DNA of 64,000 nucleotides from Guillardia theta CCMP2712 (GCF_000315625.1 NW_005434591.1:183895-247894); one strand, 5' to 3'. Positions 1-64,000 are shown, counted from the first letter of the stretch. Numbers and translations: made by a program. The notes: generated from the letters alone by a model not told the origin.

Positions 1-1578
1 GTACAGCACTACTGACTGCAGCCCTCCGATGCCCTGGCCGAACCACGACTTGACGTCCTGTATCAGCAGGGGCGCCGCGACGAAGTAGGGGACGTTCTTG
101 GCTTGAAGGATTTCCTTTGCTATCTCCGCCTGCCTCGCCCCCTCCATCGACCCTGCCGGCCCGCCGACGAGCGGGAAGCCGATGGTGGAAATAACAGCAT
201 CGACATTAACCGCATCGGGGGACAGGGTTGGGTTCACCGGGATCGTGCCGGCCCGGAGCTGCTCTTGCTCGTGCGGGGAGGTCAAGAAGTCCCGAACTGC
301 TATGTGCCCGTCCACCCCGGTGATGAACAAGGGGAGGGGGAGGATTTCCTTAGTCTCCATGTGAGTAACAAGCTCATCGATGTAGGGAAGAGCCGAAATA
401 ACATGCTTCCGATACAGCAGGATTCCTGCTACTGGCCAGGACTCCCTGCCAGGGAACTTAGCCCGGTACCAGTCAAGATACTCCCTGGGCGTCTTGAAGT
501 AATACCCCGGTCTTGCAGGATGCACCAGCCCCCTCTGCGGAGCTTCAATGACCTCGGCAGCCGGGCTGCCCGGCTGACTTCTTTCCTCCTCGCCCTGGAA
601 TCTGAAGAGCGACTGGATGAACAGGAGGAACTTCGACCAGAGGTCCTTCTCCACCTCCCCCTCCCCCTCCTGCTGCGCTGGGGACAGCCCTCCAAACTCA
701 GATGCGAGGGAGCAAAACATGTTGGCAACATTGTCAACCCCTCCAGCGTTCCAGTACGAATAAGTCTGCAGCCACCTCCTCAGATCTTTGGCCTTCTCTC
801 CGGGAATGAACTTGAGCAGAGCCGGCCCGGACTTCAAGAACTTGGTGTAGCCGTCCAGCCTGTCCTCCTCCCTGGTGCTGCTGAACTTTGACAGCAGCGA
901 CTTCACCGCAGGAGGCATCCCCTGTTTCTTGCCCGGCTGGGAGGCCATGCTGAACGAGCCGACTTTCGTCGATGACATGAGCTCGAGCGAGCTCTCGAAG
1001 ACGAACCTCACGGGCACGCGGAGGATCCTTTCTCTCAACCAGTTCACTTGCTCGAAGTCGAAGATCAGGCTCGCAAACACAACATTCGCTTCATCGACCG
1101 CTTGTTCAACGAGCGGCTGCTGTGACTGAAGGTCCTGGTCTGTGAAAACCCAGATCTCAAGTCCAGGGCATCGCGCCACCGCCTTCTCCGCGGCCATGCG
1201 GTACAGCTGCCTGTTGAAAGTCTCGAACCCTGCTATCAAGACCACCCGAAACTTCTCCTCCCCAGCATACGTCGGGTCCCAAAATTTCCTCTTTGGCCCC
1301 GTTTCCGAAGATGCCCCTTTGTGTGTGGGAGCTTCAGCAATCTCTTGAAGCTGAGAGCGTTCACACATCTTGAGTGGTCCTCTGTGCTTAGCCATGTTGG
1401 TTCGCAGTGTGAGACTCGTCCTCATGTCGGAACCCCTGGCAAACGGTGCAGACCTCAAACTTGCAGGGAAAGACCAAGAGTAAGCATTCTGCGACAACAA
1501 AGTGACCGCAGCTAGAATGATCCATCCCCCCCGAGCGACTGAGGTCCATCGCTGCCCTCCTCCATAGCGATCTACCAT
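1..1578 (-). CDS. chlH: Magnesium chelatase subunit H (ChlH2/BchH-like type), 5' part; runs off the left edge; bipartite plastid presequence
   Basis: An open minus frame from ATG 1578 to base 1, missing from the ORF track because it has no stop. It reads MVDRYGGGQRWTSVARGGWIILAAVTLLSQNAYSWSFP...FRVVLIAGFETFNRQLY...VFASLIFDFEQV...YSYWNAGG...STIGFPLVGGPAGSMEG...KNVPYFVAAPLLIQD...GIGGLQSVVLY. These are ChlH/CobN-family motifs. Confidence 0.95.
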   Translation of the reverse strand, partial: MVDRYGGGQRWTSVARGGWIILAAVTLLSQNAYSWSFPASLRSAPFARGSDMRTSLTLRTNMAKHRGPLKMCERSQLQEIAEAPTHKGASSETGPKRKFWDPTYAGEEKFRVVLIAGFETFNRQLYRMAAEKAVARCPGLEIWVFTDQDLQSQQPLVEQAVDEANVVFASLIFDFEQVNWLRERILRVPVRFVFESSLELMSSTKVGSFSMASQPGKKQGMPPAVKSLLSKFSSTREEDRLDGYTKFLKSGPALLKFIPGEKAKDLRRWLQTYSYWNAGGVDNVANMFCSLASEFGGLSPAQQEGEGEVEKDLWSKFLLFIQSLFRFQGEEERSQPGSPAAEVIEAPQRGLVHPARPGYYFKTPREYLDWYRAKFPGRESWPVAGILLYRKHVISALPYIDELVTHMETKEILPLPLFITGVDGHIAVRDFLTSPHEQEQLRAGTIPVNPTLSPDAVNVDAVISTIGFPLVGGPAGSMEGARQAEIAKEILQAKNVPYFVAAPLLIQDVKSWFGQGIGGLQSVVLY

Positions 1579-2321
1579 CTTTTCCCTGCATGAAATTGGT
1601 TCAATCAAAAATACATGCAGCTCGGGCAGGGATCCAGAAAACAGGGCAAGGACAAAGTACTGCATCCATCAGGTTTCTCTCGATGAAAGGTTGGAGGGAG
1701 AAGCAATCAACAAACAAAAACAGGAACATGTGAAGTTTGGTGTCAATCAAGTAATGTCATTTGTGGGAGAACAAAACTGGTGTCGCAGGAGCCTACACGA
1801 AGTTTATAGGAACAACCCGAGTCATGCGCAGGAAAGGTAAAGAGACAAGAGATGCACAAAAGGAAAGACTGAAAGAATGTCTGATATGGAGGAGGGAGGA
1901 GGGGGAGGGGGGGAGGGGGGGAGGGAGCAAGGGAGCAAGGGAGCAAGGAGCGAGCAAGTTAGTGTCTTCTGAGCATTGTTCGTTTAGGCGTATAAAGCGG
2001 GGGCCCCACCCCATCTCGGGTGCCATGGGATCACGGATTACAGGGTAGGGTACTCACTCTACCCTGAGTAAATCCCTGTAAAAGGGGGTAGAGACACGTA
2101 CTACCCACCTCCCCGAGAGAAATTGTTACTAGAAAAGGGGGTGGGGGTGTTTCTGACACCACCCCAATTGTCTAGAGCAAGAGATTTCTGCCAGGCAGGG
2201 GTGGTCCTTTCAGTCCCTGGGGCGGGCCCGGATAACTACGAAGTTGTATGAGGGCGATGAGTTTAGGATATTTTTTTTGGATCGTCCCGCCAATTCAAGT
2301 TTGTGGCTTCGCAAATTCAGC

Positions 2322-5300
2322 ATGTGCGATACGGAAGGCGATGGCCAGCAATGGGCTGAGCAAGACCAAGGAGAAAGCATGGATGAAGGAGGAAAAACCG
2401 AACATGAAAGAGAATCCGAAGATGTGGATCAAATTCACATGTGCTTGTTCTTCGTTTCTTCCGTCCTTGGAGCAGCAGTGTTTGACGAAGCTCGTGGGGA
2501 ACTCAGCTTATTGCAAACGTTGGAGACAGAAGAATTTGAGTCGACCATAATCATGCTTGAGCAATGGAGACCATCGTCTGTTGTGATTTGTTCCAAGTTA
2601 TCGTCCGGATTGGAGGATGTGGTAAAATCATCTTGTTCAGGATGGTCATGCAACATAAAGATCGCTCCGCAAAGGTACGTCTTAAGGAAAAGTTGGTAAG
2701 GAACCAATGAACTCATCATGACAGGGATTTCAAATATGAATACGGAAAATCAAGACTTATTGCCCTATCTCTTGATGTCTACAAGTACTGTGTCTCCGAT
2801 AATGATAGGGAGTCGTGCTTGCGTACTGTTGTCGATCTCGATGCAGTGCAAGCTGTGTCATGTGCTGGTGCGCTGCTGATTCACTTGCATAACCACAAAG
2901 CGGTGGATGAATTGTGTTCAACTTGGCTAGCCCCTGTCTACTCTGCAAAAATGATGCAGCTCAAAGATTATCTACACGTTGACAAAGAGACCATGCATTC
3001 GCTGCAAATTCTTTGCAACGACATCCATCCTTCAATCATGATAAACGGCAGGGCCAAGGAAGGTTTATCACTATTGAACCTGATGGATAATACTAGATCA
3101 ATACTAGGAAGAAAATTACTTCGAACATGGATTCTGAGGCCGATTTTGAAGCAACAGGAGATCACAGGAAGGCAAAGTTCGCTCCGATTTTTTACTGGCC
3201 AGGAAAATCAAGAGCTGCTGATGGCTTTACAAGACCAGCTCAGATTTGTGAAGGATGTTCCAAGGTGAGAAAACTTCAATTTGCTAAGATAGATATGATT
3301 ATTTGAATGTCAGAATATTGATCCGAATGAGGAATTCTTCCGCCAGCTTGAGTGATTGGATAAATTTGACCACTTCCCTCAAAAGCCTGTCAACAATTCA
3401 CGAGATTTGCAGAAACGCTTTGAAATCATCAAAGCAGATGACATCTCCTATCATGGATCAAGTGCGTTAACATTGTGGTCGTTCGTCGAAGACATCGATC
3501 CTGATAAGTGCTATGAAAATGCAGATCCAAGCTCAATTCTGCACAGCACTTCCGAACATTCATGCCTTGATTTCAGAAGTGCGCATTCACGATTCTACGT
3601 TTTCTTCAACAGCATGATTCATAGCACCAGGTGATTGATTTCGAAGACAGTAGAGCTCGAAAGCGAATCTCAGTTGCAAGCGGAGTGGACGAGGAGCTCG
3701 ATCAGGACAAGCGCAACTACGACTCACTTGGACAATTCCTTGAAGACATTGCGCAGCAGGAGGTTTGAAACACAAATCATTTATGAAGTACTGTGAATTA
3801 ATCATTTGCAGGTTGACGATCTTCCTGATTCAATGGAAGGGTTGAAAATATCTGTCGTTTTCTTTCCTCAACTAGGCTACTTGGTAGATTTTTCCCCTAT
3901 TCTGGATCATGAAACCCCCTCAATGTGCTCTCAGGTTGCATCTCCAAACATTGCAAATGTTACAATTCCGGGGATGGAAATGCATTTTCAGACTGAAGAA
4001 TACGTCTACTGGAAATCTCAAAGAATGCGAGAGCTTGATGAAAATGTTGGTGATATTTGGGGGAAAATTTGTGACAGAGAGTTCGCCATAATTAATCGAG
4101 TATTCCCTGAATTTGCCCTTTTGTCACTCAGCTGAAAGTTGACATATACAGGTCCGAGAAAAATTACTGGAATTTGATGATGAGCTTGTTGATACATGTA
4201 AAGTTGCGGCAGCGCTTGACTGCATACTTGGATTTGCAATGATTGCTGTCGAGAGGAATTACTGCGAACCACGCATTGTACAAGAACCAGTGATCTACAT
4301 AGAAGATGGCAGGCATCCTTTGTGTGAACTTTGCACGGATGTTTTCATTCCAAACAACTCTATAATTCATGAGAATCAATTGGGATCACGCATACAAATG
4401 ATAAGTGGGCCAAACTACAGCGGAAAAAGTATATATTTAAAGCAGGTCGCATTGATATCTTTTATGGCACATATTGGCTGTTGGGTTCCAGCTAAATCAT
4501 GTCAGGCAAGTCTTTGAACAATTTTCAGTCCTGATCTGCAAATGACTTTCAACACATACGGCATTGACTCGTCTTGTGCGGTAGATTGGCCTCATTGATA
4601 GGATATTCTCACGAATACAAACCCGAGAGACCTGTGCTGTGGCAAGGTCTACATTTGCAATAGACTTGTCACAGGTATGAACAAAGTTTTGCATGGTGCT
4701 GCAAACGCTGCTTGACATCACTTTGAAAGATTGCTGTCATGATCAGATGCAGTACAACTCGGTCGCTCCTCCTTATAGATGAGTTTGGTAAGGGTACGAA
4801 TGCAACAGATGGAGTCGCAATTTTGGCTGCAACTATAAAGCAGCTTGATAGTCGCAAAGAACTTTGCCCGCGAACGGTAACAAATGAAAACAATTCAAAG
4901 ATTGCATGCCAGATTTACAATGTTGTGACTTTCATGGGCAGATAGTCACCACACACTTCAATGAAATGTTTGGGGATAAGGGAGTCCTTTCGTCATGCTC
5001 ACAAATATCCTACTGTACGATGGAGGTAATTCAAGTACTGAGCTTTCTTCTCCTTCACATATGAATACTCAGTGCATGCGTGAAGAAGTCATGAATGGAG
5101 ACAATCAGGATCTTACACAGATTCCCAAACTCGTTTTCTTATATAAATTGGTCCAGGTTGTTGTCACCTGCTTGATTTGAAACGTTTGAAATTTGGTTTC
5201 CAATCCAGGGATTGAGCATGGATAGTAATGGGTATCATTGCGCAATTCAAGCAGGAATTCCAGAGCTTATAGTTCAACGAGCAAAAGTGATTGCATCGAA

Positions 5301-5439
5301 GCTTTCAAACAACGAACCAATAGAAAGATTCAAAGAAGACAACTTTCGACAACGTGCTGTTTTCATTGTAAACCTTTTCAGCAAATTCGATGTGGACGCA
5401 GGAAATATCCAGAGCTTTCTTGAAGATATAGGATGCTGA
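2322..5439 (+). CDS. MSH5: MutS homolog 5 (meiotic crossover protein), multi-exon
   Basis: Exons encode KEGLSLLNLMDNTRSILGRKLLRTW, GRHPLCE, ISGPNYSGKSIYLKQVALISFMAHIGCWVP, GLIDRIFSRIQTRE..STFAIDL, SLLLIDEFGKGT and SNGYHCAIQAGIP. GPNxSGKS(I/V)YLKQV and the lack of a mismatch-binding N-terminus fit MSH5. Confidence 0.88.
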
Positions 5440-5534
5440 ACGATTTCAGAGGGATCAAGCGAATCAGAATGATTCGTGCTAAGGACCAAGATTGAATTTG
5501 TTTACTATGAAAATCATGGCCACAGCCAGCACCT

Positions 5535-8500
5535 TCATTCAAGCTCACTCATGAAGAGAATTTCCGGATGTTGATATATCAGGTTCCATCCTCCAGTTGT
5601 AAATGCAGAAGAAACATAGCTGCAAAAAGGAACCTGGAGATTCAACGATATTAGAGCAGTGAACGGGCCAGCATTAGCATACCGAATAAACATCTTCTTT
5701 CGAAATCATCAATGCAGAAGATGTGAACTGAGCAACAGCGTCGCCTGATACCAGATCAGAGAAACATCAAAACTTAAATATCAATGGTGGTACCATGAGT
5801 GACTGCCAGCACATTCTTGCCGTGGAAGCGATGGAGAAGCCGCTCGAATGTCGTCTGGTACCGCATGCAGGATTGTTCTTGGGTTTCAGGGTATGTTGGA
5901 AACATTCTCGCATCAGCATCAGAATCCTGGTCGACGTCACGTATTCGCACTGAATACTGCGAGTCCAAATTTTTAAATTCCTGAGGGCACAGTCATTGGA
6001 ATGACTTCGCCGATCATCCTTGCCCATCACCTTTATCTTGATTGCCTCCGGCTTCGTATCCTTCATGTTTCTCGTTGACAGCCATTCTGACAGGCCGTAG
6101 TCAACGAATATCTCAAGGTTTGCATTCTTGTATCTATCCGAGCTCTCCAGGCCTTGAAGCATGCTAATCGCAGTCTTTTATTCAAGGTCAGCACCAGGCC
6201 CATTGAAACGTTGGCAGAAGGTCAAGAATTTTTCACCTCAACACAGCGCAGGAACGGAGACACAGCAATCACATGAATCTCGGGCAAGTTCACGGCCATT
6301 TCTGCGCCTGTCTTGTATGCATCTTCTTTGCCCTTGCTTTAGAGAGGCAATCATGTCAGAAAGGCGCTGAAGTTGATCAGATCCCGCCTGACCTCGTCAA
6401 TGGCGGATCGTAAGGTCTTTCTCCTGTCCAGGATTCGTCGACAGTGTCCAATCTTTCTCCATGCCTAGCGACGATGAGCACTTGATCAAACGTCGTCTTG
6501 AGGCCTGTGCGTCACAAGCATTCAAAAATTGACAAGCACAACAAGGGTTGAGCTTTTCTCACTCGGTCTCTGTCCATCCATGGCGCTCGAGATGCTTTCT
6601 TCGTTGATGTGCTTCATGAGGATGTTGTATCTTGCTTGAACGTCGCTAATCACTGATTGCGAAGATTGTTCGACCTCATCTCTCTTGCTCCTCTCATTCC
6701 GACTGATACTATCGAAGCAGCTGTAGATCAGATCCTCGAGCAGGATATTCGCCTCTGTCAGCTCCGACAACGAGCTCTTGTGGGCTTGACTATCCAGATG
6801 TCCAGTGTCTACCATCTTGATCACTTCTTCCACTCGCTCAGGAAAAGCCTCCTCCTGCTTCGTCTTCTCCACGAGGTCCGCCTCGAACGCCATGAGCTTT
6901 GTATAGAGTTTCTGCTGCCTTTCGCTCAAGATTTCCCTTAAACTTGCCATCTCTGTCTCATAGTCGTTGCTGCGATGAGCTCCACTTGCCAGACGCTGTT
7001 CCTTCTCCAGCAACAACCCCTCCAACTCCTTCACCCGACTACACCAGTGCTCGCACGCGTTCTTCTCTGACTGCAGCTGCGGCCGAGTCAAAACATCTTG
7101 CACGTGGAATGTTGAGCAGAAAGATGAGAAACCTTACCTGATTCTGCAGTTGATGAACTCGTTTGTTCTCCTCCTGCAGCTGACACTTGACAAGAGCATG
7201 CTGGACAAACATACTTTCACTTCCACGTGCTCATGATTCAAGATGTCCACTTACCTGCTTCTGCATGTTGACTATCTGCTCGCGCAAAACCATGGTGTCA
7301 TCCGAAAAGTTGTTCTCCTTCTGCATCAAAGCAAGGTCAACTCGGCTTCCTCCCATGCTGCCGTCAGACCTCGAAGGAGTTTGAGAGATCTCTGCTGATC
7401 GACAGCTTGTTCGAGGGCTGCAACACCAGCGAGAACACTTTCCCGATGACCGACGCGACACTATCTTCCAGAGTCTCGGCAGAATTCCTACGTGGACGGG
7501 TCAGGTGAAACACAAGAAGAACAGAAAAATGAGAAAGAGACGAGGAGGAGGAAGTGGAGGAGAGGAAATAGAAGTAAGCAAAAGAAATGTGTCAGGGAAT
7601 ACCCGCATGGGCACTCAAAGTTGTCAGAGTCATCAATCATGTCCAGCACAGCCGATATCCCTTTCTGCAGATCCTCGTATCAAACGATCTCGACACTTTC
7701 TTGCTCTATTCCTTCATCTCGGAGATCAAGGAGTGCAGAAAGGCAGGTACCTGAAGCGAAGGCAAGACAGAGGCCGAACTCACTTTTTCTGTCTTCAAGA
7801 AAGTGATAACCCGTTGACTCAAACTCTACCAAGACCGTTCAGAGGAGTAGCGAGAAACGACAAAAACACCTTTAGCTGCTGGACTCTGGAAGAGTAGATG
7901 ACGTTCTCGACGCACTTGAGCCCTGGGCCCTTCTTGTCCGGCCTCTCAAGATTTCTCAGCCCGAGCTTGACTTTGAAGCGACTAGTCGAGACTGCGTCCT
8001 TCACTTCCTGGGCCGTCATCCCTGCCATCTGCAACAAAGTCAGGGCTGCATCAGGAAAGTCATGCGAGCCGGTTCACGTTTCTCCCGTTCACGGACTCGA
8101 GGTAGAAGGTGTCTGTCCCGCTGCTAGAGGGCGCTGCATAGCGATTGAGAGCGATCTTCGGCAGATCCTTACTCTGAGGGTTCTTGGAAGCTGTGACGCT
8201 GAACCCGTAACTCTCCTTGTTACCGTCAGCTGCAAGCAGCAAGAAGAGCTGCGAGACGAGCTGCTGGAGGAAGCCTGTTTCGTCTCGAGCTTCGTCGAGC
8301 TCTTGCCGATCCTTCTGCAAGGCGCTGCCGAGTGGCGTGTGAGTCCTTCTCGAAGTAGTCGGACCCGGCTTCCTGGTGGAGAAGGGCGTTCGGGCCGAGG
8401 TAGGGACCGACCCATCTCCACCATCTGCACGTTGGGATGGACTTGCATCATGGTGAGCAGCAGAGGCACGAGACTCCTTGGAAGAACTGCTTCCTTCCTG

Positions 8501-8599
8501 CTGCACGAGCTCCTTCCCTTGCTTTGACCTGGAAGTGTAGACGTGAAGGATCGCAACGAGCAGGAAGCCCATGGCCATGATAAGGATCATGCTCGGCAT
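5535..8599 (-). CDS. TM + PDZ-like + coiled-coil protein with a C-terminal histidine phosphatase (PGM/STS-like) domain, multi-exon
   Basis: Spliced exons give QVLIVARHGERLDTVDESWTGERPYDPPLT, SPFLRCVE, DYGLSEWL and VLAVTHG. The coiled-coil exon (6522-7103) splices in frame onto the RHGE exon. The upstream hydrophobic N-terminus and YGFSV...ESVNGRN|MAGMTAQEVKDAV are linked only tentatively. Confidence 0.65.
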
Positions 8600-9905
8600 G
8601 TTGACTGAGGACGTAGATGCCCAGCGAGTCAGGCTTCAGCTTCAAATCTTCATCACACCAATCCTGGTTGGTAAAGATTCAGCTTCATATTCATCTCACA
8701 GCATCGTGGGCTAGTGTTTTCTCGACTCATTTTTCAAACATCACCCCTCATTCCACCTCCTTTCCTTGTCTTTCGGCCATGAGATTCCTGGCTTCATTTA
8801 CGACCTCCACATACTACATACCTTGTCACAGTTGCTTGCCTACCTTCCCCTATCTCCCTTCCCTTCCCCACCCTTCCCCACCCTTCCCCTCCCTTCCCTT
8901 CCCTCTGCATCGTTGCACGATTTTCAACACTGGGAGGATCCGTTGTCCCGGATACTCCCGGATACTCCTGCATATAACTCAGTACACCGGTCACCGTGCC
9001 ACCGTTGGGCCCGGCCGGCCGGATCACTACTAGTACTTTGAGTAAAGTGAAGTACGGTAGTACGGTGCCGTAGTACATTTGCCTTGAGTCTTCTCAGTCT
9101 CGCCGTACGGCCATGTGGCGCTGAGCCGCTGAGCCGCCTCTCAGCAGTGTTCGCGGCGAGTCCTGCCATGATTGTTTGAGTCCAGGCCTCACAGGCTCAG
9201 TAATGCCACTGAGTAGTACCGTAGTACGGTACGGTAGTATCGTCTGAGTCGCCACCGGGCGTGAACTTGACTCTGAGGCCAGGGCCCGAGGGACGCTTGG
9301 CCCCGCCAGGCGGCCGCGCTCAGGCAGTGCGCCGGGCGCTCAGGCTGCCAGCGCCCCCGGGCCCAGGGCCGATATGATCGGATCCGGCGGTGAAGTGATG
9401 GAACGTATGCCAGCCGTGCCAGTCAGATAGCGCCGAGTTAACAAAACTCTCCTGTAAACCAAGACGACTTACGTGGCAGGCGGCCAATGTAGCGTATGGG
9501 ACGAAGAGGGGGTCTTTCCTAGCCGTCTTGCTAAGGTCCTCTCATGTCTGGATGCTTGGGTTTCACATCCTAGCATACAGTCTATCTCTCATGTGCTCCT
9601 CAATTCTGGTTTTGTGTGCATTAAACTCGGTCTTGAGCAAAAACTGTCTTGTTACAACTAAGGTCGATGTGATATCTGCGTGACTTTGGACTAGTACAAG
9701 TCTAACAAACTTGTATTCCGTCGGTTATGAGCCTCGTATTCCGTCATGAAGGTACCGTGACTACTGCACGGTCCGATCATTCCCGCACTCAGTGCGGCAC
9801 TGCCGCAGTGCGGCGGTCGGGCCCGGCCCGCCAGATCCGCCGGAGGTAGGAAACAGATCGAAAGATCAGGCCAGGAGGTAAGAGGAGACGTGGAGGGTAG
9901 CGAGA

Positions 9906-11846
9906 ATGCAGAAGAAGGAGGAGAAGATCAGGAACAACCTGAGGCACATCCTCCCCTCCAACATGCTCAGGTACCTCCCACAGGCTGTGCTTCTTCGTTG
10001 CCCTGCAGCTCCTCCTACTTCCTCGCTCTCTTCCCCTCCCTGAGTCCATTGTTCGCATCCTCAACATTCTCCCTCTTGTTTCCACACTTCTCCCTCCCCC
10101 CTTCTCCTCCTCCCTCCCTTGTCTTACATGGTCTCTCCCCGACCTGTTCCATGCTCTCATTCTTTGCCTTTCTTTCCCTCCCACCCTACGTTCTCACACT
10201 CATGCAGGAACTCACGTCGCCGAGAAAATCCTGAAGACGATTCCGCGCAAGAGCTTGCGAATGATTGCGGAGTGAAGATGATATGGTAAGGGCGATACTT
10301 GCTCTCCGCTGCGGCATGACCCTGATACATCAAGGTGTGGGGGAAGGGATGCAGTAACGGAGGTAAGTTGGTTGTGTTGTACGTACGAACCTTACCATCG
10401 GCTATCCTAGGTTCACGTAGCCAACATGTGCCAAGAGACTGTCGATTGGGCGTCCTGCGATGGATTTTGGCAACTTTATCTCACTCCTGGTTTGTAACAG
10501 ACACGTATGAAGCATGTCTGACCTCCATGCTCTGACAGGGACATTTCACATTGAAATCACAATGAGAAGCGGGAGGCCTGTATGGTCCGGAGAAGGTCAG
10601 TGTCGATGAGATGTAGTTCGTCGTGACAGATGCTTGTCCTCTCCTCTCAACATTTCATGCTCGAATGAGATCCTGCCTGGCAGTCTCGATCAAGGAGGAG
10701 GAATGGAGGACACTCGAGATAGGGCACCTCTTCGGTAAGACAAGAATGTTACAGTCCTTGTTGCAGTGACTTTCTCTCATGCCAGCCTCCTGCGAGCAGC
10801 ATGCTGAGAAACGTAGTCAATTCTCCTTCCCCAACGGACGGTCAGCATGTTCGTTCCTCTGCTGCTACGCAACCATAGCTCTCCACGAAGTCCTTGGGCT
10901 GGGCTCCGATATTGCGAGGACGGAGGTCTCGGGTGAAGATGTGATGAGGGTGGTGGACGAAGGGATGTCTCTCTTCGAGGACCGGGACGTCAGGTAGTCC
11001 CTCAAGAGCTTCACGGGCCTCACTGACTTGCCCTCCAGCGCCCTGCTGCGGGACTTGGGGATGGAGCACATGAGCGTGGAGGAAGCGATCGAGTTGTGCG
11101 GGCATGCTTGGAGCGACAAGGGAGCGCTGAGGATCAAGGAGACGTTCTGGGGATCGCTGAGTGATCCTTCTTCCATCATGCATCTGATCCAGGAAGCCTC
11201 GTCCTCGGAAGCGCGTCCTCCTGGCTCGGGGGGGAGCAGGAATCACGGGATAAAGTTTCTGTGCATGACGAAGCCGCCAGAGACTGTCTTGATGCTTGTC
11301 GCTCCTTCCCTGGACCTCTACAGCGTTCTCGACACTCACACCCGGACGATCGGCACCTCCCAGTATCCTGCGAGCATTTATCGTTGCCGCAATCTAGAGG
11401 TGAAGAATACTTTCATCTGTGCTCTTTGCTCATCTTCCTCCTCCCCAGGACCTTGCTCTGCTGCTCTGGACCAACTTCTTCCCGCTCCCTCCAGGTCAGC
11501 CTCAGTGCTCCCATCTCCCCTCCTCCTCATTCTGCTTCCGCTGGCAGGGATCGACATCGAGGAGCTCGGAGCGTACGCCATGTTCGAGCTCGTCTTACTC
11601 GAGTTCATCCCCTCCTCTCCCGCCGCAGCGCATCTTTCCTCACGCGCCGCTCACGCAGAAGTCATGGAGACCGAGGAAGATGCAGCAGCGCAGGACGGGG
11701 GAGCAGTGGAGGCTGCAGGGGGTTCCGAGGGAAGGAGGGAGGACGGGGTACCAGGTACGCAAAAGTCTCGGAGGAGGACAGCGCGTGCAAGGGAGCAGGA
11801 GGAGGAAGGGGAGGAGGGAGAAGATAGGATAGTGGTGCTTGAGTAA
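9906..11846 (+). CDS. Putative cysteine protease/deubiquitinase of the viral-tegument-like (VTD, peptidase C76-related) type, multi-exon; 5' exons uncertain
   Basis: Spliced product ...RSQFSFPNGRSACSFLC...VMRVVDEGMSLF...EHMSVEEA...LYSVLDTHTR... shows the Q-x9-C and D-x-H pattern. A 45-nt intron (10994-11038) joins the two halves in frame. Confidence 0.6.
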
Positions 11847-11926
11847 TGACAACAAACTTCTTTCGGACTGAGGTGAGAACGCAACCCGTCGACCTCCCAC
11901 GCACATCGCCCTCGGAGTCATCGGGT

Positions 11927-14900
11927 TCAGCTAGAGGGCTGCTGCGCTTGAGCTGGCTCCTTACCGAAGTAGGCCTTCTTCTGCAGCTCGTCGTACTCCT
12001 CCTTCATGCTCAGGATCTGCTGGACCCAGGCCTGAGCAAGAGAAGCGTCGGCAGCCTGAAAGGCGAAGACTCCCTTCATGGAGTGAATCTGGAGCTTGAA
12101 GCAGTGCTCTCTGCCATACTGCAGGAGGGAGAAGTCAGAGGAGGAGGTGAGAAAGAAATAGGAAGAGGAAGAGGAAGGGGGCAACAAGCAAAGGAGGCGG
12201 GGATGTAAGGAGGAGAGCAACGAATGTTCAGGAGCTCGGAAGGGGAGGGGGACGGAAGGGGAGGGGGGGCCATTCGGTGTTCACCTCCTGCGGCTCCAGC
12301 AGGCTGACTTTGCTGACATCTTGGATCAAGATCGCTCTCTGCAGCTTCGCGGGCCCGCTCCTCGTGTTGCAGATCATGAAGGACATCTTGTTGAGATCTT
12401 CCTTCTTGCGCCCCTGCGCTGCCGACGTCTCCGACGCGTTGATGCTCATCGAAGGTCCTCCCTCCACTGGTGCGGTTGAGCTGCTGTCCCCTGCCTCCTC
12501 CAGCACTGCCTGCTCGAACCCGTCCGCCATCCTCCCATGCAGCCGCTCCACCTTCACCTCCTTCACCGCTGGCTTGTCCACCTCCTCCTCCTTCTTGCTC
12601 ATGACGTCTTCGTCCAGCTGCTGCTCCTCCAGCTCGTCCACGCGGTCAGCCAGCACCTGCATCTGCTTCCCCTTGCAGATCTGAAGTCGGACGAAGCTGC
12701 CAGCTGCTCCGATCATGAGCGCTTCCACGTCCGCCACCGTCATGTGCTGCACGGACATGCCGTCCACCCCGATGATGACGTCACCCACCTCGACCTCTCC
12801 TCCTCGTGCAGCTCCGCTCCCCCTCTCGATCTCAACCACGATCTTGTGGCCTCCCTCCTCCAGGCAGCTCAGCTTGATCCCAGCATCTGCCAGCTTCTCC
12901 ACTCCCTGCTCGACGATGGGCGTGTACAGGGCGATCGTCTGCTGCCGAGCCACACACACGTAGCAGTTCCAGACGGAGGAGGAGCCTCCGAAGCCCTTGA
13001 GTTCGTTGAGAAGCAGCGCCCCCTCGATCCTAACATCCCCGCTCTTCAGGTCCTCGGTTAGCACGGCCTTGGTAGCAGCGTCCAGCACCATCAGCCTGCC
13101 GAGGCTGCCCACCACTTGTACTGCTCCCCTGGTCAGAAACTCTCCTGCAGTGACCGCAGCATAGTGAAGGTTCAGCACAGACTCGCAGGACCGCCGGGCT
13201 GCATCGCCAGCAGCTTGTCCCCATCGAGCATGGCTGGCGAGGACCACAGAGTCCTTGAGCCCCTTGTCGAGCAGGATGTGAGCAGCATCTGGTTGAAGGT
13301 CAGACGGGGGAGAGGGAGGATGAGGAGAATCTCGATGATGAGGGCAAGGGTGAACAAGATCATCAAGGATGATAATGATGACGACGACTACGGTTATGAT
13401 GATGATGATGATGAGGAGGAGGAGGAGGAGGAGGAGGAGGAGGAGGAGGAGGAGGGGGGGGGGGGGGGAAGAAANNNNNNNNNNNNNNNNNNNNNNNNNN
13501 NNNNNNNNNNNNNNNNNNNNNNNNNNNNNNNNNNNNNNNNNNNNNNNNNNNNNNNNNNNNNNNNNNNNNNNNNNNNNNNNNNNNNNNNNNNNNNNNNNNN
13601 NNNNNNNNNNNNNNNNNNNNNNNNNNNNNNNNNNNNNNNNNNNNNNNNNNNNNNNNNNNNNNNNNNNNNNNNNNNNNNNNNNNNNNNNNNNNNNNNNNNN
13701 NNNNNNNNNNNNNNNNNNNNNNNNNNNNNNNNNNNNNNNNNNNNNNNNNNNNNNNNNNNNNNNNNNNNNNNNNNNNNNNNNNNNNNNNNNNNNNNNNNNN
13801 NNNNNNNNNNNNNNNNNNNNNNNNNNNNNNNNNNNNNNNNNNNNNNNNNNNNNNNNNNNNNNNNNNNNNNNNNNNNNNNNNNNNNNNNNNNNNNNNNNNN
13901 NNNNNNNNNNNNNNNNNNNNNNNNNNNNNNNNNNNNNNNNNNNNNNNNNNNNNNNNNNNNNNNNNNNNNNNNNNNNNNNNNNNNNNNNNNNNNNNNNNNN
14001 NNNNNNNNNNNNNNNNNNNNNNNNNNNNNNNNNNNNNNNNNNNNNNNNNNNNNNNNNNNNNNNNNNNNNNNNNNNNNNNNNNNNNNNNNNNNNNNNNNNN
14101 NNNNNNNNNNNNNNNNNNNNNNNNNNNNNNNNNNNNNNNNNNNNNNNNNNNNNNNNNNNNNNNNNNNNNNNNNNNNNNNNNNNGGAGAAGAAGGAGGAAG
14201 AGAACGAGAAGGACTAGGACAAGGATGAGAACAGGAAGCAGGGGGAGGGGGGATGGACAAAGACGAGAGGAAGAGGAGGAGGAGGACAGAGTGATTGAAC
14301 CAACGGCTCCAACTGACATTCACAGTCTCTCCTCACCTTTCAGACCGTAGCCAACTGAGAAGACAGCGCTGACTGTGCTTTTGGCAACATCCTTGGCTGC
14401 CCGGGCCCGGGGGCCCATCGGCTGCTTTTCCCACTTCTTGTAAGTCTCAGTCTGGACGACCTTCTCGGCACCCCACGAGACTCCCTTTGCTGGGATGAGT
14501 GTTGTCAGAAACTTGTGGAAAGAACGGAGAAAGTAGAGAGGAAGAGGAGAGGAGAGAGGGAAGAACAGAAGGTCACAAGAGGCTGGAGAGAGAGGGGGGA
14601 AGCCTGGAAGAAGGGGGGGCGGATGCGGGGAGGAGGGAATCAAAATGGAAGGAGAGAGGGGAGGGATGGGAATCAAAACAGGAAGGAGATGGTGGCAGGG
14701 AGGGAGCAAGGGAGGAAAGGAGCTCAGTAGCCGGACAGAGGAACTCAACTATCGTAAACAACAAGGGCGGCAAGGGAGACGAGGAAGAAGTTCAGCCATC
14801 AAAAGTCCTGCCCCTTCCCTTCTCCCCCTCCCTCCCTCTCCATTCCCTTGATCTCATACCTGCTATGTTTGCAAGGCCCCCGATGATATCACAGGAGATG

Positions 14901-16558
14901 TCGACGAGCTTCTCTGTCCCTTGCTGCGCGTACGTTAGAGCCTTCTGGACCCCCGGGGACACTTTGGCCTCCTCCGCCGCTGGCCCGATCCACTTGCTGA
15001 ACGCGTCCGTTCCTGCGGGTAGTGAGCACAGAGCGAGCATCTCCTCCTCCTGCCAACCTTTCACCATCTGCCCAGCTACCCAAGTGGACCCAGTCCGCAA
15101 ACCACTCGCTAGCTGGTGCCCTCCAGCCTCTATGCGGACTCCGTAGTAGCTCTTGCCCTCCTCGTCCTGCTCGGAAAGATCAGGAGGAGCTGGCACGAGA
15201 CGCCAACGCCAACCACACGCAGGGGCCCTGTCTTCTCCGGCACCGAGGACTCCGCGTAGTTGACAATCAGGCCAGGATACTCCTCGCTCCTCCCCTCCAC
15301 TGCCAGCTCGTCCGTCTGCAGGGCAGCCTCCACCTCCTGGCCATCGACCTCAACACGATAGTCACACATCCGCTGCAGCTGCTCCTCGAGGCTCTCAATG
15401 AATCTGCTCCTCTTGCTCATCGGAGTTGGAAACGTGATGGAACAGACTCGCTCCTCGTCCTCCGAGTCTCGGACTCCTGCCAGCATGCCATCAGGTCCGA
15501 CCAGCAACCTGGCAACTTTCACGTACCCTCGAGGAGGAACGTCAGGGGAAATATCCGTCGAACTCTAGCGACGAAGTATCCTCCGGAAAAGTTCTCATCG
15601 GTGACCGAGGAAAGATCGGCTCCTGTAGCAAGTTCTGCTCAATCTACAGGATACAAGACACTGGCACGGACCGTACGCCTCCATCAGCATAGAGTTCAGG
15701 ACTCCCTCGTTCCCCAACCCGAACTCCACCGAGAGTTTTTCCACGTTGCCGAGTTTCTCGGGGCAGAACCTGGTCAGGAAGGAGAGAAGCTAATGAGCAG
15801 GAGCTTCATGTATCCAACATCTTGTTACCTGTTGTAGAAGCGAAACAATCTCTCCGACAGGGTTGCTCCCCACGGCCCGTACAGGCGACAACTCCACTCC
15901 CCCACCTCTACGGTTCCCTCCTTCCTCCCTGCTGCCCTGTCAGAGCAGAACCTTCCTCAAGGAACAGGTGGCATCACCAGACAAGTGGAGCTGGAATGCT
16001 CCCTCCGAGACCACTGAGAACCTTCGACTGCCGTCCTCCTCCTTCTGCTCCTGGGCCACCACCCGCAGTGGGATCAGGCACATCCATTCGTCTCTGCCAA
16101 GGAACTTGAGCGGCGCAGCTGCATCCTTCAAGCCCGTCGACGCCTGCTGCCCTGTCGGCTTGCTCGATCCGTGAGTAGATGCGCTCAACAGGCCAGGAAA
16201 CGCATTGCGAGCCCCCCCTGGCAAGAACCTCCAGATTCCCGAAGGCGTCTGAGGCCCATCAGACGGGCTTGCCCCCTGCTGATGCTGTCAGGATAGAAAT
16301 TCGGTTACCATGAGAGCAGAGAATCGAATCTACCTGCTGCCCTTGTCTTCCCTGGGGGACTTTGTTCCAGACGCCTGACGCGTCCTCTGCAGTTCGACTG
16401 ACGATCACACAGTCGTCCTCAGCCTGTTCTTTCCCCTCCCTTGCTCCCTCCTCATTCTTCATCGCCTCCTCTTCCCTCGCACAATCGTCATCCTCCCTCC
16501 CTCCTCCTCCCTCCCTCCCTCCCTCCTCCTTCCCCTCCTGCCCGGCTGCCCCCTCCAT
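11927..16558 (-). CDS. Senescence/Spartin-domain protein with C-terminal split-PH/PDZ module, multi-exon, spans an N gap
   Basis: Senescence-domain helices: IEAGGHQLASGLRTGSTWVAGQMVKG, SHARWGQAAGDAA. PDZ: AGIKL...GSGAARGGEVEVGDVIIGVDG. PH C-terminal half: HCFKLQI...FAFQAADASLAQAWVQQI. Confidence 0.65.
13475..14183. other. Assembly gap (N run)
   Basis: Run of n flanked by (GAG)n/(G)n low-complexity sequence. Confidence 1.
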
Positions 16559-16695
16559 TCCGTAGAACAGGAATTCTTTACTCAATTCCTTCGGGTATAG
16601 GACGGTCAGGCTCGCCTCAATTCGCCCACGAACCACTGGCCCAAGGATGTAGCCCAAAGTACTATAAGTTTCTCTCACTTACTTCTAGTAGGGGC

Positions 16696-16954
16696 TAGCC
16701 CAGCTCCTCAGTGTCAAAGTGTGATTGATTTTAATGATCTTGACGTTGTTAGAGCCCAGCTCCTGTCAAAGTTTGATTGATTTTAATGATCTTGACGTTG
16801 TTAGAGCCCAGCTCCTGTCAAAGTTTGATTGATTTTAATGATCTTGACGTTGTTAGCCCAACTCCTGTCAAAGTTTGATTGATTTTAATGATCTTGACGT
16901 TGTTAGCCCAACTCCTGTCAAAGTTTGATTGATTTTAATGATCTTCACGTTGTT
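16696..16954. repeat. Minisatellite, 5 copies of a ~50-52 bp unit
   Basis: The unit (ag)cccaRctcctgtcaaagtttgattgattttaatgatcttgacgttgtt is repeated head-to-tail with no spacers. Confidence 0.95.
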
Positions 16955-17045
16955 GGGAAAATTTCCCCCACTGAACTCTCCGAGTCAGACGCTTGAAGGC
17001 CTCAGTGCGGTACAGCCGTACAATGCGAGGCAGGGCCGCTGCCTT

Positions 17046-19278
17046 CTACTTATCTTTTGCATCGCCATCGTTATCTCCCTCTTCTTTCCCCTCATAGAAG
17101 GAGAAGTAGACCTCATTACCGTCGCTGGCGCCTTCTTCGCTCTCAAGGGCCTTGGAAGAGATCTGATCCCTGATCCGCCTCGCCACGTCATCATTCAGCG
17201 ACTCTTCTCTCTTCGCCTCTCCTGGCTCCTCCTTCAAAGAGATGAAGGAGAGCTCTGACGGGGTAGGAGGTGTCTCCGCCGTCTGCTGCTGCTCTTGGGT
17301 GCGGCTGCTCCTCGTGCTGGGAGACTGGGAGGGGGAGGGGAAGGTGAGGTCCGTTTCATCCAGGTGCCTGGAGCTCTGAATGAAATCCTGATAAATCTCT
17401 TCCTTCGTCACCCTCCTTCCCTCCTTCAACTCGATCGACCTTGTCCCCGCTCCTGGGAGGGCGGAGCGTGTCTGATAGAGCTCCTGCTGCCCCTTGCTGG
17501 GCTCCTGCTCCTTGGCGCCCGCCAAGTCCTCGTCTCCCTCTCGTCTGCCATCCTCCTCCAGCAACGCAGCTGAAGGTTCAAGCACACTCCCGAACTTTCC
17601 CTCCACCTGGAGCTCAGCTGGCTGGGCCCTCAATGCTTCACTCACGTCCTGGTCGTCGTTCCCTGACAAGAAGTCTTCTGCCGTGTCGAGGGTGGTTGGA
17701 TCTTCCGTGGCTATCAACTCTGAGACCTCTTGCGCAGACAATCTTCTTGATGTAGCAAAGTCCTCCTTGCTCGCTGTTTCAAAATCGACGCCTGACGACT
17801 GACCCTCCTCGCTGTCTTTCTCCTTCTGCCTCTCCTGGCTCTCTTTCCTCCCGTTTCGAACAGAAAACTGAACCCCCGACCCCCAACCACGCGCGCCGCC
17901 TCCATTCCAAGTCCTCTTCATCTCCTGCTGCATCTTGTTGTGTAGATTCCGAAAAGCGAAGGGGGAGTCAGACTCGTTTGCCTTGGAAGTCTTTCCTGCT
18001 TTGCTTGAGATGCGAGAGCATTCGTCGAGGAAAGGATCGACGCCTTTGACCCGAGGTTTATGCATGTTCAGAGCTTCAGAGTCGTAGCTGATCTCTGGGT
18101 AGGGGGAGTCCATCTGGATGGAATGATAGATGTCTACTTGACTGGTCTCGTTCACGCTCTCTTGGACGGTTGAGACTACTTCCTTGCTCCTCTCTGCCTG
18201 CTGCTTCTGCTCTGCCTGCGCTTTCAAGATCGCGAGGTCTGGCAGTGAATGTCCATAGCGATTCACCAGCAACTCGTTGAGCTCCCACGGCCTGCTCCCG
18301 AATTCCTCCTGGGGTTCAACATAAGCGCCTCCACCTTGAAATGTCATGGTCACGTTACCACGAGCTTGTCGACGTTCTTCAGTTTCGCAGGGTTGTAGAG
18401 CTTGAAGAAGCTCTCGAGGCTCGTCTTCAAGCTTTTCGCTTCCTCCTCCTCCCTCACCTCAACTCGGGTCGCCTCGACGGTCTCGCGTGCCCCTTGCGCG
18501 ACGGCTCTGGGCTCGGGCTCTGGGTCGGATTCTGTTTCAGCCTCGCACTCAGACGTTCTTGCTGAGCCAGAGGCAGGAGCAGCTCCTTGGGGGGGAACGT
18601 AGATATCCTGCCACCACATCCATGCGCTTCCAGGCATTTCTACTGTCAGCGCCGACTACCATAGGAAAGGCTCACCAGTACGCCACCAGCACGATCGCTA
18701 TGCTGCCTCCTATGACGGAGATGCAAACGAGCAGGGTGAGCTCCTGCAGCAGGGAGTGAACGATCGCCTCCTCATCAGGGCTGTCAGACCGAGCGGGAGA
18801 GGTCGTATGACCTTCTGTCCCCTAGGACGACCTCAGGTCCGCCATGCGCCACACGAGCGAGTCTCTCCATGAGCAGCAGGTGTGTAGATCGATCTCAGTT
18901 GCACAACCACTTGACGATGTTTCTGTTGATGTTGAAATTTCTGAATGACATGAGAGTTTGTCAGAGCTTTGACAACAGTAAATGGTCGAGATTCCTCCTT
19001 ATTGTTCTCACGGCATTGAACGGATTCCCTGTTTTCCCTCTTCCTCTTCCTCTTCCTCTTCCTCTTCCTCTTCCTCTTCCTCTTCCTCTTCCTCTTGCCT
19101 GCCTGCCTGCCTGCCTGCCTCCCTCCCTCCCTCCCCTTCCACCGTAAATCCGCCCCCATTCCAGCATTGCATTGACTTTTTCTTCCCGCCTCTTCTGCCA
19201 TGGAACCGTCCAAACTTTCTACTAATTCACGCATTAGATATGCTTTGCTGCCTTCGATTCTAATTAGCCGCATCATGT
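17046..19278 (-). CDS. Hypothetical single-pass membrane protein with a small helical 'FFKLYNPAKLKNVDKL...LNELLVNRYG' domain and acidic tail, multi-exon
   Basis: TM exon LTLLVCISVIGGSIAIVLVAYW. A ~50-nt intron joins KNVDKLV to EEFGSRPWELNELLVNRYG. The last exon is long and stops at 17046. The start is uncertain. Confidence 0.5.
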
Positions 19279-19586
19279 AGAATGCGCTACCACGAAGCGA
19301 CAGTGAAGACAGGAGAGGAGAGGAGAGGAGGAGAGGAGGAGAGGAGAGGAGGGCAAGGGAGGGAGAGCAGTTCAGAGATGTGCATGATGACGACAACGGA
19401 GGACGAGGAGGAGGAGGTGGATTAGAGGAATGAGGAGGAGGAGGAGAGTTCTTGGAGAATGCGGAGGTTAAGACATCATATCATGGAGATGTGTTTTAAC
19501 AGAGGCACAAGCATGGAAACAGAAGTCAACTCACAGAACCTCGTCTTCTGCCTCTGAGCTGTCTTGCATCCTTGTCCTTCTGATCC

Positions 19587-22500
19587 ATGGCAGCTGTCTT
19601 GAGGAACGCGTTGGAGGTTCTTCTCATATGCTTGTTGCTGCAACTGGTGACAAGTGAAATCTTGATCGGATCCCCCAAGGCAGGACAGATCTTTCGCACG
19701 ATCCCTGTCCTGCTCGAGTATGTGACGTTCAAGATCGACAGGGTCAAGATCTTCCTCGATGGATCTTTCTACCATGAGCTCGGCTCTGACTCCGAACAAG
19801 GGTCGAGAGTTTCGCTGGCCATCTACAAGCTGCCTCCTTTGAGCCTGCAGCCTTTGGCCAACCACACCATCACGATCGAGGGGTTTCATCCGAACCACAA
19901 CACGCCACAAGAGCGGGGCAGCGTACACTTCAGCATGCAGTACAACACGTTGGAGGGGGAGACTACGATCGATCTCCCCGCATCCGCCATGGTGATTGGT
20001 GATCTCCGTCGTTCAAGAGAGTCTCGTGAGGAAGATGCGGATAGCTTGATCTCGGACATGTCAGAGATGGGGATCTTCGTGCATCCTGTCCAGATCGATT
20101 CCCTGCTCACAGCTCACCTTCACGACTCCCTCGCCCTCCATCTTCCTGACATAGTCCTCCTCCTCCCTTCCGTCTATCACCAGTATGCGGGCAACCTGAG
20201 TAGCCTGTTCGAGACGTGCCGGTCCATGTTCATCGTGACAGTCGTCTACCTGCTCGATCTCCGGCACGGGGTCAGGATGCAAGGGTTCAGAGACTTGTTT
20301 GAAGCCGATTATGTGGCGTCCATGGACGGGAGCGGGTGGGTGGAGAAATACCTGAGAAGGTGGAGAAGCAGGTCAAAACATGTATGGCTCGGCGCATCTT
20401 GGTCTGCAGATACTCCTTACTTCGATCAGGATGGCAAGATAGAGAGGGAGAGGAGACAGGGAGCTGTGTTCCTTCACGATGTGCTGATGTATGGGCCCCA
20501 CACTCGTCCTGAGCATGTGCTGTCCAACGATGATCAAATTCATCGAGGACACGGATGGGGTCTGAGGAGGAGGGTGGAAAAGTCGCTTGCTCGGGAGTTC
20601 GGAAGCAGGTTCCACCTGGAGATTTTCCCACTGAGTGCTGAACTGAGATGCGAGCTGATGAAGAAAACCAGGATTCTGATCGTCGTCGGAGGTTGTCTGG
20701 GCATCGACGAGGCGCAACGATGTCCGTCATCGGGGTACTGGGGAGAGGAGGTATACGAGGCGATGAGGTGCGGGGCGTTTGTGGTGCACAACTTCGTTCA
20801 AGGGATGGAGGAGCATTTCGACAACGGAACTCAGCTGATATTCTTTGATGGGGAGGACTTGAGGCATCTGAATATCATGGTGGATCACTATCTCAAGTCT
20901 GAGGAGGAGAGAGAGCAGATTCGAGTGAATGGACAGGAGCATGTTTTGATGTACCACACGCGCAAGGCGAGGTTGAGATTCTTGTTTGATCAAATCTTCC
21001 ATTCTCAACATGGAGGCATTCAAGAAGATGATGAATGTTTTGACAAATCGATGGGGGAGAGTGACTTTTGCAGAAACTTGCGCGATTGTGGGGAATTGCG
21101 TGCCAGTAGAATCAAATCGGTTCGAGTAGGAAGTGGAGGGGAAGGAGGAGAAAAGGGAGGACGAGGACGAGGAGACAGCGAACGCGAGGACTTTATGATA
21201 CATTCCGATTTCATGAAGGAGATGTTGAAACCGCTGCTTCAACCGACCTCTGAGTACGACCTGCTAAACCATTATGTACCTCTTGATGACGTGCTGCAGC
21301 ATGACGGTCGCAAGGGCAACTTGGTCAGGGTCATAGCAAGGAGAGTTTTTGCAGAGGAGGATATCACTATTCCGCCAGCTCTCTGCCTGCATGAAGACGT
21401 CAAGTTGCTCAACGAAGTACATCTCGCTCATCTGCTCTCCCCTCGTCTGCCGACCTCGTCCTACGTGTCGTCGCCCGTGCTAGGGATGCAGCTGCTGGCG
21501 TTCAGCGACATGTATCTTGCTGCGGGAGGAGCAATCTGCAACGAAACGCACATGGTCGACTCCTTCTACCTGAGTGAGGGGAAGATCGCACCCAAGACGC
21601 ATCCCGGTTGCTCGGTCTCTCCTCAAGGGAGCAGGGCCTTGTATGTCGACAGAGCCGTCTACATCCCGACTCGGTGGGGGGCATCCTGGCAGCACTTTAT
21701 CCAAGACACCTCCTCCCGCCTCCTGTTCGCCATGGAGGTGCTACAAGGGTTGGACTACTTCGTCGTTGTGGAGCGGTCATTGTCCCGGAATGCCCTTGCA
21801 GTACTTTCCAGCCTCGTTGGCTACGATGACCTCGGTCGCATCCTGTTCGTGGACACATCTTGCATGTCGGGCCTTTATCTCGACTTGTTCCATCTGAGTG
21901 TGAGCAAGTGCAGGAGTTACATCTGGAGCAAACAGCTGTACGTTGCAACCAACATGCCGAGCCATGCCCACGATCATCAGCCGACCATGCCGATGCTGCG
22001 CCTGCTGCAGAAGAAAGTCTCAGTCTTTGTTGGATCGCTGCATGGAACCATGGCAAGGAGCCGATCAGCGACGTCAACGGAGTGGAGCAGGTACTGGCTG
22101 TGGTGGAGCAACCATTCTTCTGAGCATCCGCTTCCGTTCGACGCTCTCCGTCAACCGCTCTCCCTTCCTTTCTTCATCCTCTCTCGAGGGAATGCCACGA
22201 CCTGCACACAGCCTCCAGTCCCAGATCGCTGCCTCCTGAACGAGCTTGAGGTCTCAAGGGACCTTTCCCTCTTCTACCGTATCCTCAGCCAAAGAATCTC
22301 GTTCACTGACGCCGTCGCCTACACCAACACCAGCTTCTCTGACACCTCCTCGATCCTCCACTCCCTCCAACTCCCCCTCCTGTTCCTGGCCCTCTCCATC
22401 CAGTCCGCCGAGATCATCGTGGCAGCGCACGGAGGGCAGGACTTCAACATTCTGTTTGCGAGGAGGGGGACTGTATTTGTTGAGATCCTCCCGGGGAAGA

Positions 22501-23075
22501 AGACCGAGGATGGGCCGTACTCGGTCCACTCGTTCGCTGCTGGCCTTGGGTTGAAACACTACCTCCTTCCTGTCCCTGGCGTCGCCCACCGCGCAGCACA
22601 GGCCACCCGTCCCTTCGTTGTGGAGACAATCAAGATTGTCAAGATCTTGAGGGGAGAGAAATTCCTTGCTCCTCCTCCCTCCTCCCCCTCCTCCTCCTCC
22701 TCCTCCTCCTCTCCCAGCTTGTCCTCTCCTCCCCCCGCTTCCGCTCCTCATCCTTTGCCCTCCTCCCCTCCCACCACCTCCCCTCCCCTCTTCTCCTCCC
22801 TCTTGTTAGATTGCAGACACAAAGGAGGGGGGGAAACATCGGAATCGAAGTCCACCGGCTCGACAGACGTCCTGGTCAACTTCCTAGGGATCTTCCTCAA
22901 CCTCTTCACGGAGGACGCGAACTGCTCGTCCTGCTCTTCTACTTTGTACCTCCGCGCCAACGACAGCGAAGTACAAGTGGAGCGAGACTTCCAAGAGCGA
23001 AGAGGAAGCGTCGTTGAGGGAAGCTTTTGGCTCGCCCTGCCGGACGGATGCACGAGGTTAAAACTGGCCATGGAA

Positions 23076-23119
<44 letters not shown>

Positions 23120-23240
23120 AGCTCGCCTGGAGTCGGAGGACGTGTTCGTGATGGTAAGAGGAGCTCTGGTCTCTCATGTAGACCCGAACGTCTGCGCCAT
23201 GGGCGGCATGCAGGACGCAACGCAAGCAGCCGACGAGTAA
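19587..23240 (+). CDS. Secretory-pathway two-domain glycosyltransferase: signal peptide + CgeB-like GT-B domain + GT61 (DUF563) domain; intronless
   Basis: 1217-aa ORF with a hydrophobic N-terminus. YWGEEVYEAMRCGAFVVHNFVQGMEEHFDNG...EREQIRVNGQEHVLMYHT resembles Glyco_trans_1_2. WQHFIQD...AEIIVAAHGGQDFNILFARRGTVFVEI resembles GT61. Confidence 0.75.
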
Positions 23241-23467
23241 CATGAGACGTTCACCTCTCCCTCCCTGCTTCCTTCCCCTCGCTCTCTCCCACCCTCCCTG
23301 CTCCCTTCCACTTCATATCTCCCTCCTTCGCTCCCTCTCCTCTCACTTCCCTCCTCTCTCCCACCTCCGCGGCCTTCCTACCTCTCCGTTCCAGATCTCC
23401 TTCGTCTTAACCTGTCATCGATACCTTGTAGTCTTCTCTTAAGAGATCTTTATATACAACCTGCAGC

Positions 23468-25497
<2,030 letters not shown>

Positions 25498-25940
25498 GCC
25501 AATCAATGCAACGAGCCAAAGAGAAATGCTGAAGCGAACTATTCTGCAAACATATCAGGCGCCATGCCAAGTTCTCTCCACAGTTCCTAAGGATTTGATT
25601 TTGCTGGCACAGATTCGAGAATTTGAATCACCCAAGACTTGTAATCACCAAACAAGTAGCAAGGTACTGCTGCCCTACTTCACACGTTTGCACATATCTA
25701 TCGTGCGATGGAAACCTGACTTCCACATCTCAATCTACATGTTCTCGCTGACTTCGTCCTTCGTTTCTCGCTGCCTCAATTCTCTCCCTCCCTCTTCCTC
25801 CCTTTCTCTCTCCCTTTCTCTCTCCTTCACTCACTTTCCCTCCCTTCCCCTCCCTTCCCCTCCCTCCCTCCCTCTCCCTCTCCCTCTCCCTCTCCCTCCC
25901 TCCCTCCCCCTCCCCCACTCTCCCCCTGCCTCTCTCACCT

Positions 25941-26040
25941 NNNNNNNNNNNNNNNNNNNNNNNNNNNNNNNNNNNNNNNNNNNNNNNNNNNNNNNNNNNN
26001 NNNNNNNNNNNNNNNNNNNNNNNNNNNNNNNNNNNNNNNN
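25941..26040. other. Assembly gap (100 N)
   Basis: Run of n. Confidence 1.
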
Positions 26041-27349
26041 GCAAAGAGGTCGGACTCGAAGTCGTTCATCAAAGTCTCGTAGTCCCTTTGACCAGTTGTG
26101 TGCTTGTTGAACAGAGCAAAAGGACTGTCCGGAGGCTCCGCCGATGCTTCGAAGCTTTCCTTGTCCAGCTGCAGCTTCCAAGTCAGCCTCCCCGTCTTCC
26201 TCCTCCCTCTCCTCTTCTAAGCTCCCCCCACTTTCCCTCCTCCCACGCAAGTCTCACCGGAAGTATGTACGCCTTCATCGACTTCACCCGCCCATGGCAG
26301 TCGAACTCCTGCTGCTGCACAAACCTCGTCACCACGCAGCCTGACTCTCTGCTGCTCCCCAGATCTCGGATACAGCCCACGAGACTGAATGGACGCCCCG
26401 GGCTCGTCGCATACAACCATGTCCCGAACATCACGTAGCAAAAGTAGTTGAACTCCGTCGTCACCAGTGACATCTCCCGGTTCGCGATCCTCGCCAGCGC
26501 CTCCTCCGCATGTAGCCCTAGTATCCTGCATGCCGCATCCGATATGTACACATGCGCTCGCGTCCCCGTAGATGGATGCAGATGCTGTGTGATCACCCCG
26601 AAGCTCTGCTGCCCGTACAACGCCCTCTCAAGCTCCAGGTCTTGCTCTAATACCGCCTCACTCTCCATCAGCAGCTGCACTTGCGGAGCCCGAGCTTCCT
26701 TCTCCATCTTGTCCGCCATAATGATCTCGATCGCATGCAGCGCTCGTCGCGTCACCTGCTGCAGGTAAGGAGGAAGCGAGACGAAAATGTTCACCAGCTC
26801 CTTGGAGCTGAAGCCGAACTCCCAATGTCGGGCCAGCACTCGGTCCGGCCAGCCCATGGAGTTCATATGCTCACGCAGCAGGGACGGCGTGTTGAAGGAG
26901 AGGCTGCGGATCCAGAAGTCGAGCGGCCTCTCTACCTGCAGCTCTTGCAAGCAGGCGAGATGGTCAGGAGGGAGAGAGAGCTGGTAGATGTCTTGGATCT
27001 CCTGCTCCTGCCCTTCTGCGATGGTTTCATACTCAGACTGCATAGCCTTCCACTTCGTCTTATTCCTCGCCATCACCATTTCTTGCTCCTCGCTTGCTCC
27101 TTCCTCTTGCTCCTTTTCATCCAGCCTGTGTGATTGAATGGGCTGCAGCTCCCTATATGCACATCTCGATTCCCGCCCAAGACGCTTGCAACGCGCGCAT
27201 GGGCGACCCTCGTCGCATCTTGCTTTCGCGATCTTGCACGTGATACACGAGTTGAAACCTCTCCTCCTCTCCTCCTTCTCCTCCATCGCCCTGATGCAGC
27301 TCTCTCCGATGTTCAGCCGAGTGCATCTGAGTCGATCAATGAGTGACAT
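26041..27349 (-). CDS. Zn(II)2Cys6 (GAL4-type) transcription factor with a possible PAS-like C-terminal region; 3' end runs into the gap
   Basis: CITCKIAKARCDEGRPCARCKRLGRESRC matches C-x2-C-x6-C-x5-C-x2-C-x8-C. A second exon, LDKESFEASAEPP...FESDLF, runs up to the gap. Confidence 0.85.
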
Positions 27350-30300
27350 GAGACCGGGTGGTCTAGACTAGCAGACCAACTGCACACAAATACGCCAACC
27401 TCCAGTTCCCCCCTCACCCCCAATCCTACTCCTCACAGCCCTCCACACCTCCTGCTCCACCACCTCCCCCATCTCCTCCTCCTATCTGCCAGCTACATCC
27501 TCTCCCCTGTCCTCACCTTGCGCATGGCTGGAAGTTGTCGCACTTGTGCCTCGCGTCCTTGCATGGCTTGCAGGCCAACCGGATTCTTTTCATCGACCTG
27601 GCAGTCAAACATTGTGTCATCTTTGCTTTTCGAGTGCATAAAACATATGTATGCATACGACAGGGTTAGCTGGACGCCAAGTCTAGACGTGTTTTGTGAA
27701 GTGACTGAGGACAGGGAGAGAAGAGCTGATCGGTTGACAACGTGCTCGTCTGTTGACGACATGAGGGGTGGAAGAGCATGCGGGTGAAGTGAACGCCATG
27801 TCGCTCTGCTCTGCCCAGTGTCCTACTCTCTGCCATCTGGGGGAGAGGAGGGGGGGGGGGGGGGGGGGGGCGATGTACGAAGTTTTTACTCTACAGGTCT
27901 TTATAGCCATATCGTTCCACCTTGCAACTTCAAAGAGCTCCGGGGAGGACCACCGGTACATTTATGGGATGAACAGCCGGTAGTGATGACCGGGAGCCGA
28001 GAGGCCGCACGACCCCCGCCGGGATCGGACGTAGAGCGACAAGACACACCGTTTCAACTGTTTACTCAAAGTTAAGTTAAAAATCGCCAGTATTGATCGG
28101 ATCGGACGGTCGGACGGTGGCAGGTGGCACCCGGTGATCGGACCGTCGGGCGACCGTATGCCGGGCCGCCGCCGGCGCCGGGGACCTACCCGGTGACCCG
28201 GCCACTGACCCGGATCGCGGCAGAGGGGCGGCGCAGGGACGGCGTGCCATCATGATGACATCATGGCACTGAATCGCCGGGGCCTCGGACATTGATATAA
28301 TTACCGTGGCATCCTATCATGATGGCCCCGGCAGAGGCCCTGAGGCCTCGCCGCCCGGGCGGCCGGGATCCGCCACCCGGCCGGGGCCCGGGCGGCGGCC
28401 GCGCACTGCGGCATGAGATCATACGGCTATGTCGTGGTCGAGCCGCTGGCCGCCGGCCGGGCCGCGCCCGAGGCCCCGGCAGTCACGTACTGACTCGTAG
28501 CAAAGCCGCTGTGCGTGGCTCACTGAGACTCCGCCGCCGGGGTGCACAGTGGCACGCGGCACTGGCCGCGGCAAGGAGCGGGGAGGGCCGCGATGGATCG
28601 GAGGAAGGGGAGGGAGGGAGGGGGGAGGAGGAGGCAGAGGCGGTATCGGAAGGAGTCACCGTACGGTCGGGCGGTAACGTGATGCGATACGAGGGTCACG
28701 CAACTGGAGCGACCAGTGAGGAGCAAAAGAGTCGATTGTTCTCATAAGATCGGATGACTCAGAGAGCGAAGCGATAGGCCCTCGTGCAAGGTGACGATCT
28801 GAATGCCATGGCATCGGCGCAGTCGGTGACCTCGAGATCATCGGGTGTGGGGAAGAGGTCGGAGGCTGCTGGTGCGTTTACAAGGGCAAGTCGGCCTCAG
28901 CATTCGGACATGGACTACGACACGAACAAGGTCTGAGAGAAGATACCTGAAGGAGCTGCTTGCACGCGAGATGCCTTGTGTGTCCTGTGCCGACGTCAGG
29001 AAGAGCTTCTGCGAGTACGACACATGCCTGACGGTCATCCCAGTCCATGTCGAATCAATGCTGTCGACACACCCTCTCGCTCCGAGACCCTTTGAGTACC
29101 GCACGCTTGTTTACTTTACACTCTACTATTTGCTTACATCCCTCCCCTTCTTGCTCCGTGTGCTCAACAGCCGGGCCCGCGATCGCAAGCTCCCCCTTCC
29201 TACAGGTACGGTAGCACGCGCTCTCCCCGCCCGTTGTCTCTGCTTTCACAACGCCCCTTGCCGCTCCAAGGCGGCTCTCGTCCTCTCATCCTAGGCAGGC
29301 ATGGCCTTGCCCCCGAGAGTCTCAGCGTCGGTCCTCGCTGGCTGGTCCGGCGACCTTCTCTTCCTCCGCGTCGCTGCCCGGTGGGTGACCTGTACTCGCT
29401 GGATCTCGCGGAGCAGGCTGCAGGGAGCCCCCGGCGCTCCCGTCCTTGAATCACTGCCGCCGCAAGGAGCTGTCGCACCCTCGTCGGCTGGATCAGAGGG
29501 GCGGCGGCGTGGCTTGTCGTGGTCGAGCTGGCGGAGGTAGCGCAGCTGTGCGTGGCTGAGGAGGAGCTTCTTGGGCCCGGCGGAGGAGGGGGAGGGGGAG
29601 GGGAGGTACCACCTTACGCTGGACTCGACCAGGAGCGGGGAGGGCATGGATCGGAGGAGGGGAGGGAGGGAGGAGGAGGGAGCGTGAGGCTTGTAGGAGG
29701 AAGTCGGAAGCTGCTTGATATAGCACTGGGGGGTAAAGTGCGATACGAGGGTCAAGAGTTCATTGTTCCCGGAAGAGAAAACGAAACGTCGCGTTCTCCA
29801 GGAGGCACTTAAAGGACTTGGGGAATGCGGCAGTGCTGTCACGGTTTCGGCACGGTCGGGGTCTTTTCTATACCGTGGCAAGAGGTCGGAGGCCGGCCGG
29901 GGCGACCTTTTGAGTACTTTGAAGTGAGCGAATCAGCCCTCATTGCTTTCCAAGAGATCCGATCATAGCAGAGTCACGCGCCGAGTAGAGTCACGTGACG
30001 GCCGCGATGCGGCTGCATGGGTCGTAATGCCTCTTTACGCAAAGTTAAGTTAAAGATCAGTACTGGGACAATCAGGAGAGTCGAGGAAGCTTGACCCTGA
30101 CACTGTCGCACAGGCCACCCTGACCGTGACGGCGAGGCTTGAAGAGACTCAAAAGACATAGAGAAACAAACCTAATCCTGCCAACTGAGAGCTCCGTCTG
30201 AGTCAGCTTGCCGGGGCCTCAGGATCGGATCGGACGGCGGCCCTGATGAGTCAGTGTCACTGAGCACGGACTCCTTCAACTGGCAAGGTGACCGGGCCCG

Positions 30301-31208
30301 GGGGTCACTGGACGCCGGGTTCCTCAGCCTGTGACCGTCACCGGGGCTCAGAGAATCACTAACTGGCTTGCTTGGCTAAATTTCGCCTGATGATTTCCAG
30401 TGCCGCCGAGCGCCCGGCGCCTCCGGTGGCACCGGGCCCCGCTGTGAATGAATGGCGACTTCAGCGGCGCGCCTGTGCCGGGCCCGGCTGCGGCGCCGCC
30501 GGGCCGCCGTAAAGCGCCGGGCGGCGGCCGGGCGGCGGCCGGGCGGCCACCATCGGTCGGGCCCGGCCGGGCCGGTCGGGCCGGCGGTCCGCGGGCCGCC
30601 CGCCGGACTCCAGTCCCATGTATATGATAGATACCTACTGACCCCCTTGTTTGAGCGAGGGTGGTAGGGGTAGGGTGGTAGAGTCGAGTTGGGATCCAGT
30701 GGGAAAATGCTTTTGAACATTGAAGCGGGGAGGAAAAGCGAGGACAGGATGGGAGGGGAAGAGCGGAGGAAGGTTAGCAGGGCAGGGCAGGGCAGGGCAG
30801 GGCCGGGCAGATCCTGAAGAGATGATTCCAGGAATTTGTGATTCTATAAACGGAATGCCGAGAGATTGTACTGGAGAGTAGGCGGAAAATTCGAAACAAC
30901 GATTCAATCAGGGCAAAAGTCAAAGAAGCATGTACGCCGTATGAAGAAATCTGTAAAGACGAGGAGGAATATGTGATGATATGCACGGGGAGTTGAACGA
31001 GACGAGCAGTTGTTGATCAACCAAGCAGCTGTGGTGATGAGGAGAAACTGACTACCCTAGACGTTCCAGGGACGTCTTGACCCTCCGATCCAAGTATATA
31101 GGGGTCCAAGAGGAGATGTAATACGTCATCTTCAATTTTCTGTGTTGTTGTTGACGTTGCTCGAGGTACGAGCAGATACAAATTTCGCGTTGTTGACTTG
31201 ATTGGCAG

Positions 31209-34200
31209 ATGAGTTGCGAACCAATGAGCAAACGTTTTCTCACAGTCATCATCTGCCTCATGCATGTGCGAGCTACGGACGTGCTTCCCACGGTGGACGT
31301 CAGCATCAACACTGAAACTTCCAGATTGCTGGTGAGATATGTAATGTTACTGTCTAATGCAGTGGAAGTGACGGCAGTCAAAGGCGTTTACACAGGGCTC
31401 ACAGTGGGTGGAGCCGAGAGTGAATCAGAAAGAAACGCTCCTGTTGCGCCTTTGTGGAGGCTCTGATCACGACCAGTCATCTCCGTTTACAGGCGAAGGA
31501 TGGATGGTAAAGGTTTGAACAACCCTTGACGTTCTCTGACTAGTCACAGGAGACAAAACAGGATCAGGATGACAATCGGAATGCCATGTACAACTTAGGT
31601 CAAACAACATGAGTTGTTGTTCTGTGATACCGATGATATTGCTGCAGATGATTCAGAGAATGTCAGAGAGATCAAGAGATTTCTTGCTGAGCGGCCGAAG
31701 AAAGTTGAACCAAGGTTGATTCGTTGAGATAGTGTATTCCTAACTCACCAGGAATGTAATTCGCAGACAAGTGATTGGTCGTGGTTTGTATACCATCACA
31801 TCACAGGTTCTGGAAGAAGGCAAGACAATGCTTTTGTGTGAGAAGAGCGTGACGTCTTCGTCAAGGTGGAGGAAATGCAATGCTGGGGGGAGAGGAAGCG
31901 TCAAATCCGAAAGTGCAAGACAATTCACCCAACAACAGCCGACGGAGCAACCTCCGCCTGCCTGAAAACCGTGAGAGGTTGACTTGGTTGCGATCTGTTC
32001 ACAATGGATATTCACGCTGGGATCCTCTGGACGAAGATGAAGTGAAAGTGATGTTCTTGTCCAAATGTCTGCTTGTTTCTGAAACGGGATGAAGGGAGAG
32101 CAGGAGGATGAGTCGGCCAAAGTGGAGAACACCCAGATCTTTCTTGATGCGCTGCAGATGAAGCCCAACGACGTCGACATTCTTTTCAACTTTGCACAGT
32201 ACCTCACTCGATCCGGGAAAGGAGACGATGTGGGTTGATACCAGTTGTGTGGACCGCGGATGACAGGAGGGTTCATCAGGCAATCACGTACTTCGATCGC
32301 ATCCTTCAGCTCGATCCGACACACTACTTGACGCTGGACAGGTGGGCTGACCTTGTGCTGTCTCGAGAAGTTAAACTCTGAAGCTTGATCGATCAGATAT
32401 GCCACACTTCTTGACTTCCAGGGTGAGAAGCTGGACAAGGTTTCGACTGCCTTGTGAGAAATACGTGCTGACATACTGGCAGGCTCAAGAGATGTACCAA
32501 GGCGCGATGCTCTTTGCAGACACTCCTCAAAGCCAGGGGATGGTGAGTCTCTTAATGTGCTTGTTTTTTCAATGATCTCACCAATGATTTCACCTCAAGG
32601 TATGTGCAAATTTTGCACAATTTTGTTTTTCGCGCAAGAAAGACATTGAAGGAGCAAAACAACTGTACATGAAGGTTGTCTATGATGATGACAACGACGA
32701 TGATGATGCGATTGCTTGATTCATTGACTAGAACCTGATCAAACTGTTGATTTCTCAGGCAATCTCTCTTGACCCGGAGAAATCGCAATACCTCACATAT
32801 CTTGCGCTGGTCCTGCAGCATGATGGCGACTACGATGGTAATGACATGGAAGATCCTTTTGACAAGTCGTTGACATTTGTGTTGGGGCAGAAGCTGAGAA
32901 ATATTTCTCCCTGGTGGGTTATGCGATCCTGATGTCTCGATTTGCTCCTTGTCCTATAAAGAGATTTCGATACCGTGAAATATGAATCAATCATTTCAAT
33001 TCCCCAGCACCTGATTTGATTTTACTGCTTTGCTTTTGGATTTTTCAAGCGAGGCTGTCTGATCTGGTTTGCAGGCGACTGGATTACAGCAAAGCGACTT
33101 AGACAGCCTGAACGCATATGCTGTGAGCAGGAGGAGGAGGAGGAGGAGGAGGAGGAATATTGGTGCACACTTTGATATGCTCTGCAGATGTTTCTAGAGA
33201 GTATCAGAGGGGACCTTGGTGGGGCGGAGGTGAGAAAGAGAGGAGGAGCGAGCGATGTTGGTGCTAAGATCTCTGCAGGAATGCTATCGGAGAGCATTCG
33301 AGAATGATGACAAGTGGGAGTTGTTCTGCTTTCTCTTCTCCCCCCCCCCCCCCTTCTCACTATCCCTGTCCTCTCCTCCTCCTCCTCCTCTGCCTCCCTC
33401 TCCCTCCTCCTCCCTCCCTCCTTCCCTCCCTCCCTCCCTCCCTCCCTCCTTCCCTTCTCCTCCAATGTTTTCCTGTGTGTGCTTCTGGTTGCTTTCACTT
33501 TCACTGTTTGTATTTCTCTTTTTTCTCCATCCTCGCCCTCGTCCTCCTATCGTCTTATCTTATCTCTCCTATCGTCTCCTCTGATTTTACCTGTTTTCGT
33601 TGCCATCTATCGTTCCCTCCGTTCTTCTTTTTCCCTGCGCGGCTTAACACATACCAGGCATGTTCCCACACTCGTGAACTTCGCGCATCACCTTCACACT
33701 CTCCGAAAGGACAACGATCTAGGTCTGTTTGTCTTGTTGCCGTTTTCCTTTCCCGTCTTCTTCTTTACAAGTGTTTACTGTCCGGTTCTCACACTTCCAC
33801 TGAATGTCTTCATGATAGCTGAGATCATGTACAAGAGAGCGCTCAGCGTCTGCCCAACCAACATCAACGCTCTCACCAATTATGGTTTCTTCCTCGCCAC
33901 AGTCCGTGAAGGTTGTTGGACTCCCTTTGCGATTGACGTGTCACATTCTTGGGCAGATGACTCTTCTGCAAACCATGTGTTCAAGGTCCCTTGCCTGCCC
34001 TCACAGAGTCTGTTCTGAGCGCAACGGCAGGCGGCACTGCAACTGGACCCCACTAACGACATGATTCTGCTCAACATGGCTGACCTGACCGCCAAAATCG
34101 CCGAAGACTACAGGTTTGCTCTATTTCTTCTCTCCGACTGCTCGCGTGACCTGTTCGCTGACCTTGTTTCTGGTTCATGTCTGTTTGTTTGACTCGTTTG

Positions 34201-34812
34201 CTGCAGCTTTGCAGAGTCGCTCTACCGTCAAGCTCTGCAGATCAATCCGACTAACATCATAATCATTGTAAGAGTTGACACGAGAAAGACGGCTCGTTGA
34301 CAACTTGAGCAGAACAACTTGGGTCAGTTCCTCCATCAAGTTCTGCAAAGAATTCCAGAAGCAGGTGAGCGCAAGATGTTTGCAAGTCATGTCAGTGACT
34401 GTCTGCTGTACATCTCGCTATCTGTCTTATGCACGTCTTGCTGTGCCCGCTCTCTGACGAGCTCTGCAGAAGAGATGTTCATAAGGGCTCTGTCCATTCA
34501 GCCTGCCTTTCCCGTCGGTGAGAACAGTAGAAATCTCTGCCATAAGTTGCTGACCTTGCGCAGCGCTTTCCAATTATGCAAACCTTCTGCATCACAAGGG
34601 AGAAAAGCAAAAGGTGAGAAGAGGATAGCTCTCAGTGTTCTGGACTGAAATCCCATCTCTTCCTCCTCCCTCTTCTCCTCTGTATGCTCCCTCCCTACAT
34701 CTTTCCTTTTTCGTCCTCGCCCTTCCAACCATCTTTGTTTTCCCTCCCTCCGTCCTTCACTCTTTCACGATCGTTCAGGCACGAGAATACCTCGACAAAG
34801 CTATCAATGCCG
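31209..34812 (+). CDS. Tetratricopeptide-repeat protein, many short exons; both ends uncertain
   Basis: Repeated TPR helices: ALQMKPNDVDILFNFA, ILQLDPTH, AISLDPEKSQYL, AEIMYKRALSVCPTNINALTNYG, AESLYRQALQINPTN, EEMFIRALSIQP. Confidence 0.8.
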
Positions 34813-34864
34813 GTAATCTCAGACTTGCAGCCATCGCTCCCTTCCCTCCCCTCTCTTCACCTCA

Positions 34865-35459
34865 NNNNNNNNNNNNNNNNNNNNNNNNNNNNNNNNNNNN
34901 NNNNNNNNNNNNNNNNNNNNNNNNNNNNNNNNNNNNNNNNNNNNNNNNNNNNNNNNNNNNNNNNNNNNNNNNNNNNNNNNNNNNNNNNNNNNNNNNNNNN
35001 NNNNNNNNNNNNNNNNNNNNNNNNNNNNNNNNNNNNNNNNNNNNNNNNNNNNNNNNNNNNNNNNNNNNNNNNNNNNNNNNNNNNNNNNNNNNNNNNNNNN
35101 NNNNNNNNNNNNNNNNNNNNNNNNNNNNNNNNNNNNNNNNNNNNNNNNNNNNNNNNNNNNNNNNNNNNNNNNNNNNNNNNNNNNNNNNNNNNNNNNNNNN
35201 NNNNNNNNNNNNNNNNNNNNNNNNNNNNNNNNNNNNNNNNNNNNNNNNNNNNNNNNNNNNNNNNNNNNNNNNNNNNNNNNNNNNNNNNNNNNNNNNNNNN
35301 NNNNNNNNNNNNNNNNNNNNNNNNNNNNNNNNNNNNNNNNNNNNNNNNNNNNNNNNNNNNNNNNNNNNNNNNNNNNNNNNNNNNNNNNNNNNNNNNNNNN
35401 NNNNNNNNNNNNNNNNNNNNNNNNNNNNNNNNNNNNNNNNNNNNNNNNNNNNNNNNNNN
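34865..35459. other. Assembly gap (N run)
   Basis: Run of n. Confidence 1.
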
Positions 35460-35599
35460 GTTGTAACAGACTCGTCGACCGTCTGTTTGCAATTCAATCA
35501 CAGGTCATCCCAGAAAGAGACGAAACATAAATCTCAAAATCAACATCAGACTGTAACATCACCACCACCACCACCACCACCACCACCACCACCACCACC

Positions 35600-35633
<34 letters not shown>

Positions 35634-35857
35634 TCACCATCATCAACATCGCCGCCGCTGCCGCCATCGGCATCACCATCACCATCACCATCACCATCAC
35701 CATCATCAGCAGTATTCTGTCTATATTTACAACATTATAGTCACTTGCCTTCCAACACAACCACAACGATGTTTGAAGGCGCGTTGTCCTCAGCTGAACC
35801 CATTCCTGCCAAAAATGAGAAGTAGAAACCAAATAAACTCCTTCCTTTCTTCTACAT

Positions 35858-35970
<113 letters not shown>

Positions 35971-35999
35971 TTGCTGCCTCACCCGACTTGCTCGTAGCT

Positions 36000-36824
36000 C
36001 CGACCGTGAGCTTGTTCAGAGGCTCTTCCTGTGCGAAATTCTGGCAGGGAGGCCTGGAAGCAACACGTCAAGACAGGACCAGGAGAGAAGTTCAGAGGTG
36101 AGTTTGAGAACAAGAATGAGGGAGAAGACAAGAGGGGGGACGGAGGGAGAGGGGGAGAGAGCGGAAGTCGAAGATGGAAAAGAAGAGGGAGGGAGAAGGA
36201 TGGAAGAGATTTGGAGCTGGGTGGGATGGGGAAGAAGGGAGGGAGGAAAAGGACGGAGGGGGCACCATTCTTTGTCGGAGAGGAAAGCTTCTAAGGGGAA
36301 GCGAATCGTCTCATACTGGGGCCAGGAGGACTCGTGGGGTGAAATGCCGACGATCTGAATCTCCTCCCCATCCTCAACCCCCAGCGACGCCAAGCTGAGA
36401 GAAGGAATGAGGATAAGGGTAGGCTGTCAACTCCTCCTCCTCCTCCTCCCCGACTCCATTCTGCCCCTACTCTCCTCCAGCTCCTGTTCTGCTCCTCTTT
36501 CGACTCCTTCACTTCCTCCTCCTCGCCTTCACCACTCACCTAGAATCCAACGGGATACCCTCCAGGTGGTCGGGGAGGCCGAGGGGGCTGCCGTTGAGGA
36601 GAAGCTTGAACGAGGTCGCTTGCGGCACGCGACGAATTATCCTCGAGGTGACGTCGCCTAGCAACTCCTGACAGTAGGATGTGAGAGAGCGGGAGGGAGG
36701 AAGAGAGCGAGAAGGGAAAGGAGGAGACGACGTAAGATTGTGGACGTAGAGGATCAGTGGTAGGAACAGGAAGGGCAGTGAGAGTGGTTGGGGTCGAAAG
36801 AAGAACAACAAGACAGTAGACAGG

Positions 36825-36902
<78 letters not shown>

Positions 36903-37107
36903 CCTGTGCAAAGGCTGGGAAGGTGATAGTCTCGTGGGTAGAGCAGGAGAAGGAGATATAGACGACAGCAGGTCTGCGCTGAATCGTCTTCCCCCCGCCT
37001 TTTGATTCTCCTGCCTTGAAGGATCGAAGCCGATGTCTCTGCTCCTTTTCGATCCTATTCAGTATGTTTGCCTGCACCTTCAGTCAGTCTCCTCCCTACC
37101 CACATTT

Positions 37108-37158
<51 letters not shown>

Positions 37159-37510
37159 GCGTCCTCCTCTCCTGCTCTTTTCTTCCGCCTTCTCTCCTCC
37201 TCTTCCCTCCTCTCCACAACGTCTTCTCTTTTTCCCCTTCGTCTCCATCTGTCCCCTTACCCTCTTCTCCCTTCCTCCTCCTCTCCTCCCTTACCTTCAC
37301 GTCCTCAGCCTCGCTATACTGCTCCCTCCGCTTCTTCGCCTCTTTCTCTGCCGCCTCTTGAGCCAGGGGGAGGGAAGTGGTGAGAGGGCCGTCAGACACG
37401 GCAAGCACGGAGGTAACGGGAGATCCCTTGGTGGGCCACAAGGAACCCGGTCCTCTGATGGGAATGCCAGAATGTACGGTCATCGGATCGTAAACATTAT
37501 CCTCAATCAT
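36000..37510 (-). CDS. Hypothetical protein with a ubiquitin-like domain, multi-exon; 3' end uncertain
   Basis: Spliced product VYISFSCSTHETITFPAFAQ|ELLGDVTSRIIRRVPQATSFKLLLNGSPL...DS|SLASLGVEDGEEIQIV fits a beta-grasp/Ubl pattern. Confidence 0.5.
36828..36902. repeat. (CAG)n microsatellite at an intron 5' end
   Basis: Directly visible. Confidence 0.95.
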
Positions 37511-38688
37511 TTCATCCCCAAACCTGGGAACCAAGTTATCCCCGTCCTCCTCTCCTCTCCTCTCCCCTCCCCTCCCCTCCCCTCCCCTCCCCTCCCCTCC
37601 TCTCCTCTCCTCTCCTCTCCTCTCCTCTCCTCCCTCTCCTCTTCACTGCCTTGCCCTTTGATAGCTCTATCTCACAACAACTTCTCTCCCTCCCCCTTCC
37701 CTAGCCCCCCACTCTCTCCCGAGTCTTTTCCTACCACATGTAAAGGTCGTCGCTGAACGGCGGGTCGAATTTATGTGTCGTTTTCACCCATTCGATCCTC
37801 GTGTCGTTATGATGAGTCACTCGCGAGATAATCTTCACACCCTCTCCTGCTCAAACCTCGTCACCATCATCAACAACCACCACACCATCTTCAACCCTAC
37901 CTCCGCTCAGGCAGAGCATTCCAAGGATTACTGCCAGCCATCGGAGCCGGAGAGGCTGGAGGAACGCATCTCGTCTCTCCTCTGCACATGAAAGAGGAGC
38001 TGGTCGAGATGTCCTCATCACCTGAACACACGTCAGACGCCATGAATAGTGCGAAGTTCCGACGGCAAGGGCAACATGATCTATGACAGAGCTGTGTTTC
38101 GTTCATGATCCACCTCCACCCCTCTCGACATTTTCTCTTTGATATATGTCTCTATCGACATTTATCTTGCACAAGCCGCCATCATCTTATCCTTATCCCA
38201 CTCTTCCATGAGTACATCGCTGGCCGAACCATCAGTCGTAATCCTTATCCCTTGCCAGCTCTCAAACCTCCTGTCCTTGTCTTCATGCCTTACATGCTCA
38301 AACATCTCTTCCTCCCCTCCTCCTCTCATCTTTCCTCGCCCTCCCTCTCCCTCCATCCCCCATCCTCCTCCCTCGTTCCTTTCCTCCCCTCCTACTTTCC
38401 CTCCTTTTCTCTCCACGCATTGCGGCCTCCATGACCCTCATCCCCACTCGTGCACAGAGTACCACGAAATCTGGCAGACCACCCCAAGCCATGGCGTCCC
38501 TTCGCTCTCGGCGAGGCGGCTTCCAGCGGAGCATGGCAAGGGAGGAGGAAGAGAGCTGGTGCTGAGGGGAAGGAGGAGGAGAGGAGACGAGTGGGCTGGG
38601 GAAGAATCGTCCGGAAGGTCTGAAGGAGACAGTCGGGGAGAGACGGAGGAGGACAAGCTAACTTGAAGACTGGGAGGAAGAGTTGGAT

Positions 38689-41607
38689 ATGATGCGGGTG
38701 GTATGTGCCATTCGTCTCGTAATGGTGTAAGTTTGCTCACGCGGTCGCAGACTTACTTGCTGTTCGGCTCGCTTGCCGTCTCGGTCCTCTGTCCTCTCTG
38801 TCCTCCTCAATGTTCTGATGGAAGGTGCCGGCAGGTTGTCTTGATGGCGATGCGCTCCAGTATGCTGGTACTTGTGTTGATGGAGCTCCTACATCCTCTG
38901 ACGTGTGATGACTGTCCAGGGGGACGGAGTGAAGGCAGCCCATGGGATTGAGGGACTAGGATACCTGGACGAGGTCGAACATGCATGGCGGTGGAGAGAG
39001 TCGTGTTTGCATTAATCTCAGTCGCAGGATACGATAGAGCTGATGCAGATTTCTATTCCCGGGTGCGATGAAGATCGCCTCCTCTGTTGTAGTATACTGA
39101 TGTTGCCCGTTTCATGACAGAAGCAGATTGCACGCTCATGAGCTCGACGGGCAGTTCAGCATCGCTGGTGGCAAAGGATCGATTCCTGAGTCAGCAGTGC
39201 ATGTGTCGGAGGTGCCTAAGGTTCACCAGCACGTGGTGCTTCCTCCGGGTACCAGTAGCTGATTCGTGCTCCTTGAGCTGATGGAAGAGCACAGGACACG
39301 GACTGAACTCTCCTCTGATCGTGGACCATGTTCACTTCGCCAATGAAGACATGCGCAGCGGTGTTGCTCTCTTGAAATGTGACGATGACGACTGAGCAGT
39401 TGGTCGACAGGATGGGCCAATGTGCATGCGTACGTCAACGGTGAGCTGGTGACCGGGCAAATTCGGCTGGTGTCTTGTCTTGCTGTGTCTTGCTGTACAT
39501 CTCAACTCGTTCAAAGGTGAAAAAGGCAAAGCCTGAAAGCAAACCTGACGTGTCTGCAATCACCGATGTCTTCAATAAGGTGTTGTTCTTATGGATGAGG
39601 AGAGTGTGTATGTCCGACAAGTTATGTAGGCTCTTGAAGATGCATTCTCCGAGGCCACAACAGAAAAAAGTGAAGAGGCGCCGGAGGAGGAGGAGGCTGA
39701 GCCAGAGGAGGAGCCGCAACAGGAGGAGGAGGAAACCTCGGAAGAGCAGGAAGAAGAAAAGCCACCGGAAGAGCAGGAAGAAGAAAAGCCACCGGAAGAG
39801 GAGAAGCAGGAGGAGGAGCAGCAGCAGCAGGAAGAGCAGGAGCAGAAGGAAGAGAAAAGCGAGGAGGTCAAAAACGAGGAGACGGCAGTGGGTAAGTTAT
39901 AGTCGCAGACTTTGCACAGAAAGTTCTCTCAAGTAACTTTGCGCTTCAATGCCAGAAACAACACCCGTTCCCTCCTCGACCACCGAGGAAACAAAGAACG
40001 AGACAGTCTCAGAGGAGAAGAAATGCCCTTCGAACGTCTACACTGTCAAAGGTTGCTGCTGCAAGTTCCCATTCGATTTCCAGGTCGGTCTTCCCAGAGC
40101 TCGAGCTTGCGAGGTTGACAGGTCTGCAGGGGAAGGAGTACGACAAGTGTATCGATGCCGGGCACCAGGTGCTTCAGTCTTCCTTTCCTCCGCACCCCGG
40201 TCATTCAGGTTGAACGCAGACGCCCTGGTGCTACGTGGAGGAGCAGGAGGAAGGATGCGGGGAGGAGTATGGCAGCCTCATCGTGCACGGGTTGCTGCTC
40301 TGCATGTAGCCGTGGCGTGCTTGTAAGAGTAGAACATGCAGGCATGGAAGACAAGACTTTGAGACTTTCACTCCGAGAAAAGTCAGCAAGATTAGAGACA
40401 AGAATCACTCGTTCGAGGTACTTGTTGTGTCCCTCCTCTCTTCAGAATCTAGGTCCACCATCACCTCCTCCTCACCCCTGCTCTCCCTCCTTCTCTTCGT
40501 CCTCCTGCTGCTCCTCCTTCTCCTCGCCCTCCTGCTCCTCCTTCTCCTCTCGCATCTACGAGTACTGAGCTCGCTTCCCCCAGGGAGGAGCGACTAGATG
40601 GTGGGACCATTGCGAGCCCCCCGAGGTGAGTCAGTCGCCGACAACTTGGAACGCTGAGGCCCCTCCAGGTTGTCACCCACTTGGGTTGTAAATGCAAATT
40701 TCCTTTCAAGTGGAAGGGGAAGGTGAGAAGAAGAGACCGGGGGACAAGCTGGAACTGATGTGTGTTATTAGGAACACAACATCTGCATCTGGGATGATCA
40801 TAACACACCCTGGTGTGAAGTAGAGGTAGGAAGATATTCTACCGTCATTGCTCTTTGATGATGCCCTCTCTCAGGGAGACGAATGCGGTGCTGGGCAATA
40901 CATCCATGTGCGAGATAGCAGGGAAGGAGGAGGAGAGGGCTGATACATTCGAGCAGAAGGGCCCTGAAGGAAAGTCGAAGCATCGCTGGGACAACTGCAT
41001 CATGCCGCCTCCTAAGTCAGAGCCTGGTCACCAGGTGCTTCTTCCTTCGACCCAGCGACCTTGTGAGCATGTTGCCTGCAGGAGGAGCAGATACCAATCC
41101 CAGCCAAGTTCAAACCTCGGCGAGAAGGTCAGCTCCTCCCTTGCATGCACTTAGCTCATCCTCGTCTGCTTGACAGGGCGACACTGCGGAGACACCAAGT
41201 CGCACTGGCTGGAGCCCTGGCACTTCAACTTCATGTGTGCGAGTGGCGTGTGCAACTTTCGCTGCAAGAATCCCATCTTCTGCCCCAACTGCGACAGTGA
41301 GAGAGGAAAGTTCGCCCTGCTCCTGCCGACTGACCTGCCTCCTCTAGATGGTAACTGTCAGTGTATCGATCCCAAACCCAGTGGCCAGACGTGCGGCGAC
41401 GGGACAAATCGACCGCCAGAGTAGGAGGATGCTGCCTGCATGCCGTGTGCTGACGTGTGATGAACAGATACTCGCACAACGAGTGCCTGAGCGGTCAGTG
41501 TAATTTTGACTGCATTCTATGCACAAACTGTAAGTTTTCATTGGCTGCGGGAGGAGGAGGTTGACGTGGGTGCTGCAGGTAACGGGGGGAACTGTAAATG
41601 TGAGTGA
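38689..41607 (+). CDS. Secreted or surface Cys-rich protein with two fibronectin type II-like domains and an acidic linker, multi-exon; start uncertain
   Basis: Repeat 1: TVKGCCCKFPFDFQ|GKEYDKC...RPWCYV. Repeat 2: THLGCKCKFPFKWKGK|EHNIC...TPWCEV...WDNC. A Cys-rich C-terminus ends NGGNCKCE*. Confidence 0.7.
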
Positions 41608-41904
41608 AGCAAAGGATGCCGGGCCCGGCCTCGCAACCGGGACATCATCTTCGAGTCAAGTGACTACACCGGGCTTATCAATGAAACTTGGCAACTACAT
41701 AACGTCCGAGTCATAGCTATGTCAACAATGTTAGGCTCCAATGACAGCTCCTGTGAGGCATCGGCGGCGTGACAGCTCTTATGGCAGCTCCTACAGGACG
41801 ACGAGGCCTGTGCTATGCTGCTGTACGGTGTGCTATTAGTTTGAGGCTATCGGGGGATGAGGGCGATGAGGCTGGTGATGAAACGGGATGAGGGCCCTTG
41901 GCAT

Positions 41905-44214
41905 CACGGGGGTAGAACTACTATGTTCGAATTGACAGGCGGGCCAACCCCTGGTCGGTGAATTAAACAGTACAAATAATTAGTTAAATACCCCCCCCCC
42001 CCCCGCTTCGCCTCCATGCGGTCTGTGTGGGGCGCTATGGCAGTTTTTTCAGGGGGTTCTGCATGCCATGGCAGGGTATCACAACAAAATTCAAATCCGA
42101 TTTTTGGCGGGCAAACCTGTGACCCCCCTCGCCATGGGCAAGCCGAAGGTGCGGAAGACCGAAACATGCCAATCATGCCAAAAACCAAGAAAGAAGGCCA
42201 GTGTTCGAAGATGGCAAGGTGTGCCTGTTTGCACAACTTGTGTACATTTATTCAAAACCCAAAAGGATGAGTGTGGTTCTAAGCGGATTTTGCTCTCGAA
42301 GTGGGATGATACCTTGGTTTTCAAGCTGTTGGATTTCTTGCAATGTCAAGATCATGCAACTTTGTCTTTGGAGTGTGAAGACAACAATCTTCTCACTTCA
42401 GCGACCCAGCATCTGAAGTTAAGTCTTCGTTCTGTATCCTTGTTTGAAGTCCAAAAGAAGCTAAAAGTCCTTGGAGATGTTTACGGACATACATCAGAAG
42501 GGTTTGCGAAATGCTTTCTCTACTGTTACACCAAGGTTTTCGAAAAACAAGCATCTGGAAATCCACATGCAGGAACCACTGCTATGTATGAGCATTTAAA
42601 TCGACTTCGTACACAGCTTGGTAATATGCACAGAAAGCATCGAACTCTTTTTTCCCGAATCGAAAAGTGGTCTACCTCACATTTCGAAGATTTGAATTCA
42701 TTACAATCCACGATTCACGATTACTTTTTGCGGTAAGTCTGTGATGTTGCTTTCTTCCCCTCTCTGTAGTGTGATCATTCTGCAGATATGCAAAATTGTC
42801 GGATGAGCATGTTGATCCATGTCCCCCAAAGAAGCACACCAAGGCAGACTCCGAGCTGTTCATTCAGACAGTTTGTGAAACGTTCAGAACCCTTGATGGC
42901 AACACCCGATGTGAAATCATCCGAAGGATTCTGAGTGAGCACGACTCTCTGTGTCAAGCACAAAAGAAAACATCGGAGCATGAGTTCTCTGCGATATGCA
43001 ATGTCGAAAGAGCAGTTTCAAACTTACATGCTTGTGGATTGCCAGATGTAGTTTCTGAATTGGTGATGTTTGCCAGTAATGATATCGACGCTTTCAGAAC
43101 AACACACAAAATCATGCCGTACTTGGTAATGGATTGGTGTCGTCAAAGTTTTAGAGCGAAAGATTCGAGGGGCATGAGATTCTCCCCGGAGATTATCAGT
43201 TTCGCATCAACACTCAAAAACCTTGGCAATGCGACAATGTTGCGGTTCCTGTCAGGGCCAGGGAACAAGTTTACAGACAATTTCCATTCTGATCAGGCTT
43301 TACATAACTTGCCTCTGCCATGCATCTCTACTCTTTGCAAGCATCAAAGTGCTGACATGAAAACACGAGATGTGAAAAGGTCAAGAATATGTAGCGAAAT
43401 TTTGGACAATTACAGCGAAATGATGAGTACTAACCTTGTAGATGGTATCCACGTGTTGGCGATGGACAAGACGATGATCAATGCTGGTTTTTGTAAAGAA
43501 TTCGAAGATTGCGAAGCAGATTTAGGCGGTGTCACTGAAAGAAAGATGGATTTGACGGAACGGCTTGCACCGCGAAAGGAACGTTTGGCACAGCTTTGTC
43601 TGGAAGGGACGACAGTTGCATCGATTCAGGAACGAGTCATAGCCTTGTTGACCGACGACTTGGAGAAAATTAATGAAAGGAAAGCAACGGCTGAACGGGA
43701 TTACAAGAAAATTCGAGACAAGTATGTCGCAAAAATGACGAGCAACAATGCTGTGGCGAGGTCAGACACGAGAAGAAATTCCTCCAATGAAGTCAGATGA
43801 CGGGGAAGCTGAGAACAGCACACATAAGAACAAGCGAAGACGAATTTATGCTAAATCAGCACAATGGGATGGAGGCCTCAATGGTAACATGCCCGGGTTT
43901 CGGGGATTACGTGACATTGCTGGTTGCAAGTCGAAAAAGAGGTATACGAAAAGTAGAAAACATTAAAAAGAGCGATAGTGACATCCGAATCATTGGTATC
44001 ATGAGATAGAACTCACATTTCTCTGATAGACTGTGAGGTTTTGACAATTGTCATCATCGCGCTTTTTGCTTTAATCACCCTTAAACCTGGTCGCGGCCTG
44101 GCTGCCATTGCGATTTCCTGCAAACTTACCCACCCCCTCCCCATCAACATACCCTCTATCATTGAGGGAAAGACACCGGTCCTAGACCCTTTTATCGCGA
44201 GTTCCACCCCCGTG
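41905..44214 (+). mobile_element. Cut-and-paste DNA transposon, probably internally deleted; 15-bp TIRs and 9-bp TSD
   Basis: Left end CACGGGGGTAGAACT (41905-41919) and right end AGTTCCACCCCCGTG (44200-44214) are 14/15 inverted. CCTTGGCAT is duplicated at 41896-41904 and 44215-44223. The interior is more AT-rich than the neighbouring genes. Confidence 0.85.
42068..43800 (+). CDS. Truncated transposase-like protein (CxxC..CxxC finger + P-element-clan-like N-terminal core), 2 exons; intron 42733-42785
   Basis: A CG|GTAAG...TGCAG|A splice joins the 222-aa and 334-aa ORFs in frame. Motifs: CQSC..CTTC, GMRFSPEIISFASTL...LRFLSGP...LPLPCISTL, IHVLAMDKT. The gene lies between the TIRs. Confidence 0.6.
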
Positions 44215-44628
44215 CCTTGGCATCGGATGGGGGCCCGGGGGATGAGGGGCCACGAAGTGATGAAGTTGGAGGGGTACCGGTCCTATGCCACAAGGTAGTG
44301 TACCTGGGGTGGGGTACTAAGTTTGTAGCAGTCTCAATTGGGGTGGAGGGGTGGGTCAGGACTACTAATGTGTAATAGCCCAATGGGGGTAGGGTGGTAC
44401 TCTACAAAATGTTTCGAGAGGAGATCGGTAAAGGGGGTGCAAAGTAGGGGAATGTGGGGGGTAGGGTAGTGTGGGGGATCATTCTGGTAGGATCCCGTAT
44501 AAAAACGATTTATTGCGAACCCTGCCACCCTGCCACCCCTACCCCCATTTATACCAACAACTACCCCTATCTACCTGTGCTGAGATCCCAGGGGGTACCA
44601 CCCCCAGGCCGTTCAGTGGCTATCGGCC

Positions 44629-44732
44629 ATGCCGCGGCGGAGAGCAACAGTCTTCGGGAGGAGACGGAAAGCGAGGAAGAAGGAGGAGGTGATACCAGCA
44701 AGCGAGACTTCGACGCAAGACGAAACAGAACA

Positions 44733-44779
<47 letters not shown>

Positions 44780-46647
44780 GCACAAATGCGAGAAGCGTAT
44801 GCAGAAACAGTTCAAGCTCCGAAGATATGGCAGACAGTGACGATTTCAAAGAATCGAATCGGGCAGGAACAAAGAGGCAAACAATAACACAACCAAGAGC
44901 TCGAGGACGGAAGAAGATGACCGCAACAACAATAAACACGATAAAAACACCAAGAAACTTGCAGGAACACAACAATATCAACGAACTGAAACTGAGGTTG
45001 GAGGAGAGGGAACGGCAACTTGCCCTGCGGGAGGTTTATCTTTTAGAATGGGAACGAAGACTGTGCAGAAGAAAACATGAGCTGGATGCAAGATTAGGTG
45101 AGAAATCTTGTGATGCCTGGTCGACAGCTGAAGCTGTGTTTTCCCTGCTAGGTGCCTCAAACCCCTTTGTAAAATTCCTCCACGCCCTTCAGGTTGCGAA
45201 AGTCAAAGTCATTGACGGGCAGAAGATTCTTCTCCTCAAGACGTCAATCGGTGGGATACAAGCAGCAGGAAACACAATCATCATCAGAAATGCTTGGACG
45301 AATCTATTCCAACTTGCATTCCATGGCCTGACTATTCCCAATGCTCAAAACCACAAAGTTCTCTTTCTGGGTAAGTCTGGATGTGGCAACTCATGGTTTG
45401 CGTACTTCTGGATCTGGAAGCTGCTAGACATGGCACAAAAGATCTTGTACCATGTTCATGACTCTTTCTATCTGATCAACAGGGATTCGGTTGAGATGAT
45501 TCCCAGTTGTGATCTTCACTACCTGGATGCAGATGTTTGGTACTTGTCGGATCCAAAACCCGGGCAGCAGCCGTTTTCGCCATGCAGTTGGAAGACAATC
45601 TTCTTCGGCAGCCTTGGTGTAAGCCCCTACAACTCTTTCCGCAGAACGTACACGTTGACATACTACATCCCCTGCTGGACTTGGCCTGAGATCTACTTCC
45701 TTGGGATTCATTGCTCGACCCAGTCACCCGAGAAGATACAGACGATCACTTGTGACTGGGGCAACGTTCCTCGATGTTTCGTGTCCGATCCCAAAGACTC
45801 TCTCAAGTACGAATGCGCCAAAGTGAAATGTCTGTCTTCCATGCTCGAAGATGTCGTGTCAGGCAAAGTCACGGACGACACCTTCCCGTTCTCCTTGTTG
45901 CAACTTCAACCCTCGCAGGACTACGACAAGATGATCTTCAACTTTGCTTCTCCTCGAGTGCAGGACCTTGTCTTCTTGGAGATGATCAGATGGAACCGGA
46001 GGAGCCTCCAAGACTTCTTGATCAAGGAGCCTCGTCCCTCGTTTGCCCTCTTGCGGTTCCAGTTGTTCGAGACTCTGACGCATCACTGGCTCCGGGGAGC
46101 TGGGCAGTGCAGAGCCTTGAGCCTTGAGCCTCGCTGCTCCTCCAGCAGAGGCCGAGCGAGGAGCTCACCGGGTCCGCATCCTGATACAGCAGTGACGCTG
46201 CCTTTCCAGTTCCAGGGCTACTTGAAGGAGACGCGCTCGTTCCGGTATGTTCCCAAGGAGACGATCAGGTCTGGGAAGTACATCCAAACGGGGATCAAAA
46301 CTGGAGATTTCTTTGACTCGTTTGCGTTCTCCGACGGATGTATCTTCTTCTTCAGCATCCTGATGCAGCCGGCTGAGGCGCTTGACCGACAGCAGGTTCG
46401 GTCCCTTACCCTCCAAGTCACTCAGAAACTTGGAAGAGTTCCGATCCGATTCGTCTTCGTCCTCCCGACTTTTGTGCATGAGAGTGTGAATAGCGTGTTT
46501 GGGTTGGATGCAGATGCCCGATCAGATGGTAAGGGATCACAAGGTCCAGGAGGTGATGGTTCAGATGTTGAATGCGAGCAGTTTGTGACAGAAATCGACG
46601 TGATTTCAGAGATTGAAAGGTTAGATTATGTACATGTGAGAAATTAG
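44629..46647 (+). CDS. Crinkler/RHS-type P-loop NTPase + restriction-endonuclease-fold protein, apparently degenerate; intronless
   Basis: IIIRNAW..VLFLGKSGCGNSWFAYFWIWKL..WYLSD..KTIFFGS..YYIPCWTWPEI..WGNVPR..FASPRV..LFETLTHHWL..FFDSF..FVFVLP follows the Crinkler NTPase+REase motif order. Confidence 0.7.
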
Positions 46648-46832
46648 ATCTGAGTGGTCGAGATATTGTGGACGGCCAGTCTAGTCAGGGCTGATACGGA
46701 AAAGCAAAGGCAATGGCTGTCTTTTCGAAGATTGACTCCACAAATTAGATAACAAGAACTCTTGCAATGACGTTCTTGATGACAAACGTAGTAAACCGAA
46801 ATCTAAATCTCTTTCTTCAAGGTTGTTAAATT

Positions 46833-49800
46833 CTACAGGCAAGTAATTCGCATCAGCTCGACAACAACGTTACAGGAGCATGCCGGCGTTGAACTTGGAG
46901 GAGGAGGGCTCGCTGATGGGTAAGAGCTTCTCCCTGCCGTACTCCTCTGCTTCCCGCATGTTTCTGGACTTGCTGTAAGACGTGGGGTAGAAAAGAGGCT
47001 CCGGAGGCTCCCAGTGACTTGCGTGCATGGCGACCCGGTGGAGGTTGAGGGCAAGGTAGTCCTGGCACCGATGCTCCTCGTAGGAGAAGGGATCCCCGTC
47101 TCCAACCTCCTCTTCCTCCTCCTGCACTCGACGCTCGTGGGTCCAGGTCTGGAGCTCGTTGCTGCGGTCTGTCGGGGGAGCAGGGAGGGAGGAGGAGGTT
47201 ACCTTGCTCGATGTGTCTGTGGTGTTGGGATGAATCACCTGAGAGGAGGTCCCTTGACTCTGCCAGTCGAAGACGCTGCTGGTGCTGGGCTGGAAGGAGG
47301 GGGAGGAGGAGGAGGACTTGAGTAGCGGCAGCGCCGTGTCCTCTTGCTCCTCGAACATGCGGATCAAACTCTTGGTGGAGGAGAAGAGGTCGGAGACGAA
47401 GAGCTCTGCCTTGTACTTTGCCTCCGAGTCCTGCGGGCGGGTGGGGCTGGACAAGAGGGAGGAGGGAGGAGGAGGCAGAGTGGAGGAGCTTGTCCTGCCT
47501 CGCTTGCCCACGTCTCTGACAGTCCTCTGGAGGACGATGTGGAGCGTCTGACACGCAGACTTGCTGTAGATGCTCAGCATGACCATGCTGTTCATGGGCC
47601 CCACCAGGTGAGCAAGAAGCTCTGCCGGAGTTGCTCCTTCCACCGACCAGTTGTCAATGGCGACCAGCTCGTCTCCGACGCTGATCATGCCGCAGGTGGC
47701 AGCGGGCCCGCTGTCGTTCATGCCGACGACGAGGAAGACCTCGTGGTCGTGATAGCTCTGCTGCTGGATCGAGATCCCAACCCCCGCCACCTCTGACATG
47801 TCTGCTGCCTTCTCCTTCTCCTTCTCCTTCTCCTTCTTGTGCTGCTGCTGTGGCGGCGCCTCCTCCTGAGGCTCCTGGGGCTGCAGTTGTTGGGGCTCCG
47901 ACTGGTCGGAGGGAGTTGCAAGAGCGTCGGAGAGCTCGTGGAAGAGGCTCTTGCTCGTCGACTGCTGGCGCCCGCTGGTGCTCGCAGAGAGGAGGGAGCC
48001 ATACGAATCTGTCGACAAGTTCGCCATGATGCGCATGGAACGGATGAACTCATTGGAGGGAGGAGCGGCCTCGAGCTCCTCCTTGCTCTCCCTGTGGATG
48101 GTGATGCGAGGAGCTGTCCTGCCCGGCAGGATGATGTCCTTCCTCGGAACCTGCTTCTCTACCTCCTTCCTTGGGGGAACCGGCTCCCTCACGAGCTCGG
48201 CCGTCACCCACACGCTTCCTCCTACGTGACTCATGTCCTTGGGTGAGAGATGGGAGACCGCTGGTGCCGCTTGCTCAGGGGAGGAGGAGAAGGGGACGGG
48301 AGGCGGGTAGGGATAAAGAGGTCCAGTCTGCAGTCCTGTTCGAACAGTACGTGGGGTCAAGCGGATGCAATGAGGAACGGGAGGAGAAGGGAGAGGAGGA
48401 GAAAGAAGGGTGGAGGAAGAGGAGGAGGAGAGGAGAAGGAGGGGTGGAGGAAGAGGAGTGTAGATCGATTACCTTGTTGTAAGGCGGGCTGGGTTCCGTA
48501 CATGTAGAAGCCTAACGATAAAGTAAGAGAGAGGGGAGAGGAGAGCGGAAGAGACCTTGGGGAAGCTGGGATGACAGGTCCTGCTGTATTGGAGGATAGA
48601 AGAACCCAGGCTGTGTTGCATACAAGGGTGAATAAAAAGGATACTGGACAGGAGGAGGAGGGTGGAGGACTGGCGAGGGGTGTTCGCCCATTTGCTGAAC
48701 TGGACCCCAGCTGGGGAGGTTTGCTGCAGGAGCAGGGGGGGGGAGCGGAGCTGGGAAAGTGCTGGGTGCAAGACGGAGGACGAGAGGCTGCTCTTCGGGT
48801 ATCTCCAGCTCCTTCGGTGACTCCTCCCCTTTGGCCAAAGGATGTTCCTCCTCCCTGCTCCTCTCCGAAGCCTTGTTCTCCTGCTCCTCCTCTTGCTCGA
48901 CCTTCAGGCTCGAATCTCCGGCAGGGGAGGTGACTCTGAGCTCCTCTGGTTTCTTCTTTCCCTTGATGGACCTCACGGCATACCTCTGGAACTTGATGCG
49001 CGTGGAGGGCACGAAGGAGAAAACAGGGTTGATCCTCGTCTCCAGCACAGGATCAGGGGCGGAGTCTCCTCGAGGAGAGATGGACTGCGGAGGAGGAGGA
49101 GGAAGCTCCTCCTCCTCCTCCTCGTGCTGCTGCTGCTGCTGCTGACGAGGCTCGTCGACATATCCAAGGATAGCCACCTTGAAGGCATTCCTGCACGTGG
49201 GTGACCTGCGGAGGGGGGACTTGTGGTCTCGTATCTGTTGCTCCAACTCCCTCACCACCTCCTCCGGGCTGCGCTCGTCCCTTCCCTTGATGGCGGGGAG
49301 GACCTGGAGCAGGAGGATGACGCTACCTGCGTACACGTCGACGACGAAGATGCGGGCAGGGAGAGCATTCAACGAGCGCGCGATCTCGTTGGTGGCCTGA
49401 AGGGGACGCGTCATGAAGGGAGGGGGAGGAGGAAGAAGGAGAGAACCTGTGCGGAGAAGGAGGCTTTGCGAACGGAGACAACTGAACCGCCGGAAATGAA
49501 GTCATCGAAGTCGTTGGTGAGGTGTAGCTCAACGTTGAGTGCTTTCCTTGGATCATAGCGAGGAGCAGGAGGAGCAGGAGGAGCAGGAGGAGCAGGAGCG
49601 AACGCCTTGCTCCGTTCCTCCTGGATCCGCACGTGCTGATGAGGCCTCGAGCTTACACGAGGAGAAGGCGGCTTGTCCCGAAGGGCATCGGACTGATCTT
49701 GGATCAAGAGGTCGACGAAGCTGTCGGCAGGGCCGGAGAGCAAGTCGTCGATCTCTCTGCTCTCCTTGCCGCCCACGTCTTGTCCGTCTATCTTCCTGAT

Positions 49801-51209
49801 GTAGTCTCCCACAGCAAGCACGCGACTCCTCGCTGCCGGAGAATCCGCAAGCAGCTCGTCGATAACCACGTCCTTTGTCTCCTTGTCCGCAAAGAAACCA
49901 AGACCAAGAGACCTGATGGAATTTCCGTTCCTGCTCCTCCTCAACCTCACCTGCTTGAACCCCATCGGCAGGCTATGGTCCTCTCTCTTACCTTCCCATC
50001 TCTGCTCCTCTCTCTTGTTCTCCAGCGTTCCGTGCTCCTTTCCCTTCTCTTGCCTCTTATCTTCGCCTCCTTGCTTCCCGACTCCCCGCCTTTCCTCTCT
50101 CCTCATCTCCGCCTGCTCCTGCACCCTCTTGTTGTGCGCCTCCTCTGCTTCCTTCATCTTCCTCTCCAGCTCCTCTCGGATCAGTCGGAAATCGACATAG
50201 GCGTCGACAGGGAGCCGCTGCGGCATACCCTCCGTCCCTGGCTGGGGAGTTTTGAGCAAAACACTCACCGACTGCTCGTCCAAGAAGTAGCTAGCGAACG
50301 CATGGTATGCGATTCTGTGCGAGCTGTTGGACGACCTCAGCATGTGATAGATGGCGAGCTCGACCGTCTCCTCCGAGCTCAGGTTCAACTTCTGCGCCAA
50401 GTAAGGATAGCACGCGAGGCCATAGCGGAGCTCGTCGGGCGTTATGCTTCCCCGCCTCTTGCTGTCCAACAGCTGGAACGCCTTGCTAGCCTCCGCTGAG
50501 CTCAGTCTCGGCACTTCTGCCATGGAAGTGTGGGGCAGGGAGAGGCTCATGGACATCGGCTCTGCCTCCGACTGCCAGGAGAGTGGGGGAGGAGCAGTCA
50601 GGTACAAGGCAAGTGACCCATCACAGCAAACCTGCATGTTGAAGTCGTCCGCTTCCTCCTCCGACGACTCGTCCCCGAACTTGGAAAGGCTGTCGTCTCC
50701 CTCACTGTCGCTGAGGGACTCAAGGACTCCATCCCAGTCCTCTTTCCCGTAGCTTCCCTTCCTCACCAGAAGGGCGCGGAGTAAGCTCTGTAGCTTGCAC
50801 GCTGCTGCTTTCTTCCTGAGCAGACCTCTCTGAAGGAGCGTTCGCTTCACGAAGGCAGACAGCGGGGAACGTTTGAGCTCAGCTGCCAGCAGCTGATCTC
50901 GCAGGAGTTGAGCAGTATGGAGTTGGCGCTTAAGCTGCTGTAGCTTCTCCCGCCTATCACCACAGTCACCGACAGGAAGAATACCGTTCACTCTTTCTCG
51001 CGCTCTCACCAAGTCCAGAACCTAGAATGGTAGATCTTCCGGCGTGCAAAACTTTGCATCTGAATTGCTGCTGACGTTCTCATCTTTTCGAAGTCTTCTG
51101 TGCTGGTTGTTTCCATGATTCTTTCTAGCGGTTTCTTGCGCGAGTACGCGCTGGTTTCAGGAGCTGAGAAAGGAGCGTTGATGAAGTGGACATGGGTGTA
51201 CGACCCCAT
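46833..51209 (-). CDS. Large scaffold protein: IQ motifs, EF-hand-like motif, two PDZ domains; multi-exon
   Basis: IQ: AAIQMQSFARRK and AACKLQSLLR. EF-hand-like: AFQLLDSKRRGSITPDEL. PDZ1: SLGLGF..DSPAARSRVLAVGDYIRKIDG. PDZ2: GVGISI..GPAATCGMISVGDELVAID. Exon joining is inferred. Confidence 0.7.
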
Positions 51210-51326
51210 CTCTCATGCAACCTGCCATTCGCACGCTGGTCAGAACTGAATTAGCTAATGGCAATCGTTTACATCTACAACTGCTACCTCTGCTACTAGG
51301 AGCATATCAAGACATGGCGCGTATCA

Positions 51327-51417
51327 AGACACAGTCAGTTGCTCATCACATCTCTCAGACACAGTCAGTTGCTCATCACATCTCTCAGACACAGTCAGTT
51401 GCTCATCACATCTCTCA
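51327..51417. repeat. 30-bp tandem repeat x3
   Basis: agacacagtcagttgctcatcacatctctc occurs three times. Confidence 0.95.
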
Positions 51418-53078
51418 CGCATCTCTTCCTCGTCATGCTCACTCTCCCTCCTCCTGCATCCTCATGCCTCATCGCTGCCACTCCATGTCCACAATGAGTG
51501 ATCCCTGGCGGCAGTCAAGGGAGGAGGCCCTGCCTCATCCTGCGGACGCTGGTCATCCTGCCCTAGAGGCACCTTGATCATTGTGCTTGCAAAGTATCCT
51601 GGATGAAAAGAATGTATCTTCTCTTCTTCTACCATCGTCTTCGAGCCCTCGCCTCCCCTCGCAGCATGTTCTCTCTCCTCCGTCCTATTGTTTTTGCAAA
51701 TGTCCTTGTTAAAATCTCGAGTCGCTTTCAAACTTCTTGATCCTGTGCTTGTTCTCCTATCACAACTTAACTCGGCCTCTCTCTCCTTGCTCTCGCCTTA
51801 TCATGATGTTAGTGACCAACTCACGTGTTGAAACCTTGACCTCAGGGGCTCCCCAACATATCTTTACATTCGTTCCTCACGCTCTCTGAGCTGATAGTAT
51901 CCTGATCCCTCCTGCTGCTATCAGGCTTCTTCTCGCACTCATTCTTTCCCGGCATGACAAGATTGGAACTGCTTCCTTTGGCAGCAGTTCAGCGCTTAGC
52001 GGCCATGACGCGGCTTGGCCAGGCATGATTTGACCGTTTTGAAGCCTCTCATCAGTTCAAGTCTGAACCTTTCCCGGGCACTAAGAACAATCAACAAAAC
52101 ATGAACTTTTGGAGGGCCCGGGCCCGGGGGGGGGGGCTGGCCCGGCGGGGCCGGGGACCTACCCGGCGCGGCTGCTGCCGGCACTCAGTGACTGTAGGCA
52201 CTGCACGAGTCGCAAACGATAATCGATGATCCGATGATCCGTTCAAGCAATCTGGTCCTCTCAAGTTCAACGGTTTCGGCCGCGTGACAGTGACGGCCGC
52301 GGATGCCCGGCCCTGCGGCGGGTCCGACTGCCCCGGCGGCTCAGGCCCGGGCCGAAACCGCCAGCCTGTCACGACCCTTAGTCAAGTTGAATTTATTTCC
52401 CTTCGCTCTGAGATAATTGAAATGTTCGAAGCAAATTTGGTAGTTGCACTTTTGAATGGAAAATTACAAATATTGCACAGGTAATATTTGAAAATAACAA
52501 ATAAGATTTCAAAGTACACAGGATGTCTCTTGACCCTTCGCTTTTCGGAGACCCAACACGGGTCGTTGCCGGAGAATAGAATGCTCCTTATAGTACCGGT
52601 ACTGCCTCGAATGAGATGTGGTAAAAATGGTACGTAGGGTGGTACATGGGAGAGGGGTAGGGTGCGGGTGGGCTGGCTGTTCAAAAAGCTAGGGGGGTTG
52701 ACGAAGAGACACCAGCGACAGGTCAGCCATGCCGGAGGGTTGTGTGGATGTTCCAGCGGTCATGCACGTTGGAAGGATCAAAGGAGATGTTGCATAATGA
52801 ACAATGAGAAGAGAGAATAGGAAGAATGTTGAGACATGTATATGGATCTGAAATGATGAAATGACAAGACGATGCATGCAAGGAAAGCCAGAGGTGATAT
52901 CAAGGGGATCATTAGTAGAATTGGTAGGGCGAAAGATGATGAGTTTACTTGTCTTGAAAGTCACTGAATATTTCTTGTCTTGCTGTAATTTGTCTTCTAT
53001 TTCGATCATTGTATTCAACCGTGATTTGATGTGTACTGTGACCGGCAAAGTGGTCAGAATCTCACATATCTTTTCAGA

Positions 53079-53264
53079 ATGCGCACCATCCTCTACGGAA
53101 AGAAGGCTGCCAACCTCTACACCCAGGCGTTCGTTCAGAACACCCAGGCCCGTGCTCTCTACCAGGAGTCCGAGGACACCTACTACCGTGCCAACGATGC
53201 CGCCTCCTACGATGACTGGCGCCGCGCTCGCCACCAGTGGGACTACTTCTACAACCGCCACTAA
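53079..53264 (+). CDS. Small 61-aa Tyr-rich protein of unknown function
   Basis: MRTILYGKKAANLYTQAF...WDYFYNRH. Codons are strongly C/G-ending (all 8 Tyr are TAC). A splice-acceptor-like ttttcag lies just before the ATG. Confidence 0.55.
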   Translation: MRTILYGKKAANLYTQAFVQNTQARALYQESEDTYYRANDAASYDDWRRARHQWDYFYNRH

Positions 53265-53399
53265 GCGTTGTAGCCTCGCAGCTTCACGGATTCTTTTCAT
53301 GGTGCTCAAGTCGCCGGCAGATTGCCAAATGAGCGTCTAAAGCATTATTTACAGTAAACAGTTGTACACAAAAAATGACGTGATGACATTCAGCCTCAG

Positions 53400-56300
53400 T
53401 CAGCACAACATGCATGAATCCGCCTCTATGTTGATTTCCTGTTCACGACCATCATGTGAAGTGATGATCACCTTCGCCTAGGTGAGATTCAGTACCCACA
53501 CGATAGCCTGGGATCAACTCACATGATTCCTGTTCGCCCACAAGACCTTGCTCGAAGGAGATGCGGCAAGCAGAGATGTCAACTTGCTCACGTCATGCTT
53601 GACGTCAGCGCGGTTGTAGTCCAAGTCAGTCTTGGCTCGCATGGAGGGTTTCTGATTGGACTTCCAACCGATCTGCCGTTCACATCAGTGAGGATCGGAC
53701 GAGCACAGCTCACCATCTCCTCGTAGGGTTGAGACTGCAGCCTTCCTCGAGCCGTCTTCGACCCTGTGGTGTACGGCACTCGTAGAGGGATCACAGACTG
53801 CTCACTCCTGGGTGTCGTTGGCGTCCTGCTCGTGCCCTGCTGCTCTGCATGAGGGCCCGCAGGCCTTGACGTGTGAGCATCTCCCGGGACGAGCCCGAAA
53901 GCCTTGAGACTGGCAGGAGTGTCGCTGCTGGGTCTTCTGCTCTCCCTCGCTGAGTTTGGAGGCTCCGAGGACTCAGCGTCCTTGAGTTGTCGTACCCCCA
54001 GCATGCTTCCCATGCTCCCTGCGCCCTTGACGTCTCGCGCGTTGGCTTCCTCGGTAGCCACCTTGACGGGAAAGTGCAGGCTGCCTAGAAAAGCTCGTCA
54101 AGGGGGTTTGCGAGGGAGGAGCGCCTACTATCGAAGGCCAGGATGGAGGGACTGAGCGACAATGAGGACTTGGAGTGCATGGAAGAGTCCGAGCCGAAGG
54201 TCAAGTCGATGTCAAAAGCCACATCCTCCTGCCCATTCCGAATCTTGTGACCCTGGCACGTCAAAGCAGGAGGGAAGGATACAGGAGCTCACCTTAGCTG
54301 ACTCTTTCGAGGGATGCGCAGAGAGCTCAGACGGTCGCTCGTCGATCGAACTGAGCTCAAGAAAATCTTTTTCCCTCTGGAATCCCTGTGGGAGGTCAGC
54401 AGGTCACCGGCAGGGGTCAGACTATGGCTATCTCACCCTGTTCTGATGCAGCCTCTCTCTGCCTGCTCTGCCAAGACTGCGCGGGAAGAAGGCTCGTGAA
54501 GCAGGCTGAGCATCAAATTACAACCAGAGCCGCAAGAGAATTTAAACGGCGAGCACTTGAAAAACATTCGACGAAGTTGCGTAGCTTTGCGCGGCGGAAA
54601 GTGTTTTTTCCAAGGCATCAACGGCAGAGAATATCCTTTCAATCTTGTTCTGAATCACCAGTACATCAGCATGCTTATCCTGTAGACCATGTTCAATGCT
54701 GCAGCCTCGAGAGAAGACCATGATTTCGAACCTGTTTCATTCTGTTCCAGTGTGAATGAATCTTGGACAGTTTCTCCTGGAACGTCTCCTCATATCTTTG
54801 ATGCAAATCGTCCTGAAGATAAAATCATCTCAACTTGTTTCTTGAGGCGAGCTCAGGTCAGATCGGAATAGCACCAGTGCAACTTGCTTGGACGTTAGCT
54901 TTGATTTCAGGGCATCCACTTCATCCGTCAACCTGACAGAGTCTCAACTCGACTGCATATACAAGTGGGTATCAATTACGCTCTTGTCCTCGCAGCCTTC
55001 GCAGTAAGATTTGAATAGCGATCTTCGTCAGTTCTAGTCGAAAGGACAAGCAAAAGATTCGGTCACCTCTTCGCCGCGATGGTGTGCCTGAGTGAATGTG
55101 TCAGAGCTTGAATCTTGAAAGGTGCATGTTCAGACATTCTTTCTCTCTTCTTCTCTCAACAAATCCTCAAGCTCTTTCTCCCGCTTCAACAGCATGCTCT
55201 TTTCGGTCTGCCATGCGGAAGAGGCGTTCCGAAGCCTCCGAAGCTCGCCTTCGGTTTGTATCAAGTTTTCAAAGGTCTGAATTTCTGCAGTCTTGGCTTT
55301 TGCCAGTTTTGATTCCAAGTCCCGGACTCGAATCTCTAGCTCTTCGTTTCTCTCGTTTGTCGCCCTCAACATGCTTTCGGATTCAGACAGTTGGTGTAGG
55401 AGGTGTTGTCGTGGAACAGGAATCTTTGAGACAGTCCCGAGCTCGTCGGCCGATATCGAAACATTTTCTACAAGGCAACATCATGACACGCTGAATAGAT
55501 GAAGTCTTGAATCCTTTCTCACCTTTTGACTCCCATGAAAAATGAACTCTTGGAGAAAATTCCTCGATAACTTCTTGAGTACGATGTTGACGTCCATCGC
55601 GGGGAGACTCGAAGATTGCTATCAGCAGGTGTGAGCGTCAAGCGACCTGTCATGTCGTTACCATTGCGCTCGTAGGAGATCGATGGAGTGATCCGCCCTC
55701 TAGGAGTATCCAACCGATCACCCTGCTTCTCATCTCACAACGGTGCATGTAAATGATCATCCAACATCGCACCTGGATCACCTGTCGGGGAGATGGCTCC
55801 GGGATGGAGGAAAGCGGACGGGGAGAAGAGTTGGTATAGTTGGAAGAAGGCGAGTATGGGACGGAAGCACCAGAAGCTCTGGAAACCAGATGATGACTTG
55901 TATCTGTGCTAGGTGGAGCCATGTCATTCCCCCCTGAGCGATTTGGAGCGAGGTCTCTCCTGGGAGCAAGGCTCCGTTTCTTGCTGTCGCTCATGCTGGG
56001 AGATGCCCTGCTCTTTTCCTGGCTCAACTCCCATTGTCGCAGCATTTCCTCCCGTTCTCTGATGCGCTCCTCTCGTTCTCTCAGCTTTTCTTCTCGAACC
56101 ATGTCGTCCTTCGTCAAAGGCTGCTGGGACTTGTTTGCCCTCTCCTCTGATTTCCTTGCCGAAGACCTCGGAGCCTCACTGCTCATGGCGGCACTCTTGT
56201 GCTCATGTTCTTCTCCTCCTCTTCTGTTCTTGCTGAGAGGTTTCCCCTCCCCTCTCTGCACATCACCCTGGTTTGCCTCCCGCGCAGCCTTGGACTCATC

Positions 56301-56468
56301 GGTTGCTCTACTCCTATCCAGCTTCTGTTTGCTGTCAGCTCTCGGCTCAGGTTTTCTATCATGCACAGGGCTACTCTCAGCGCGATCCTCTCCTCTCCTC
56401 TCCCTCTCCTCCTTGCTTCGCTTCGGCTTTGTTCGGCGCCATTCCTCTTCTGCCCAGCGCGACAGCAT
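53400..56468 (-). CDS. Hypothetical Ser/Arg-rich coiled-coil protein, multi-exon
   Basis: A chain of minus ORFs (55650-56468, 55130-55372, 53588-54061) with coiled-coil heptads. No family recognised. Confidence 0.45.
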
Positions 56469-56584
56469 TTTGAACCGGCCTACCTCCGCTCCCTCCGGGA
56501 TTGACCCCTACCCCCCCCTACAGGCATTTACAGAGTGCCCAAGCGTATTTTCACTTCATGCAAGTTGCTACGAGTGCACAAGAC

Positions 56585-56663
56585 GGGAGGGAGGGAGGGA
56601 GGGAGGGAGGGAGGGAGGGAGGGAGGGAGGGAGGGAGGGAGGGAGGGAGGGAGGGAGGGAGGG
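56585..56663. repeat. (GGGA)n microsatellite
   Basis: Directly visible. Confidence 0.95.
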
Positions 56664-56848
56664 ATATGGAGGAGGTTACAGCGTAAAAGGGATGGTACCT
56701 GTACCTTTTACTCGGCCATCTACACACGTGAGCCAGGCATCACTCAGTGGGCAGAGAGAAGTCCTGAGTGATGGAGCTGTGAACATGCAACGATGGATAC
56801 CACTGGTGATCCAACATAACTTTACATCAAGGCATACTGGTAATTTGT

Positions 56849-59577
56849 CTAGACTGTACAATACCACGCGTCGCCCTGTTTCCCGGAAGCGCTAGATCTC
56901 TTAGACGAGCAAGCAGCACAACGTTCCTGGTGAACGGACATGGCGAGTCGAAACGACAGCAACCATGAGTAACAGTCTTGGAGGGTCTCACAGACAAAGC
57001 TGTAAGAGCGTCTCGACGTCCAGATGCTGAATTCTCTCGTCTTCATCTTCTCCCAGCCGAGGTTGTCAACCAAGATGTTCGTACCGGAAGATTCGATTGC
57101 AAGGATGCTGCACAACTTGAGATGTACCTCCGTGACGGCGTCATCATCAGCTGTTCTCGTGTAGACGAACGAGTCGTGATTGATCGAGCACTTGCGCAGC
57201 TGCAGAACGCCCAGAAGTCTTCTAGCTCTCTTCAAGAGGATACCTTCATGCACAGGGGCAGCCTCAGCGATGGACTTGTTGACTTCTGTCTGCTGGGACG
57301 TCAAACTTGATCCTTGAACCGAGTCAATCGAGTCGTTTGTGTCGTCGCAGCCGTCGTCACTTTGCTTGCATTTGACGAGGTTCTTATCGTCGGCCTCTAC
57401 GTCTGCCGTCTTGCAAGTGTCGCTCGTCTCCTTCAGCAGCGAGTGATCCCACGAGCTCAGCAACTTCGATAGATCCGGTTTGAATAAATTGCGGCCGCTT
57501 GATCGCCTGAATCTGTTGGGCTCGTCCGAGACAAGCTTCGGTTCCTCAGGACACTGCTTGTTTTCTCCGACTGAAACCCTATCCCCGTCGGATATAGACG
57601 AAGATTCGGAAGTGCTCAAAGCCGCTGAACTCGTACAGACTAGGGGCAGGTCGACTTTGTTGCTCATTTCAAGGTCGCTGTCCTCGGTCATGAGGTCGGG
57701 ATCCTTGCAAGGGAGCTGCCGTCCTTCCTCTCGCGGGGTCTGCGACATCCAAGGCCTGCCCGCGCATCCTCTCGGGCTTGTTAAGAGCAAGGGAGACTGC
57801 AGCGGCAACCTGACGAAAGGTCGCTCAAGCGACGTCTGACTGCTGCTCGACCTTGAGCCTTTCAAGCTGAGGAAGGAGGATTTCCTCTCCGAGCGTATCA
57901 AGTCAAACTCCCAATCCTCTGAGCGCAGGCTCATGCTCGGCTTGCTTGGATTTTGAACACGCTGTGAAAATCAGTGCGAGTCATGTCATGCAAATCACTA
58001 CAGCAACATTACCAGTTTCGATTCCACGCTGAACAACCGATCTTCCATTGTATACAGCATCGAATTCAAATGGTTGAATCTTGCGTCCACTTGGGAGAAC
58101 TGTTTCGCTAGTCACAAGCAGCCCCATCAACAGGAAAGTCCAATCACCTCCTCGACTGAAGCCTCTGCATGCTTTTCTGGGTCTTCGTCCTTCAACACCT
58201 GCCCAGTCTCAGTCAGACACTTTGCATCGAAGTTTGTGTTGGGAGCAACATGATCATTCTCTGAACTTGTCTTGCTCCCTGAACGATCAGTCCAGCTGAG
58301 CTGCTGCTGAGTATGATTGTGCATCAAGTAGTCATAATCCGACACCACGAAGAGACATTCGTGAGAAGACTCAACGCTGATGTTATCGCTGATACTCGCG
58401 TTGTCACTGTGCACAGCGCTGCCTCCATTCTTCAGCAGAAAATTGTTTTCGATGAGGAATTTCTCACACTTGGAACACAAGTGACTGTTTTCACAAATGT
58501 TTGGAACTGCTCTCAATTTCACTGTTCGTGCGAAGGAGACAAAGCGCAAGGTCGAGAGGGATTCTTCAAAATTATCTTTCGAAGGGGAAATGTGTCCAAT
58601 AATAGATATGAAAGAATTTCGACTGAGAGAGTCTTTGAGAAGGAAGGTCAATTTTGAGGATCGGTATGGTACATGATTGCTGCTCTCTGCCAAAGAGGTG
58701 ATCACTTTCCCGAGGTTCAACAAGGATTTGTTGATGTGGTTTGCTTCATTCAGGCCATAGTTGTTGTTGAAACCTGTGATGGGGATCAGATGGAGAGGAT
58801 GGTCGACATGGGGGCACCTGTCACTTTGCCTCGCTCACTGCCTGCAAGGTCTACGAGGGTCAAACGAGAGTAGTTTCTTCTCAGGTACATATGCTTGTCC
58901 TCCTCGATGCAGATGTGAAAGAATATGACGAGATGTGAACGACTGGACCTTGAGTTCACATTGTTAGAGTCACTATGCCTCAGTCGGAATGCCCGTCGAA
59001 TCAGCTTCTTCGCATGCTCGTATGCTGACAAAGCGACTTCGTTAGCTCCTTCCACTACCACTCCCTTGTCGGGACTTTCCGAGACGCTGAGTGCGACATT
59101 TCTGTTTGTCAAGTCATACACCTTCTCGTTGTAGACTTCCAGAAAAGAAGCAGACACGAGAACTCGCTTTGACGCGTTCTCGCTAGAAGAGGCTTGTTCG
59201 AACACGTTTTTGATCACTCGCAAGCAAAGGCCATCTTCGCACGATGCCTCCCCTGGTTTGCCGACCATAGTGTAAGTCTTTCCGCTTGCAGTGGGTCCAT
59301 AGGCGAGGATTGTGGCATTCATTCCCGTGAGAGCTTTCTCACTTACTTCCTTGCCGGTCTGTTCAAACACATCGATCTGAGACGCTTCTTCCGACAAGAC
59401 TCCGTCGAATTCAAAGGCAACGCTGACATGCCTTTCGTCCTCAGCATGCGACATGCATTCATCTGAAAGGGATAACGAGATGCTCCTGCGGGAATCAATC
59501 TTGATGCTGTAGAAAGTATCCTCCTCCAGTGACACTCTTGGACGGACTCTGATGAAGACTCGCGCTCTGTTTTCCAT
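56849..59577 (-). CDS. N-terminal kinesin motor protein, probably with a C-terminal PH domain; multi-exon
   Basis: Motor: VFIRVRP, FEFDGV, AYGPTASGKTYTM, SFLEVYNEKVYDL, NSRSSRSH, LVDLAGSER, HINKSL, HVPYRSSKLTFLLKDSL. PH-like: HEGILLKR...RSYSFVCETLQDCYSWLLSF. Confidence 0.85.
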
Positions 59578-61627
59578 GGTGGACTAATTCCAATGAGCTT
59601 GATTCAAACAGACGCGAGGTTGCTCTCCATCATCATCATCTCTTCGAGAATCATCACACAGAAGCCCTGTCGCTAATACGTCTCAAGTTGCTGATTCTGC
59701 ATGTTGCCTCAGTCCAAACCAAGTCTAATCCCTGAATGCCTATCTTAGGACAAAAACTCAGTCAGGTGAAACGCTTCGAGACACATAAACACAAGCTCTT
59801 TCAGACAGTGACAAACATCTGTTCCATAGCTGAGTCTTCAACGACTTCACAAGCATCTCATCTCACTTCTCTTGTTCCCTTCACCCCTCACGTGTGGTTC
59901 AAATCTAAGCGGTAGATGCGGATGCACTCGACTACACGAGGAAGGAAGGAGACGTCAACTGGTTGGACTCATTCGACAGACAGCTGTTGTATCCGTTGCC
60001 GCATGACTTGTCGCCACGTTCAACGGTTTCATCTCCTCCCTCTCGCACCATGCCGCTTCTGTTACCTACCGCTCTTTTTCGTGCACTTCATGCCTCATGG
60101 AAGTGTATACCCCCCCAGAGAGACAAGGGGCGTCAACCCCCATGGATATGAGATAATCACTCACCCACTCCTCACCATTTATTACCAGAATCTTAATATC
60201 TTTTGATGGTTTGTATACATAATTTAGCTTAACTTTAATACTGAAATGGTTCACCATTCCTTGACATGGCCAAGACTACTTGCATAGGCCCCCCACTTTG
60301 GTGTCCACAAATGGACGTTTGAGCCAGGGACGCATATTCAAAATGTATCAAAAATACATGAAATCGTGATATGAGAATTTGAATTTTTTTCCATGCATGT
60401 TGCAGCCACCGGCCTGGCTCCGTCTGAATTCAGAGCAAATTTAAGTAAAACTTCAGTACCAATTCTACGCAATTCACTGGCTTCCGGGGCCATAAGACCT
60501 CTAGTGCACAGCGGCAGCCTCTAGTGTTTCTCTCCGTTTATGCCCCGGCCGGGGCCGGGCCGGGTCTACCGCCCGGGGGGGACCGTACCGAGGCGGTGCC
60601 AGTGGTGCTGGGGACAACTGAAATGGTTGTCGGGAGAGGAATGGGCAGCAATGGGGTCATAGGAAGAGAGGAGGAATGAAGGTTGAGAAAGTAGTGAGGA
60701 AACAGGGAAGATACCTTGAAACTAGCATTTGAGATTGATGGCTCGATGTATTGGAGAAGAAGTAGCAGACTATTGCAGATTGCCTAGTTCCCATTGACAC
60801 TAGAGGATCATATTGTTGGGGTTGAAATGATACAGTCCACTCATTGTATCTGTGATAGTTTGAGTATCAACCACATCAATTTGATCGCAACAAGAGTATC
60901 TCCTTGCACCGCGGGACAAGCTCATGAGCCGACAAGGCGTACAAGAGTCGGTCAACTTCTTGCCTCGCATCCCCAAGACACCAAGAAAAGGAAAGTCAAG
61001 CGAAGATGACTCGAAGGACAAGCTGAATGATCCTGTATCAACAGGTCTTCTTGTTGTCTTCAAATTATTCTTGTGTTTTCTTACAGCGTGCAAGGCCTCG
61101 TCAGGGTGAAACAGTGCGGGTTGTGCGGCCTGGAGTTTGAAGAGCACAATCTTCCCGGAATAGTTTCGTTTCAAGCGATTGCAAACTTGCGGAAGAAGTG
61201 AGTTATTTTTGCCTCCCTCCCATTATGTTGAGACATGGTCTTGATGCATGGATTTAATCTCCATGTTTTGCATTGGTGGAAAGGTTGTGAGTTTGGAGTG
61301 CAGATGGGGAGCTGGTATACCATCGACAGACGCAAGGCTTCGATCGGCATCGGCGCGGTAATTGACTTGAATGTGTGGAGGACATGTGACGATTTGCTTG
61401 CTTTGCTCAGCTACTCTTCTGTCAAACTCTGTGCCTTCTGTTATCAGTTTTTTTATGACACAGAGGAGGCGTGAGAAGGGAGGTCCGGGTTAACAGCTTT
61501 CATTACGAGATTCAATCAAAGCTGAACGAAACGAATCAAACCGATAATATCAGGGTTGTACGAGGCATTCTCTTCCGTATACAACTACACCACGCTTTCA
61601 CTCGTTTGGACAGTTCTCTCCACAGTT

Positions 61628-62674
61628 TCACCAAATCCCACTCTTGGCATTCTTGTCTTGCCTTGCGTTAAAATCAGCCCAGTTCTTCTCAACCCCTTCT
61701 TCTGTATTCCATGGAGGATTATCGCCAGTGATCTTCTTCCGATGAAAGACAATCTCGCACTGTTTGAAGAATTGTCGTCCTCGCTCGTCTATCAGCGATA
61801 GTCTGATCTGGTACTTGACGTTCACCTTCGGATGCTTCAGGGTTGGCCCGATCCCAACCCCAGCCAGAGGCCACCTGACAGGCACGCTTTCTCCTCTCCC
61901 TGGCGTCCCGTCCATAATCTCCATCTTGCTCACTGGCTCAGAAAAGACCAGACGTGGACTGTAACGATCTCGCGGCTCAACCGTCTCGACTTTGATGAGG
62001 ATGGTTTCCATGGCGATGATGTTGAGACGCACGATCTGGAACTGAATGCACCCTGTCAAGATGGAGTCCAGCGCGTAGTGCGAGTGCGCGTACATGAAGG
62101 AGATGTGAATGCAGTCCTGTACCCCCACGTCCATCTTGATGGGAGGGTTGTTGTCATCGGTGGGTATCTTGTCGCTCAGGAGCTGCACAGCGAAGTCCTG
62201 CTCGTGCATGATATCGCCCCTGAAGCCACGTCTGATCACGATCCGCAGGAAGTATCGGATGTAACCGAAGTGACCATAGTAAGAGTCGTAGGGCTTCTGC
62301 ACGGCACCGAAGTTGAAATCGAACTTGTGCTCCCCGGGCTCCAGGCGACCGAGGGGGGCAACATCCCTGGACAAGAAGAGGAATTGATCCTTCTCGATGT
62401 AATCGAACTCTGGGTTTTCAATAATCTCTGATCGTCCGATGAGCTCCAAAGATATCCCTTCGTGATCAAGGTACCTTCCTTCCTTTACCGAAATCAAGAG
62501 ATTGCCGGCAACCTCCTCGCTCTCTCCCATGACAGGGCAGGTTAATTCGTTGTTCTCATAGTTCACGTTGACAAACTCTCTCTGCTCTTGATCCTTCAGC
62601 TTGATGTCCAAAGTCCAGGACGATTCGAGCACACCTTGCACGAATGAGCTGACCTGATTGGCAAAAGCCAACAT
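61628..62674 (-). CDS. VPS26: Retromer subunit VPS26, intronless
   Basis: HEGISLELIG, FDFNFGAVQKPYDSYYG..IRYFLR, PIKMDVGVQDCIHISF, MEIMDGTPGRGESVPVR, LSLIDERGRQFFKQCEI. Confidence 0.93.
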   Translation of the reverse strand: MLAFANQVSSFVQGVLESSWTLDIKLKDQEQREFVNVNYENNELTCPVMGESEEVAGNLLISVKEGRYLDHEGISLELIGRSEIIENPEFDYIEKDQFLFLSRDVAPLGRLEPGEHKFDFNFGAVQKPYDSYYGHFGYIRYFLRIVIRRGFRGDIMHEQDFAVQLLSDKIPTDDNNPPIKMDVGVQDCIHISFMYAHSHYALDSILTGCIQFQIVRLNIIAMETILIKVETVEPRDRYSPRLVFSEPVSKMEIMDGTPGRGESVPVRWPLAGVGIGPTLKHPKVNVKYQIRLSLIDERGRQFFKQCEIVFHRKKITGDNPPWNTEEGVEKNWADFNARQDKNAKSGIW

Positions 62675-63168
62675 GACGGCGAGGAGACAGAGGTCGAACA
62701 GTCAGAAGTGATGCTCTTCAAGGCCCTCTCTGCTCTGTCGCGATGTCAATGTATGACTGTGTAGTGGTTGCTTGCCCTTCACGCTCTTGCTCCTCCTCCT
62801 GCCTCCTCCTCCGACCCTCTCATGCTCGCATCTTCATCCTGTGACGAAGCGCAGGGAACTTGAAAGGGGGGTGGTCGTTATGACGGGGTCATAAATGGTG
62901 GGGTGGGGTTGTGGACTTGTATAGATAATCTGGAAGGAATTGAGTAATTTATGAGGGGTGGGGGTCAGGTATGTTGTTGAAATGAATGGCAGGGGTGGGG
63001 TGGGGTAGATCGGCATTGGACGATTCCAGGATCATGCCGTACATTTTATTAGGAGGAAGTGAGAGCAGGAGGAAGGGCAGGGAGAGTAAGGGAGTAAGGG
63101 GAGAACCAGGAGGTTGATGATGACGACATGGAGGAGGACGATGATTAGGATGTGAACGATGATATGGA

Positions 63169-63203
<35 letters not shown>

Positions 63204-63511
63204 TGGAGAGGGTGGAGGAAGAACTTGGAGGGCGAGGAGAAGTAAAGACAACCAAAGCTCCTAGGGATTTCGAGGCGACAAGAAAAAGAGAGATGAAGTT
63301 TAGGGTTTAGCCAAAGGTAGAAGCGAAGCTTGCATGATGTACTCTCCCATGAAGAAAAACTGTGTTCCATAGTTGCCAGAATGGAAGAGCGTTGAAGGAT
63401 TTCAGCAGATGAAAATCTTTACGATGATAAGGAGTCGTTTGAGATATTGCTGTGAGAATAGAGAGATACACGAAAGATGCTTCATGCTGCTCCTGACCTT
63501 GTGTTGTTCAG

Positions 63512-64000
63512 ATGGAGCTGGATGAGTTCTGCCAGGATGACTTCGACGTCAAGCGCTGGGTCAACGAGCAAGTACGCTCCAGCACCGCCCTTGCAGAGGC
63601 CGCAGGGCACGTGAAAGGGTCGAATGTAGATGATCACCTGGCAACCCTCGTGGTGAAGCTTCAGCTGCTGAGCCAGTCGACGAACAAGTCCATAGATGAC
63701 TCGGCTGTCAAGCTTCTCTCAGAGCTACCCAAGGTTGAGGACCTGACTTGTCAAGCCTCGCACCTGACTTGCCTCCTCCAGGCCATGATAGATATACAGC
63801 GAGTGGGGAGCGATGCCGAGCTGCTGGCACATCAGATGGCACAGGTGAGGTCTGCGCCCTCGTCTGCTGGGGTTGACGCTTGCTGTCAAGGTGCTCGACA
63901 AGGTGTCGGAGGTCGAGAGGAGCGGGCAGCAGACAGTCGCGGCCTTGGCTACCTTGGATGCGATCAAGACGAGGATGGAGGTGAGGGCATGAAGGAGGTG
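63512..64000 (+). CDS. COG7: Conserved oligomeric Golgi complex subunit 7, 5' exons; runs off the right edge
   Basis: MELDEFCQDDFDVKRWVNE...DDHLATLVVKLQLLSQ...LPK|AMIDIQRV...|...LATLDAIKTRME is the characteristic COG7 N-terminus. Confidence 0.85.
   Translation, partial: MELDEFCQDDFDVKRWVNEQVRSSTALAEAAGHVKGSNVDDHLATLVVKLQLLSQSTNKSIDDSAVKLLSELPKVEDLTCQASHLTCLLQAMIDIQRVGSDAELLAHQMAQVRSAPSSAGVDACCQGARQGVGGREERAADSRGLGYLGCDQDEDGGEGMKEV

What the first reader, a model, noticed from the sequence alone, without database searches (positions are those of the whole stretch)
41896..44223. DNA transposon with CACGGGGGT termini, a 9-bp TSD and a P-element-like transposase fragment: a combination not typical of the P superfamily
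Seen: 15-bp TIRs (14/15 identical) and an exact 9-bp duplication CCTTGGCAT touching both ends. The insertion splits a run of GGGATGAGGG-like repeats that continues on both sides. Inside is a spliced ~560-aa gene with a CxxC/CxxC finger and GMRFS..F...L....LRFL.GP..LP..STL..VLAMD. Established: P elements start CA and make 7-8 bp TSDs, CACTA/Transib start CAC but make 2-5 bp TSDs, and 9-bp TSDs typify Mutator/Merlin. Inference: the protein resembles the start of a P/THAP9-clan DDE transposase, with the first catalytic Asp in LAMD. It stops ~400 bp before the right TIR, so this copy is probably a deletion derivative of a divergent, possibly unclassified family. The intact TSD suggests a fairly recent insertion.
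Basis: partly seen in the sequence, partly recalled or inferred. Interest (0 to 1): 0.8.

Follow-up and report, generated by a model that had tools for sequence, protein, structure and literature searches.

The report
Deleted P-like transposon copy in Guillardia
This is a real, recently inserted cut-and-paste jumping gene of the alga Guillardia theta. It is a copy that lost 1.7 kb of its enzyme gene, from a family whose enzyme is predicted to fold like the fruit-fly P-element transposase. It is therefore a divergent branch of a known kind of element, not a new kind.

Summary
Window 41905-44214 is a 2,310-bp element with 15-bp inverted ends (14/15) and an exact 9-bp duplication, CCTTGGCAT.

- **Host and parent.** The genome is Guillardia theta. 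The copy is an internal-deletion derivative, missing 1,726 bp, of a 4,036-bp full-length element on another contig.
- **Full-length gene.** It has two exons (222 + 965 codons). Three subfamilies, down to 54% protein identity, keep the same ends.
- **Target duplication.** It is 9 bp in 9 of 11 paired copies.
- **Protein searches.** Pfam and PDB sequence searches find nothing. A deep profile search finds remote eukaryotic relatives, a few of which touch Pfam's P/THAP9 RNase H model.
- **Structure.** A confident AlphaFold model of the core matches one chain above Z 8 among 48,161: Drosophila P-element transposase (Z 18.1). RAG1, Transib and Hermes score 6.3 or less.
- **Catalytic residues.** The conserved triad is D224, D456, E847. 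The window copy keeps only D224, so it cannot move itself.
- **Differences from P.** It has a CxxC-x17-CxxC finger instead of THAP, and a large helical insert between the first two strands of the core.
- **Precedent.** A 9-bp duplication is already documented for the P element of Drosophila buzzatii and its MITE BuT5.

The scan had already found an intact copy of this family on another contig (s1-443917), with the same verdict. Verdict: new variant of a known kind; moderate interest.

The parts
41896..41904 (.). Left copy of the 9-bp target-site duplication, CCTTGGCAT
   Evidence: Read directly. It is identical to 44215-44223.
41905..41919 (+). Left terminal inverted repeat, CACGGGGGTAGAACT
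   Evidence: Inverted repeat I2. The same 15-mer ends all three subfamilies.
41920..42067 (+). 5' subterminal region with blocks conserved between subfamilies (e.g. CGGGCCAACC, AGTTAAATACCCC) and two ATGGCAG motifs. Candidate transposase-binding sites.
   Evidence: Alignment of the 5' ends of subfamilies A, A' and B. The function is inferred.
42068..42732 (+). Exon 1 (221 codons + 2 bases). An N-terminal CxxC-x17-CxxC zinc finger at 42167-42241 is followed by a helical region.
   Evidence: ORF list. No Pfam family matches. The cysteine spacing was read directly.
42733..42785 (+). 53-bp intron, GTAAGT...CAG
   Evidence: Frame and consensus. A homologous intron is removed in transcript P0140 of the paralogue P0139.
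42786..43800 (+). Truncated exon 2: helical DNA-binding-like region (GMRFS at 43171-43185), first catalytic Asp D224 (43465-43467) and most of the coiled-coil insert. It ends at a TGA (43798-43800) created by the deletion.
   Evidence: 99% identical to residues 1-335 of the 965-aa exon 2 of the full-length copy.
43797..43799 (+). Junction of the 1,726-bp internal deletion (full-length positions 1894-3618 are missing), with 2-bp AT microhomology. The deletion removes D456 and E847.
   Evidence: BLASTN of the window copy against L031:501-4536.
43799..43966 (+). Remnant of the last ~55 codons of the transposase gene, now out of frame with the upstream part
   Evidence: ORF 43748-43966 matches the C-terminal tail of the full-length protein.
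43967..44199 (+). 3' subterminal region. The block AATCGCAATGGC (on the reverse strand) is invariant in all three subfamilies.
   Evidence: Alignment of the 3' ends.
44200..44214 (-). Right terminal inverted repeat (CACGGGGGTGGAACT on the reverse strand)
44215..44223 (.). Right copy of the 9-bp target-site duplication, CCTTGGCAT
   Evidence: Read directly.

Best explanation
Window 41905-44214 is a non-autonomous, internally deleted copy of a 4,036-bp cut-and-paste DNA transposon family of Guillardia theta.

The full-length element encodes a two-exon transposase of about 1,185 aa. Its order is: a C4 zinc finger, a helical DNA-binding region, then an RNase H-fold DDE core (D224, D456, E847 in exon-2 numbering). 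An alpha-helical insertion domain lies before the catalytic Glu.

[quoted passage not shown] The family is therefore a very divergent lineage of, or next to, the P superfamily.

Inferred mechanism: the enzyme binds the conserved 15-bp ends and subterminal blocks, excises the element, and joins it to target DNA at cuts staggered by 9 bp. Repair of the stagger gives the 9-bp duplication.

The window copy lost 1,726 bp, including D456 and E847. It keeps both ends, so it can move only with enzyme supplied by full-length copies such as the one at C86. Its 559-aa reading frame keeps only the DNA-binding half.
For: **Shown**
- Ends and duplication are present.
- The terminal pattern occurs 41 times in the genome against 1 for the control.
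- The duplication is 9 bp and of unrelated sequence in 9 of 11 paired copies.
- The window copy equals full-length positions 1-1893 plus 3619-4036, at 99.8% identity.
- An identical 3,314-bp deletion derivative sits at two loci with different duplications, so deleted copies are mobilised in trans.
- Exon 2 is intact in three subfamilies.
- dN/dS is 0.16 between subfamilies A and A'.
- The same ends are kept at 54% protein identity.

**Fold**
- The model of residues 395-890 has pLDDT 82 and pTM 0.85.
- Against 48,161 PDB representatives, 6p5a_A scores Z 18.1, with 262 residues aligned, rmsd 4.7, chain range 211-563. RAG1 scores 6.3, Transib 6.2 and Hermes 5.2.
- Foldseek ranks the P-element transposase first for both models. 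A second look at the full model gives Z 16.1, against 8.2 for RAG1.

**Sequence links**
- The profile search found 132 relatives.
- 9 of 46 touch PF21787 at E <= 1. One of them, P0017, passes Pfam's cut-off.
- The nearest language-model clusters are TNP-like/THAP9 families.

**Triad conservation**
- D224 is Asp in 5 of 5 remote relatives aligned there, and D456 in 29 of 29.
- E847 is Glu in 107 of 113.
Against: - The protein itself matches no Pfam P/THAP9 model, even at E <= 1.
- It matches no PDB sequence, either alone or as a profile.
- Foldseek E-values are weak (about 5e-3) and TM-scores are only 0.33-0.37.
- The first-strand region (residues 100-250) is modelled with low confidence. D224 therefore rests on conservation and secondary structure, not on a superposition.
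- There is no THAP domain.
- Two copies show 8-bp and 7-bp duplications.
- Transposition itself, GTP dependence and the splice in this family are not shown experimentally.
- Repbase and Dfam could not be consulted.
Confidence: 0.8

Rival explanations
1. The element is the same mobile element, but the family and its remote relatives (many with a YqaJ domain) form a separate, unnamed superfamily-level lineage. It would share only an ancient fold with P and would not be a member of the P superfamily.
For: - There is no direct Pfam hit.
- PF21788, PF21789 and PF12017 are never hit in 46 relatives.
- PF21787 hits always start at model position 63-65. This implies a large insert between the first two strands.
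- The finger is not THAP.
- The TSD is 9 bp.
- TM-scores are only about 0.35.
Against: - Z 18.1 over chain 211-563 covers both the RNase H core and the insertion domain. It is about three times the score of any other transposase.
- One relative passes Pfam's curated cut-off for the P/THAP9 model.
- The Asp three residues before the catalytic Glu has the same spacing as D528 and E531 of the P enzyme (PMC7776569).
Confidence: 0.15
2. It is a Mutator-like (MULE) or Merlin-type element, as the 9-bp duplication alone would suggest.
For: A 9-bp TSD is typical of Mutator (general knowledge). No MULE transposase structure appeared in the fold searches, so fold comparison cannot exclude MULE.
Against: - No MULE, Transposase_mut, SWIM or IS1595 Pfam hit appears in the protein or in 46 relatives.
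- The only transposase family hit among the relatives is the P/THAP9 RNase H model.
- The ends are 15 bp, not the long TIRs usual in MULEs.
Confidence: 0.03
3. It is a Transib/RAG-like or hAT-like element, as the CAC ends might suggest.
For: The ends start with CAC. RAG1, Transib and Hermes do appear in the fold lists.
Against: Their Z-scores are 5.2-6.3, against 18.1 for P. Transib makes 5-bp duplications and hAT makes 8-bp ones (general knowledge). No hAT dimerisation domain or RAG1 Pfam hit was found.
Confidence: 0.02

Closest known systems
Drosophila P element and its transposase (PDB 6P5A/6PE2); P superfamily with 1360, Galileo and THAP9
   Same: - It is the best structural match, and the only strong one, covering the RNase H core plus the helical insertion domain.
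- DDE triad.
- An Asp three residues before the catalytic Glu.
- Short ends that start with CA.
- Many internally deleted non-autonomous copies.
- GC-rich target sites: 70% GC in 9 duplications, against 52% for the window.
   Different: - No THAP domain. A CxxC-x17-CxxC finger is present instead.
- A helical insert of about 165 aa lies between the first and second strands of the core.
- The spacings are much longer (D-232-D-391-E, against D-73-D-228-E).
- The duplication is mostly 9 bp rather than 8 bp.
- Pfam's models do not recognise it.
P element of Drosophila buzzatii and its MITE BuT5 (PMC3698922)
   Same: This is a member of the P superfamily that makes 9-bp duplications. Its MITE makes 8- or 9-bp ones.
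   Different: It is an ordinary insect P element with a THAP-type transposase and 3-bp TIRs. It has no detectable sequence relation to the Guillardia family.
Unnamed eukaryotic proteins that combine a YqaJ-like nuclease domain with this core (e.g. P0017 from the snail Batillaria attramentaria)
   Same: They share all three conserved blocks, with the same D, D and E, at E-values from 1e-28 to 1e-4.
   Different: They carry a YqaJ domain, and some a helix-hairpin-helix, where Guillardia has a coiled coil. Their ends and duplications are unknown. No open-access paper linking YqaJ with P/THAP9 was found.

Membership tests
P superfamily | RNase H-fold DDE core closest to P-element transposase | tested here: met
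   Z 18.1, 262 residues aligned, the only hit above Z 8 among 48,161 chains. The next transposases score 6.3 or less. The triad is conserved.
P superfamily | Sequence match to the Pfam P/THAP9 models (PF21787, PF21788, PF21789, PF12017, PF12596) | tested here: not met
   No hit at E <= 1 for either exon. There is only an indirect link: 9 of 46 relatives touch PF21787, and one is above the cut-off.
P superfamily | Alpha-helical insertion domain before the catalytic Glu that binds GTP | tested here: inconclusive
   The structural alignment spans chain 211-563, which includes the insertion domain. D844 lies three residues before E847, like D528 and E531. GTP binding cannot be tested here.
P superfamily | N-terminal THAP (C2CH) DNA-binding domain | tested here: not met
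   The finger is CxxC-x17-CxxC, and no THAP Pfam hit was found. THAP is reported to be restricted to animals (PMC7776569).
P superfamily | Target-site duplication of 7-8 bp (9 bp in the repleta-group P element) | tested here: met
   9 bp in 9 of 11 copies, 8 bp in one and 7 bp in one. This is within the documented range (PMC3698922).
Mutator/MULE | MULE-type transposase domain | tested here: not met
   No PF10551 or PF00872 hit in the protein or in 46 relatives.
Transib/RAG | 5-bp duplication and a RAG1-like core | tested here: not met
   The duplication is 9 bp. RAG1 and Transib score Z 6.2-6.3, against 18.1 for P.
Novosib, Kolobok and other superfamilies without a Pfam model or a solved structure | Similarity to their reference transposases in Repbase | not testable with these tools
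   Repbase and Dfam are not on hand. These superfamilies lack Pfam models (PMC5751038).

The most novel reading that the evidence does not exclude
The Guillardia elements and their widespread YqaJ-bearing relatives could be an undescribed, ancient branch of P-fold transposases. Its defining feature would be a large module inserted between the first two strands of the catalytic fold: a nuclease in animals and a coiled coil in the cryptophyte. Truncated products that keep only the DNA-binding half, such as the window's 559-aa frame and the single-copy expressed gene GUITHDRAFT_113240, could act as repressors, like the KP proteins of P elements.
Probability: 0.3. Interest if true: 0.6.

Novelty: new variant of a known kind. 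Interest (0 to 1): 0.45.

Why it matters
P-type transposases are the only ones known to need GTP, and they have been studied almost only in animals. This family offers a young, probably still active P-fold element in a cryptophyte alga, with intact and deleted copies, a different DNA-binding finger and a 9-bp stagger. It gives a natural comparison for what is essential in the P mechanism. It is also a candidate transposon tool for an alga with few genetic tools. In addition, it links a large set of unannotated eukaryotic proteins carrying a YqaJ domain to a known transposase fold. For genome annotation, gene models such as GUITHDRAFT_113559 and GUITHDRAFT_117952 are transposase fragments, not host genes.

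Tried and rejected
- **Pfam.** Scans of the window exon, both full-length exons and subfamily B exon 1 found nothing meaningful.
- **PDB sequence searches.** Searches with the protein, with a 46-sequence profile and with relative P0028 found nothing.
- **Word-based homologue search.** It found only Guillardia gene models.
- **Six-frame search of the genome with PF21787.** No hit, and none in the control genomes either, so this is uninformative.
- **Paralogous empty site.** Both flanks are unique in the genome. No second strain was available.
- **First model.** The 965-aa model had pLDDT 61 and a poor N-terminal half. I therefore re-modelled the core alone.
- **Block I relatives.** Pfam scans of relatives that carry block I did not link the GMRFS region to the P-element HTH model.
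- **Spliced protein.** The exons were handled separately, by reference.
- **Alternative superfamilies.** MULE, Merlin, hAT and Transib readings were considered and rejected, as set out under the rival explanations.

Full report
**1. Observation**

A 15-nt inverted repeat (14/15) has arms at 41905-41919 and 44200-44214. CCTTGGCAT touches both arms on the outside, at 41896-41904 and 44215-44223. GGGATGAGGG-type short repeats lie on both sides. There are 4 exact copies in the window, against 0.34 expected.

Inside the element are two open frames, 42068-42736 and 42796-43800. They join through a 53-bp GTAAGT...CAG intron (42733-42785) into 560 codons including the stop. The splice is inferred from frame and consensus. 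It is supported by a paralogue, in which a transcript removes an intron at the same R|Y position.

The exons were treated separately, by reference.

**2. It is a member of a repeated, mobile family**

The genome is Guillardia theta CCMP2712 (names; 87 Mb, 669 contigs). The element matches 54 places in the genome. The terminal pattern CACGGGGGNRGAACT occurs 41 times, against 1 for the reversed control.

The 11 copies with both ends have these flanking duplications:

| Copy | Duplication | Length |
|---|---|---|
| window | CCTTGGCAT | 9 bp |
| C172 | GGCAGGCGG | 9 bp |
| C20 | GCACTGGCC | 9 bp |
| C3 | CCGACCCCC | 9 bp |
| C7 | CGAATCCAA | 9 bp |
| C24 | GCCCAGCTC | 9 bp |
| C36 | CAGGACCCC | 9 bp |
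| C42 | CAGCACGAT | 9 bp |
| C80 | GGTCTGCTG | 9 bp |
| C69 | AGTGAAAG | 8 bp |
| C86 | ATGAGGG | 7 bp |

A 424-bp miniature copy on C11 has no duplication. The nine 9-bp sites are 70% GC, against 52% for the window. They have G or C at positions 1, 6 and 7 in all nine. With n = 9, this is only a hint of a target preference.

**3. The window copy is an internal-deletion derivative**

Against the 4,036-bp copy at C86:144056-148091 (L031:501-4536), the window element aligns in two pieces. The first is positions 1-1893, at 99.79% identity with one indel in a poly-C run. The second is positions 3619-4036, at 99.76% identity. The junction carries 2 bp of AT microhomology.

The deletion of 1,726 bp creates a TGA at 43798-43800. 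No other copy in the genome shares this junction. The deletion may therefore have arisen at this locus, for instance by interrupted gap repair (inference).

Other derivatives exist:
- An identical 3,314-bp copy at C172 and C20, with different duplications. This shows that a deleted copy was moved by enzyme supplied in trans.
- A 2,312-bp copy at C7.
- A 2,555-bp copy at C69.

**4. The full-length gene and its selection**

The full-length element has exon 1 (222 codons in the open frame) and exon 2 (965 codons). A second subfamily, A' (C3), is 81% identical in protein. A third, B, is 54% identical and has four intact copies at C24, C36, C42 and C80. Both have the same gene layout and the same 15-bp ends.

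Several subterminal blocks are invariant across all three subfamilies. Between A and A', exon 2 has dN 0.108 and dS 0.681, a ratio of 0.16. The enzyme has therefore been under purifying selection. An MMETSP transcript fragment shows expression.

**5. What the enzyme is**

Direct sequence searches fail. There is no Pfam family at E <= 1, no PDB sequence match, and the word search finds only Guillardia models.

A profile of the three subfamilies, searched against 1.84 billion representative proteins, found 132 proteins at E <= 1e-3. They share up to three blocks:
- block I, residues about 100-265;
- block II, residues about 405-495;
- block III, residues about 645-890.

Among 46 of these relatives:
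- 13 carry a YqaJ-like nuclease domain;
- 6 carry a helix-hairpin-helix;
- 9 touch PF21787, the N-terminal RNase H model of P/THAP9 transposases, at E <= 1.

The snail protein P0017 passes Pfam's cut-off for PF21787 (25.8 bits against 24.6). The language-model atlas places the protein next to TNP-like, THAP9 and P-transposase clusters. That result is a lead only.

**6. Fold**

Residues 650-880 were confident, and the helical stretch at about 250-395 was modelled with high to medium confidence. Residues 100-250 were poor. Even so, Foldseek ranked the P-element transposase first, with probability 1.00 and E 1.8e-3. The second-look aligner gave Z 16.1, against 8.2 for RAG1.

The second model, of residues 395-890, reached pLDDT 82 and pTM 0.85. 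It was aligned without a prefilter to 48,161 PDB representatives:

| Chain | Z |
|---|---|
| 6p5a_A (P-element transposase) | 18.1 (262 residues aligned, rmsd 4.7, chain 211-563) |
| RAG1 | 6.3 |
| Transib | 6.2 |
| BbRAGL | 6.0 |
| Hermes | 5.2 |

6p5a_A was the only chain above Z 8. Its aligned range covers both the split RNase H domain and the helical insertion domain of the P enzyme (domain map in PMC7776569). Foldseek's own numbers are weaker: E 4.9e-3 and TM 0.33-0.37. I read this as a shared architecture with large differences in detail.

**7. Catalytic residues**

In local profile alignments to relatives outside Guillardia, D224 (in LAMD) is Asp in 5 of 5. D456 (in WSFDGE) is Asp in 29 of 29, and is followed by Gly in 28 of 29. 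E847 (in DSVENLW) is Glu in 107 of 113 aligned sequences.

In the model, D224 follows strand 219-223, and D456 follows the helix-strand pair 430-445 and 450-454. This is the expected RNase H order.

Between them lie about 165 residues of long helices (253-394). In the relatives, the YqaJ domain occupies the same interval. In P0063, block I is at 137-282, YqaJ at 450-594 and block III at 1134-1308. Every PF21787 hit starts at model position 63-65. This is what an insertion after the first strand would produce.

A [C/D]-x-x-H motif (CINH in Guillardia, D..H in 88 of 109 relatives) and a very conserved stretch (Q723, D763, R772) lie in the insertion domain. D844 sits three residues before E847. 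In the P enzyme, the GTP-contacting D528 sits three residues before E531 (PMC7776569). This spacing is suggestive, not proof.

The window copy keeps D224 but lacks D456 and E847.

**8. Comparison with known families**

The element works like a P element:
- a DDE cut-and-paste enzyme with a P-type core;
- short ends that start with CA;
- GC-rich targets;
- a swarm of internally deleted copies.

It fails two membership features. It has no THAP domain; the finger is CxxC-x17-CxxC. It also has no direct match to the Pfam models.

THAP is reported only from animals (PMC7776569). P-like elements have been reported outside animals, in Trichomonas, Allomyces and rust fungi (cited in PMC3698922 and PMC5751038).

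The 9-bp duplication has a precedent. The D. buzzatii P element has a 9-bp TSD, and BuT5 has 8- or 9-bp ones (PMC3698922).

MULE, Merlin, hAT and Transib readings are not supported. Novosib and Kolobok could not be tested, because no profiles or structures for them are on hand.

**9. Novelty and verdict**

I found no open-access paper on such elements in Guillardia, nor one linking YqaJ with P/THAP9. Repbase and Dfam could not be checked.

The scan itself had already reported an intact copy of this family on another contig, with the same P-fold verdict (s1-443917). I reached the same verdict from my own searches.

I class it as a new variant of a known kind and rate it of moderate interest. 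The window copy itself is an ordinary non-autonomous derivative. The family and its YqaJ-bearing relatives are the interesting part.

Noticed in passing
window 41854-41894 and 44239-44248; L031:460-500 and 4537-4545: GGGATGAGGG is a dispersed, over-represented 10-mer: 1,565 genome hits against 337 for the reversed control, often in close pairs. Two of the 11 paired copies (the window copy and C86) sit inside such clusters. By a rough estimate, that should happen by chance about once in 10,000. It may be a target preference or a promoter-type motif. The window cluster lies about 400 bp upstream of ORF 44629-46647.
   Followed up: partly
G000:C65:297356-298984 (protein P0139, GUITHDRAFT_113240): This is a single-copy, expressed two-exon gene. 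It encodes only the N-terminal half of this kind of transposase (CxxC...CxxC finger, helical region, NMRYS...LPLPSPSTI block), at 31-35% identity. Its intron is at the same position, and it ends before the catalytic core. It is a candidate domesticated regulator or repressor.
   Followed up: partly
Proteins P0017, P0028, P0038, P0046, P0063 and others: Remote relatives from animals (e.g. the snail Batillaria) and from metagenomes carry a YqaJ-like nuclease domain between the block with the first catalytic Asp and the block with the second. This looks like a nuclease inserted inside an RNase H fold. No open-access paper linking YqaJ with P/THAP9 was found.
   Followed up: partly
G000:C172:35019-38332 and G000:C20:640212-643525: Two 3,314-bp copies carry the same 722-bp internal deletion and match the window element at 100% over the shared parts. 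Their 9-bp duplications differ. This is direct evidence that a deleted copy was mobilised recently.
   Followed up: yes
window 42036-42043, 42067-42074 and 44102-44108; L051 3' end: ATGGCAG occurs twice near the 5' end and once, inverted, near the 3' end. The 3' block AATCGCAATGGC is invariant in all three subfamilies. These are candidate binding sites for the zinc finger.
   Followed up: no
G000:C11:1091652-1092075: A 424-bp miniature copy has both ends, but no flanking duplication is recognisable.
   Followed up: no
window 44629-46647 (+): A 672-codon open frame starts about 400 bp downstream of the element. It has no Pfam family at E <= 0.01.
   Followed up: partly
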